Below, piece by piece: positions 1 through 45,184 of a stretch of 45,184 nt of DNA. Source of the DNA: a virus (lineage: Duplodnaviria > Caudoviricetes); IMG/VR virus record IMGVR_UViG_3300038336_000112, positions 1 to 45,184 of that record; one strand, 5' to 3'. Positions within the stretch are counted from its first letter, which is position 1. Every line of letters begins with the position of its first letter. A program made the position numbers and the translations under genes. Under the pieces are notes generated by a model, which saw only the letters and a program-made list of their open reading frames with translations, made no database searches and had not been told where the DNA came from.

Positions 1-2
1 AG

Positions 3-758
3 TTCGGCAACAAGGTGACACCGGAAATGATATTTGCCGGCATCCAGCGTCTGGGATTCGACCGGGTGATGGAAGTCGCCTATGGCGCGGATTGCGACAC
101 AATCCTACTCGCCGAAAAATACACAACCAAACAGGGAAAATTTCTTGGAACTTCCTGTTGCCCTTCGTGGGTCTTGACCGCACGAAATTCCTATCCGGAT
201 CTGGCGGAAAATATCGCCGACAGCTATACACCGATGGTGGAGACGGCGAAGAAGATCAAGGAATCCGATGTACATGCGAAGGTAATCTTCATCGGACCAT
301 GCATTGCCAAGAAGTATGAGGCACTCACCACCGAAGTGTCGGGATATGTGGATCATGTCTTGACCTTCGAGGAGCTTGCGGCGCTCTTCGTTGCCTTCGA
401 GATTGATCTCTCGACAATCGGGGAGAGTCCTGCCATTCAGGACGCGAGCATGCTCGGGCGCGGATATGCGAATGCTTCGGGAGTCGGGAATGCGATCATC
501 AGGACAGCAGAAGAGAAGTTCGGTATAACGGACATCAGCTTCGAAAAAGCAGACACCCTCTCCGATTGTCTTGAGATGCTGAAACATATCGACAAAGGTA
601 GTACCTGTCCGGATCTTGTGGAAGGAATGGCATGTCCCGGAGGATGCGTAGGCGGTCCCGGTACATTGGCTTCACCTCCCACGGCGGCACGGCACGTGGC
701 AAGGTTTGCTTCATCGGCACCCTTCGAGTTTCCCTTGTGTGATAAAATCGAGAGTTAA
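3..758 (+). CDS. [FeFe]-hydrogenase large-subunit-like Fe-S protein, C-terminal part (5' truncated by window edge)
   Basis: H-cluster motifs TSCCPSW, FIGPCIAKKYE and EGMACPGGCVGGPG; frame stays open to the window start. Confidence 0.85.
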   Translation, partial: FGNKVTPEMIFAGIQRLGFDRVMEVAYGADCDTILLAEKYTTKQGKFLGTSCCPSWVLTARNSYPDLAENIADSYTPMVETAKKIKESDVHAKVIFIGPCIAKKYEALTTEVSGYVDHVLTFEELAALFVAFEIDLSTIGESPAIQDASMLGRGYANASGVGNAIIRTAEEKFGITDISFEKADTLSDCLEMLKHIDKGSTCPDLVEGMACPGGCVGGPGTLASPPTAARHVARFASSAPFEFPLCDKIES

Positions 759-1058
759 ATATAACCAAATAATGAAAATAAATCCTAGCCATCTTCTTTC
801 ATAAAAGGTATCAGTTTCGTAAATGGGTCACTGCATCCTGTGCACTATCTTTTTACTCGCATTGTTGTTAGGCAAGCTAAACTTGATTCCCTTCTCTACT
901 CAAGATGCCTACCCGCCTATCGTCAACGGTTGGTATTTTGTCACCGGGTTGTGCTCAACAGTTGTTGACGATTTTATTCTGCTTTTAAATTCTTACTCAC
1001 TCTATGGTGGATTCTATATAAGTAAGCCTCACTCAGAAAGCATTCTCAGGAGTCATGA

Positions 1059-1715
1059 CCACCGGCATAGCCGGTGGCTTGCTGTCAGCCCTGTAAGGGC
1101 CTGATACCGGCAGCAGCTAAAGCTGCGTTTCACAACAGCATCCATTGCTCGCAACCCCTAAAGGGGTGCTTCCGTCATTCCGCTCCGAACCGATCCGCCT
1201 CTTCCTGGTTTTGGATGTACTTCTTGATCACCTCTTCGTTCAACCCTATGGTGCTCACATAGTACCCACGTGCCCAAAAAGTTCTATCCTTTCCGGTTCT
1301 CCGCCTCCATTCCGGATGTCGATCATACAGCATCAGGGCACTTTTCCCCTTCAGATACCCCATGATTCTCGACACCGATTCTTTCGGCGGTATTCTCACG
1401 CTCAAGTGGATGTGATCCTTGCTGATCGACCCTTCCACTATCTCAATCTTCTTCATCTCCAACAATTGCCGCAAGATCCCTTTCAACTCCTCGCGACATT
1501 CCCCGTACAACACCTTCCTCCGATACTTCGGGATCCACACGATGTGGTAGGTGCAATCCCAGCACGTGTGTGCTAGACTCTGTTCTGTCATCTGGCCTCC
1601 TGTCTTCTGTTCGGATGCGTTGTGAACCGCAACCAAACTGTATCACGGGAGGCCTTTTCTTTCGAAACATTTGTTCGGGTCTAACCACCTATCGCACCAC
1701 AGGCTCAGCCTGTGG
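1059..1715 (-). mobile_element. IS200/IS605-family insertion sequence (tnpA only)
   Basis: Y1 transposase flanked by related subterminal hairpins CCACCGGC-ATA-GCCGGTGG (1059-1077) and CCACAGGC-TCA-GCCTGTGG (1697-1715); true ends lie a few nt outside the hairpins. Confidence 0.85.
1175..1591 (-). CDS. tnpA: IS200-family HUH/Y1 transposase
   Basis: YHIVWIPKYRR, DHIHL (HUH), FWARGYYVST, YIQNQ (catalytic Tyr); ATG at 1591 preceded by GGAGG. Confidence 0.92.
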   Translation of the reverse strand: MTEQSLAHTCWDCTYHIVWIPKYRRKVLYGECREELKGILRQLLEMKKIEIVEGSISKDHIHLSVRIPPKESVSRIMGYLKGKSALMLYDRHPEWRRRTGKDRTFWARGYYVSTIGLNEEVIKKYIQNQEEADRFGAE

Positions 1716-1749
1716 ATTTCTTACACTATTAATTCTTATTTTGTACCAC

Positions 1750-2019
1750 AGTATACCTTTATTTCGACTATCCATCATCAATGACAACCTGCCCATGATA
1801 CAAGATTACCCTTTGCAAGTGTTTGTTTTGTAAACACTTAGTTTTCTGAAATTTTACCAGTTTTTCAGTTTTTTTTGATATTTTAGACTACTCAATTTCG
1901 TCAATTTTTACCAAGGCTACGCACACTCGCATCCTCAACATTACCGTTGATTCTTATACCATTTAGTTTTGGGGTTCAGGGGTTTTCTTCGTCCTATTCA
2001 CAGCCTTCTTGGAGCTGTA
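1750..2019. repeat. Copy 1 of 270-bp imperfect direct repeat (recombinase 3' end plus downstream DNA)
   Basis: Aligns by eye with 4838-5107 at offset 3088; contains inverted repeats AAGTGTTT-N7-AAACACTT and TCAAC-N6-GTTGA. Confidence 0.92.
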
Positions 2020-2973
2020 ATGGGTGCTCTTTCTGACCTTGTTCCCATACTCATCGATCTCAATGTTGGAGCGCTTCGCCTTGAGTTTCTGCACGCGCTT
2101 GAACCGGCGTTCATGGATGATTGGGAGGTGATGGTTGCGTGACCGGTGGACCTCGAACGGGTCACGGGCTTTTCTCTTGGTGGAAGGGAACTCTGCAGAC
2201 TCTGTTTCTCCATAGACTGAGGTGCCGGTATATTTCTCGTTGGTGAGAATATTTTCGATCGTCTTCACCGGCCATTTCTTCTTGCCCGTTGGTGAGGGAA
2301 CCTTGAGGGCTTCCAGTTCCTTCTTGATCCTCACTATGCTCCAGCCTTGCTCGTACCAATCAAAGATCTTCAGGACTATTCTGGCTTCTGCGATATTGAG
2401 GATGAGGCCTTCCTCCTCATTACGATCATACCCATAACACCTACGAGAGAATGCCGGGGAGTCTGGATCCATGGTGCTCCTTCTCAGACCCCATTTGATG
2501 TTCTCGCTCTTGTTCTCACTCTCTGCCTGGGCTACACCGGCATGAAGAGTAAGGAGCAACTCCCCTGCCTGGCTGAGGAGGTGGATCCTCTCATTATAGA
2601 AAAAGACATCAATTTTCAGTTCCTTGAGCCGCCTGAGCGTCACCAGAAAATCAACGCAGTTGCGTCCGAACCGGCTGATGGACTTGGTATAGATCATATC
2701 GATCTTACCCGCCTCACAATCAGCAAGGAGGCTTTGGAATCCCGGTCTGGAGCTGATGGTCCGTCCCGACTTGATATCGGTATAGGTACCAACATATTCC
2801 CAAGCAGGGTTCTCCAGGATATCCTCTTTCTCGAAATCCATCTGGGCTGACAGGCTTTGCAGCTGTCGTTCCATATGTGTGCTCACACGGCAGTACAAGG
2901 CGACCCGGAGACGCTTGAAATGCCGTCTGGCTGGGATGACATGTATGATGGGTTTTCTTTTCTCGTCCGGCAT
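1963..2973 (-). CDS. Serine recombinase (resolvase + recombinase domains)
   Basis: YCRVST catalytic Ser motif, SGR...RPGF, KSISRFGRN, YGY, ILTNEKYTG. Confidence 0.92.
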   Translation of the reverse strand: MPDEKRKPIIHVIPARRHFKRLRVALYCRVSTHMERQLQSLSAQMDFEKEDILENPAWEYVGTYTDIKSGRTISSRPGFQSLLADCEAGKIDMIYTKSISRFGRNCVDFLVTLRRLKELKIDVFFYNERIHLLSQAGELLLTLHAGVAQAESENKSENIKWGLRRSTMDPDSPAFSRRCYGYDRNEEEGLILNIAEARIVLKIFDWYEQGWSIVRIKKELEALKVPSPTGKKKWPVKTIENILTNEKYTGTSVYGETESAEFPSTKRKARDPFEVHRSRNHHLPIIHERRFKRVQKLKAKRSNIEIDEYGNKVRKSTHYSSKKAVNRTKKTPEPQN

Positions 2974-3113
2974 GGTTTTTTATAACACGAATGGAAAGGG
3001 ATGGATAGATTGTTATTAGGATGAGTTAAAAAGACATAAACCAAGAAAATCATGATAGCTGAATCTGATATATCAAGAGACTTTGGAAATTCACTCCTGT
3101 CTTTATCTTCTAG

Positions 3114-3680
3114 CTAGTTTTCATTGGAAGTTGCCCATATACCATTTACTAGGATGAAATAATCAGCAATATCCTCGGGAGTATGGGAGAATCCACCTTG
3201 GATCCACCAATTCACTGTGAATGCAAAGCTGGAGATAAGATGATTCAAGAGGTAATCGGTGGAAACCCGGATAGAGGAGGCTGAAGCGCAAGGTTCGAAT
3301 ATGTCTTTGAGATAATCACCAAAATAACGTATGAACAACTGTCCATTTTCTGAAGAGAAAACGCCTTTTGTCGTTGAGCTGTTGTCTTTGAGATGATAGA
3401 GAATATGGATGAGTCGATTTTTTAGATCGGTGTTCGAGTCGGAGAAGTCATGTGATTCTTCTGTTCGGATTGTTGTCGAGAGGATATGGATGAAAATTTC
3501 CGAACAGACGGCATCCATCAGATCCGCCTTGGTTTCAAAGTGGGAATAGAAGGTACTGCGTCCGATGTTCGCCTCATCCGCAATGTCCTTTATCGATATA
3601 TCTTCGAAGCGTTCTCCTTCGAGAAGCTTGTCTAGTGCTTTGAATATTGCATTCCTTGTTTTTTGTTGCCGCCTATCCAT
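3114..3680 (-). CDS. TetR/AcrR-family transcriptional regulator
   Basis: ISIKDIADEANIGRSTFYSHF HTH; GGAGG upstream of tandem ATGs at 3683/3680; divergent from transporter. Confidence 0.9.
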   Translation of the reverse strand: MDRRQQKTRNAIFKALDKLLEGERFEDISIKDIADEANIGRSTFYSHFETKADLMDAVCSEIFIHILSTTIRTEESHDFSDSNTDLKNRLIHILYHLKDNSSTTKGVFSSENGQLFIRYFGDYLKDIFEPCASASSIRVSTDYLLNHLISSFAFTVNWWIQGGFSHTPEDIADYFILVNGIWATSNEN

Positions 3681-3778
3681 CATTCCTCCGAACATTTTTG
3701 TACTAAGTGTTCAATAACTTACACTATGGCAGATTGTAGCATGGAAACTCAGACCGAGGGAACATACAATCTGGTCGT

Positions 3779-4693
3779 ATGAAACAGAACACAAACAGAT
3801 CCGGAATAACTATGGCTCTACTGGCTGCAGCCTGCTATGCGGTGAATGCCCCTTTTTCAAAAATCTTGTTGGAACACATCCCCTCGACTCTCATGGCAGG
3901 ATTCCTCTATATCGGTGCAGGGGCCGCTATGGTGGTGATTAGTCTGCTCCAGAATACGGCAACCATCAGAACTGATGAGAAAAAACTTGGCAAGGCGGAA
4001 CTGCCGTATGTGATTATGATGGTAGCTTTGGATATTGCTGCCCCGATATTCTACCTCATAGGGTTGAAGACTGCCACTGCAGCGAATGCTTCTCTATTGA
4101 CAAACTTCGAGACGGTAGCGACCGCAATGATTGCGCTGATGTTTTTCAAGGAAAGAATCAGCCTGCGGTTATGGGCTGGAATAGCCTTCTTTACCTTTTC
4201 CAGCATACTCCTGTCAGTTGAGGATCTGTCGGCCCTTCGGTTTTCCATGGGATCGTTATTTGTTGTACTTGCATATTGCTGCTGGGGAATCGAAAACAAC
4301 TTCACACGAAAGCTGTCTTCAAAAGACCCATCTCAGATAGTGCTCATCAAGGGATTCGGCTCAGGAATCGGCTCTCTGATGATCGGTTTGGTTCTTGGGG
4401 AACGGATTGGCACCATGTGGCCTGTCTTCGCAACCATTGCCCTTGGCAGTGTGTCCTTTGGTTTAAGCAGCTATTTGTATGTGTATGCTCAACGATACCT
4501 TGGAGCCTCTCGTACCAGTGCCTATTATTCAGCGGCGCCATTCATCGGTGCGGTCCTATCATTCGTGGTATTCATGGAGCTTCCCGGTCTACAGTACTTG
4601 GTCGCCTTCGCTATGATGATCATTGGTGCCTTTCTCTCCTCCAGCGACAAAAGCCTATTCTGCTTGGACTATAAAAGTTCCCGAGTACGATAA
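3779..4693 (+). CDS. DMT/EamA-family transporter
   Basis: About 10 hydrophobic segments in two repeats; FFKERI and CWGIENN motifs. Confidence 0.88.
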   Translation: MKQNTNRSGITMALLAAACYAVNAPFSKILLEHIPSTLMAGFLYIGAGAAMVVISLLQNTATIRTDEKKLGKAELPYVIMMVALDIAAPIFYLIGLKTATAANASLLTNFETVATAMIALMFFKERISLRLWAGIAFFTFSSILLSVEDLSALRFSMGSLFVVLAYCCWGIENNFTRKLSSKDPSQIVLIKGFGSGIGSLMIGLVLGERIGTMWPVFATIALGSVSFGLSSYLYVYAQRYLGASRTSAYYSAAPFIGAVLSFVVFMELPGLQYLVAFAMMIIGAFLSSSDKSLFCLDYKSSRVR

Positions 4694-4837
4694 TCAGTAA
4701 TTTTGCTTTCAGCCAAATATCAACATATGTGATTATGGAGACTGGGCTGTTTGGTTGTAAATGAACAATCAATAGCGATATGTCGTTTCAATCCAATGGA
4801 TTTTTCCAAATGGCTCAACGTTTTTAACTTGTTCCTT

Positions 4838-5107
4838 AGTATAAATTTATTTCGACTATAAATCATCAATGACAACTTGCCCTTGATACAAGATTACCCT
4901 ATGCAAGTGTTTGTTTTGTAAACACTTATTTTTCTGGAATTTTACCAGTTTTTCATCATTTTTTGATATTTTAGACTACTCAATTTCGTCAATTTTTATC
5001 CCAGGTACGCACACTCGTATTTTCAACAATACCGTTGATTCTTATGCCATTTAGTTTTGGGGTTCGGGGGTTTTCTTTGCCTTGGTCACAGCCTTCCTGG
5101 AGCTGTA
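4838..5107. repeat. Copy 2 of 270-bp imperfect direct repeat
   Basis: Aligns with 1750-2019. Confidence 0.92.
5051..5107 (-). pseudogene. 3'-terminal remnant of a second serine recombinase gene
   Basis: Translates YSSRKAVTKAKKTPEPQN* versus YSSKKAVNRTKKTPEPQN* in the intact gene; similarity stops at 5107. Confidence 0.8.
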
Positions 5108-5181
5108 GTAGGCTCATCTGTATTTGACGTTGTGATCGGCTTGTTATCATTTTCGAGTTTCTTTCTCAATCACAGATATTT

Positions 5182-6012
5182 CTAAATATCACCTTTAGCG
5201 ATGTTAACTAAATCATGCCACGTCAAAGTTTCGAGATCCTCACTATTAAATGAGTAATAAGTAGCCAATATATTACTTACAATACGTTTTCTATCGTCAA
5301 AACCACCTGCCAAGTAATTTTCTCTAATCCTTTTATGTTCCTTCAATTTTAGTACCACTGCCTCATATGAATATACAGCTGAGAGATTTTCAATAATTTT
5401 CATATCAATTGATCCGATAAATTCATGGCTTATCTTTGTTAGAGTTGCTACATCTTTAAATGTTGGGGGACTTCCCCCTAAATAGTCAGCAAGAAGTTTA
5501 TGAATGTCTAGTCCAGCATATTTATCATGAATCAATTCTTCGTTACCTGTTAAGCATTCATAATGTTCCTTCTTTATTTCATTTTCTGAAAAAAAATGAA
5601 GCATGTTATTCCTGTAACAAATCAACAAATCAATGAAAGCTTTCTGGAGTCGGTCGGTTCGAAAGTATTCTGCAACACCCATTGCCTTTTTAAAAACTGA
5701 TTGTCCTGCACCATCGAATATTTCTTGGAATTTTACATTTTCTATGTATTTAGGTTTTCTGTTTAGCTCTGTGAAATATAGGTCAAGCCCATCAACAGCA
5801 AAAGCTAGATAAGATTTTAAGATAAATTGTCGGGACCTACTTATTGAATTTTCCAAATTCTCAGGGTTCCACGTGGTTGAAAAATCTTCAGGACATTTAA
5901 TGTTCTTATCCGTTAATCTCAAATTATAAAGAGCAATTAATGAAGTTATCAAAAAATGATTTGATTGTCCAAAATTCTTTTTAAATTTTTTACGTGCAGC
6001 TGTTGTCTTCAT
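5182..6012 (-). CDS. Putative HEPN-domain RNase
   Basis: R-x4-H motif RNNMLH (5613-5596) at the end of a hydrophobic helix, upstream acidic helix AVDGLDLYF, basic N-terminus; defence-island context. Confidence 0.65.
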   Translation of the reverse strand: MKTTAARKKFKKNFGQSNHFLITSLIALYNLRLTDKNIKCPEDFSTTWNPENLENSISRSRQFILKSYLAFAVDGLDLYFTELNRKPKYIENVKFQEIFDGAGQSVFKKAMGVAEYFRTDRLQKAFIDLLICYRNNMLHFFSENEIKKEHYECLTGNEELIHDKYAGLDIHKLLADYLGGSPPTFKDVATLTKISHEFIGSIDMKIIENLSAVYSYEAVVLKLKEHKRIRENYLAGGFDDRKRIVSNILATYYSFNSEDLETLTWHDLVNIAKGDI

Positions 6013-6018
6013 AAATAT

Positions 6019-6113
6019 TGCAACATATAGGACTCGAACCTACATCTCTCCCTTTTAAGGATGCACAAACACACCAGTGAAGGGGAACGGCTTTCCAGTT
6101 AGTCTAATGTTAC
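6019..6113 (-). ncRNA. tRNA-like RNA with 30-nt expanded anticodon loop
   Basis: GTAACAT-TA-GACT-AACTGGAA-AGCC-G-TTCCC-[30 nt]-GGGAG-AGAT-GTAGG-TTCGAGT-CCTAT-ATGTTGC-A: acceptor, D, anticodon and T stems; U8, A14, G18G19, A21, A15:U48 and TTCGA all present; no encoded CCA. Confidence 0.8.
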
Positions 6114-6119
6114 GGACTA

Positions 6120-6148
6120 AGTATAATCTACAATATTCCAGAAAACAA
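6120..6148 (-). promoter_or_regulatory. sigma70-type promoter for the tRNA-like RNA/HEPN transcript
   Basis: TTGTTT(6148-6143)-N17-TATACT(6125-6120); predicted +1 falls on G6113, the first nt of the cloverleaf. Confidence 0.65.
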
Positions 6149-6277
6149 TAATTAGAGTTTTGACATTTGGCTATTAGAATATTTATGCTGTGCTTGCTCA
6201 AATAGTCATGATTTGTCTTCTATTAATAAATCAAAAAAATACCTCACTTTAATTTCATATATGACAATATTTTTTCT

Positions 6278-6841
6278 TTATTCATATCTCCGTCTTTTAT
6301 CTTCTAATAACTTTTTTAAAAAGGGTTTGATTGATCCAAGAATAATAGCAGCTACTTTTTTTTCTTCTCTACTAGATAGCTCAGATTTTTTATTGAACAT
6401 CTTTAACATAAATTTATAGTCCAACTCTGGATTAAAATTATTATACTTGTTTCTCTTGAAGGCACCTTCTTCAAACAAATAATGAAGCATTTTTTTTGAG
6501 AAGAACTCGGCTGATAAGGTTAAGAATTGGTTATTTTCAATGGCGTGAAGTAACTTAAAAAGTTGTTCTTTAATTTTCACCTCTTCATCCAAGTCGTTTC
6601 TTTCAAACTTTTTTATACAAGAACTTCCAATGGGGAATAGAGTTTTTCCATTTAAATCATTACGAATTGTGAAGAGATAACGTAAATTTTCCTTCCCACA
6701 GATACACGATTCTATTAGTGTATCGTCCTCTGCAAAATCATGAATACTCCATTCTTCTACTGCAGATTTCCAATCTTTTGCTACTGATAATTCGATTACA
6801 GTTTCTATTAACCTATTATAATATGAACTACTTTCACTCAA
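6278..6841 (-). CDS. Hypothetical protein with putative Zn-binding CxC...C motif
   Basis: 187-aa ORF, TTG start with GGAGG SD; SCICGKENLRY...IGSSCI. Confidence 0.7.
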   Translation of the reverse strand: MSESSSYYNRLIETVIELSVAKDWKSAVEEWSIHDFAEDDTLIESCICGKENLRYLFTIRNDLNGKTLFPIGSSCIKKFERNDLDEEVKIKEQLFKLLHAIENNQFLTLSAEFFSKKMLHYLFEEGAFKRNKYNNFNPELDYKFMLKMFNKKSELSSREEKKVAAIILGSIKPFLKKLLEDKRRRYE

Positions 6842-7258
6842 TCGCTTCCCTCCAAATTTATCTTTTTATAACGAATATCCATCGATGATGTCTTTAGATT
6901 ACGTCCTCTATGGTAAAATGTAAAAATAAATTCTTGCCTAAATTGATTATTTTTTTTACGTAACCTACTCACAATCCTGACTTTCAACTTCTACACCATT
7001 GTATAGATTCAATATTTTTGTTGCTATGTCGATTAGTAAGAGGAGTCTTCACTTCAATTTTTCTTTTTGATTTCCTCACTCCAATATCTTTTCTTACCAT
7101 CAAACCACATTTCTCCCTTAGAAGAAGAAAAACATTTGTAGAATAGCTGGAATAATTTTTATTCGATCTACTGTATTCAATAAAAAATTATTAAATACAT
7201 GACTTTTGGGAGATTATGGACGATAATCAACGTACTAGACTATTAAAGGTGCACCCAT

Positions 7259-8821
7259 ATGCAACGAATTGTGAAAGGAATCCGACTTTTTAACTATTGT
7301 CGTTTTATGGACTTCTCAACAGATTTTAATGATAGGCTAAATATATTGATTGGAGATAATGAATCGGGTAAAAGTAGTATTTTATCTGCAATTGATATTG
7401 TATTGAGTGGAAGTCGTAGTAAGGTTGAGGCACTTGGTTTAGATAAACTATTTAATACTGATATTATTAAGAATTATTTAAAGTCTGCAAAAAGGTACGA
7501 TGACCTGCCTGAACTTTTTATTGAAGTCTTTTTAAATGATTTCAATGAAAAGGAACTAGAAGGGAAAAGTCATCCTTCTGGCCAGTATTGTCATGGGTTA
7601 TATTTATTATGCCAACCTAGAGATGATCTAAGTAAAGAAATAAAAGACATTCTTGATAAAGGTGAGGATAACTTTCCTTTTGAATATTATTCAATAACCT
7701 TCAAAACATTTGCAGACCAAAGCTATACCGGGTATAGCCGGTTCCTCCGTCATCTACTAATTGATAATTCAAAAATTAGCAATGATTATGCAACAAAGAC
7801 CTATATTAGTACTGTGTACCAGGCTTTTGCTGACGGCGCTGAGAGAAACAAACATCTTTATGAGTATAGAAGCTATAAGGAGAAATATTCTAAAACTGAA
7901 CTTGCAAATATTAATAGTAGGATTCAAGATTACAAATTTGCTGTTAAGTCAAATTCCAAAAACAACCTTGAAACTGATCTGACTATTACTGAAGAGGGCA
8001 TTGATATTGAGAATAAAGGGATGGGGCGTCAATGTTTCATCAGAACAGAGTTTGCTTTGCAGAAAAATGGTAACGAATTAGACGTCATACTTTTAGAAGA
8101 GCCAGAAAACCACTTAAGTCATACAAATATGTACAGATTGATTCAAAAGATAAAAGATACCGACTCTCGTCAAGTTTTTCTTTCTACACATAGCAATCTT
8201 ATTAGTGCTAGATTAGATTTGAGAAAATCTATCTTCTTGAATAGCAGTTCTTGCGATCCTCTGCAGCTAAATAAATTAGAAGAGAATACTGCAAAATTTT
8301 TTATGAAGGCTTCAGATAACAATATTTTAGAATACATTATGTCTAATAAAGTATTATTAGTAGAAGGTGATGCTGAATATATATTAATGAGTCAATTTTA
8401 TTATAACTCAACATCAGAAGAGATTGAGAAAAGTGGTATTCATATAATATCTGTTAGGGGGACAAGTTTTAAACGATATTTGGATGTCGCAAAAATTTTA
8501 AAAATTAAAACAGCCATAATCCGTGATAATGATGGAAACTATAAAAACAATATCACTGAGTCATATAAGAATTATATATCAGACATAATCCAGGTTTTCT
8601 CTGATGAAAATGATGATATAAAGACTTTTGAAATTGCTGTATTTAATGAAAACCGAAATATCTGTAATGAGTTGTTTGCTCCTGGTCGAAAAACTTTGTC
8701 AGTCTTAGATTATATGTTATCAGAAAAAGCTCAATGTGCATTTGAATTGCTGGATAAGAAAGGAGAGGAACTTTCCGTCCCTAAATATATAATAAAGGCA
8801 ATAAATTGGATAAGAAAATAA
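7259..8821 (+). CDS. gajA: OLD-family ABC ATPase-TOPRIM nuclease (GajA-like)
   Basis: Walker A GDNESGKSS, Walker B/D-loop LLEEPENHL, H-loop STHS, TOPRIM LVEGDAE and RDND; overlaps a UvrD gene. Confidence 0.8.
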   Translation: MQRIVKGIRLFNYCRFMDFSTDFNDRLNILIGDNESGKSSILSAIDIVLSGSRSKVEALGLDKLFNTDIIKNYLKSAKRYDDLPELFIEVFLNDFNEKELEGKSHPSGQYCHGLYLLCQPRDDLSKEIKDILDKGEDNFPFEYYSITFKTFADQSYTGYSRFLRHLLIDNSKISNDYATKTYISTVYQAFADGAERNKHLYEYRSYKEKYSKTELANINSRIQDYKFAVKSNSKNNLETDLTITEEGIDIENKGMGRQCFIRTEFALQKNGNELDVILLEEPENHLSHTNMYRLIQKIKDTDSRQVFLSTHSNLISARLDLRKSIFLNSSSCDPLQLNKLEENTAKFFMKASDNNILEYIMSNKVLLVEGDAEYILMSQFYYNSTSEEIEKSGIHIISVRGTSFKRYLDVAKILKIKTAIIRDNDGNYKNNITESYKNYISDIIQVFSDENDDIKTFEIAVFNENRNICNELFAPGRKTLSVLDYMLSEKAQCAFELLDKKGEELSVPKYIIKAINWIRK

Positions 8822-9828
8822 TTTTTGCTGTTGCAGGTTCAGGGAAGACTACATATATTGTTGAATCAATAAATGAAGAAGATCGTTTCCTCGTTATAAC
8901 TTACACTGTAAATAATTTAAGAAATATTTCAGCTTCTATTAAGAGGAAATTTGGATACTTCCCGCAAAATATAGAAATCTATACATATTTTAAATTTCTT
9001 TATTCATTTTGTTTCGCACCATTTCTTGCATATGAGTTAGATGCAAGAGGCTTATTCCTAGATTTCCCACCACGGAATACATTAAAATTTAGACGAACAG
9101 ACCCTAGGTATTATCAAACAACTGACGGGAAATTGTTTAAGAATCGGTTGGCAAAACTTCTTGAGGTTAAGGATGTAATACCTGAAATCATTAAACGTTT
9201 AGAAAAATACTATGATTATCTTTACATTGATGAGGTGCAGGACTTTGGGGGTCATGATTTTAATTTCCTAGAATCAATTCTCCAAACATCAGTTGGAGTG
9301 TTAATGGTAGGTGACTTTTATCAACATACCTTTGATACCAGTAGAGATGCCAAAATTAATGAGGGGCTCCATGATGATTATATTTCATATATATCTAGGT
9401 TTCAAAAGATTGGGATACAGTTCGATACAACGACATTAAGTAATAGCTATAGATGTAGCCCTCAGATATGTAATTTTATTACTTCAAACCTTGGAATTAA
9501 AATAGAATCTCATCGGACAGATCAAACTCATGTGTATGAAATCTCGGATTATGACAATGCTAAAAAGATATTTAGTGACAATTCAATAATTAAGTTGTTC
9601 TATCAGAGAAGTGATAAGTACCTAGGCTTTACCAGAAATTGGGGAGATTGTAAAGGCGAAGATTGCTATGAAGATGTTTGCGTTCTATTAAATGCAACGA
9701 CATATTCACTTTATCAAAAAAGGGAATTATATAAATCAGCTCCTTTGACAAGAAATAAGCTCTATGTCGCATTTTCCCGAACTAGAAACAATCTCTATAT
9801 ACTTCCAGAAACCTTGATAAGCAAATAG
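8806..9828 (+). CDS. gajB: Compact UvrD/SF1 helicase-like protein (GajB-like)
   Basis: AVAGSGKTT, YIDEVQD, VGDFYQ, SYRC, LYVAFSRTR; TTG start overlapping the OLD gene stop. Confidence 0.78.
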   Translation: MDKKIIFAVAGSGKTTYIVESINEEDRFLVITYTVNNLRNISASIKRKFGYFPQNIEIYTYFKFLYSFCFAPFLAYELDARGLFLDFPPRNTLKFRRTDPRYYQTTDGKLFKNRLAKLLEVKDVIPEIIKRLEKYYDYLYIDEVQDFGGHDFNFLESILQTSVGVLMVGDFYQHTFDTSRDAKINEGLHDDYISYISRFQKIGIQFDTTTLSNSYRCSPQICNFITSNLGIKIESHRTDQTHVYEISDYDNAKKIFSDNSIIKLFYQRSDKYLGFTRNWGDCKGEDCYEDVCVLLNATTYSLYQKRELYKSAPLTRNKLYVAFSRTRNNLYILPETLISK

Positions 9829-9868
9829 TTTATTGTTTGGCGCCAGGAACAGGAAAGCATGAGCTTCA

Positions 9869-11356
9869 TTAATTATCATAATCAGACAAGAATAAAGGAA
9901 TAGCAACTTCAACGTTTTTATGGAGTTTCTTTTCTTCCACATGAACTGATAATGATAGATAGATCACGGCTTCTCTTATATATCGCAAGAGTCTAAAAGT
10001 CTTTTCTGAAAGTTCGAATTCTGTCACCGAAAAAGCTAGAGTATCATTGCATAAATCTCCTTCAGTTTCATCTAGTTTAAACCAATGTATTTTGCAATAC
10101 TTATGTTCAAGATTATTCCTTAAATCGTAAATTCTTTTTGCATCAGGATCTGCAACCTCAAGATACTCCATATCTTTTCCATCATTTGAAAACAAATCTT
10201 TACTTAAGAAATACAACCCTCTTAATGGATTATTGTTCAATCCCTCTATGTTAGGATCAATTTGATTATTTCTATACCAAACATTTTTAAAGTAAACTTT
10301 ATTCTTATCCTTCCCTAATCTTAAATATTCATTTAGGAAGTATCCAATTTTGTCAAACAAGGAGTATAGCATCTTAAATGAGTTTTTTAACTGCTCATAT
10401 CTAAATCCATACTGGGGATAATCAAATGTATCAACTAGGCATCTGCCTTTATCCGAGAAATGAATGCCTTCCCCAGATAATTCATGTTCATAGCAATAGA
10501 ATAAATACCTAGCAGTCAAATACTCTTGTTTTATTTGATTATAAAACCCTTGGAAAACAGGTGCTGAAAAATCTCGTACAAGCATACTCGGGAGTGAAGT
10601 AACATCATGAGCAATCGCTGTATCAAAGAATAAATCATTTAGAGGGTTAAGGAATAAACCGTTGTCAAGAACCCATTTTTTATAAGATTTTTCCTGATCA
10701 GTCTTCCCTAATGAGTACTTCTTAAACTCATTCCTTTTTGATAAAAAACTTTCCCCAAGTTTTTTCTTAATGGCTTCTACACCTGAATCGAATACTGTTT
10801 GTGCTTCTTTAGGAATATTGGGCTGACTTGAATAGGTTCGAAGTAATCTATACGCATGTCGCAAAACTAATGCTTCATGATTTGTATCATATAGATAACT
10901 AGCATAATAAATTAATCCATGGCCATAATTACATCCAGCCATCCCAAATGTTGGCTCAATCTCCAATGCATTTTTCCAACACTCGATAGCATAAATAATT
11001 CGTCCTGATACAGAAAACATGTTTCCGAGATTTGTATATGCCTGAAGAAAAATATTTTTTCTAATATGATCGGAAATATTGTTTGTTGAAACACATCTTC
11101 TAAATGATTTTATTGCATTGATATGTTCATTACGATTATAAGCCCATAAACCTTGCGATGTTGAGGAACGTATCTTATCCAAATCTGCCCAAGCATTACC
11201 GATATAATATTCAAGAACAGCAAGGTCATCCGGTGTATTGCAATTATCTCTAATTGATTCTGCACTACTTATGCAATCATAAAGTGCTTTTTCATTTTTC
11301 TCCTCGTAAGATTTATCTATTAGCTTACCAATTTGAATAATATCTCCATTTATCAA
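9869..11356 (-). CDS. TPR-containing HEPN protein (LA2681-like)
   Basis: TPR-like AYTNLGNMF...AIECWKNALEIEP; C-terminal FLNPLND, YSLFDKIGYFLNEY and RNNLEH (R-x4-H). Confidence 0.78.
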   Translation of the reverse strand: MINGDIIQIGKLIDKSYEEKNEKALYDCISSAESIRDNCNTPDDLAVLEYYIGNAWADLDKIRSSTSQGLWAYNRNEHINAIKSFRRCVSTNNISDHIRKNIFLQAYTNLGNMFSVSGRIIYAIECWKNALEIEPTFGMAGCNYGHGLIYYASYLYDTNHEALVLRHAYRLLRTYSSQPNIPKEAQTVFDSGVEAIKKKLGESFLSKRNEFKKYSLGKTDQEKSYKKWVLDNGLFLNPLNDLFFDTAIAHDVTSLPSMLVRDFSAPVFQGFYNQIKQEYLTARYLFYCYEHELSGEGIHFSDKGRCLVDTFDYPQYGFRYEQLKNSFKMLYSLFDKIGYFLNEYLRLGKDKNKVYFKNVWYRNNQIDPNIEGLNNNPLRGLYFLSKDLFSNDGKDMEYLEVADPDAKRIYDLRNNLEHKYCKIHWFKLDETEGDLCNDTLAFSVTEFELSEKTFRLLRYIREAVIYLSLSVHVEEKKLHKNVEVAIPLFLSDYDN

Positions 11357-11501
11357 TCGCGCACCCCTTGTTGTGAGTTAGCTTTGCATCAAAATCTATT
11401 CATCATAAATCTCCATACTGAAAAATAATACATATTTAAACTTCAGAAATGATGTATTGAACTCTTTCAAGTTAAGCCTCATCTTTCACTCTTCGCGCAT
11501 C

Positions 11502-14153
11502 TTATAACTCCCTAAATTGTCTTGCCAATTGTATAAATGAGGAATTAGGCAGGACTTGTTTGGAGGGAATAAACAGGTATTGCCATTCCTTGTAGTTATT
11601 GGCATTTCCCCACCGAGAAGCTACTTCACAATACTGGATTCCTCGTTTCTTCTTTGCTATAACATCAGGATCATTCAATCGATCCTCACCTTTCACCTCT
11701 ACAAGATATATAACATCTTTGGTCTCAACCACGAAGTCTGGTTCATAGATGTGACCATGATTATACGTGATGTTGAACTCTTGTGGCATCGGGCGTAGCC
11801 AATTTATAACATCGCTGTCAACCTCGAGGATTCTTCCGAGTACCAATTCAGGATGGCTATCAAACTTAGCAGTATCAAAAACACCTTTCTTTATTCCTTC
11901 AAAGAGAACGGATTGGATTTTCTCTGAATAACTTTCATCAAATAAATTGCTGCGTTCTTTATAGTTGTAGGTTTGTTGAAGATTGTAGTTCCGAGTTCCA
12001 ACAACCTCTTCCTGGAAAAAACCATTTTCACAGTAGAAGTGTTGCATCATTTGATCATATATTTTTTTTGCAATGTCTCGCTTGAACATCATGACGATAT
12101 TCTTCATTCCGTTCATTCCAAACTTATTCTCATAATGGCTACAAAGCTGGGATATTAGCTTAAAAAGCAGCGCGGCGCATTTCTCGTAATCAATTTCAGG
12201 TTTCTTTCTAAGCTCTTCAAGAATGACCTTCTGTGGGTTATAACCTTCAAAATCAATGGTATCACCTTTGATGCGTTGCCTGTCATGCATATCTTCAAGA
12301 TTTTGAATAATCATCTCATTCTTGATTGGTGCATGCGTAAACTCAGAAAGGTCTAGATTAAAGTCAATAAAAACATACTCTTCAACCCCAGCATCAGTAA
12401 TTTTTATCCTTGGTATGGGGATGAACTTCGACTGGGCAGCACGATGCGTTCTTTCCGTATGCTCTTGTAGCCATAGGTCAAAAGGCATCTCGTTTTCTTT
12501 GTAGATATCAGCCAGGTCTTTATCCTGTGATAGTTGATTCTTAACATTTTCAATGATCTGTTCTTTCTGGTCTAAGGTGATGTTATGTGTTGGTGTATCT
12601 TGGATGATTTTAACAACTTCTTCACTAACAAGTTCTTCCGCCTTACGGAACATAGCGTCAGCAGTCTCGGATTTTTCAATATTTGTTTGGCTGTATGCTG
12701 TCTCTAACATTTCGTCCGATTCATTTTCCAACGTCAACTGAGTAACTGAGATTTTTTCCGGTACGATTTCTTCAGCTTTAATGATGTTCCCAGCCTTGAA
12801 TATTGAATCTCCTTTCTGTGCCTCTCTCAGGAGCTCCTGGAATTTGTCGTGCGCGGTGAGCATGACTGCATCAACTTCCTTATCACCGGTACGCTCACCA
12901 TACGGTAAACGTAAACCACGCCCCACCATTTGCTCACGTAAAATCTTTGAAGCAGCGGTTCGTAATGGAACGATAGTATACAGATTGTTCACATCCCATC
13001 CTTCCTTGAGCATGTTCACATGTATGACAATCTCAACAGGATTATTAGGGTTCTCTACATCGAGCAGAAGCCGGGTATTTGTATCACTTTCCGACCCTTT
13101 CTGTTTGGAGTGGACAATTATGGTTTTATTGCTGTAAATACCATCATGGAATTCATCTGACTTCACAAACCTTTCAACCCAAGCTGCATGCTCTGTGTCT
13201 TTACAAACGATAAGCATGAATGGTTTGACTTCCGGTCTATTATGATTAGCTGCGTAGACTTTCAATTTGAGTCTTGCATTCTCGTGGCAGGCAATACCAT
13301 CGAGAAGCATCAACTTGTCGAGTTGTTCCTCACCAAAATTAAAAAAATCAATATCGGTACGAGTTACAGCAAATGGGGTGCGTGTATAGCCATCTTCGAT
13401 AGCCTTGGACAACGGATATTCATATACTATATTCTTGAACGGCACCTGTTTGCTTCCATTTGGAACGAGTGGAGTGGCAGTTAACTCAATACCAAAGAGT
13501 GGATGCAATTCATTAAGTGCCTGAGCTCCTTTCGCTGCCCGATAATGGTGTGATTCATCCATAATGAGCACCAAATCATCCAAATTGGAAAGGAATCGAT
13601 AGAACGAATCTCCTATGGTCTCGCTGACCTTCTTCATATTTGCATCCTCTTTATTGAATTTATCAATATTGAAAACAAAAATATGGATATCAGAATCAAA
13701 TAGCATCAGAGGTTTTTCCTTGTAATCCTCATCGGCAATTATCTGCGGTGGATTACTGAAGCAACCAAGTCCATTGAATACATATTTATGGTAACTAGGG
13801 TCGATCAAATCCTTTTTCAGTTTCTCATAGATCGTTGTATTCGGCGCAACGACAAAAAAGTTCTTAATATTGTGTTGCGTATATAAGTAGGCGATAAATG
13901 CTCCCATTAGCCGAGTCTTGCCAACGCCGGTAGCCAAAGCAAACGCTAGCGACACAAAGTCTCGTTCAAAATCTGTGCATATCGGATACAGGGCATGAAC
14001 AGCCCCGAGAGCTGCCTTCAAATTCATGCCTTTCCGCAATGTTAAGCTTGTGGTGATCTCCTCAAGTATCTTTAATGATTCTGTTTGTGGCCTACGAAGA
14101 GACATCACACCACTAATATAGTCGGTGGTATAGTGAGGATAACGGTTACTCAT
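11502..14153 (-). CDS. res: Type III restriction endonuclease/helicase subunit
   Basis: LATGVGKT, MDESHH, LTATP, LKEGWD, QMVGRGLR; C-terminal PDFVV...EVKG nuclease; ATG at 14153 overlaps mod stop. Confidence 0.88.
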   Translation of the reverse strand: MSNRYPHYTTDYISGVMSLRRPQTESLKILEEITTSLTLRKGMNLKAALGAVHALYPICTDFERDFVSLAFALATGVGKTRLMGAFIAYLYTQHNIKNFFVVAPNTTIYEKLKKDLIDPSYHKYVFNGLGCFSNPPQIIADEDYKEKPLMLFDSDIHIFVFNIDKFNKEDANMKKVSETIGDSFYRFLSNLDDLVLIMDESHHYRAAKGAQALNELHPLFGIELTATPLVPNGSKQVPFKNIVYEYPLSKAIEDGYTRTPFAVTRTDIDFFNFGEEQLDKLMLLDGIACHENARLKLKVYAANHNRPEVKPFMLIVCKDTEHAAWVERFVKSDEFHDGIYSNKTIIVHSKQKGSESDTNTRLLLDVENPNNPVEIVIHVNMLKEGWDVNNLYTIVPLRTAASKILREQMVGRGLRLPYGERTGDKEVDAVMLTAHDKFQELLREAQKGDSIFKAGNIIKAEEIVPEKISVTQLTLENESDEMLETAYSQTNIEKSETADAMFRKAEELVSEEVVKIIQDTPTHNITLDQKEQIIENVKNQLSQDKDLADIYKENEMPFDLWLQEHTERTHRAAQSKFIPIPRIKITDAGVEEYVFIDFNLDLSEFTHAPIKNEMIIQNLEDMHDRQRIKGDTIDFEGYNPQKVILEELRKKPEIDYEKCAALLFKLISQLCSHYENKFGMNGMKNIVMMFKRDIAKKIYDQMMQHFYCENGFFQEEVVGTRNYNLQQTYNYKERSNLFDESYSEKIQSVLFEGIKKGVFDTAKFDSHPELVLGRILEVDSDVINWLRPMPQEFNITYNHGHIYEPDFVVETKDVIYLVEVKGEDRLNDPDVIAKKKRGIQYCEVASRWGNANNYKEWQYLFIPSKQVLPNSSFIQLARQFREL

Positions 14154-15735
14154 TGCATTCCACCTCCATATCATCCTCATATACAGGAGGATGAATGATA
14201 TTCAGATTATAATCTGTTCTACCGAATTCACATCGGTCGAGGAGCATTTGCGGTATCTTCTTTAAAGAAATATGCTTATAAGCGCTTTCTAGCCCTGCAT
14301 CAAAGGATCGGCAAGCGATTATAAGATACTCATTTTCTTCCATAGTATCTTTAATGGAATCTAGATAAGTACTGTTCATGTGACGTGTGGTAACAAAGAG
14401 AAATGACTTCTCATTGCCCACGGATTGCTTCCAGAACAGGTCGTTATCCGGTTGATATTCAAAACCCTCGTGAAGAGCCACCGCCGCGGCCAACATTTCT
14501 GCGCTATACTCTGTATTTATCACAGGCTCCCCGAAAGAATCTGTGTTGATGAGGGTGGGTGCGAGCTCAAAAAATCGGTACCCTCCACCACCTTTCCAAG
14601 AGACAGACTTTGTGATCCCCCCCTTATCTTTTCCAGCAACAACTTTATCAAGTCGTACTTTACAGTGGGTATATGCATGTTCTCCCATCTCAATCCCAAT
14701 CCACCGCCTACCCATTTTGTGGGCGACTGCTGCTGTAGTTCCAGAGCCAAGAAAGGAGTCAAGCACAAGGTCATTTTGATTTGTTGCGATATGAATTATT
14801 CGTTGTAATAATCGTTCTGGTTTTGGGGTATCAAAAGCGTTTGCAGCACCAAAAAGAGCGATAACTTCTTTCTTTGCTTCTTGATTGTGTCCCACTTCTT
14901 TATTCGTCCACCAGGTCCAAGGGACTACTCCTTCACGTTCATATAAATACGTCTTCCTCCTAGGAATACCCCTTCCATCCTTACCGAACCACATTCTTCC
15001 ATCTCTTACTTGTTGCAGATACACTTCCTCAACATTTTTCCAACATCGTCCTTCTGGAGGAGTGTATTCAATACCTGCTGGTGTGACAATTTTGTACATT
15101 TGATTCGGTCGAAAACCTTGTGCGGTAAAATCTGAGGAAGTCCAAGGTCCACGGGGGTCCTCATCTGGATTTTTAAAATTTTTAATTTGACTATCATTGA
15201 GAGGAATTTTATTCCGTACATTTTTAAAAACTTCCCTATTTTTCGCATAGGACAAAACATATTCATGACCATCACTTATTACAGCACGCATATCTGGAGA
15301 TGTACGCTTCTGCCAGAGATTAGTAGCCAGGTAGTTATTCCGCCCAAAAACCTCATCACAAAGAACCTTTAAATATGCTTGTTCATCATCATCAATACTG
15401 ATCCAAATGCTTCCATCTGTAGCGAGTAATCTCCATAGAATCTGTAACCGTGGCCGCATAAGATTAAGCCATTGGCTATGTTCCAGATTATCATCATACT
15501 GCTCAAAAGCAGAACCTGTATTATAAGGTGGATCTATATAAATGCATTTGATCTTCCCCGCAAAATTGATTTCTAGCGCCTTGAGTGCCAACAGATTATC
15601 TCCATGGATCAGCATGTTTTCAGTATCAGATTCTGCAAAATTATTTGACATCGTTGCATTCTCAATTAAAATGCGCGGTTCAACGATTATGGGTTCCGCT
15701 TTCCCATACCAAGTCAGTTCCAATTTATTAGCCAT
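14146..15735 (-). CDS. mod: Type III R-M adenine methyltransferase subunit
   Basis: IHGDNL, YIDPPYNTG, TPKPERL, LDSFLGSGTT (beta-class motif order). Confidence 0.9.
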   Translation of the reverse strand: MANKLELTWYGKAEPIIVEPRILIENATMSNNFAESDTENMLIHGDNLLALKALEINFAGKIKCIYIDPPYNTGSAFEQYDDNLEHSQWLNLMRPRLQILWRLLATDGSIWISIDDDEQAYLKVLCDEVFGRNNYLATNLWQKRTSPDMRAVISDGHEYVLSYAKNREVFKNVRNKIPLNDSQIKNFKNPDEDPRGPWTSSDFTAQGFRPNQMYKIVTPAGIEYTPPEGRCWKNVEEVYLQQVRDGRMWFGKDGRGIPRRKTYLYEREGVVPWTWWTNKEVGHNQEAKKEVIALFGAANAFDTPKPERLLQRIIHIATNQNDLVLDSFLGSGTTAAVAHKMGRRWIGIEMGEHAYTHCKVRLDKVVAGKDKGGITKSVSWKGGGGYRFFELAPTLINTDSFGEPVINTEYSAEMLAAAVALHEGFEYQPDNDLFWKQSVGNEKSFLFVTTRHMNSTYLDSIKDTMEENEYLIIACRSFDAGLESAYKHISLKKIPQMLLDRCEFGRTDYNLNIIHPPVYEDDMEVECNE

Positions 15736-15848
15736 TATTTATTCCTGTACCCTTACTGCTATTATTAAAATTACAATCCTCTAATGGATTAATGATGCCA
15801 TGGGATGTTGGTGTAGTTTACATCAATACGAAAATAATCAAGCTCACA

Positions 15849-16031
15849 TTACATAATTACAATTAACAAAAAGAGGATAAGGATCATCACGACCAAAATT
15901 ATCCCGAAGGTCTTCCAGCCGCCAGTAATATTATCCTGTTCAGGATTAGATTTTGGTGATTTAGCTTTAGGCTGTGACCTTGTAGCTTTAACAACTGAAC
16001 GAGCAAAATGATTAACTAGGAATTTACTCAT
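15849..16031 (-). CDS. Small C-terminally anchored membrane protein
   Basis: 60 aa, basic N-terminus, hydrophobic C-terminal helix; GAGGAGAGG upstream. Confidence 0.55.
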   Translation of the reverse strand: MSKFLVNHFARSVVKATRSQPKAKSPKSNPEQDNITGGWKTFGIILVVMILILFLLIVIM

Positions 16032-16500
16032 TACCCTCTCCTCTTCATAATGCTAGATTCAAATTCTTCTAGAGTTTAATTTATTTCACTACCATTACAC
16101 CACATTATTTCCAATTTCGTAAGACCTAGCGCAGAATCCTCACAATTAGGTAGCATTTTTGTACCTACATGGCCTAAAGGTCCATTTACTTTCCATCGAA
16201 ATAGGTCCCAATAACTATACAACTAATCAGCAATAACACAATATGGACAAGGGTTCTAAAGAAAAGGGATTCCAATCTATCGCAAGATCTGTTTAAGTGG
16301 AGAATTGAAGGATTCTCAATTACTTCGCTTAGCAAAAATCCTGAATCTGATCCTTGAATATCCTATGAGGCAGATGTGGGATTAATACTAATGTGAAACA
16401 ATAGAAAAGCCAGTATTAGGCAAGTCCCTTTCTTTCAATCCAAGTGTCATGCCCTGATATACCCCCATCTGCGCTCTTGAATCTTAACACATTCAATAAA

Positions 16501-17901
16501 CTAGAAGGGAATATCATTATCAAATCTAACTTTTTCGTCGTCCTCAGGCAATCCAAGTACCTCTCTATACGTCTTAAGGAGCTTGTTCTGGAGATACACC
16601 GTTGGCTCTCCGCACTGTTCACAGAACCTTGAGTCGGGAAGATTCTCGTGGGATTGGCTATCATGCAAATTTCCGTAATCGTCCTCCCATTGAGCAGGTA
16701 TGCATCTGTTAACCAATGGCAATCCACAAATCCGACAATAGGTGGCATCAGCACTGAATTCTTCGTTCTGGCACCGTGGGCATTCCTTGACTTTATTTGT
16801 TTTCCGATCGTATTTGATCTCGGACTTGTATATCATCGAGAAGTCTCCTTCAGTATATTTTTCTAAGCTTTGTTTTATCTGTAAATGGTATTCGCTATCT
16901 TTGAATGCAGTAGGTTTCCCGCATGCATAGCAATGTTTCGCTTCAGGATGATTGAGATGCGACGGATCATGTGTACATGGATTTGTTAACGGAGTACCGC
17001 ATATCCTGCAGTATCCAGCGTCTTCTGAGAAAATCTCATTTCCACAGACAGGACATGGGGAAAATTGTGTGTGAAAATTCACACCAAGATCCCTGTAGCT
17101 GAATCCTGAATCATTAATCTTGAACGTAAATTGCTTTCTGCCACACTCGAAGCAATGGGAGGCCCCCGGTAGCCGTACCCATCCACAATGGGAGCAATAC
17201 CAGGTTGCAGCATGTTTAATGTGTTTCGTGGATTCCCAATCTATCTTTGAAGTACTGTACTTGTTGATATCTGCCTGCAGCAACCCAATCCTGGCTTTTG
17301 CGGCAGGAGACGAGATGTCGAATGCTTTCTCGATCAAGGATTCCGCACTGAAGCGAGCCTTTAAGTTCGAGGTAACCGGAGTCTGTTGGATAACTACCCA
17401 ACCTTCGCTTCCATCAGCAACTTTTGAGATGCCGTGACTATCCAAGAGCCGTTCGGTATGGTAGGCGGGACAAAGAAGGTTTCTGGCAAAGCAATTCGCT
17501 TCGTTCTCTAAGCGCTTATAAAGCTCTTGCCCCACTCCTCCCCTCTCAAGTATGGGTTTGCCATATTCTTCATGGTGGCCGAGAAAGATGTGTCCGATCT
17601 CGTGTGCAATGGTAAACCGAATACGTTGCTTCTTCTTTTTTTCATTATAGTAGACGATGTATTTGCCACATCTCTCATCCATAACAGCGGCACCATCCTC
17701 TGATCCAAAAAACTTGAAGCAGTTCTTTTGGGATATACCTGATTGCTCCATAAGTTTTCCATAAGAACAAAACTCAAACAAATTATGGAATTGATGTTGA
17801 ATAGCATGCAGACTCACCGGAAATCGGTCGATGCCGGAGTCCTCAAGTACGATCAAGGCTTCAATTATGGGTTGTTGGTAATCTGGATACAGTCGCATCA
17901 A
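16501..17901 (-). CDS. ImmA/IrrE-family Zn metallopeptidase with C-terminal zinc-ribbon repeats
   Basis: RFTIAHEIGH (HExxH), ENEANCFARNLL; many CxxC pairs in the C-terminal half; overlaps the repressor stop. Confidence 0.88.
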   Translation of the reverse strand: MMRLYPDYQQPIIEALIVLEDSGIDRFPVSLHAIQHQFHNLFEFCSYGKLMEQSGISQKNCFKFFGSEDGAAVMDERCGKYIVYYNEKKKKQRIRFTIAHEIGHIFLGHHEEYGKPILERGGVGQELYKRLENEANCFARNLLCPAYHTERLLDSHGISKVADGSEGWVVIQQTPVTSNLKARFSAESLIEKAFDISSPAAKARIGLLQADINKYSTSKIDWESTKHIKHAATWYCSHCGWVRLPGASHCFECGRKQFTFKINDSGFSYRDLGVNFHTQFSPCPVCGNEIFSEDAGYCRICGTPLTNPCTHDPSHLNHPEAKHCYACGKPTAFKDSEYHLQIKQSLEKYTEGDFSMIYKSEIKYDRKTNKVKECPRCQNEEFSADATYCRICGLPLVNRCIPAQWEDDYGNLHDSQSHENLPDSRFCEQCGEPTVYLQNKLLKTYREVLGLPEDDEKVRFDNDIPF

Positions 17902-18287
17902 AAGTCATCAGAAGCCTGGGGCTCGATGACTCCATCGCTATCAGCATCCTGGAAGGCTGTAGCAAAATTGTTTCGTAGGATTTCCATCATCCGCTCCCTA
18001 TCGTCTTCGGACATGGACTTCGACGCACGCGCAATAATCCTGATATCCTTGTCATCATCAATCGTCTTGTTCAAACTGAGAAGGTAATTGTAGTCAATGT
18101 GCAGCGCCTGCGCAATAGCTTTCAGGGTACTCGGATCAGCCACGATATCTGGATTGTTTTCGATTCGTGAGATGGTGGCATGATTGAGGTGTATAGCCCG
18201 GGCAAGTTCCCGTTGGGTCATATCAAGCTTTTCACGTTTTTCCTGAATGACTTTTCCCAATGTGAGTTCGCTTTCGCTCATATCCAT
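17898..18287 (-). CDS. XRE/Cro-C1 HTH repressor (ImmR/CI-like)
   Basis: MTQRELARAIHLNHATISRIEN HTH; coupled to ImmA-like gene; divergent from lytic genes. Confidence 0.9.
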   Translation of the reverse strand: MDMSESELTLGKVIQEKREKLDMTQRELARAIHLNHATISRIENNPDIVADPSTLKAIAQALHIDYNYLLSLNKTIDDDKDIRIIARASKSMSEDDRERMMEILRNNFATAFQDADSDGVIEPQASDDF

Positions 18288-18344
18288 CCCCTTTTCTCTC
18301 GTTATTCACCTTCGATAGCAGTCAAAATGTTCAGTAACAGGTAG

Positions 18345-18373
18345 ATACTACCAAAAATGTTGATTCTAGTCAA
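18345..18373 (-). promoter_or_regulatory. Leftward (repressor) promoter
   Basis: TTGACT(18373-18368)-N17-TAGTAT(18350-18345) with TGn extension; -35 overlaps operator 1. Confidence 0.7.
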
Positions 18374-18511
18374 CATTTTTCAAATCTTCTCATTTTGTGT
18401 TGACTCGAAGCAACAATTATTGTACTTTCACTCTGTTGATTCGATGCAACACCATACCCCCAAAGCCTTCGGGCTGCATTTTTTTGGGGTATGTGTTGCT
18501 TCGAGTCAACA
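18358..18511. promoter_or_regulatory. Four 18-bp palindromic operators TGTTG-N8-CAACA
   Basis: 18358-18375, 18398-18415, 18434-18451, 18494-18511; the fourth is the exact reverse complement of the second. Confidence 0.85.
18400..18428 (+). promoter_or_regulatory. Rightward (early lytic) promoter
   Basis: TTGACT(18400-18405)-N17-TACTTT(18423-18428); -35 lies inside operator 2. Confidence 0.65.
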
Positions 18512-18697
18512 ATAAAATCGATTCGAGCCTGACAACGTTTAGGGCGAGGAATCCTGATGCAACAGCCTGTCACACCAAGAGTGTTGGCGGGCTGTTTCGG
18601 GTCTCCTGGTCTCGTTGTGCCCTCAGGCTTGCAATCTGATCATCACGACTTCGAATGGCGTCATGACCTCGCCCTCCGTCTCAGGCGGGAGGCACAC

Positions 18698-19189
18698 ATG
18701 GCAAAGGACGCCAAGACAGAATTCTTCTATTACATCGACGAAAAACCGTACCGACTTACCCCAGGTAAGGACGGAATCACCCAGGAGATCATCACTGTTC
18801 TCCGTGACTCATACCATGCCGAGAAACTGAACGACCGGTATGAGGATGAACTGCAGGATGCGAAGTTCAAATTCTCAAAGACCCTTCACGATGCCAACCC
18901 GACAGCTCATCCAACAGATCCCATCGAGCATCTTGTGGATAATTCCCAAGCCCCAGAGGAGGTCCTATTCCAGGATGAGCTTCCCCCCTCGATCAGGGAT
19001 CAGGTACACACGATCATCCCACAGCTGATCCCCGCCCAACAGGAGCTTTTCTGGAAGCTCTGTGAAGGCCGACAACTCGTCGATATCGCCCGGGAGGAAG
19101 GGACCACGGACAATGCGATCCGTAGCCGCCGCAGAAAGATGTTCGATCGCATCAGGGCTCTCTATGCCGAGGAGTTTGGGGATGCATAA
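18698..19189 (+). CDS. Phage sigma70 region-4-like HTH regulator
   Basis: LIPAQQELFWKL...LVDIAREEGTTDNAIRSRRRK; GGGAGG SD before ATG 18698. Confidence 0.75.
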   Translation: MAKDAKTEFFYYIDEKPYRLTPGKDGITQEIITVLRDSYHAEKLNDRYEDELQDAKFKFSKTLHDANPTAHPTDPIEHLVDNSQAPEEVLFQDELPPSIRDQVHTIIPQLIPAQQELFWKLCEGRQLVDIAREEGTTDNAIRSRRRKMFDRIRALYAEEFGDA

Positions 19190-19310
19190 TCCCCGTTTTC
19201 TCCTTGGGGTACGGATTTCAGGTATTAGGCAGAGGATGTACACACGGGGTGATGCCACACCGAAACAGCCTCCGGGGAAACAACACCCCGTACAGCGATG
19301 GAGAAACACA

Positions 19311-19523
19311 ATGAAACTTCAACACAGGGTCCAGATCAATGTGGCCCAAGGCGGGGAAGGAACCCAGGGAGTGCTGGGTAGTCGTGGACGAAAGTTACCC
19401 GCAAGGCTGCTGCGATTTCTGTTCGGCCAGTACAGCGAAGTGCTCGTACTTACACCGGGCAAAACGGTCAGGAGCGTCGAAATACATGAGATGCAAGAAG
19501 GAGTGAATGAAAATGGAAGATAA
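19311..19523 (+). CDS. Small phage hypothetical protein
   Basis: GGAG SD, MKLQHRVQINV...VLVLTPGKTVRSVEI; overlaps next gene. Confidence 0.7.
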   Translation: MKLQHRVQINVAQGGEGTQGVLGSRGRKLPARLLRFLFGQYSEVLVLTPGKTVRSVEIHEMQEGVNENGR

Positions 19524-20034
19524 AGCCCAGTTGTTGCTTGATGGAGCCAAGGGATTCAGATCTCTTGCGGAGGCGCTCGAATTAGCCGCCGAAGTGCTTC
19601 GCACACAAGACCTGAAGAACCTGCTCGGACAGAAGGAGATCCAACCAGACCTTTTTGAAGCACAGGACTCCCAAGCGTTTCAAGAGCCCCCAAAGGATGA
19701 GAAGCCTTTGTCTCTGATCGATGTGCGCAAGATACTCGCAGAGAAGTCACGTGATGGTTACACGGACCAAGTGCGGCTGCTCCTGCAAAAGTATGGAGCT
19801 GACAAGCTCTCAGCGATCGATCCCTCCCATTTCAGAAATCTTGCCGATGAGGCCCTTTGTTTGGGAGCGACATTGGAAGATTTGAAGGCTGCCGTCAACG
19901 CAATCACCTCGAAGGACAAGGCCGATCAGCTGCCAGCCATCTTCGAACACCACTACGCCACCAGCCTTGAGGATCTGAAACCGGAATATTACCCGGGTTT
20001 CCTCAGGGATATCAGGAGGCTTGCCGATGAGTAG
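19507..20034 (+). CDS. Phage replication-module hypothetical protein
   Basis: VRKILAEKSRDG...LLQKYGADKLSAIDP motif typical of the gene upstream of DUF2800; motif appears internally duplicated. Confidence 0.7.
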   Translation: MKMEDKAQLLLDGAKGFRSLAEALELAAEVLRTQDLKNLLGQKEIQPDLFEAQDSQAFQEPPKDEKPLSLIDVRKILAEKSRDGYTDQVRLLLQKYGADKLSAIDPSHFRNLADEALCLGATLEDLKAAVNAITSKDKADQLPAIFEHHYATSLEDLKPEYYPGFLRDIRRLADE

Positions 20035-21151
20035 GCATGCCCTTCTTTCTCCCTCATCGGCCTCGCGATGGACAATGTGCCCGCCATCGGCACGCCTATG
20101 CGAACACATCGAGGAGAAATCAAGTGTGTTCGCCGAGGAAGGAACCGAAGCCCATACCCTATGCGAGTACAAGGTCAAGCTTGCCCTGGGAATCAAGATG
20201 GAGGACCCGAGACCCACCCTGCACTACCACAATGAGGAAATGGAAAGCTGTACCGATGAATATGCCGCATTCGTTCTCGAGGCATTGCAGCTTGAGAAGG
20301 ATGCTCAAAAAGATCCGTTGATACTCCTTGAACAACGCCTGGATATCAGCACGTATGTACCTGAATGTTCTGGGACCGGAGACTGCATCATCATCGCCGA
20401 CAGGAACCTGCATATCATCGACTTCAAGTACGGACAGGGGGTCGAAGTCTCTGCAGACCACAATACCCAGATGATGCTCTACTCCCTCGGAGCTCTTGAT
20501 ATGTTCGGCTCGTTGTATGAGGTGGAAGAGGTATCGATGACCGTATTCCAACCCCGCCTTGCAAACGTGAGCACGTTCACCATGACTGCCGATGACCTAA
20601 CCAACTGGGCTGAATCCTATCTCAAACCAAGGGCTGAATTGGCATTCCGGGGCAAGGGTGAATTCTGCTCAGGTTCCCATTGCCGCTTCTGCAAGGTGAA
20701 AGCCACCTGCCGTAAGCGTGCCGAGGCAAACCTGGATCTCGCTCGCTACGAGTTCTCCGAGCCTGTACTCCTGGGAGATGACGAGATTGCAGAGATCCTG
20801 AAGCAAGCTGACGAGTTGGCTTCTTGGGTAAGCGATATCAAGGGGTACGCTCTTTCGGTATTGGGTAGAGGAGGAAAACTGGAAGGTTTCAAGCTGGTCG
20901 AAGGTAGATCGATACGCAAGTACACCGATGAGCAGGCTGTCGCCGAGGCAGTCAACTCTTCTGGATTCGATCCCTACGACCACAAGGTACTGGGAATCAC
21001 AGCAATGACCGAATTGCTGGGAAGAACACGATTCAAAGAGATCTTGGGCCCATTCATCTACAAGCCCAAAGGCAAACCGACGCTCGTACCGGAAAGCGAT
21101 AAAAGACCGGCTATCACAATCAACGACTTTGACGACATGGAGGAAAAGTAA
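20027..21151 (+). CDS. DUF2800 Cas4-like PD-(D/E)XK nuclease
   Basis: HALLSPSSASRW..C, GTGDC, IIDFKYG, QMMLYSLG, CRFC...C cluster. Confidence 0.85.
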   Translation: MSRHALLSPSSASRWTMCPPSARLCEHIEEKSSVFAEEGTEAHTLCEYKVKLALGIKMEDPRPTLHYHNEEMESCTDEYAAFVLEALQLEKDAQKDPLILLEQRLDISTYVPECSGTGDCIIIADRNLHIIDFKYGQGVEVSADHNTQMMLYSLGALDMFGSLYEVEEVSMTVFQPRLANVSTFTMTADDLTNWAESYLKPRAELAFRGKGEFCSGSHCRFCKVKATCRKRAEANLDLARYEFSEPVLLGDDEIAEILKQADELASWVSDIKGYALSVLGRGGKLEGFKLVEGRSIRKYTDEQAVAEAVNSSGFDPYDHKVLGITAMTELLGRTRFKEILGPFIYKPKGKPTLVPESDKRPAITINDFDDMEEK

Positions 21152-21714
21152 TGTCAACAATCGCAAATCCAATGAAGGTAATCACCGGAAAGAACACCAG
21201 ATGGTCCTATGCAAATGTGTGGGAGCCCAAGTCCATCAATGGAGGGTCTCCGAAGTACTCGGTCTCCCTGATCATCCCCAAGAGCGACAAGGCAACTGTG
21301 CAGAAAATCAAGGCTGCCATCGAGGCTGCGTACAAGGAAGGTGAGGCAAAACTCAAGGGCAACGGAAGGACAGCCCCGTCGCTTGCATCGCTGAAGACTC
21401 CCTTGCGCGATGGGGATATCGACCGCCCGGATGACCCAGCCTACGAGAACGCATTCTTCATCAATGCCAACAGTGCCACCGCACCCGGTATCGTTGATGC
21501 GGATTGCAACCCCGTGCTGAACCGCAGTGATGTGTACTCGGGTGTCTACGGACGGGCCTCGATCACCTTCTATGCGTTCAACTCCAACGGCAACCGCGGC
21601 ATCGCATGCGGCCTGCAGAATCTGCAGCTTATCCGCGATGGGGAACCCCTGGGCGGCAAGGCAAGTGCAGAGAGTGACTTCGCCACCGACGACGAGGATG
21701 ATTTCCTTGCCTGA
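21151..21714 (+). CDS. DUF2815 phage ssDNA-binding protein
   Basis: RWSYANVWEP, KYSVSLIIPK, LRDGD, YSGVY, acidic tail DDEDDFLA. Confidence 0.88.
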   Translation: MSTIANPMKVITGKNTRWSYANVWEPKSINGGSPKYSVSLIIPKSDKATVQKIKAAIEAAYKEGEAKLKGNGRTAPSLASLKTPLRDGDIDRPDDPAYENAFFINANSATAPGIVDADCNPVLNRSDVYSGVYGRASITFYAFNSNGNRGIACGLQNLQLIRDGEPLGGKASAESDFATDDEDDFLA

Positions 21715-21725
21715 TCTCTTCACAA

Positions 21726-21756
21726 GAGGACGGTGGCAATACGCTGCCGTCCTTTT
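21726..21756 (+). terminator. Hairpin/terminator-like element after SSB gene
   Basis: AGGACGGTGGC-AATAC-GCTGCCGTCCT followed by a short T run. Confidence 0.55.
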
Positions 21757-21801
21757 AATATGTGCTTACTTGAAACCCAACTTCGTTACCAGGAGATCAG
21801 G

Positions 21802-23742
21802 ATGAACTACCTTAGCATCGATATCGAGACATATTCCTCGATCAATCTAGCCAAGAGCGGAGTTTACCGTTACTGCGAGGCAGAGGACTTCGAGATCCTC
21901 CTGTTCGGTTACAGCGTGGACGGCGGAGAGGTGAAGATCGTCGATCTCGCCCGGGGAGAGAAAATCCCCAAAAACATAATCAGTGCTATCTACGATGATG
22001 GCATCATCAAATGGGCGTTCAATGCAACCTTCGAACGCATTTGTCTTTCCTGCCATTTGGGATTGCCGACAGGTACTTATCTGGATCCGTCCTCCTGGCG
22101 TTGCACGATGATCTGGTCGGCGTATCTGGGACTACCCCTATCGCTGATGGGTGTCGGTGCAGTGCTCGGTCTTCAGAGACAGAAGCTCTCCGAGGGCAAG
22201 GATCTGATCAGATACTTCTGCACACCATGCAATCCTACTATCACCAACGGCGGACGTACCAGGAATGAGGCTGATGATGCACCTGACAAATGGAAATTGT
22301 TCATCGAGTACAACAAGCGCGATGTCGAGGTTGAGATTGCCATCCATCAGCGCCTCTGTCGATTTCCGGTTCCCGATGCCATCTGGGATGAGTACCGCCT
22401 TGATCAAGGCATCAACGACCGGGGTGTGCTGGTCGACAAGAATCTCGTGGGTAATGCAATCAGGATGGACAAACGTGCCCGAGAAGAGTTGATTGCGAAG
22501 ATGAAGGATCTCACTGACCTCGAGAATCCCAACTCGGTATCCCAGGTAAAGACCTGGCTATCAGAGAACGGTCTTGAAGTCGATTCTCTTGGCAAGAAGG
22601 ATGTGAAGGCGGCTTTGCAGGATGCCCCGCGCCAGATCCAGGAAGTACTCGAGCTCAGGCTTCAGCTTGCCAAGTCGTCGGTGAAGAAGTACCAGGCGAT
22701 GGAAAATGCAGTTTGCAGCGATGGCAGGACAAGGGGCATGTTCCAGTTCTACGGGGCAAACCGTACCGGGAGGTGGGCCGGAAGACTCGTGCAAATGCAA
22801 AATCTACCCCAGAACCATCTGGAGGATCTGGAGACTGCAAGAACCTTGGTGAATAGCGGTGGGTATGAAGCGGTGCAGATGTTGTATTCCGATGTTCCCA
22901 ACACATTGTCGCAGTTGGTCCGTACCGCCTTCATTCCCAGGAAAGGATATCGGTTCATTGTATCGGACTTCTCTGCAATAGAAGCAAGGGTGCTCTCCTG
23001 GCTTGCAGGGGAAACCTGGCGCATGGAGGTCTTTGCGGGCAATGGCGACATCTACTGTGCATCCGCTTCTCAGATGTTCAAGGTCCCTGTAGAGAAGCAT
23101 GGCCAGAATGCCCATCTAAGACAGAAAGGGAAAATTGCCGAATTGGCGCTCGGGTACGGCGGGTCGGTGGGAGCTCTGAAGGCGATGGGCGCTCTGGATA
23201 TGGGCCTTGAAGAGAATGAGCTCAAGCCATTGGTAAATGTGTGGCGTCAATCCAATCCGAACATCGTCCAGTTTTGGTGGGATGTGGACAAGGTGGTTAA
23301 GGAAGCAGTCAAGGATAGGATCTCGACCAACACACATGGCATCAAGTTCTCGTATGAGAGTGGCTTCCTGTTCATCACCTTGCCATCAGGCAGACGGCTT
23401 GCCTACGTGAAGCCCCGTATGGGTACCAATGATTTTGGCAGCGATTGCGTAACCTATGAGGGTGTGGGAGCCACAAAGAAATGGGAACGCATCGAAACAT
23501 ATGGGCCCAAGGTGGTGGAAAACATCGTCCAGGCAATCAGCCGTGACATTCTCTGCTACTCGATGCAGCAACTCAAGGATCATCGGATCTGCATGCACAT
23601 CCATGACGAGATCGTCATCGAGGCACCTGCTGAAGTGGAACTGAAAGACATCGAGGCTTCCATGGCGGCATCGCCATCATGGGCGAATGGATTGCTGCTC
23701 AATGCGGATGGCTTTGAGACCAAATTTTACAAGAAGGACTAA
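21802..23742 (+). CDS. Phage family A DNA polymerase
   Basis: Exo DIETYS and FNATFER; polymerase motif A DFSAIEARV, motif B RQKGKIAELALGYG, motif C HIHDEI. Confidence 0.93.
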   Translation: MNYLSIDIETYSSINLAKSGVYRYCEAEDFEILLFGYSVDGGEVKIVDLARGEKIPKNIISAIYDDGIIKWAFNATFERICLSCHLGLPTGTYLDPSSWRCTMIWSAYLGLPLSLMGVGAVLGLQRQKLSEGKDLIRYFCTPCNPTITNGGRTRNEADDAPDKWKLFIEYNKRDVEVEIAIHQRLCRFPVPDAIWDEYRLDQGINDRGVLVDKNLVGNAIRMDKRAREELIAKMKDLTDLENPNSVSQVKTWLSENGLEVDSLGKKDVKAALQDAPRQIQEVLELRLQLAKSSVKKYQAMENAVCSDGRTRGMFQFYGANRTGRWAGRLVQMQNLPQNHLEDLETARTLVNSGGYEAVQMLYSDVPNTLSQLVRTAFIPRKGYRFIVSDFSAIEARVLSWLAGETWRMEVFAGNGDIYCASASQMFKVPVEKHGQNAHLRQKGKIAELALGYGGSVGALKAMGALDMGLEENELKPLVNVWRQSNPNIVQFWWDVDKVVKEAVKDRISTNTHGIKFSYESGFLFITLPSGRRLAYVKPRMGTNDFGSDCVTYEGVGATKKWERIETYGPKVVENIVQAISRDILCYSMQQLKDHRICMHIHDEIVIEAPAEVELKDIEASMAASPSWANGLLLNADGFETKFYKKD

Positions 23743-23744
23743 AT

Positions 23745-24173
23745 ATGAATATACGCAACAAGGAAGGATATATGGATAGGACCCCCTATGAGGCCATGAA
23801 GATTATTGAGAAACAAGCAAGACCACATTTTGATTATCATCCCATGGTCTATATCTGCTCTCCATATGCTGGGAATATCGAAGAGAATGTGTTCCATGCC
23901 AGGCGTTACAGCCGCTTTGCTGTCGAGAAAGGTTATCTTCCGATAACCCCTCACCTGCTCTATCCCCAGTTTCTTGATGACGGGCTTCAGAGCGAACGCG
24001 ACCTGGGCATGTTCTTCGGCATCGTGCTCATGAGCAAATGTTCGGAAGTTTGGGTGTTTGGTGACCGGATCAGTACAGGAATGCAGATTGAGATTGATAG
24101 GGCTCGCTGCAAGGGATACAAGGTGAGATTTTTCGGCAGCGATTGCCTTGAGACCGAACCCAGGAACATTTGA
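23745..24173 (+). CDS. DUF4406/nucleoside deoxyribosyltransferase-like phage protein
   Basis: VYICSPYAG, PITPHLLYPQF, CSEVWVFG...STGMQIEI. Confidence 0.75.
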   Translation: MNIRNKEGYMDRTPYEAMKIIEKQARPHFDYHPMVYICSPYAGNIEENVFHARRYSRFAVEKGYLPITPHLLYPQFLDDGLQSERDLGMFFGIVLMSKCSEVWVFGDRISTGMQIEIDRARCKGYKVRFFGSDCLETEPRNI

Positions 24174-24255
24174 TCATTTCATTTCCTCCTCTGTGGTTTC
24201 CCTTTTCCCAAATTCAAAGGGTACGGTTTTTCGGCAATAAGAAGGAGGAATAATT

Positions 24256-24969
24256 ATGAGTCGAAAAACCTTACCCTGTTATAGCCAAGACCGGTGCAAC
24301 AATGATGTGTGCCATTCCAGTGAAAGAACATCCCCTTCATTAGATACGCTGATTCCCATCAACTATGAAACCCCAGTCCCTACTGTCAGTGCACGGGACC
24401 TACATCAGGCATTGCAGGTGTCTACCCGTTACAATGATTGGTTCTCTCGAATGTGTGACTTTGGATTCATCGGCGGAAAGGACTTTTACTCAAATCTGAG
24501 TAAAAGTATTGGGGGTCGCCCGGGCATCGACCATGAGATTACTATTGCTATGGCCAAGGAGCTGTGCATGCTCCAGCGCTCTGAAATGGGCCGAAAATTC
24601 CGACGGTACTTCATTGCTATAGAGGAAGCATGGAACTCTCCCGAACACATCATGGAACGCGCACTGCAGATCGCACACCAAAGAGCACTCGAGGCGCAAC
24701 GACGGATCATGGATCTCACGGAAGAAAATGAAACCCTCGAGATCGCCTTGAATACCTCACTACAGTTCTACACCGTGGCGAAATACAACAAGGTTTTCGG
24801 GAAACACTGGAATCTTGCACAATCCCAGGCCATCGGCAAGCAGCTTTCGGCATTCTGCCGGTCACGAGCGATCGAGATACGTACATGTGAAACGAACGAC
24901 GAACGCTTCGGTACGGTGAACAGTTATCCGATCACCGCATGGAACGACTTCCTGAAGGAGATACAATGA
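24256..24969 (+). CDS. AntA/AntB-type phage antirepressor
   Basis: VSARDLHQAL...YNDWFSR, MAKELCMLQRSEMGRKFRRYFI. Confidence 0.82.
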   Translation: MSRKTLPCYSQDRCNNDVCHSSERTSPSLDTLIPINYETPVPTVSARDLHQALQVSTRYNDWFSRMCDFGFIGGKDFYSNLSKSIGGRPGIDHEITIAMAKELCMLQRSEMGRKFRRYFIAIEEAWNSPEHIMERALQIAHQRALEAQRRIMDLTEENETLEIALNTSLQFYTVAKYNKVFGKHWNLAQSQAIGKQLSAFCRSRAIEIRTCETNDERFGTVNSYPITAWNDFLKEIQ

Positions 24970-27404
24970 ACGACCAACTCATCAAGGTTGCGCTCTGCAA
25001 CCGAAAGACCGACCGGAAGTACAAGAATCAGGAAATGACCTGGCAAGCGATAAAGGATCGTAATGCCAATCCCATACGAACCTCGGAGACGGTACAGGAG
25101 TACCCTCGGCTACCACGTGTGCAACGTGATCAGCTGAAGGACCAGGGAGGCTTCGTCGGAGGATGGTTGAAGGAAGGCATCCGAAAAAATGGCCATGTGA
25201 TTTGCAGGTTGGTGGGAACCCTGGATGCAGACCATATCGAAGGCGGAGAAGACTTCCCCAATAAGGTGAAGAATTCCCTGACGGGTATAACCTATTTCCT
25301 CTACTCAACACACAGCCATGCTCCTGAGAATCCCCGCTGCCGCATCGTATTCCCGTTCACCCGTGAAGTAGGTGAAGACGAGTACCCCGCACTCATGCGC
25401 ATGGTGGCCAAACAGATCGGCATAGACCATTTCGACGACTCCACCTACCAAGCAAACCGTATGATGTACTGGGCGAGTTGTCCATCCAACGGGGAATTCA
25501 TATTCGAGGCCCAGGACGGGGTTGCGCTTGATCCCGACAAGTACCTTGGCATGTACCACGACTGGAAGGATGCCTCCCAATGGCCGGTCAGCTCCCGTCA
25601 GTCCGAGGTCATCCAAACCTCGATGCGTAGCCAAAGCGATCCGCTGGCGAAAGAAGGAATTGTGGGGGTATTCTGTCGAGCCTACCACCCGATCGATGAG
25701 GCAATCGATGCGTTCCTTTCCGGTGTGTATGCTCCCTCCACTCAAGATGGAAGGTACGACTACATTCCCGCTGACTCGAGCGCCGGGGTGGTGATCTACG
25801 ACGGCAAATTCGCCTACTCACATCACGCGTCCGATCCTGCATGCAACAAGACTCTCAATGCATTCGACTTGGTAAGAGTACATCGCTTCGGTGACGACGA
25901 TCCGAAGAAATCATTCAACGCCATGGCAGATCTTGCCAGCAAGGACGAACGGGTGAAGTTGCTCATCCTTCATGAGCGCAGAATGGAAGCAGAGGCTGAC
26001 TTTGTACCGGAGGATGACTGGAAAAAACGGTTGATATACGAGACCAGGAGCACCGTGCTCAAAAATTGCGTGTGGAACCTGAACCTGATCCTCGACAACG
26101 ACCCGGATCTCGCGGGGTTTGCTTACAACGATCTTGCCGGGCGCATTCAAGTCACATCGAAGATGCCATGGGACAGGCCGGTGGGAAATAACTTCTGGCG
26201 CGATGCCGATACGGCACAGCTGAAATCCCTCATCGATATCCGCTATGGGTGTTTCTCAAGCCGCAATCATGATGTGTCGTTCACAAAAATCTCAGATGAC
26301 CGCCATTTCCACCCCATCCGCGACTATCTGAATGGCTTGCCGCCATGGGATGGTGTACCAAGGGTCGAAGAGCTTTTCATCCAGTACCTGAAAGCCGACG
26401 ATACCTCCTATGTCAGGGAGATAACCAAAAAGACCTTCGCTGCCGCGGTTGCCCGCATTTACCATCCGGGAACCAAGTTCGACAACGTGCTGGTGCTCGA
26501 CGGCGAGCAAGGTATCGGCAAGAGTACGATCGTGAAGGACCTCGTTGGTAGTGAGTACTATTCTGAAACCCTCTCTTTGGCCGATATGGAGTCCAAGGCG
26601 GGTGCCGAGAAGCTGCAGGGGGTGTGGATCGCAGAGATCGGGGAACTGGCAGGAATAAAGAAAGCCGACATTGAGAAAGTGAAGGCGTTCTTCTCCACAT
26701 CCGACGACCAATACCGCCCCAGCTATGGCAAGGTGGTCGAAAGCCACCCTCGCCAGTGCGTGATCATTGCGACGGTCAACGGAGAACACGGGTACCTTCG
26801 CGACATCACCGGCAACCGCCGGTACTGGATCATCAAGTCCAACCTGGCTCGGCATAAGATGACTTGGCAATATTCCGAGGCGTATCGGACCCAGTTTTGG
26901 GCAGAAGCGAAGGCCATCTGGCAAAACGGTGAAAAACTCTATCTCGAGGGAGGCTTTCTGGAGGAGGCGGAGGAGGTCCAGAGCGAAGCCATGGAGATCG
27001 ATGTGCGCGAGGGATACGTCAGGAATTACCTCGATTTTCTGCTTCCCGAGAACTGGGAAGCGATGGACCTCTATGCACGACGTGCATTCCTTTCCGAGAA
27101 GGACAGCGGCATGACGGTGAGGGGAACCGTCAGGAGAACCGTGGTCTGCAATATGGAGATCTGGTGCGAATGCTACGGCAAGGACCCCGCAATGATCAGC
27201 AAGAACGACTCATATGGGATCACTGCCATCATGCAGAAGATCGAGGGATGGGGTAAATACCAAGGAACAAAAACAGGAACGCGATACTTCCCGATTTACG
27301 GAAAGCAACGCGCCTACGTTTTCCAAGGGACGGAACAATCATCGGAACGTTCCAAGCCTGTTCCAGAACTGGTTCCATTGGACTATGACGCAATCCCGTT
27401 CTGA
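24966..27404 (+). CDS. VapE-family primase/helicase
   Basis: N-terminal primase-like LDAD/STHSH; P-loop GEQGIGKST, EIGEL, LRDITGNRRYW. Confidence 0.88.
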   Translation: MNDQLIKVALCNRKTDRKYKNQEMTWQAIKDRNANPIRTSETVQEYPRLPRVQRDQLKDQGGFVGGWLKEGIRKNGHVICRLVGTLDADHIEGGEDFPNKVKNSLTGITYFLYSTHSHAPENPRCRIVFPFTREVGEDEYPALMRMVAKQIGIDHFDDSTYQANRMMYWASCPSNGEFIFEAQDGVALDPDKYLGMYHDWKDASQWPVSSRQSEVIQTSMRSQSDPLAKEGIVGVFCRAYHPIDEAIDAFLSGVYAPSTQDGRYDYIPADSSAGVVIYDGKFAYSHHASDPACNKTLNAFDLVRVHRFGDDDPKKSFNAMADLASKDERVKLLILHERRMEAEADFVPEDDWKKRLIYETRSTVLKNCVWNLNLILDNDPDLAGFAYNDLAGRIQVTSKMPWDRPVGNNFWRDADTAQLKSLIDIRYGCFSSRNHDVSFTKISDDRHFHPIRDYLNGLPPWDGVPRVEELFIQYLKADDTSYVREITKKTFAAAVARIYHPGTKFDNVLVLDGEQGIGKSTIVKDLVGSEYYSETLSLADMESKAGAEKLQGVWIAEIGELAGIKKADIEKVKAFFSTSDDQYRPSYGKVVESHPRQCVIIATVNGEHGYLRDITGNRRYWIIKSNLARHKMTWQYSEAYRTQFWAEAKAIWQNGEKLYLEGGFLEEAEEVQSEAMEIDVREGYVRNYLDFLLPENWEAMDLYARRAFLSEKDSGMTVRGTVRRTVVCNMEIWCECYGKDPAMISKNDSYGITAIMQKIEGWGKYQGTKTGTRYFPIYGKQRAYVFQGTEQSSERSKPVPELVPLDYDAIPF

Positions 27405-27563
27405 GGAGCAGGTTTTGGGGCAACAGGAACAATGGAACAAGAATATCTACTACATAAGTGGAAGTAGATATACAGGGAATGAGAGTGGCGGCGAGGGCGT
27501 ATATACGCACGTGGGACTTTATAGGACCCCCTGTTCCTTTCGTTCCACTCGTTCCTTCGTTCC
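27264..27563. repeat. Cluster of GGAAC/GTTCC pentamers (candidate replication origin)
   Basis: GGAAC at 27264, 27276, 27332, 27344, 27426, 27434; GTTCC at 27349, 27360, 27372, 27533, 27542, 27551, 27559. Confidence 0.65.
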
Positions 27564-27578
27564 AAAGGGAGATTTGGA

Positions 27579-27860
27579 ATGCTTGAGAAAGAGATCGAGT
27601 TGCAGCTGGTGAAGGTTGTGAAGAAGATGGGAGGCCGGGCTGTGAAATTCATGAGTCCCGGCTTCGATGGAATGCCGGACCGATTGGTGCTGCTGCCCGG
27701 CGGACGGTGCGGCTTTGTGGAAGTGAAGGCCCCGGGCAAAAAGATAAGGGCACTCCAACGGGTAAGGCATGAAATGCTGAAGGCCCTGGGGTTCAAGGCA
27801 TACGTGCTGGATGCAAAAGAGCAGATAGAGGAGATCATCAATGACATATGCACCGCATGA
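27579..27860 (+). CDS. VRR-NUC domain nuclease
   Basis: EKEIE, GMPDRLVL, FVEVKAPG, LQ. Confidence 0.9.
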   Translation: MLEKEIELQLVKVVKKMGGRAVKFMSPGFDGMPDRLVLLPGGRCGFVEVKAPGKKIRALQRVRHEMLKALGFKAYVLDAKEQIEEIINDICTA

Positions 27861-29214
27861 CTACCAACAGTATGCGAGCGACTTTATTGAGCAGCACCCC
27901 GTGGCAGCGGTATTACTGCAAATGGGACTTGGCAAGACAGTCATCACATTGACCGCCCTTTCCAACCTCCTCTTCGATTCCTTTCTGGTTCGAAAAATAC
28001 TGATCATCGCGCCCCTTCGGGTTGCACGGGATACCTGGCCTGCCGAAATCGGCAAGTGGGATCACCTTGGGGATTTGATTCCGTCAGTGGCCGTGGGAAG
28101 TACCGCCGAGCGCCTTACTGCCTTGGAGCGCAAAGCTGACCTATACATCATCAACCGTGAGAACATACAGTGGCTGATCGAGGAGACCACCCTGCCCTTC
28201 GACTTCGACATGGTGGTCGTCGACGAACTCTCGTCGTTCAAGAACCACCGCTCCAAGCGCTTCAGAGCGCTGATGAAACGCCGTCCCGTGGTAAAGCGCA
28301 TCGTAGGCCTGACTGGCACCCCGGCAAGCAATGGCCTGATCGACCTCTGGGCGCAGTTCAAACTGCTGGACAAGGGTGTGCGCCTAGGCAGATTCATCGG
28401 AGCTTACCGTGATGCATACTTCAGGCCCGACAAGCGCAGCGGCCAGGTGGTGTTCAGTTACAAGCCCGCCCCCGGTGCCGAGGAAAGGATCTACCAAGCG
28501 ATCGAGGACATCACCATCTCCATGAAGGCCCAGGACCATATCAGGATGCCCGAGCTCGTGACCAATGAATATAAGATTTCCCTCAGCGACGATGAGCGGA
28601 TGGCCTATGAGAGACTACGGAAAGATCTGGTGCTCGACGCCTCCGGAGGACAGGTGACAGCAGCCAATGCGGCAAGCCTGTCGGGCAAGCTGCTGCAGCT
28701 GGCAAATGGGGCTGTGTACACCGACGACGGGAAGACCATTGCCCTTCACGATCGCAAGCTCGATGCGCTTGAGGACCTCATTGAGGCGGCCAACGGGAAA
28801 AGTGTGCTGGTGGCCTATTGGTTCAAGCACGACCTTCAGCGGATTGCGGGGAGGCTGGAGAAGCTTGGCGTGTCGTTTTCAACTCTGGATACGAGCGAAA
28901 GCCTCCAAAAGTGGAATGAGGGAAAACTCCCGGTCGGTTTGATTCACCCCGCATCCGCTGGGCATGGGCTGAACCTCCAAAGCGGTGGCAATTGCCTGAT
29001 CTGGTTCGGACTGACCTGGAGCCTCGAACTCTACCAGCAGACGGTAGCGCGCCTGTGGCGCCAAGGGCAGCAGTCCGAGACGGTGGTGGTCCAACATCTC
29101 ATCACCGAGAAGACCATCGATGAGCGCATCATAAAGGTTCTTTCAGGTAAGGCACTAACTCAGGATGCGTTGATCGAAGCGGTAAAGGCCGAACTTTCAG
29201 GGGGCACTCGATGA
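27841..29214 (+). CDS. SNF2-family helicase
   Basis: MGLGKT, VDELS, LTGTP, AGHGLNLQ, ARLWRQGQ. Confidence 0.9.
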   Translation: MTYAPHDYQQYASDFIEQHPVAAVLLQMGLGKTVITLTALSNLLFDSFLVRKILIIAPLRVARDTWPAEIGKWDHLGDLIPSVAVGSTAERLTALERKADLYIINRENIQWLIEETTLPFDFDMVVVDELSSFKNHRSKRFRALMKRRPVVKRIVGLTGTPASNGLIDLWAQFKLLDKGVRLGRFIGAYRDAYFRPDKRSGQVVFSYKPAPGAEERIYQAIEDITISMKAQDHIRMPELVTNEYKISLSDDERMAYERLRKDLVLDASGGQVTAANAASLSGKLLQLANGAVYTDDGKTIALHDRKLDALEDLIEAANGKSVLVAYWFKHDLQRIAGRLEKLGVSFSTLDTSESLQKWNEGKLPVGLIHPASAGHGLNLQSGGNCLIWFGLTWSLELYQQTVARLWRQGQQSETVVVQHLITEKTIDERIIKVLSGKALTQDALIEAVKAELSGGTR

Positions 29215-29432
29215 CCGAGACGAGCATGAGACATCTGGCTGCTGCGATTGTGGATCGAGCTGTTAGTGATTGGCACAAGGCGGTATCGCAGTTAGAAGGC
29301 AATCCCGATTACGTATATGCATGGGCAGAAAAGGATGAGATCGAACGGTTCTTCGAAAGTGAGTGGTTCGAGCTCCTGTGCGATATCAGCCCCGACTTCA
29401 CCAAGATTCACCTACAAGAGGCAAGAGCATGA
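29211..29432 (+). CDS. Small phage hypothetical protein
   Basis: ATGA-coupled on both sides; LAAAIVDRAVSD...IERFFESEWF. Confidence 0.7.
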   Translation: MTETSMRHLAAAIVDRAVSDWHKAVSQLEGNPDYVYAWAEKDEIERFFESEWFELLCDISPDFTKIHLQEARA

Positions 29433-29839
29433 AAGCAAAGGAATATCTGTCGCAGGCATGGTATCTGGACAAGCGCATCAAGACCAAGGAACGCCAGCTC
29501 GATTGGCTCAGAAGCCATGCCGTCTACGTCTCCCCCAACCTCACCGAGGTCCCCAAGGCTCCGTCGATCAGGCGCTCTCCCGTAGAGGAGGCGGTGGTGC
29601 GCATTACCGAGTTGGAGAATGAGATCAACACCAGCATCGCCCAGTTGATGCGGCTCAAGACCGAGATCGCCGAAGTGATCCGGAACGTGAACAGCATGGA
29701 GTGCGAGACGCTGCTGGAGATGCGCTACCTCGCCTTCCTTGCTTGGGACCAGGTGGCAGTGCAATTAGGATACAGCCAGGACTATATCTACCACCTGCAT
29801 CGGAAGGCGCTGGCGCTGGTGAGGGTCCCTGTCAGTTGA
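29429..29839 (+). CDS. DUF1492/RinA-ArpU-like late transcriptional activator
   Basis: AKEYLSQ, LLEMRYL..WDQVAVQLGYS...LHRKAL HTH; located at end of replication module. Confidence 0.8.
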   Translation: MKAKEYLSQAWYLDKRIKTKERQLDWLRSHAVYVSPNLTEVPKAPSIRRSPVEEAVVRITELENEINTSIAQLMRLKTEIAEVIRNVNSMECETLLEMRYLAFLAWDQVAVQLGYSQDYIYHLHRKALALVRVPVS

Positions 29840-29846
29840 AACACCC

Positions 29847-31160
29847 TTATCCCTGCAGCAACCACGAATAGGCGGGAACGATGTGGATGATCCTTCCCGT
29901 CTTCTCGTCCTTGAGCTCTTCTTCCTCGTACGCGGTGATGATCCACGACTCTTGCAGCCCAAGTTCCTCCATCCCATCAAGAAGCGGTGAAAGTTCCCGC
30001 TCCCTTATCTGCTCATCCTTGCCCAAACTCCAGCTGACCTGTATGAGCTGGATATCCGAATCGGGACCAACCGCAAAATCGATCTCATCACCTTGGGAAG
30101 TCTTGTAGTAGAAGATCTGCTCAGTAACACGTCGGAGTGCCATGAATACCATGTTCTCCAATACCAGCCCGCTGTTTTCCGAAGTGGAACGGGAATAGGC
30201 TTGGACCAACGCATGGTCGACACAGTACACTTTCTTTGGATTGACCGACTGGACAGCCGTGTTGTACGAACGAATGGGAACCGTGAAGATCAAGTAACAG
30301 TCCGCAAGCTTTTCGATGTAGTCGCTGATGAGTTCGGGTGAAAGCCTGTTCCGTTCACCCGCAAGCCGCTGTTTCAGCTTGTTGACCGTGATGAGCCGGG
30401 AATAACTGCTCATCAAGATATGCACGAGCCGTTTCAACTGGACAGGATGCTGGATATTGTATCTGAGCAGGATATCGCGACTGATCACATCGTTCACCAG
30501 ATTCTGGAAATAGATCGGCGCCATGGAGCTTTTCGGAAGAACCAACCGCTCGGGCATGCCTCCCATCTCAACGTAAGAATCAAAGGCACGTATGACGGCA
30601 TCCCTGCTCGCGATATCCGTGATCGCTTGGGGCTTCCCGGTTGCCCGCAGGAATTCCTTGAATGAGAACGGAAACATCTCCCAAGTGAAAGTCCTTCCCC
30701 CCAGCTCTGTCGCGATCTCCTTTGAAAGCAGTTTTGCTGAAGAACCGGTGATATACACCTCGCACAACTGTGTCGTCTGTATCCTGTTGACAAACTGTGC
30801 CCACCGGTTCACATACTGCAATTCGTCGAAGAAGAAATAGACCTGTTGCTCATGCTTCTGGGGATACATCCCATAGTAGGTATCCGTAATCACCGCAGGA
30901 TCCGATCCTTCAAGTCTCAGGAAATCAAGGCGATCGTCAGAGAAGTCTATATAACAGATGTTTTCTGCGTCAAGGCCATCGTCAAGAAGGGACTCCATCT
31001 TCTCATGCTGCCAGGTGGATTTTCCGCAACGTCGGATTCCTATGATCACTGTCGCTTTTCGCGGAACCGGAAGTATCTGTGTATCCCTGGGGATGATGGG
31101 GAATTGGCTCCTCAGGTTTTTCTGTTGCTGGGCGATAATAAGGCGTAACATATCATTCAT
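29847..31160 (-). CDS. AAA+ ATPase with DUF4143-type C-terminal domain (moron)
   Basis: GIRRCGKST, FFDELQ, ITGSS, GGMP, KKVYCVD, LENMVF, EIDF...IQV; start placed at ATG 31160. Confidence 0.85.
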   Translation of the reverse strand: MNDMLRLIIAQQQKNLRSQFPIIPRDTQILPVPRKATVIIGIRRCGKSTWQHEKMESLLDDGLDAENICYIDFSDDRLDFLRLEGSDPAVITDTYYGMYPQKHEQQVYFFFDELQYVNRWAQFVNRIQTTQLCEVYITGSSAKLLSKEIATELGGRTFTWEMFPFSFKEFLRATGKPQAITDIASRDAVIRAFDSYVEMGGMPERLVLPKSSMAPIYFQNLVNDVISRDILLRYNIQHPVQLKRLVHILMSSYSRLITVNKLKQRLAGERNRLSPELISDYIEKLADCYLIFTVPIRSYNTAVQSVNPKKVYCVDHALVQAYSRSTSENSGLVLENMVFMALRRVTEQIFYYKTSQGDEIDFAVGPDSDIQLIQVSWSLGKDEQIRERELSPLLDGMEELGLQESWIITAYEEEELKDEKTGRIIHIVPAYSWLLQG

Positions 31161-31166
31161 ACGTGC

Positions 31167-31195
31167 ATGATACCCACAAACAGAGTACAAGTCAA
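31167..31195 (-). promoter_or_regulatory. sigma70 promoter of the AAA ATPase gene (leaderless geometry)
   Basis: TTGACT(31195-31190)-N17-TATCAT(31172-31167)-N6-ATG. Confidence 0.7.
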
Positions 31196-31555
31196 ATAGT
31201 TTTCATGTTTTTGTAAACTTTTGCAGATTAGCTATCTATATTTTGGAAACTTTGGCATCATGTGCGGGTACCAACTTTGAAGCTTTGGTAAATCAGCAAT
31301 TGCCCTGTATCTATTCTTACGTTCCTGAAATATCCAATGGCATGAATACCAGTAATATAAGGGGAGAATACCAGCGCGGCATGTAGCTCCACTGGTACCT
31401 CTCGACTGGTGAGTTGTTGCAAATCTATTGACTCCGGTTTGGATGAAATAGGAAGGACTACAAGAAAGGGAAGGGGTTACTCTGAATCTGTTTTATCCAT
31501 ACAGGTTTCTGCAGTGAGAATGCCATTGCATCTGAACAGTTGATAGACATTTTTC

Positions 31556-32263
31556 TTATGTTTTAATAGTTGATTTTATTATTGTGTTAAAGTCTTTAAT
31601 CACTAAAATTGAAAAAATCGACCAAGGTATTAAGGATAATAATGCCATAGTCATTCCAATTATACCAGCTGTCGCTGGTACAGTCATAAGTATTCCGGAT
31701 ACAAGCCCGATATATGCTGTTATTTTTCGAAATTTATGATTCTTAATCATTGCTAAAAAGAAAAGAATTAACGCGATGCCATTAAAAACATAATATACAG
31801 CATAGGACGTGCCTCTCCAAATTGAATATAAAGTTTGACCAGATGCAAGCAGAATAGTTTTCTGTTGTTCGGTTACAGCCTGTGCATATTGTCTACTATT
31901 TGAAAGCATTTCGATTGATGTATTTGAAGGGAAATACAATGAGAGCCCAATCAGTCCTAATGTTAAAGCGAATATCGGCAATGATTTGTTTCTATCCTTA
32001 AGAGCGAAAAAGAGAGCAAGATAAAGGAAGATAGATGCAATCATACTTAGTAGATACAAAAAATCAAAACTAATGAGACCAATAAGCCAGTTATTCTGAA
32101 ATAGGACAAACCAGTCAATAATAGTTGTTGGATGAGGCCAAATTACATAAAAAATTATTTGAACAGGAATCATGGTAAGCATAAAGGCAGCAGAAATTAT
32201 CCCTGTTCGGTATATAGCTATTTTGAAACTAGTTTGCTGCTCAATGCTATTTTGTATTTCCAT
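31556..32263 (-). CDS. Multi-pass membrane protein (DUF4386-like), AT-rich moron
   Basis: About 6 hydrophobic segments; AAGGA SD; opposite strand to phage genes. Confidence 0.7.
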   Translation of the reverse strand: MEIQNSIEQQTSFKIAIYRTGIISAAFMLTMIPVQIIFYVIWPHPTTIIDWFVLFQNNWLIGLISFDFLYLLSMIASIFLYLALFFALKDRNKSLPIFALTLGLIGLSLYFPSNTSIEMLSNSRQYAQAVTEQQKTILLASGQTLYSIWRGTSYAVYYVFNGIALILFFLAMIKNHKFRKITAYIGLVSGILMTVPATAGIIGMTMALLSLIPWSIFSILVIKDFNTIIKSTIKT

Positions 32264-32567
32264 TGTCTTATTTCCTTTTTACTCAAATCAGTATGGGAAA
32301 TAATAAATTAGTCTCTATTATTTATTAACTGCAGGGTCAATGGTTTTTTTACAGTATAGTACTATCCCTTTAACCTTTACAATAAATAACTCAATAATAA
32401 GCCCGAATAGGGTTTATTCGGTGCTTGAGAACGCATTCAAGAACAGGTGTATGGACTGATCATGAGTGCTCCCGATATCCTTGGAACCCAATCGTTAAAA
32501 TATCAGAAAATAACAGTTGTGCTCAGTTCGTCTTGTACGCTACTGTACACTCAGACAAGTCCAATCG

Positions 32568-32601
32568 AGAGCTCGGGAATTCCTCCCGGGCTTTCTTTTT
32601 G
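32568..32601 (+). terminator. Hairpin + T-tract upstream of HNH gene
   Basis: GAGCTCGGGA-ATTCC-TCCCGGGCTT followed by TCTTTTT. Confidence 0.5.
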
Positions 32602-32619
32602 CCCCAAGGAGTACCCCTC

Positions 32620-32982
32620 ATGCCCTACAAGCCCAAGCGACCGTGCAGCCACCCAGGCTGTCCACATCTCACCGACGGTCGGTACTGCGAGGAGCATGCG
32701 AAAGAGGCTGCGAGCGCCTACGAACGCAACCAACGAGATCCCGGCACCCACAAGCGCTACGGATCCACTTGGAGGAAGGCCCGGAAAACATTCCTTGAAG
32801 GGCATCCCTTCTGCGAGCTGTGCAGGAGAGAGGGACGCCTTACACGAGCGACGGTTGCCCATCATATCACTGCCACTAGATATGGTGGTACGGATGACGA
32901 GGAGAACCTCATGGCACTATGCAACAGGTGCCACTCAGCCCTCCACGGGCGCCAGAGAGACCGATGGAACGTTAAAAGGTAA
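32620..32982 (+). CDS. Packaging-associated HNH endonuclease
   Basis: MPYKPKRPC..PGC, CELC, VAHH, NLMALCNRCH; AAGGAG SD; directly upstream of terS. Confidence 0.9.
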   Translation: MPYKPKRPCSHPGCPHLTDGRYCEEHAKEAASAYERNQRDPGTHKRYGSTWRKARKTFLEGHPFCELCRREGRLTRATVAHHITATRYGGTDDEENLMALCNRCHSALHGRQRDRWNVKR

Positions 32983-33000
32983 CTATTAGTAGCGCCAACC

Positions 33001-33085
33001 CTAGGGGTATCTGAATCTCTACACCATATGTAGTGTACAACGGGCAGGGGCAATCACGCGGAAAAATTGGAATTCAAACGGGGGA
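33001..33085 (+). other. Candidate cos region
   Basis: Between HNH and terS; G-rich CGGGCAGGGG (33041-33050) flanked by GGGG...AATCTCT and CACGCG-AAAAA, the usual position for cos in HK97-like phages. Confidence 0.5.
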
Positions 33086-33117
33086 TTGACCCCCTCATCA
33101 TACGAAGGCGGTGCGAC

Positions 33118-33651
33118 ATGGCAAAAGACGGTACCAACCGTGGCGGTGCCCGCGTCGGTGCAGGGAGGAAACCCAAGGCTCTCTCAGAGAAAATCCACGA
33201 TGGCAGAGCGGCCCGCGTGGTGCAATTGCCCGAGGCTCCCGAGCTCGAGGGCGCGGACATGCCTGAGGTCAAATATTACATGACGGTCACCCAGAAGAGT
33301 GGCATCGAGCTCGATGCTGCAGAGGTCTTCCAGGAGACATGGGATTGGCTCAAGACCAGGCGCTGTGAGAATTTAGTCAGCAGCCAGATCATACACCAGT
33401 ACGCGATGGCAGTGGCGCGATGGATCCAGTGCGAGATGGCAGTCAGCGAGTACGGCTTCCTCGCAAAGCACCCGACCACCGGTGCCGCGATCGCTTCTCC
33501 CTACGTTGCGATGAGCCGTGAATACATGAAACAGGTAAACCAGATCTGGTACCAGATCTTCCAGATTGTGAAGGAGAACAACGCCACCTCCTACCAAGGA
33601 GCGAACCCTCAGGATGACCTGATGGAACGACTGCTCACTGCACGCCGGTAA
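33118..33651 (+). CDS. terS: Terminase small subunit (P27-like)
   Basis: RGGARVGAGRKPK N-terminus, HPTTGAAIASPYV. Confidence 0.85.
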   Translation: MAKDGTNRGGARVGAGRKPKALSEKIHDGRAARVVQLPEAPELEGADMPEVKYYMTVTQKSGIELDAAEVFQETWDWLKTRRCENLVSSQIIHQYAMAVARWIQCEMAVSEYGFLAKHPTTGAAIASPYVAMSREYMKQVNQIWYQIFQIVKENNATSYQGANPQDDLMERLLTARR

Positions 33652-33685
33652 CGCCAAACAATCAAACAACCAAAGGAATTCAAAC

Positions 33686-34849
33686 ATGAAGAACTACCTC
33701 ACATCCGAGAGTGTCTGCCAAGGACATCCCGACAAGCTGTGCGACTACATCGCCGATTCGATACTCGATGCCTGCCTGAGCAGCGATGCATATTCACGCG
33801 TGGCCTGCGAGGTCATGTCGACCAAGGGCCGGATCATCGTCGCCGGTGAGATCACCAGCCGTACCAAGGTCAACATACGCCAAACCGTACGGACCGCCCT
33901 TGCAGAGTGTGGCTACAACCCCAAGGAATTCACCATCAGCGTGTTCCTCCACAACCAGAGTTCTGACATTGCAGGCGGCGTCGATACAGCCCTGGAGATC
34001 AGGGATGCCGAGGGTGACCGGGATGAATTGGGAGCCGGGGACCAGGGCACGGTGTACGGATATGCAACCGACGAGACACCCACCTGCATCCCCTTGCCTC
34101 TTGAACTCTCCCACCGCATCTGCAGCATCCTGGACAAGTGCAGGAAAAACGGCACCATCATGGGAATCCGCAGCGACGGCAAGGCCCAGGTTTCGGTGGA
34201 GTATGATGATGGCATTCCCGTCAGGGTTGCCGCCGTCATCGTCTCGGTCCAGCATGAGCGTGACAAGAATCTGGACACACTCAAGGGCGAGCTCATCGAA
34301 AAGGTGCTCGAGCCTGCCTTCATCCACTTCCCCCTCGATGCACACACCCGCATCCTCATCAACCCATCCGGTCGTTTCGTTGAGGGCGGACCTGGTGCCG
34401 ACACCGGCCTGACAGGTCGCAAGATCATGGTGGACACCTACGGGGGTCTGGCACTCCACGGCGGGGGCGCCTTCAGCGGCAAGGATGCGACCAAGGTGGA
34501 CCGAAGCGGAGCCTACATGGCGCGCATGATCGCCAAGAACATCGTCTCAGCCGGCCTTGCCAAACGCTGCGGGGTAGCAATCTCGTATGCCATCGGTAAG
34601 GCCGAACCTGTCGCAGTAAATGTACACACTTTCGCTACAGGAAATATCGACGATGAGCAGCTTGCGGATGCTGTCCGCACAGTCTTCAGCCTCAAGCCGA
34701 AGGACATCATCGAGGAGTTGGGGCTGCGCAGTCCCATATACAACCTTACCTCCTGCTACGGCCATTTCGGAAACTCCCTCTTTGCATGGGAACAGGTGAG
34801 CGAACGGTATATAGAGGCGCTCAAGGGAGAATTGGATCATGACCATTGA
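33686..34849 (+). CDS. metK: S-adenosylmethionine synthetase
   Basis: SESVCQGHPDK, GAGDQG, DGKAQV, INPSGRF, DTGLTGRKI, HGGGAFSGKD, YGHFG. Confidence 0.95.
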   Translation: MKNYLTSESVCQGHPDKLCDYIADSILDACLSSDAYSRVACEVMSTKGRIIVAGEITSRTKVNIRQTVRTALAECGYNPKEFTISVFLHNQSSDIAGGVDTALEIRDAEGDRDELGAGDQGTVYGYATDETPTCIPLPLELSHRICSILDKCRKNGTIMGIRSDGKAQVSVEYDDGIPVRVAAVIVSVQHERDKNLDTLKGELIEKVLEPAFIHFPLDAHTRILINPSGRFVEGGPGADTGLTGRKIMVDTYGGLALHGGGAFSGKDATKVDRSGAYMARMIAKNIVSAGLAKRCGVAISYAIGKAEPVAVNVHTFATGNIDDEQLADAVRTVFSLKPKDIIEELGLRSPIYNLTSCYGHFGNSLFAWEQVSERYIEALKGELDHDH

Positions 34850-36083
34850 ACAGAAACACATCGATGAGTTGCTGCCTGCTGACTACAACCCGCGCAAAGA
34901 CCTCAAGAGCGGCGATGCCGAGTATGAGAAACTCAAGCGCTCGATCGAGCAGTTCGGCTATGTGGAGCCGGTGATCTGGAACAGGACCACCAGTCGGGTC
35001 GTAGGGGGCCACCAGAGGTTGAAGGTCCTCAGGGATGCCGGACACACCGAGCTCGAATGCGTGGTCGTGGATCTCTCCGAGGACAAGGAGAAGGCCCTCA
35101 ACATTGCACTGAACAAGATCAGCGGTGAGTGGGACAAGGACAAGTTGGCTCTTCTCATCACCGATCTGCAGGGTCTGGACTTCGACGTATCGCTCACCGG
35201 CTTTGACCCGGCCGAGATCGACGACCTGTTCAAGGACTCGCTTGCCGACGGTGTGCATGATGATGACTTCGATTTGGAGGCGGAGCTGGAGAAGCCCACG
35301 ATCACCAAGAGCGGGGACCTGTGGAAACTGGGAAGACACCGCCTGGTATGCGGGGATAGCACCAAGGCCGAGACCTTCGAGTTACTCATGGCGGGTGCCA
35401 AGGCGAACCTGGTGGTCACCGACCCGCCCTACAACGTCAACTACGAGGGACAGGCGGGCAAGATCAAGAACGACAATATGACAGGCGATGCTTTTCTGCA
35501 GTTCCTGCTCGATGCCTTCACCAACACTGCAGAGCATATGGCCGACGATGCCTCCATCTATGTCTTCCATGCCGATACCGAGGGGCTGAACTTCAGAAAG
35601 GCATTCAGCGAGGCGGGCTTCTACCTGTCGGGAACCTGCATCTGGAAGAAGCAGTCTCTGGTGCTCGGACGCTCGCCCTACCAGTGGCAGCACGAGCCGG
35701 TGCTCTTCGGATGGAAGAAGAAGGGCAAGCACCTGTGGTACACCGGACGCAAGGAATCGACGATCTGGGAATTCGACAAACCCAAGAAGAATGGGGAGCA
35801 TCCCACGATGAAACCGGTTGCTTTGATCGCCTACCCGATCATGAACTCGTCGATGAGCAACACGCTGGTGCTCGATCCGTTCGGCGGCAGCGGCAGCACG
35901 TTGGTTGCCTGTGAGCAGACCGAACGGAGCTGTGCCACCATCGAGCTGGATGAGAAGTATTGCGACGTCATCGTCAAACGCTACATCGAACTCACCGGAT
36001 CCTCAGCTGACGTCATCGTGCAACGCGATGGATTGGATTACCCCTACGAGGAAGTCGCCTCCCAGGAGGCAAGTGATGGATGA
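34839..36083 (+). CDS. ParB/Srx-domain + N6/N4 DNA methyltransferase
   Basis: YNPR, VVGGHQRL (ParB-like); TDPPY, HPTMKP, LDPFGGSGST. Confidence 0.9.
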   Translation: MTIEQKHIDELLPADYNPRKDLKSGDAEYEKLKRSIEQFGYVEPVIWNRTTSRVVGGHQRLKVLRDAGHTELECVVVDLSEDKEKALNIALNKISGEWDKDKLALLITDLQGLDFDVSLTGFDPAEIDDLFKDSLADGVHDDDFDLEAELEKPTITKSGDLWKLGRHRLVCGDSTKAETFELLMAGAKANLVVTDPPYNVNYEGQAGKIKNDNMTGDAFLQFLLDAFTNTAEHMADDASIYVFHADTEGLNFRKAFSEAGFYLSGTCIWKKQSLVLGRSPYQWQHEPVLFGWKKKGKHLWYTGRKESTIWEFDKPKKNGEHPTMKPVALIAYPIMNSSMSNTLVLDPFGGSGSTLVACEQTERSCATIELDEKYCDVIVKRYIELTGSSADVIVQRDGLDYPYEEVASQEASDG

Positions 36084-36381
36084 GCTGACCCTGATCACTA
36101 CTCTCGCGGTATGCCTGTTCGGTTCGGGAGGTATCGTATTGTGGCTGCTGAACCGACTGGCAAAGAAAAGTGATGACCGCCAGTGCTATGCGAAGGACCT
36201 GAGAGAGATCAAGACCACCATCACCAGAGTCCAGATGGGCTTGGTCATGGCACTGGAGAACGACAAGGTCATCTTCAAGTCGCTGAGGACCCATGAGATC
36301 AACGGGGAATCCGAGGAGCAGGAGAAGAAGATGGACGATTACTTTTTGTCACTACTTGGTAGCAAGGGGGAACGGGGATGA
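36076..36381 (+). CDS. Single-TM phage membrane protein (holin/antiholin-like)
   Basis: GGAGG SD; N-terminal TM then charged helical domain. Confidence 0.6.
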   Translation: MDELTLITTLAVCLFGSGGIVLWLLNRLAKKSDDRQCYAKDLREIKTTITRVQMGLVMALENDKVIFKSLRTHEINGESEEQEKKMDDYFLSLLGSKGERG

Positions 36382-36689
36382 CTCTGAGTGCAATATTGCT
36401 CGCATTCGCCGCGTTCCTAGGGCTGGTGATGGAACTGTACAAGAAAAGCCTTCGCCGTGACAGGGCAAGCGAGAACGAGATCAAGCTGGTCGCCCTCGCC
36501 TGCTCAGCGCTCCTGGGGTATGTGACATTCCGCATCGTTGCAGGAACAGGCGTCGATGGGGGGCTGAACAACACACCATACCTGGTAGTCCTGTACACCG
36601 TAGCGATCTACCTGCTGCAGCTTCCTGCGTGCATGGCGTTCTGGAAACCACTGGTCAAAAAGTTCATGGAGAGAAAAGTCGATGAATGA
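36378..36689 (+). CDS. Three-TM holin-like protein
   Basis: 103 aa, three hydrophobic helices, charged C-terminus; upstream of spanin-like pair. Confidence 0.55.
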   Translation: MTLSAILLAFAAFLGLVMELYKKSLRRDRASENEIKLVALACSALLGYVTFRIVAGTGVDGGLNNTPYLVVLYTVAIYLLQLPACMAFWKPLVKKFMERKVDE

Positions 36690-36972
36690 AATCATGCAGA
36701 TGCTGATCCTCATCATCCTGGGATTGCTGGGGATCACACGATTGCAAGCACACAAGACCAAGGATCTGAAAAAGGATATCCAACAAGCCCAGGTTACGGT
36801 GAAGAAACGAGAACAGGAATTGGAGAAGATCGATGAAGTACACCAAAAGATCACCACCATCACAAAAGAGGCGGTACCTGAAAAGATCGAACCTCCTGAA
36901 AGCGGTGACTCTGCTGGCCGTCTTGATCGTCTCAACCGGCTGCACGAGCGTGCCAACAGTAGAGGAGAATGA
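36682..36972 (+). CDS. Putative i-spanin (Rz-like)
   Basis: N-terminal TM followed by charged coiled coil; overlapped out of frame by a lipoprotein gene. Confidence 0.6.
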   Translation: MNEIMQMLILIILGLLGITRLQAHKTKDLKKDIQQAQVTVKKREQELEKIDEVHQKITTITKEAVPEKIEPPESGDSAGRLDRLNRLHERANSRGE

Positions 36973-37195
36973 CCCGTATCGCCAGGTTCTGGTCTCGATG
37001 GCACCTAAGGCTCCAACATTCCCGACCTTCCCAACCCTGAACTGGACATACCAGAATGGATTGTACTGCATATCGGAGACGGATGCCGACAAGCTTCTGG
37101 ACTACGGGGAGAACGCTCTACCGCTGTTTGCCCACCACTATGACCAATACCTGCGCCAGATGCGACTCATCCTGGATGCTTTGGCGAAACCCTGA
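36833..37195 (+). CDS. Putative o-spanin lipoprotein (Rz1-like)
   Basis: LLAVLIVSTG-C lipobox, Pro-rich mature part; exact start uncertain. Confidence 0.6.
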   Translation: MKYTKRSPPSQKRRYLKRSNLLKAVTLLAVLIVSTGCTSVPTVEENDPYRQVLVSMAPKAPTFPTFPTLNWTYQNGLYCISETDADKLLDYGENALPLFAHHYDQYLRQMRLILDALAKP

Positions 37196-37205
37196 AGCAT
37201 AGGAC

Positions 37206-37231
37206 TTGCTATTCATGCAAAGCTGAGCGAT
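37206..37231 (+). promoter_or_regulatory. TTGCTAT-N11-TGAGNGAT motif, copy 1
   Basis: Same spaced motif at 37522 and 39271, each upstream of a gene start. Confidence 0.65.
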
Positions 37232-37257
37232 CAATGCACACTACACGGAGGATTTAT

Positions 37258-37497
37258 ATGGATGAAATGAACCGTAAGAGAGTCGAGGTCCTCAGGAAGC
37301 AATACCCACCCGGGTGTACCGTGGTGCTTGTCAGCATGGATGACGAGTTCGCACCTCCCAAGGGTACCAAGGGTAAAGTAATCCACGTGGATGACATCGG
37401 CAGCATCCACATTGCATGGGAAACCGGCTCGACTTTGGGAGTGGTACCGGGGGTCGACATGGTGAGAAAACTGGACGAAGAGATACCCAGAAAATAG
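37258..37497 (+). CDS. DUF4314 protein
   Basis: YPPGCTVVLVSMDD, GTKGKV..VDDIG.IH..W..GS.L. Confidence 0.82.
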   Translation: MDEMNRKRVEVLRKQYPPGCTVVLVSMDDEFAPPKGTKGKVIHVDDIGSIHIAWETGSTLGVVPGVDMVRKLDEEIPRK

Positions 37498-37521
37498 TGT
37501 ATCTTATTTGCATATATACAC

Positions 37522-37547
37522 TTGCTATATATCCCTCTTTGAGTGAT
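37522..37547 (+). promoter_or_regulatory. TTGCTAT-N11-TGAGNGAT motif, copy 2
   Basis: Upstream of amidoligase gene. Confidence 0.65.
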
Positions 37548-37590
37548 TACTACAGTACGAAGAAAAACACACCAAAGAGAGGTAGATGGC

Positions 37591-38496
37591 ATGGAAAAGA
37601 CAACACGGTTCGGAATCGAGATCGAGATGACAGGCATCACCCGCAAGGACGCAGCCCTGGCTGCCCAGACGGTCCTCGGTGGAGAGCTGCTCTACGGGGG
37701 TTCCTACTATGACACCTACGAACTGAAGACCTTCGATGGCCGCACATGGAAGTTCACATACGATGGTAGCATCCGATGCGAAACCAAGACACGAGGGATC
37801 AAAGAGAGTGCATCTCGCCTGTACAGCGTCGAACTGGTCAGCCCGATCCTCACCTACGAAGCGGACATCGAGAACCTGCAGGAGGTCATCAGGGCGCTGC
37901 GCAAAGCCGGAGCCTTCACCAACAGCTCCTGCGGCATCCACATCCACCTTGATGGCCAGCCGCACACACCACGCTCGATTAGAAACTTCGTGAACATCAT
38001 CTACGCCCGAAACGACCTGTTCTACAAGGCCCTGGGCATCGAGACCCAACGGGCACGGTACTGCAAGAAGATGGACGAGCACCTTGTGGCGACCATGAAT
38101 CGCAAAAAGCCGACCACCTTCGCCAAGATCGAGAGCATCTGGTACGAAGGCTACCGGGGAAACCGGGATGCACACTACCACGAAAGCCGCTACCATTTCT
38201 TGAACCTGCACTCTTTCTTCCACGGCCACAAAACCGTCGAGCTACGCGGTTTCAACAGCACCCTCCATGCCGGAGAGGTCAGAAGCTACATCGTCCTTGC
38301 CCTTGCGCTGAACACCCAGGCGCTCACGCAGAGCTCGGCAAGCACCAAGAAGCCCCAGGCCGAGAACGAGAAGTTTGCGATGCGCACATACCTCAACCGC
38401 ATCGGCTTCATCGGCGACGAGTTCCGCTCCTGCCGCGAGCACCTGACCAAGCGCCTCACCGGATCAGCGGCATGGCGCAGGCGGGTTGCCGCCTGA
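37591..38496 (+). CDS. Putative amidoligase (COOH-NH2 ligase, Amidoligase_2)
   Basis: FGIEIE, DGSI, ELVSPIL, SCGIHIH, RYHFLN, TVELR. Confidence 0.87.
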   Translation: MEKTTRFGIEIEMTGITRKDAALAAQTVLGGELLYGGSYYDTYELKTFDGRTWKFTYDGSIRCETKTRGIKESASRLYSVELVSPILTYEADIENLQEVIRALRKAGAFTNSSCGIHIHLDGQPHTPRSIRNFVNIIYARNDLFYKALGIETQRARYCKKMDEHLVATMNRKKPTTFAKIESIWYEGYRGNRDAHYHESRYHFLNLHSFFHGHKTVELRGFNSTLHAGEVRSYIVLALALNTQALTQSSASTKKPQAENEKFAMRTYLNRIGFIGDEFRSCREHLTKRLTGSAAWRRRVAA

Positions 38497-38576
38497 AGAG
38501 GCAACCTGACAAGGCTCTGAGGGCGGGACGACCGCCCTTGGGGTGGTAGAAGACCAAGTGAAGGAGCAAAGCAACG

Positions 38577-39023
38577 ATGAAGAAAATTTATCTGGCCTAT
38601 GGAAGCAACCTGAACCTCGAACAGATGGGATACCGATGCCCCGATGCCGCGGTCATCGGGACAACGATACTGCACGATTATCAGCTGTTGTTTCGGGGAG
38701 GCCGACATACTGGCGTGGCCACCATCGAGATGAAACGGGGTGCAAAGGTTCCGGTGCTCCTTTGGCAGATCACCGAGAAGTGCGAGAAGGCCTTGGACCG
38801 CTACGAGGGTCACCCCCACCTGTATCGCAAGAAGAAGCTGATGGTGAATCTGGACGGTGATGAGTTGGTGGCGATGGCCTACGTCATGAACGAAGGACCT
38901 CCGCTGGCTATGCCGGATGCATACTATTACTCGACCATCCTTGACGGTTACTACGACTGCGGCTTCGATGAGGGTATCCTCAAGCAGGCGGTTATGGAAT
39001 CGATGGAGGCCGGCAATGACTGA
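38577..39023 (+). CDS. Gamma-glutamylcyclotransferase (AIG2-like)
   Basis: YLAYGSNL, RCPDA, LDRYEG. Confidence 0.87.
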   Translation: MKKIYLAYGSNLNLEQMGYRCPDAAVIGTTILHDYQLLFRGGRHTGVATIEMKRGAKVPVLLWQITEKCEKALDRYEGHPHLYRKKKLMVNLDGDELVAMAYVMNEGPPLAMPDAYYYSTILDGYYDCGFDEGILKQAVMESMEAGND

Positions 39024-39195
39024 GCAGATAAGGGACCAGATCCTCAAGGTACGTGACAGTGGTCTGACGAACATGTTCAACACGGGGGCGGTTCAGTGGA
39101 TCGCTTCCCAGATGGGTCTTACGGAACTTGTCGACTACCTTGATGGGGACAACACAAGGGAATACGCTCACTTCATACTCACAGGCGATAGCTGA
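39016..39195 (+). CDS. DUF5049-like small protein
   Basis: QILKVRDSGLTNMF...EYAHFILTG; GGAGG SD. Confidence 0.78.
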   Translation: MTEQIRDQILKVRDSGLTNMFNTGAVQWIASQMGLTELVDYLDGDNTREYAHFILTGDS

Positions 39196-39270
39196 CAGGA
39201 GCCTTCACAAGGTGGCATACTGGACTCTACATCAGCAGTGTGTTTATTCATATTATTGCGCTGTAACAAG

Positions 39271-39296
39271 TTGCTATAGTTTCCGAATTGAGGGAT
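39271..39296 (+). promoter_or_regulatory. TTGCTAT-N11-TGAGNGAT motif, copy 3
   Basis: Upstream of the gene starting at 39332. Confidence 0.65.
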
Positions 39297-39331
39297 ATAT
39301 ACACCAACAAAACGGACACGGAGGCAAGAGC

Positions 39332-39556
39332 ATGTGGAGAGAAGGAACTTTGGAGATCGGGAAGAGCGTTTTCAGGTACTGCATCAAGGTGTACGGGGAG
39401 GGTTCGGAATACGGGATCGACGAGGGAAGGATCTCCAAGCTGATGATCAAGAGGAATGGCAACGTCGTATGCAACTACGACCGCGGCTGGGACATCAGGC
39501 CACGTGACACTGATACCAGGCAGGCCCTTGAGAGCCTGAAGAAAACATACAACTGA
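39332..39556 (+). CDS. Small phage protein (GRISKL/YDRGWD motif)
   Basis: GGAGG SD; SEYGIDEGRISKL...NYDRGWD. Confidence 0.75.
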   Translation: MWREGTLEIGKSVFRYCIKVYGEGSEYGIDEGRISKLMIKRNGNVVCNYDRGWDIRPRDTDTRQALESLKKTYN

Positions 39557-39576
39557 CAACAAGTACCTACCACTTG

Positions 39577-39601
39577 AAGGGACCCACGCCGGGTCCTTTT
39601 T
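39577..39601 (+). terminator. Intrinsic terminator-like hairpin
   Basis: GGGACCC-ACGCC-GGGTCCT followed by TTTT. Confidence 0.65.
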
Positions 39602-39627
39602 GTTTGCCCTGAGGAATGAAATAAGTT

Positions 39628-41229
39628 ATGCCGAAACCGAAGAAATACACCCCTACATCCTTCATGGCAAAGGAATCAACCTACGACAAGACCCTGGCCG
39701 ACCGTGCAGTTGGGTTCATCGAATGCCTCTGCCACACCAAGGGGGTTTGGGCGGGAAAGCCCTTCAAGCTGCTTCCCTGGCAGGAGAGAATCATCCGCGA
39801 CCTGTTCGGTATCGTCAAGACCGATGGATATCGGCAGTTCAACACTGCCTACATCGAGATTCCCAAAAAGAACGGAAAGAGCGAGCTTGCCGCCGCGGTG
39901 GCACTGCTGCTGACCTGCGGAGACTTCGAGGAACGCGCCGAGGTCTATGGATGCGCTGCCGACCGCCAGCAGGCATCGATCGTATTCGAAGTGGCAGCGG
40001 ACATGGTGCGCATGTGTCCCTCGCTGAACCGGCGCGTCAAGATCCTGGCCGCCACCAAGCGCATCGTGTACCTGCCGACCAACAGCTTTTATCAGGTGCT
40101 GAGCGCCGAAGCCTACTCCAAGCACGGATTCAATATCCATGGGGTGGTCTTTGATGAACTGCACACCCAACCGAATAGAAAGCTCTTTGACGTGATGACC
40201 AAGGGCTCGGGCGATGCGCGTGCCCAGCCGCTGTTCTTTCTGATCACCACCGCAGGCACCGACCAGCACTCCATCTGCTACGAGCAGCACCAGAAGGCCA
40301 AGGACATCATCGAAGGTCGCAAACACGACAAGACCTTCTACCCGGTGATCTACGGCTCGGAGGAGGACGACGACTGGACCGATACAAAGACGTGGAAGAA
40401 AGCCAACCCGTCGCTTGGGCATACCATCACCCTCGAGAAGGTGAAGGCGGCCTGCGACAGCGCAAGGCAGAACCCGGGCGAGGAGAACGTGTTCCGTCAG
40501 CTCAGGCTCAACCAATGGGTCAAGCAGGCGGTGCGCTGGATGCCGATGGAGAAATGGGACCTGTGCAACTTCCCCGTCGATGCCGAGGAGCTCGAAGGCA
40601 GGGTCTGCTACGGCGGACTGGACCTCTCGTCGACCACCGACATCACCGCCTTCGTGCTCGTATTCCCACCCAGGGATGAGCATGACAAATTCGTGATCCT
40701 CCCCTGGTTCTGGATACCCGAGGACAGCTTGGGCCTACGTGTGAGGCGTGATCATGTTCCTTACGACGTATGGGAACGAACCGGCCACGTACAGACCACC
40801 GAAGGCAACGTGGTCCACTACGGATTCATCGAGGCCTTCATCGGCGAGCTCGGCAAGAGATACAACATCCGAGAGATCGCGTTCGACCGTTGGGGAGCGG
40901 TGCAGATGGTGCAGAACCTTGAGGGCATGGGCTACACAGTGGTGCCCTTCGGACAGGGATTCAAAGATATGAGCCCCCCTACCAAGGAGCTGATGAAGCT
41001 GGTATTGGGGCAGAGCATAGCACATGCAGGCCATCCGGTGCTCCGCTGGATGATGGACAACATTTTCATCCGCACCGATCCGGCTGGGAACATCAAGCCC
41101 GACAAGCAGAAGTCCACCGAGAAGATCGACGGCGCGGTTGCCACAATCATGGCACTGGATCGGGCGATCAGGTGCGGCAACGAAGTGCGCGAATCGGTCT
41201 ACGAGGACCGAGGCATCCTCTTCATCTAG
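39628..41229 (+). CDS. terL: Terminase large subunit
   Basis: LLPWQ, IPKKNGKS, FDELH, ITTAG, GLDLS, KIDGAVA. Confidence 0.95.
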   Translation: MPKPKKYTPTSFMAKESTYDKTLADRAVGFIECLCHTKGVWAGKPFKLLPWQERIIRDLFGIVKTDGYRQFNTAYIEIPKKNGKSELAAAVALLLTCGDFEERAEVYGCAADRQQASIVFEVAADMVRMCPSLNRRVKILAATKRIVYLPTNSFYQVLSAEAYSKHGFNIHGVVFDELHTQPNRKLFDVMTKGSGDARAQPLFFLITTAGTDQHSICYEQHQKAKDIIEGRKHDKTFYPVIYGSEEDDDWTDTKTWKKANPSLGHTITLEKVKAACDSARQNPGEENVFRQLRLNQWVKQAVRWMPMEKWDLCNFPVDAEELEGRVCYGGLDLSSTTDITAFVLVFPPRDEHDKFVILPWFWIPEDSLGLRVRRDHVPYDVWERTGHVQTTEGNVVHYGFIEAFIGELGKRYNIREIAFDRWGAVQMVQNLEGMGYTVVPFGQGFKDMSPPTKELMKLVLGQSIAHAGHPVLRWMMDNIFIRTDPAGNIKPDKQKSTEKIDGAVATIMALDRAIRCGNEVRESVYEDRGILFI

Positions 41230-41247
41230 GAATCAGGAGATACACAT

Positions 41248-42576
41248 ATGGGACTCTTATCCAAGCTTGTCACCAGAACGCGTGACAAGCCGCAAAACAG
41301 GACCAGCGGGTCCTCATACAGCTTCCTCTTCGGTGGTTCTACCAGTGGCAAGGCGGTGAACGAACGATCGTCGATGCAGATGACGGCAGTCTATGCCTGC
41401 GTGCGCATCCTGGCCGAGGCAATCGCAGGCCTACCGCTCCATCTGTACCATCACGACGATGACTCGAGCAAACACAAGGCCAAGGATCATCCGCTGTACA
41501 CCCTGCTGCACAGCGAGCCCAATGCGGAGATGACCAGCTTCGTGTTCCGCGAGACGCTGATGACCCACCTGCTGCTCTGGGGCAATGCGTATGCGCAGAT
41601 CATCCGAAACGGCAAGGGCCAGGTTGCCGCACTCTACCCGCTGATGCCCAACCGCATGCAGGTCGACCGCGACAAGAGTGGCAAGCTCTACTACCAATAC
41701 ACCACCAGCGCCGAGGACGCTCCCACCATGCAGGGAAACTCGGTGGTTCTGGACGCCTCAGAGGTGCTGCACATACCGGGACTCGGATTCGACGGGTTGG
41801 TTGGCTACTCGCCGATCGCGATGGCCAAGAACGCCATCGGCATGGCGATCGCCTGCGAGGAGTACGGGGCGAAGTTCTTCGCCAACGGGGCCGCCCCAAG
41901 CGGGGTGCTCGAGCATCCGGGAACGGTGAAGGACCCCACACGCCTCCGCGATACGTGGCAGGGCCAGTTCGGCGGCTCTGCGAACTCGCACAAGGTGGCC
42001 GTCCTCGAGGAGGGGATGAAATACACCCCGATTTCGATCTCGCCCGAGCAGGCGCAGTTCCTGCAGACACGCAAGTTCCAGATCAACGAGATCGCGCGGA
42101 TCTTCCGGGTCCCGCCGCACATGGTGGGGGACCTGGAGAAGTCCTCGTTCAGCAACATCGAGCAGCAGTCGCTCGAGTTCGTCAAATACACCCTCGACCC
42201 GTGGGTGATCCGATGGGAGCAGGCGCTTTCGCGTGCGCTTTTGGGAACAGATGAGAAGCAGACGCACTTCTTCCGCTTCAACGTCGAGGGACTGCTGCGC
42301 GGTGATTACCAGAGCCGCATGGGCGGGTATGCCACCGCGCGCCAGAACGGATGGATGAGCGCCAACGATATCCGAACGCTGGAGGACATGGACCTCATAG
42401 ACGACGAGGACGGGGGAAACCTCTACCTCGTCAACGGAAACATGCTCCCCCTTTCTCGGGCCGGGGCATTCGCAGACACGTATACGGACACATCCCAGGA
42501 GGAGAGTAATGAAGAACAGGAAGTTCTGGCAATGGAAAAACCAGGGCGAAGACGAAAGCACAGCGAGAATCCTTGA
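41248..42576 (+). CDS. HK97-family portal protein
   Basis: AVYACVRILAEAIAGLP, LWGNAY, IARIFRVPPH, NIEQQ. Confidence 0.94.
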   Translation: MGLLSKLVTRTRDKPQNRTSGSSYSFLFGGSTSGKAVNERSSMQMTAVYACVRILAEAIAGLPLHLYHHDDDSSKHKAKDHPLYTLLHSEPNAEMTSFVFRETLMTHLLLWGNAYAQIIRNGKGQVAALYPLMPNRMQVDRDKSGKLYYQYTTSAEDAPTMQGNSVVLDASEVLHIPGLGFDGLVGYSPIAMAKNAIGMAIACEEYGAKFFANGAAPSGVLEHPGTVKDPTRLRDTWQGQFGGSANSHKVAVLEEGMKYTPISISPEQAQFLQTRKFQINEIARIFRVPPHMVGDLEKSSFSNIEQQSLEFVKYTLDPWVIRWEQALSRALLGTDEKQTHFFRFNVEGLLRGDYQSRMGGYATARQNGWMSANDIRTLEDMDLIDDEDGGNLYLVNGNMLPLSRAGAFADTYTDTSQEESNEEQEVLAMEKPGRRRKHSENP

Positions 42577-43237
42577 GCTTTCGGGCACGATCGCCGAGGA
42601 GAGCTGGTTCGATGATGATGTCACCCCCGAACAGTTCCGCGATGAGCTGTTCGCCGACAGCGGCGAGGTGACGGTGTGGATCAACAGCCCCGGAGGGGAC
42701 TGCATCGCAGCGAGTCGCATCTACGCGATGCTCATGGAGTACCCGGGACATATCACCGTGAAGATCGACGGGATCGCCGCGAGCGCGGCCTCGGTCATCG
42801 CGATGGCGGGGACATCCGTCCTGATGGCACCCACCGCATTGATGATGATCCACAACCCCATGACGCTCGCCTACGGCAACCACGCCGACATGCAGAAGGC
42901 AATCGGCATGTTGGACGAGGTCAAACAAAGCATCGTGAACGCCTACGAGATCAAGACGAACCTCACACGGGCGAAGATCAGCCACCTGATGGACAACGAG
43001 ACGTGGATGAACGCGAAGAAGGCCATCGAGCTTGGCTTCGCCGACGCGATCCTCGAGGATGCGAAGAAAACTTCAAATGAAGTCCCCTATTCGTTCTCCA
43101 CCAAGAATTCGCAGCTCTCGCTGCTGAACAAGATCACCGACACCTATGCGCACATAGCGGACCAGGCGCCACCTGAAGCTGGCACAATCGGGCTTTGCGA
43201 GCTCGAGAAACGACTGAATCTCATCAAACCCCAATAG
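42509..43237 (+). CDS. ClpP-like prohead protease
   Basis: INSPGGD, AASAASVI, MIHNP, ETWM..AIELGFAD; GGAGGAG SD inside portal gene. Confidence 0.92.
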   Translation: MKNRKFWQWKNQGEDESTARILELSGTIAEESWFDDDVTPEQFRDELFADSGEVTVWINSPGGDCIAASRIYAMLMEYPGHITVKIDGIAASAASVIAMAGTSVLMAPTALMMIHNPMTLAYGNHADMQKAIGMLDEVKQSIVNAYEIKTNLTRAKISHLMDNETWMNAKKAIELGFADAILEDAKKTSNEVPYSFSTKNSQLSLLNKITDTYAHIADQAPPEAGTIGLCELEKRLNLIKPQ

Positions 43238-43248
43238 GAGAAGACACA

Positions 43249-44451
43249 ATGGGAAAGATCAACGACATGCGCGCACAGCGCGCGAAGACCTGGGAACAGG
43301 CGAAGGCATTCCTCGACTCCAGGCGCAACGAGAAGGGCATCCTGGGCGCCGAGGATACCGCGACATACGAAAGGATGGAGGCCGAGATCGTGGATCTGGG
43401 CCACGAGATCGAGCGCCAGGAGCGCATCGAGGCATTCGAGCGCGAGCTGAACGCACATGTGGGCTCTCCCATCACCAGCCGCCCCGAGGGGGCCGCCAAG
43501 GCCGAGATGAAGGCAGGACGGGCCTCGGATGAGTACCGTAAGGCATTCTGGAACCACCTCAGGCGCCGGGAGAACGCACCCGATTTGCGCAACGCATTGC
43601 AGGTGGGAACCGACACCGAAGGCGGCTACTTGGTGCCCGACGAGTTCGAACGCACCCTCGTGACAGCTTTGGAGGATGAGAACCTGTTCCGCTCCATCGC
43701 CAAGATCATCCAGACCGCCAGTGGAGACCGCAAGATACCGATCAGTGCCTCCAAGGGCGAGGCGGCATGGATCGACGAGGAGGGAACCTATCCCGAGAGC
43801 GATGACAGCTTCGGGCAGGTGACCATCAGCGCCTACAAGCTGGGCACGATCATCAAGGTATCCGAGGAACTCATCAACGACAGCGTGTTCGACATCGAGT
43901 CCTACATCGCCACCGAATTCGCCCGTCGCATCGGGGCCAAGGAAGAGGCGGCGTTCTTCACCGGGGACGGATCGGGCAAGCCTTTGGGTATCCTCGCGGC
44001 CACCGGAGGGGCGCAAATCGGCGTCAACGCGGCATCCGCGACCGCCCTGAATGCCGATGAGGTCATCGACCTGTATTATGCGCTCCGTAGCCCGTACCGC
44101 AAGAACGCGGTGTGGGTGACCAACGATGCCACCGTCAAGGCGCTTCGCAAGCTCAAGGACGGCAACGGGCAGTACATCTGGCAGCCTTCGCTGACTGCTG
44201 GCACTCCCGACACCATCCTGTCCCGTCCGGTGAAGACCTCGGCCTACATGCCCGAGATCGCAGGCGGGGCCAAGACACTGGCCTTCGGGGACTTCTCGTA
44301 CTACTGGATCGCCGACCGCCAGGGACGTACCTTCAAGCGCCTGGGCGAACTGTTCGCCCCGACCGGGCAGGTGGGGTTCCTCGGGTCCCAACGTGTGGAT
44401 GGGCGACTGATCCTCGGCGAGGCCGTCAAGGTCCTGCAGCAGAAGGCGTAA
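43249..44451 (+). CDS. HK97-fold major capsid protein
   Basis: Coiled-coil delta domain, GGYLVP, VSEELIND, GDGSGKPLG, LKDGNGQYIW, FGDFS. Confidence 0.94.
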   Translation: MGKINDMRAQRAKTWEQAKAFLDSRRNEKGILGAEDTATYERMEAEIVDLGHEIERQERIEAFERELNAHVGSPITSRPEGAAKAEMKAGRASDEYRKAFWNHLRRRENAPDLRNALQVGTDTEGGYLVPDEFERTLVTALEDENLFRSIAKIIQTASGDRKIPISASKGEAAWIDEEGTYPESDDSFGQVTISAYKLGTIIKVSEELINDSVFDIESYIATEFARRIGAKEEAAFFTGDGSGKPLGILAATGGAQIGVNAASATALNADEVIDLYYALRSPYRKNAVWVTNDATVKALRKLKDGNGQYIWQPSLTAGTPDTILSRPVKTSAYMPEIAGGAKTLAFGDFSYYWIADRQGRTFKRLGELFAPTGQVGFLGSQRVDGRLILGEAVKVLQQKA

Positions 44452-44463
44452 GGGAGGTAATTG

Positions 44464-44712
44464 ATGTCATATAACACCAAGAACTACCGCGAGCAAGGCG
44501 GTGAGAAAACTGTCATCGGCGGCGAGGTCATCCTCGCAGCGAATGCGAAGGTAACCATCGACCCTGCGGCACTCATCGAAGGGCTTCCCGGTGGGAGCCT
44601 CACCCCGGCGGCAAGCCAAGCGGACAGCACGGCGACCACCATCGAAGAGCTGGTGCTGGATTTCAATGCACTGCTGGCTAAGCTCAGGAGTGCAGGTCTC
44701 ATGGCCAGCTGA
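44464..44712 (+). CDS. Head fiber/decoration protein
   Basis: YNTKNYREQGG, QADSTATT...DFNALLAKLRSAGLM; directly after capsid. Confidence 0.72.
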   Translation: MSYNTKNYREQGGEKTVIGGEVILAANAKVTIDPAALIEGLPGGSLTPAASQADSTATTIEELVLDFNALLAKLRSAGLMAS

Positions 44713-44781
44713 TAGTAAACGATTATGGGGGCATCCCGGTGAGAGCTGGGGTGTCCATCACCTTGATGATGGAGGAAGCGC

Positions 44782-45184
44782 ATGATCGCCAGTATCGCCA
44801 TGTTCAACACCTACAGCGGCAATTATGAGGACTCTCCCGAGGCCGTAGAGCTCAAGGGCGCTTTCCTCTCCACTGCCGAGGATATCGTGGCCTCGTATTT
44901 GGGCTTCGATCCGAAGCAGCGGGATTATGCCGATATCGTGTGCTCGGGGACCGGCTCGCGGCGCCTGTACCTACCCTGTCGCAATATCCAGACGGTCGAG
45001 TCTCTTATCATGGGAACGACGCCTATAGACACCACGCTGGTGGCACCGTGCGACGACCATATCCGTTTTGTGGATCACACCACCAAGTTCCCCATCGGGG
45101 AAGACAATATCCGCCTCAGCTACACCGCTGGATGGGAAATCGAGCAGATGCCTTCGGTGATCGTCGTCTCGATCCTACGCATCG
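44782..45184 (+). CDS. Head-tail connector protein (3' truncated by window edge)
   Basis: GGAGG SD; open frame MIASIAMFNTY...AEDIVASYLG...LSYTAGW...P; position after capsid; absent from ORF track because there is no stop in the window. Confidence 0.7.
   Translation, partial: MIASIAMFNTYSGNYEDSPEAVELKGAFLSTAEDIVASYLGFDPKQRDYADIVCSGTGSRRLYLPCRNIQTVESLIMGTTPIDTTLVAPCDDHIRFVDHTTKFPIGEDNIRLSYTAGWEIEQMPSVIVVSILRI

Follow-up and report, generated by a model that had tools for sequence, protein, structure and literature searches.

Among described systems, AbiF/AbiFr (RCd22) comes closest to the module reported here. As far as the cited excerpts go, the likeness comprises a single HEPN dimer with an R-N-x3-H motif, a structured RNA encoded upstream, a shared transcript and a prophage or defence context (PMC12737573, PMC12373285). 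The module differs from AbiF in that none of 124 proteins of its family matches an Abi_2/AbiF profile in Pfam, NCBIfam or PADLOC, that Rfam finds no abiF RNA motif (RF03085) in the window and 20 related loci, and that it contains neither a repeated motif nor a terminator, its tRNA-derived RNA abutting the start codon instead. AbiF, from which Cas13 reportedly descends, together with its cis-encoded RNA is the closest working model, and these comparisons indicate that the module is not a member of AbiF.

Classical type III toxin–antitoxin systems (ToxIN, AbiQ, CptIN and TenpIN) likewise place an RNA upstream of an RNase gene, and neutralization by that RNA is what we infer for the module. In the excerpt cited, they combine tandem repeats with toxins of the ToxN type and have a terminator in between (PMC12373285), whereas the module has none of the three and holds a single RNA with a 6-nt spacer. 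Since repeats and terminator are absent, the term type III-like, used in a preliminary description made from the sequence of the locus, would suit the mode of action and does not suit the family. PrrC, RloC and HepS are HEPN RNases whose part in phage defence is to cleave the anticodon loops of tRNAs (PMC3710099, PMC13434031), tRNA-Lys being the target of PrrC and RloC (PMC3710099), and the cited sections have all three controlled by protein domains or phage proteins and not by RNA. The module protein differs in having neither an ATPase domain, such as the N-terminal ABC-type ATPase that is fused to HEPN in PrrC and RloC, nor a protein partner. The yjdF riboswitch is likewise a 5′ leader whose fold derives from a tRNA and retains the D/T elbow; it differs, in the section cited, in being tRNA-Lys-like, binding small molecules and controlling a gene that does not encode a nuclease (PMC9142559). 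Allo-tRNAs and irregular tRNAs are also non-canonical cloverleafs near toxin–antitoxin genes; in the cited excerpts their branches are 8/4 or 9/3 and the association is a loose one (PMC5389517, PMC7609411), whereas the module RNA is of the 7/5 type with an enlarged anticodon loop and keeps to a single gene family.

The relevant parts of a 2026 defence review (PMC13434031) and of the CoCoNuT paper (PMC11090510) mention nothing similar. A full-text literature search, which covered few subscription papers and leaves the AbiF-Cas13 supplements as a place where the family could be listed, returned no description of the module, in agreement with the preliminary description, whose author knew of no such architecture. 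The module is real, widespread and composed of two parts, and it is apparently undescribed; its RNA and its HEPN family are both unclassified, and their linkage is near absolute across many phyla. Because its probable logic is that of an RNA antitoxin, we regard it as a variant of RNA-controlled HEPN systems.

Layout and surroundings of the module

The window is the whole stretch of DNA analyzed, 45,184 nucleotides of the IMG/VR virus record IMGVR_UViG_3300038336_000112, and all module features lie on its minus strand. The promoter-like site (6148–6120) consists of a −35-like hexamer TTGTTT (6143..6148), a 17-nt spacer and a −10-like hexamer TATACT (6120..6125) located 6 nt upstream of G6113, the first base of the RNA. 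The hexamers of the promoter that had been proposed at this 5′ end are present at the stated spacing, and an enrichment of TANNNT across the family speaks for a start site there; the −35-like hexamer, however, matches the consensus at only 3 of 6 positions and is absent from the consensus promoter scan. The tRNA-derived RNA (6019..6113) is 95 nt long and matches Rfam RF00005 with 40.4 bits (E 3e-5) and a long insert in the anticodon loop. It comprises a 7-bp acceptor stem, a D arm, a 5-bp anticodon stem, a 30-nt loop, a 4-nt variable region and a T arm, and terminates in the discriminator A at 6019 with CCA not being encoded. The loop contains a 5′ motif CUUCA (6078..6082; C-U-U-N-A in the family, with columns invariant in a sequence alignment), an inserted hairpin of variable sequence (6060..6075) backed by folding z-scores and covariation, and a 3′ motif UAAAA (6053..6057), which family counts give as U-N-A-R-A. 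The spacer ATATTT (6013..6018), 6 nt without a Shine–Dalgarno (SD) sequence or terminator, leads to the stand-alone gene of a 276-aa HEPN-fold protein of an unnamed family and a predicted homodimer (5182..6012), in which codons 5596..5613 encode RNNMLH at residues 134–139. The cloverleaf, the discriminator, the spacer, the open reading frame and the RNNMLH motif had all been named beforehand and were found in the sequence; the very basic character that had been noted for the N-terminus (MKTTAARKKFKK) does not extend to the whole protein, whose pI is 7.8.

ARAGORN calls the window RNA tRNA-Val(cac), a label that arises because the anticodon is taken from the middle of the enlarged 30-nt loop. 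When folded alone, the RNA reaches a weak z of −1.7 against shuffled sequences, and the structure of lowest energy is rod-shaped instead of a cloverleaf. With a poor −35 hexamer, this z value and the rod, the window by itself is weak evidence, and hence the case depends on the relatives, whose covariation argues for the cloverleaf form of the window RNA. Three public read runs covered no more of the RNA than a single piece of 151 nt, which came from a run that is probably of DNA.

Across the family, 40 of 102 loci have TANNNT at a distance of 5–9 nt ahead of the RNA, compared to 5–16 loci in each of eleven control windows, so that transcription likely begins at the mature 5′ end of the RNA. 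The spacer between the RNA and the first in-frame start codon measures 0–49 nt with a median of about 10, and 24 of 106 loci contain an SD-like word in it, a count that is too low wherever an early GTG served as the start codon. The view that the RNA forms essentially the whole leader, without an SD, thus agrees with the median spacer, whereas the SD-like words prevent it from being a rule. A terminator between RNA and gene was not found in the window, and the family spacers are too short to hold one.

The window module is situated at the edge of a defence island (7259–15735) that contains Gabija GajA/GajB (7259–9828), a TPR and HEPN_LA2681 protein (9869–11356) and a type III restriction-modification system (11502–15735). 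An IrrE-like peptidase and HTH pair (16501–18287) and a prophage-like module (20021–44451) with DNA polymerase A, a VapE-like protein, SNF2 helicase, SAM synthetase, ParB-methylase, terminase, portal and capsid lie further along. Upstream of the module on the same strand, a 187-aa protein (6278–6841, minus strand) displays a CxC...C pattern and no family match; beside the module it recurs only in near-identical copies of the window element. The window also carries a 288-bp direct repeat (1733–2019 and 4821–5107, 88.5% identical), with one copy at the 3′ end of a serine recombinase gene and the other just downstream of the HEPN gene. It probably marks the edge of an element, because two related contigs cease to match the window there.

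Defence genes were also counted around the relatives. PADLOC matches at E<=1e-8 were obtained for 34 of 244 neighbour proteins and for 11 of 150 controls drawn from the same genomes (p=0.05), after leaving out 10 of 254 neighbours (nine near-duplicates and one HEPN-gene fragment) and 3 of 153 controls. At a threshold of at least 80 bits, the numbers were 22/244 and 4/150 (p=0.012). Counted by locus, 26 of 42 had defence neighbours in comparison to 5 of 20 control stretches (p=0.013), a contrast weakened by two control stretches that share contigs with modules. The neighbourhood is moderately enriched in defence genes, which speaks for the proposed anti-phage role to the same moderate degree. 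Taken as a whole, the earlier inference of a type III-like toxin–antitoxin or anti-phage module is partly supported.

Linkage and structure of the RNA across relatives

A homologue on a Sinorhizobium plasmid, 32% identical, is likewise preceded at its start codon by an RNA of this type, which ARAGORN missed. Loci were collected by the seed motif GQxNHFLI(T), 44 from genomes, 3 viral and 80 from metagenomes (the best 80 of 94), and a covariance model was made from 40 RNAs. This model matched directly upstream of the gene in 46 of the first 48 loci, which are largely its training data, and in 79 of 80 held-out loci, some of which are close to training sequences; the match of one held-out locus (L060) is weak with 36 bits. 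The RNA is also present at each of four additional loci that were retrieved independently of the seed motif (23–71 bits). Altogether, the RNA lies directly upstream of the gene in 129 of 132 loci, with L029 from an unpublished genome (G027) adding one row to the counts and carrying none of the conclusions. The co-occurrence of cloverleaf and gene across genomes, which had been named as a check, was hence observed, and the refuting condition set beforehand, homologues that lack such an RNA in front, did not apply. The three misses are L008 (4 nt upstream), one held-out locus (33 nt upstream) and L045 (a 30-residue match). Linked loci span Spirochaetes, Bacteroidota, Proteobacteria, Bacillota, Actinomycetota, Bdellovibrio and Chloroflexi. 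In three records titled as Spirochaetae, Firmicutes and Sphaerochaeta MAGs (L002, L003 and L004), the region is 99.9–100% identical, which reflects either recent cross-phylum transfer or a binning error.

In the reverse direction, no orphan RNA was present among the 94 candidates scored per genome in 42 host genomes: the long matches all adjoin the gene and the remainder are ordinary tRNAs of 78–88 nt. Searching viral contigs with the RNA pattern first yielded one match, the contig already known to carry the gene, and most of what a loose RNA pattern retrieved was due to chance or consisted of ordinary tRNAs (100 of 120 loci scored, best 42 bits). This test for RNA without gene is weaker than the forward linkage, yet consistent with it. 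Further copies were found neither in annotated phages nor, by DNA, in E. coli genomes or plasmids. Beyond the centre genomes, one family sample contained 2 members in 400 and a fourth class sample 1 in 300, and three class-level samples of about 400 genomes contained no new member; because the family is this rare, an unbiased co-occurrence count is out of reach. A third conserved gene was not detected, the largest neighbour cluster comprising 7 members of one clade. The RNA is retained upstream of six broken genes (L031, L039, L040, L043, L044 and L273), which may reflect only recent breakage or assembly error. Among 86 intact proteins, which form 33 clusters at 50% identity and share 21–99% pairwise identity, RNA similarity correlates with protein similarity (Mantel rho 0.38, null maximum 0.10), indicating that RNA and protein diverge together.

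From 113 parsed loci we obtained 107 distinct RNAs, or 106 after L060, whose loop was unparsed, had been dropped. In the held-out alignment, 93.5% of cells are paired and both partners have changed in 21 of 23 pairs, values that were far lower in shuffled and slid alignments, the alignment itself being fitted to the model. This covariation indicates that the RNA structure is under selection. The anticodon loop measures 23–43 nt in 107/107 parsed RNAs, compared to 7 nt in a translating tRNA, and begins with C-U-U-N-A, from which 2–3 bases lead to a hairpin whose sequence is free; a pyrimidine run and U-N-A-R-A follow. The hairpin has a z below −1 in 88 of 106 RNAs. While the parser favoured the 5′ motif, a plain alignment also shows it to be invariant. 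In the 3′ motif, the U, which the parser did not require, is present in 106/106 RNAs, the A in 105/106, the purine in 106/106 and the final A in 105/106. The two U-N-A motifs can pair as an element of two-fold symmetry, with pairing between the central bases in only 6 of 106 RNAs against about 20 expected, a shortfall inflated by relatedness, and lowest-energy folds form the motif pairs in about 25 of 106.

Outside the loop, the tRNA elbow is kept, as the D-loop GG is found in 99/106 RNAs and U54, U55, C56 and A58 in 103–105/106. U8 is present in 48/106, CCA is encoded in 7 of the 61 cleanly parsed RNAs, the discriminator among these 61 is A in 26, C in 15, U in 12 and G in 8, and pairs 2-71 and 3-70 vary. 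These counts indicate an RNA that keeps the D/T elbow while acceptor and discriminator drift. Among tRNA types, tRNA-Glu most resembles the family profile outside the loop (mean 22.1 bits over 13 tRNAs), with a D-arm score of 11.0 for tRNA-Glu against at most 5.9 for other tRNA types, in a comparison set that is biased toward model matches. In Priestia tRNA clusters, the overall score of one tRNA-Asp exceeded that of tRNA-Glu (31.5 vs 25.7), which was ahead on the D arm. The triplets of the 5′ motif are UUC in 62, UUU in 35, UUG in 6 and UUA in 3 of 106 RNAs. When read as a tRNA-Glu loop minus one U, the motif would correspond to the anticodons of Glu, Lys and Gln tRNAs followed by A37; these three tRNAs share U34-U35 and A37. 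Rfam returned no family other than tRNA for the window and 20 related loci, and the RNA class is in this sense a tRNA derivative recognized by no Rfam family except tRNA. Three distant members (L273:1886-1978, L278:1891-1995 and L272:1824-1929) keep the cloverleaf and the enlarged loop with one of the two motifs altered, the distant-member gene from Pseudoalteromonas being frameshifted; in two RNAs of this clade the loop ends in UGAUU and UCCAU.

The HEPN-fold protein family

A profile search with the 276-aa protein retrieved 535 clusters (50% identity, E<=0.001), whose members are mostly single-domain proteins of 250–340 aa. We aligned 124 sequences, picked by length and mostly among the 150 matches listed, in which N18, T23, W48, R134, N135 and H139 are invariant. 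The HEPN RNase motif is defined, in the section cited, as R-x4-6-H with a polar residue after the arginine (PMC3710099), and R134-N135-x3-H139 conforms to it in 124/124 aligned proteins. Pfam, NCBIfam, PADLOC and PHROGs offered no meaningful family (the first three being screened with 124 members), the sole match of the window protein in the family libraries being DUF3644 in PADLOC with E 0.006, and profile libraries gave no match to an ATPase domain among family members. The HEPN family of about 535 clusters is unclassified in that it has no profile in the libraries searched.

The structure model of the protein is all-helical with a pLDDT of 96.7. Foldseek against the PDB and viral models, as well as a PDB sequence search, gave nothing significant. 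An exhaustive structural search (VIA) retrieved 5yep as best match (Z 10.9, rmsd 3.3, 131 aligned) and also 1ylm and the HEPN toxin 7ae2 among the leading matches, with the tool's warning that helical bundles may also reach Z values in this range. HEPN proteins make up most of the 12 highest-ranked matches, some titled as such and others known to be. Since these top matches agree with the R-N-x3-H motif, we assign the protein to the HEPN fold on the basis of its model, as the preliminary description had anticipated when naming the fold as a check, Foldseek contributing a null result; a protein outside this fold, which had been named as grounds for refutation, is thus not what the model shows. 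A solved AbiF chain was not among the 50 VIA matches listed, and a likeness to AbiF may still exist. The predicted homodimer scored 0.54 versus 0.00 for the best control, with runs agreeing in at least 85% of contacts at a pLDDT of at least 85; the score mark is reached by 20 of 30 solved pairs and by 1 of 23 single chains, and the result may stem from resemblance to solved HEPN dimers. The predicted interface includes residues 138–140 and hence H139. Given the invariant R-N-x3-H and the HEPN structural matches, the enzyme looks active.

Possible functions of the module

The RNA keeps the shape of a tRNA, has dropped features needed for translation and has doubled the anticodon motif, and the most economical reading of this combination is a substrate-mimic antitoxin. 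With moderate confidence, we favour the RNA being a decoy substrate that would bind and restrain the predicted tRNA anticodon nuclease until phage infection removes or stops the RNA. A single transcript would begin at the first RNA base, and either tRNA-type 3′ processing or the nuclease would release the RNA from the message, while RNA that remains attached may also control translation. The HEPN dimer would grip the elbow and the doubled U-N-A, which would mimic U35-N36-A37 of tRNA-Glu, -Lys and -Gln. Upon loss of the RNA, the enzyme would cut host tRNAs with the U-N-A motif, leading to abortive infection.

A doubled motif on a tRNA shape is as expected of a ligand for a two-fold symmetric anticodon nuclease. 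The decoy reading also gains from the near-complete linkage, the lack of orphan RNAs among the scored candidates, the co-divergence of RNA and protein, the selected RNA structure, the invariant R-N-x3-H of the protein, the HEPN structural matches and the predicted homodimer. The tRNA-Glu-like body with its elbow kept and its acceptor and discriminator drifting, the triplets of the 5′ motif, and the defence neighbours (26/42 loci vs 5/20 control stretches), point in the same direction, and AbiF with its cis RNA, in the excerpts cited, provides a precedent (PMC12737573, PMC12373285). On the other hand, a terminator between RNA and gene is absent, so that an excess of RNA has no obvious route, and the RNA persists before several broken genes. 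Moreover, the defence enrichment is modest (p=0.05), a neutral transition from an ancestral C could account for the C/U bias at the variable loop base, the 3′ motif is altered in the distant clade, and the HEPN Z-scores are in a range that helical bundles can give. If the decoy reading is true, a tRNA gene became the built-in inhibitor of a tRNA-cutting enzyme, and RNA-controlled HEPN nucleases arose separately, beside AbiF; otherwise it is phages that are known to employ tRNAs against nucleases of this kind. Under the decoy reading, the RNA would predict the target of the enzyme, tRNAs with U35-N-A37, from a cassette of less than 1 kb.

The spacer of 0–49 nt, the SD-like word in only 24/106 loci and the absent terminator would also suit a tRNA-shaped leader that acts solely in cis, setting nuclease translation either by recruiting ribosomes without an SD or by blocking them until it is cut or bound. 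TRNA-shaped leaders increased translation 2- to 6.3-fold in vitro in the cited part of one study (PMC9142559), a gain that lends this explanation some weight. A plain translation element, however, needs neither two invariant U-N-A motifs nor an inserted hairpin, nor a tie to one nuclease family, and we consider it unlikely that cis control is all the RNA does. Such control and decoy action may coexist.

The conserved elbow could also allow tRNA-handling enzymes to engage the RNA, which, in a defence-enriched neighbourhood, raises the question whether it serves as a sensor or bait, on which a tRNA-cutting, -modifying or -repairing enzyme of the phage would act and thereby switch the nuclease on. 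The anticodon loop, which most such phage factors would read, is however precisely the rebuilt part, and we regard this explanation as quite improbable.

The layout of the insert between two motifs recalls Ire1 and bulge-helix-bulge splicing, and equivalent cuts in both U-N-A motifs would leave an exact 7-nt loop CU-UNA-RA. It is conceivable, though in our estimation very improbable, that the HEPN dimer acts as a splicing endonuclease on its own leader, cutting both motifs alike, and that a ligase, possibly a tRNA-repair ligase of the infecting phage, joins the halves to an opal or ochre suppressor tRNA (UCA/UUA) that poisons translation. Removal of the insert in silico raised the ARAGORN tRNA calls in the main clade from 20/106 natively to 89/106, with 49 UCA, 30 UUA, 6 UGA, 3 UAA and 1 other anticodon. 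Against splicing, neither the acceptor pairs nor the discriminator are constrained, 7/61 RNAs encode CCA and 48/106 have U8, the UGAUU and UCCAU loop ends of the distant clade would give no canonical loop, and no ligase gene is found among the neighbours. RtcB was detected in 5 of 42 host genomes (G001–G042, many incomplete) in comparison to 10 of 14 controls, with completeness and taxonomy uncontrolled, which also speaks against splicing; the low RtcB count among hosts is possibly an avoidance of the repair ligase. If splicing were true, the counter-defence of the phage would itself build the poison, and either the splicing or the sensing reading, if true, would be categorically new. A separate candidate, an in-frame stop in the nuclease gene that is read by the module's own suppressor, was rejected, as intact genes have no such stop and their terminal stops mismatch the anticodon.

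That the module lies where a prophage-like element ends, close to a serine recombinase and the 288-bp repeat, would fit a decayed tRNA or attachment site left by chance beside a stand-alone HEPN gene, yet the RNA is of full length with its own promoter signal and compensatory changes, and this practically negligible explanation is refuted by the covariation and the linkage in 129 of 132 loci at 21–99% protein identity.

Follow-up and report, generated by a model that had tools for sequence, protein, structure and literature searches.

A conserved two-part module of a tRNA-shaped RNA with an expanded anticodon loop and a predicted HEPN RNase: a possible ligase-triggered suppressor trap

The window, i.e. 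the whole stretch of 45,184 nucleotides that we analyzed, is a prophage-like record encoding a terminase, a portal protein, a family A polymerase and a serine recombinase. In a low-GC island at the edge of this prophage-like element lies, on the minus strand, a tRNA-shaped RNA, followed after its discriminator base by 6 nt and the ATG of a 276-codon frame. The features referred to below are the following.

5182..6012, minus strand: gene for a 276-aa all-helical protein with an R134-N135-x-x-x-H139 motif, a predicted HEPN RNase (motif, AlphaFold2, structural search)
6019..6113, minus strand: tRNA gene with an expanded anticodon loop, a predicted pre-tRNA (ARAGORN, Rfam, covariation)
6053..6059, minus strand: strand B, the 3' half of the internal loop, with triplet UAA and then A37 A38; family pattern Y-Y-U-N-A-R-A
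6055..6077, minus strand: predicted 23-nt intron for a cut at 36/37 (inferred from the ARAGORN intron option with a lowered threshold and from register analysis)
6060..6075, minus strand: insert hairpin, six base pairs closed by a 4-nt loop, with conserved pairing and a free sequence (shuffles, covariation)
6076..6082, minus strand: strand A, the 5' half of the internal loop, with C32 U33, triplet UCA and two free bases; family pattern C-U-U-Y-A-N-N
6120..6148, minus strand: putative sigma-70-type promoter, TTGTTT (6148-6143), 17 nt and TATACT (6125-6120), with a weak -35 match
7259..15735: defence island, context outside the module
7259-9828: Gabija GajA/GajB, within this island
9869-11356: TPR and LA2681-like HEPN gene, within this island
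11502-15735: type III restriction-modification system, within this island

Three other loci of the window were noted in passing. Upstream of the tRNA, a 187-aa frame with two cysteine pairs (6278-6841, minus strand) has no convincing Pfam or PADLOC match and is not a conserved neighbour of the module elsewhere; at 16501-18287 (minus strand), an HTH repressor is followed by an IrrE/ImmA-like metallopeptidase with several zinc ribbons (CapH/CapP-like matches), probably a prophage switch; and at 33686-36083 an S-adenosylmethionine synthetase gene stands beside a ParB-methyltransferase fusion in the prophage.

An earlier note on this DNA, written from the sequence alone, had drawn a near-complete minus-strand cloverleaf whose anticodon loop was 30 nt long and which lacked an encoded CCA, and each of the elements that it named was recovered at the same place. 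The acceptor stem (6113-6107 with 6026-6020) comprises seven pairs, one of them G-U, the D stem carries a single A-C mismatch and the D loop contains GG, while the anticodon stem (6087-6083 with 6052-6048) closes a loop at 6082-6053; a 4-nt variable loop, the T arm (6043-6027) and a discriminator A at 6019 complete the molecule. The RNA has the canonical tRNA architecture, with 7/5 stems and the D, anticodon and T arms, but not the canonical 7-nt anticodon loop. The two programs that the note had proposed as checks agree with the cloverleaf: ARAGORN calls a tRNA at 6019-6113 and, with the intron option and a lowered threshold, predicts a 23-nt intron in it, and the Rfam tRNA model RF00005 gives it 40.4 bits against a cut-off of 29 (E 3e-5), which is the sole Rfam match within the window. 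The folding energy is not significant by itself (z -1.72, 11 of 200 shuffles folding equally well) and the minimum-energy fold differs from the cloverleaf, so that the case for a tRNA rests on the tRNA model and on covariation among homologues. Four public sequencing runs contain parts of the window, all as contigs, and the single RNA run among them spans parts of the protein gene, not the tRNA, and lists no splice junction.

We assembled 122 loci homologous to the protein gene from a plasmid, viral contigs, metagenomes and genomes, the named hosts belonging to the Pseudomonadota, Bacteroidota, Acidobacteriota and Actinomycetota; most of the homologous proteins are 25-50% identical to that of the window. 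In these homologous loci, whose comparison the earlier note had proposed, the cloverleaf recurs in this position, with covarying stems and loops of 23-38 nt: a script that sought it without giving weight to the loop bases parsed one upstream of the protein in 114 of the 122 loci. Another (L062) was recognized by eye and has an odd T loop; three loci (L014, L028, L061) begin inside the tRNA, for three (L023, L067, L112) there is no sequence ahead of the gene, and L122, without a tRNA, matches the protein only weakly and in part. The 114 parsed loci reduce to 79 distinct copies below 90% identity. Pairing was measured in 43 copies selected because their arms have standard lengths: 94.6% of the cells are paired, as compared to 34-49% in slid controls, 23 of 25 pairs show two-sided changes, and all five helices covary. 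Some subfamilies (L013, L019, L021, L026, L085, L090-L094, L100, L101, L103 and the L040/L054 group) have D arms that are very short and variable loops of 3 nt, with the same loop architecture.

The RNA and the protein are tightly linked. When viral contigs were scanned for the RNA irrespective of the protein, 143 pattern matches were obtained, three of which are full expanded-loop cloverleaves; all three lie upstream of the protein gene and were already in the locus set. The other 140 fall outside the family, and two of them passed the pairing filter: L259 is a chance match, and L131 (minus strand, near 1500) is a phage tRNA-like gene with an ordinary short loop, apparently a 6-nt anticodon loop, and not a member. 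The start codon of the protein gene lies 1-27 nt past the discriminator base (49 nt in one copy), which usually leaves no room for a ribosome-binding site; in the copy with the 49-nt gap (L007), a terminator-like hairpin and a T run separate the tRNA from the nuclease gene. No third gene is conserved beside the module. Of 163 neighbour proteins selected at 47 loci, 144 were scanned, and these include neither an RNA ligase nor an MNT nucleotidyltransferase; as read from family names, and with no background rate to set against them, neighbours are of a defence type at 17 of the 47 loci and integrases at six. That the RNA and the protein form a conserved two-part module is well supported. In the window, the promoter-type TATACT hexamer ends 6 nt before the first base of the tRNA, although a consensus promoter scan did not include 6120-6148 among its listed sites. 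A TAnnnT hexamer stands exactly 6 nt ahead of G1 in 14 of the 79 distinct copies, this being the commonest distance, and 3-16 nt ahead of it in 38 of them, as compared to 28% in shuffles.

The HEPN motif is R-phi-xxx-H (PMC13000451), and R134, N135 and H139 of the protein, which are invariant in 139 of 139 aligned members, conform to it; elsewhere in the protein, N18 and W48 are invariant as well. AlphaFold2 predicts an all-helical structure (pLDDT 94), and in a wide structural search the top rows are HEPN proteins (5yep_B, Z 11.1, rmsd 3.4 over 131 aligned residues; 7ae2_A, Z 10.1), at Z-scores below the level under which the tool advises caution for helical bundles. An Atlas lead is HEPN_RiboL-PSP, at 0.80-0.84. 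Foldseek gave no match at E 0.001 against the PDB and viral structures, Pfam and PADLOC offered no convincing family, and none of the ToxN, CptN, TenpN and AbiF profiles was matched at E 0.01 (139 members in Pfam, 58 in PADLOC). Given these Z-scores and the empty Foldseek result, we designate the protein a predicted HEPN RNase, from its motif and fold. It has 390 relatives among 50%-identity representatives. In seven parsed loci (L042, L043, L044, L045, L081, L082, L084), the nuclease frame is shortened by early stops or frameshifts and the tRNA is apparently intact; in L044 and L045, an in-frame TAG follows 84 codons, with about 200 open codons beyond it, and could not be read by the UCA triplet of these copies.

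The earlier note had described a 30-nt loop in place of the anticodon loop and had missed that this loop contains a hairpin of its own. In the window, the loop consists of 7 nt (6082-6076, strand A), a 6-bp hairpin (6075-6060) and another 7 nt (6059-6053, strand B). The loop has 23-38 nt in all of the 114 parsed loci, a 7-nt loop never being seen, and the insert ranges from 16 to 31 nt, as compared to 23 nt in the window copy. The insert core folds better than 95% of its shuffles in 60 of the 79 distinct copies; all four of the hairpin pairs analyzed show two-sided changes, and 83.7% of the cells are paired. A strict bulge-helix-bulge could not be placed in the window copy and occurs in four of 77 copies of the family.

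The triplet of strand A occupies the true anticodon position. Among the 79 distinct copies, it is UCA in 57, UUA in 20, UAA in one and degenerate in one (L035), so that an anticodon for a stop codon, UCA or UUA, directly follows C32-U33 in 77 of them. A loop-blind parse of the 114 loci likewise finds loops that start with CU-UCA in 70, CU-UUA in 25 and CU-UAA in one. Note that a register correction imposing C32-U33 was applied to 19 of the 114 copies, for which the invariance of these two bases is partly built in. The triplet of strand B varies freely: UAA in 25, UCA in 25, UUA in 23, UGA in five and irregular in one (L068). On a tree of 74 proteins (quick IQ-TREE search), UCA and UUA were exchanged about 11 times, at least eight exchanges being forced by well-supported branches, and the UAA of strand A arose once. 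CCA is encoded in 23 of the 79 copies. The discriminator base is A in 39, C in 17, G in 14 and U in nine, some of these being mis-parsed.

We then asked which joining register would turn the two strands into an anticodon loop, using the 77 copies that remain when L035 and L068 are excluded. Joining at 35/36 or at 36/37, which shifts the intron by one base and yields an identical product, gives a canonical loop in 77 of 77 copies and a stop anticodon in 76. By contrast, joining at 33/34 or 34/35 gives mixed triplets, and joining at 37/38, the canonical position of archaeal and eukaryotic tRNA introns, retains a purine at position 37 in only 46 of 77 copies, as compared to 77 of 77 for 35/36 or 36/37. 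As judged from these sequences, the 34-36 triplet, complementary to a stop codon, would be usable for suppression only once the insert has been removed. Part of the pattern may have another origin. The two strands could pair across the loop in all 77 copies (U33-R37, U34-A36, A36-U34), with a central position that avoids Watson-Crick pairs (three seen, 10.4 expected), so that structure may account for the fixed bases, 32-33 in strand A and 37-38 in strand B. The discriminating fact is the pyrimidine at A35, which alone singles out stop anticodons, and this pyrimidine could itself reflect a preference of the nuclease.

These results change the interpretation proposed in the earlier note. That note was right to set aside a group I intron: the insert is 23 nt long and matches no Rfam intron family, whereas the ribozyme core of group I introns, of which one example lies in tRNA-Leu UAA, comprises some hundreds of bases. 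It had also dismissed a short spliced intron, and it is to such an intron that the family-wide pattern points. Of the two anticodon loops that it had obtained by removing 23 nt, CU-UCA-AA agrees with the UCA or UUA conserved in 77 of 79 copies, and the version with UAA falls, its triplet belonging to the freely varying strand. Finally, its preferred view, a tRNA-scaffolded non-coding RNA presenting its loop as decoy, sensor or guide, stands insofar as the RNA is conserved, functional and unable to decode as transcribed; a guide is rejected, and a sensor role finds no support, given the covarying hairpin, of free sequence, in the middle of the loop, and the decoy survives as the main rival discussed below. 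Two other assignments were rejected. ARAGORN labels the RNA SeC, a label that reflects the UCA triplet only: tRNA-Sec has a long variable arm and an extended acceptor/T axis, and the variable loop here is 3-5 nt long in 79 of 79 distinct copies. Readthrough of the nuclease's own stop codon does not fit either, since anticodon and stop codon are unlinked (TAA 27, TAG 15 and TGA 12 in distinct UCA copies; TAA 10, TAG 6 and TGA 3 in distinct UUA copies) and the lengths of the extensions are not conserved.

In tRNA splicing, 2',3'-cyclic phosphate and 5'-OH ends are sealed by RtcB, or by healing and an Rnl-type enzyme (PMC3400036). We therefore looked for such ligases in 34 host genomes of the module (L088-L121, without L122; in L112 no tRNA can be seen). 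A full RtcB was found in none of the 34, and RecA was found in 33. The only trace of RtcB is a remnant in G010 (L123:2529-2675), a 48-codon C-terminal tail located mid-contig. In class samples around a Rhizobium, a Pseudomonas and a Pedobacter host, RtcB occurs in 21, 34 and 23 per 100 genomes, respectively, counting any RtcB match, a few of them fragments, and with the third tally and the pooled figure resting partly on one unpublished positive, G328. Among relatives of four hosts, it occurs in 11/40, 9/30, 10/30 and 18/30 genomes, these sets sharing twelve genomes with the third class sample (Pedobacter); its frequency in the control samples thus ranges from 21 to 60%. About eight RtcB-positive genomes would be expected among the 31 hosts assigned to classes from their record titles. 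Fisher's test gives p values of 1e-4 and 3e-6 for 0/34, and of 1e-3 and 3e-5 when the remnant is counted, kinship being ignored; the hosts are spread across the protein tree.

We also looked for other ligases in the hosts. The only Pnkp-ligase match, in G018 (L124:3112-3690), is a fusion beside an insertion sequence: the first half of Hen1 runs into the final 46 residues of the Pnkp ligase, which resembles the scar of a deletion. T4 Rnl1-type ligases are represented in the 34 hosts by a single match, an intact 378-aa frame in G006 (L268:5281-6417), with no Pnk beside it and weak generic kinase matches only in a search of this genome; G006 hosts L093 (3905-3994), the sole copy whose strand A reads UAA, which is a single case. 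Weak PF09414 matches in ten of the 34 hosts (E 3e-8 to 2e-4, in long frames) are probably DNA ligases.

The reading that we prefer, and in which we infer every step, is that the module works as a ligase-triggered anti-phage trap; we hold it to be right by a slender balance of probability. The RNA and the gene would be co-transcribed from the promoter adjoining the first base of the tRNA, and the HEPN nuclease would pre-cut the latent suppressor tRNA, the insert being excised constitutively. The halves would be harmless as long as the host has no ligase for such ends. Jumbo phages are described as encoding RtcB, Rnl1 and Rnl2 for the repair of cut tRNAs (PMC7824862); an invader that brings RtcB, or Pnk and Rnl, for that purpose would join the halves, and the product would be a suppressor, opal for UCA and ochre/amber for UUA. 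Once charged, this suppressor would read through stop codons, spoil phage and host proteins alike and abort the infection. Since the hosts have no RtcB, it seems that uninfected cells already contain cut ends and that it is harmful to seal them, which favours a trap with constitutive excision; if the nuclease did nothing before infection, an RtcB of the host would either help or make no difference. Also in its favour, we count the remnants in G010 and G018, the ligase of G006 together with its UAA exception, the linkage of RNA and protein, the loop that never has 7 nt, the stop triplets of strand A and the CCA kept in 23 of 79 copies. Against it, the discriminator base varies, which bears on the charging enzyme; the fixed loop bases may be structural; seven protein frames are shortened; RtcB depletion would also be expected if repair merely neutralized a HEPN toxin; the HEPN Z-scores are under the caution level; and the coincidence in G006 is a single case. 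The broader proposition, that bacteria evolved protein-spliced tRNA introns of their own, independent of the archaeal and eukaryotic endonuclease, as an immune booby trap, seems to us evenly poised between true and false.

The main rival, which we consider unlikely though not far-fetched, turns the roles around: the HEPN protein would be a toxin that cuts the anticodon loops of host tRNAs with U-N-A (Leu-UAA, Ser-UGA), a tRNA mimic with two substrate-like strands would keep it inactive, and it would be freed when a phage shuts off host transcription, no suppressor ever being made. Such an RNA antitoxin or decoy would look like what is seen, a structured RNA just ahead of a predicted RNase that stands alone, without a third gene; strand B is often the replica of a real anticodon loop (UAA 25 and UGA 5 of 79), the nearest folds are HEPN toxins, and RtcB, which would undo such a toxin, could likewise deplete the module from RtcB-positive hosts. 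It is strand A that resists this explanation: at the true anticodon position, it avoids exactly the triplets of host tRNAs and keeps switching between two stop anticodons. Nor does a decoy predict the ligase remnants in hosts, the UAA exception in a host with an Rnl1-type ligase or the retention of CCA in 23 of 79 copies. Alternatively, the spliced suppressor could be the same and its trigger another, the nuclease staying latent until a phage component activates it and the joining being performed either through reverse transesterification by the nuclease or through a host ligase that escaped recognition. All the evidence from loop anatomy is shared by this scenario, the invariant N18 and W48, outside the motif, are unexplained, and there is a parallel in the prophage HEPN tRNA nuclease HepS, described as inactive by default (PMC13434031); if cutting occurred only on infection, however, a host RtcB would be helpful and its absence from 34 of 34 genomes unexpected, and we regard the scenario as rather improbable.

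Two further explanations were considered. The tRNA shape could act in cis as a regulatory leader at the 5' end of the nuclease mRNA, the level of the enzyme being set by the tRNA processing of the host or by self-cleavage at both strands, as the short distance to the start codon (1-27 nt past the discriminator, 49 in one copy, usually without space for a ribosome-binding site) and the promoter-like hexamer abutting base 1 would suggest. As a sole function, we find this very improbable, for it leaves both the restriction to stop anticodons and the exclusion of ligases unexplained, but such a leader may act in addition to the trap. The last possibility, a decayed host tRNA left by integration, which the earlier note had put forward as one of the outcomes that would refute it, could be invoked from the nearby prophage edge, the D-stem mismatch, the lack of CCA and the weak folding z-score. 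It is refuted by the covariation across 43 copies in all five helices and is at odds with a position that is always next to the same protein family, whose members are 25-50% identical, in several phyla; in addition, a search of the 45,184-nt window for any part of the tRNA found no second, partial copy. Its probability is close to nil.

If the ligase-triggered trap is correct, the module would represent a third kind of tRNA intron, cut by a HEPN nuclease, and a defence system in which the effector would be a tRNA abolishing stop codons, with the RNA repair of the phage itself as the sensor. It would help explain the patchy distribution of RtcB in bacteria and would provide a compact, ligase-activated suppressor switch together with a two-site RNA endonuclease. 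Under the antitoxin reading too, this would be an RNA-nuclease system for which we found no description, made of one gene and one 95-nt RNA. The module is apparently undescribed, no account of it having been found in the literature searched, outside of which most subscription papers lie.

Several known systems resemble the module in part. In type III toxin-antitoxin systems and in AbiF, a non-coding RNA also lies directly upstream of a single RNase gene and acts as an antitoxin; here the RNA is one tRNA with a stop anticodon, the protein is outside their profile families and, under the reading that we prefer, the RNA would be the toxin. In the arms race between PrrC and T4, a host nuclease cuts an anticodon loop and the phage Pnk and Rnl1 repair it, whereas in the module repair would create a toxin and not rescue the phage. 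PrrC is named in a review (PMC3400036). According to the same source, tRNA introns of bacteria splice themselves and enzyme-spliced ones belong to archaea and eukaryotes. With the latter (PMC3400036), the module has in common that a short insert interrupts the anticodon loop, that two cuts are predicted, at pseudo-symmetric sites, and that their ends would be of the RtcB type; it differs in being bacterial, in its adjacent HEPN-like enzyme, in lacking a strict bulge-helix-bulge and in its position, 35/36 or 36/37 and not 37/38, and its product would be a nonsense suppressor, in hosts that lack RtcB. With bacterial group I introns (PMC3400036), it shares the interruption of the anticodon loop of a bacterial tRNA, but the insert has 16-31 nt, contains no ribozyme, matches no Rfam intron and comes with a dedicated protein partner.

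The protein recalls HepT of the type VII HepT/MntA system (5yep, 7ae2; PMC13000451) and the prophage HepS (PMC13434031) by its predicted helical fold, its R-phi-xxx-H motif and its defence-island context. Unlike HepT, it has no MNT antitoxin or other conserved gene beside it, is partnered by a tRNA gene and belongs to no convincing Pfam or PADLOC family; in a 2026 review of defence mechanisms (PMC13434031), the words suppressor, intron and ligase do not occur. The allo-tRNAs found near toxin-antitoxin genes by Mukai et al. (PMC5389517) are likewise irregular tRNAs on mobile DNA, proposed to be nonsense or missense suppressors and in some cases toxic in E. coli. They have 8/4 or 9/3 stems, as opposed to the 7/5 stems, supported by covariation, and the short variable loop of the RNAs described here, and neither intron nor HEPN is mentioned in the main text (PMC5389517). 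Panoptes (OptSE) similarly uses phage counter-defence as its trigger (10.1101/2025.03.28.646047), but, as described there, with no component in common, a cyclic nucleotide and a membrane effector taking the places of the tRNA and the RNase. Judged by its sequences, the module would fall outside the archaeal and eukaryotic introns, the type III and AbiF families and the allo-tRNAs.
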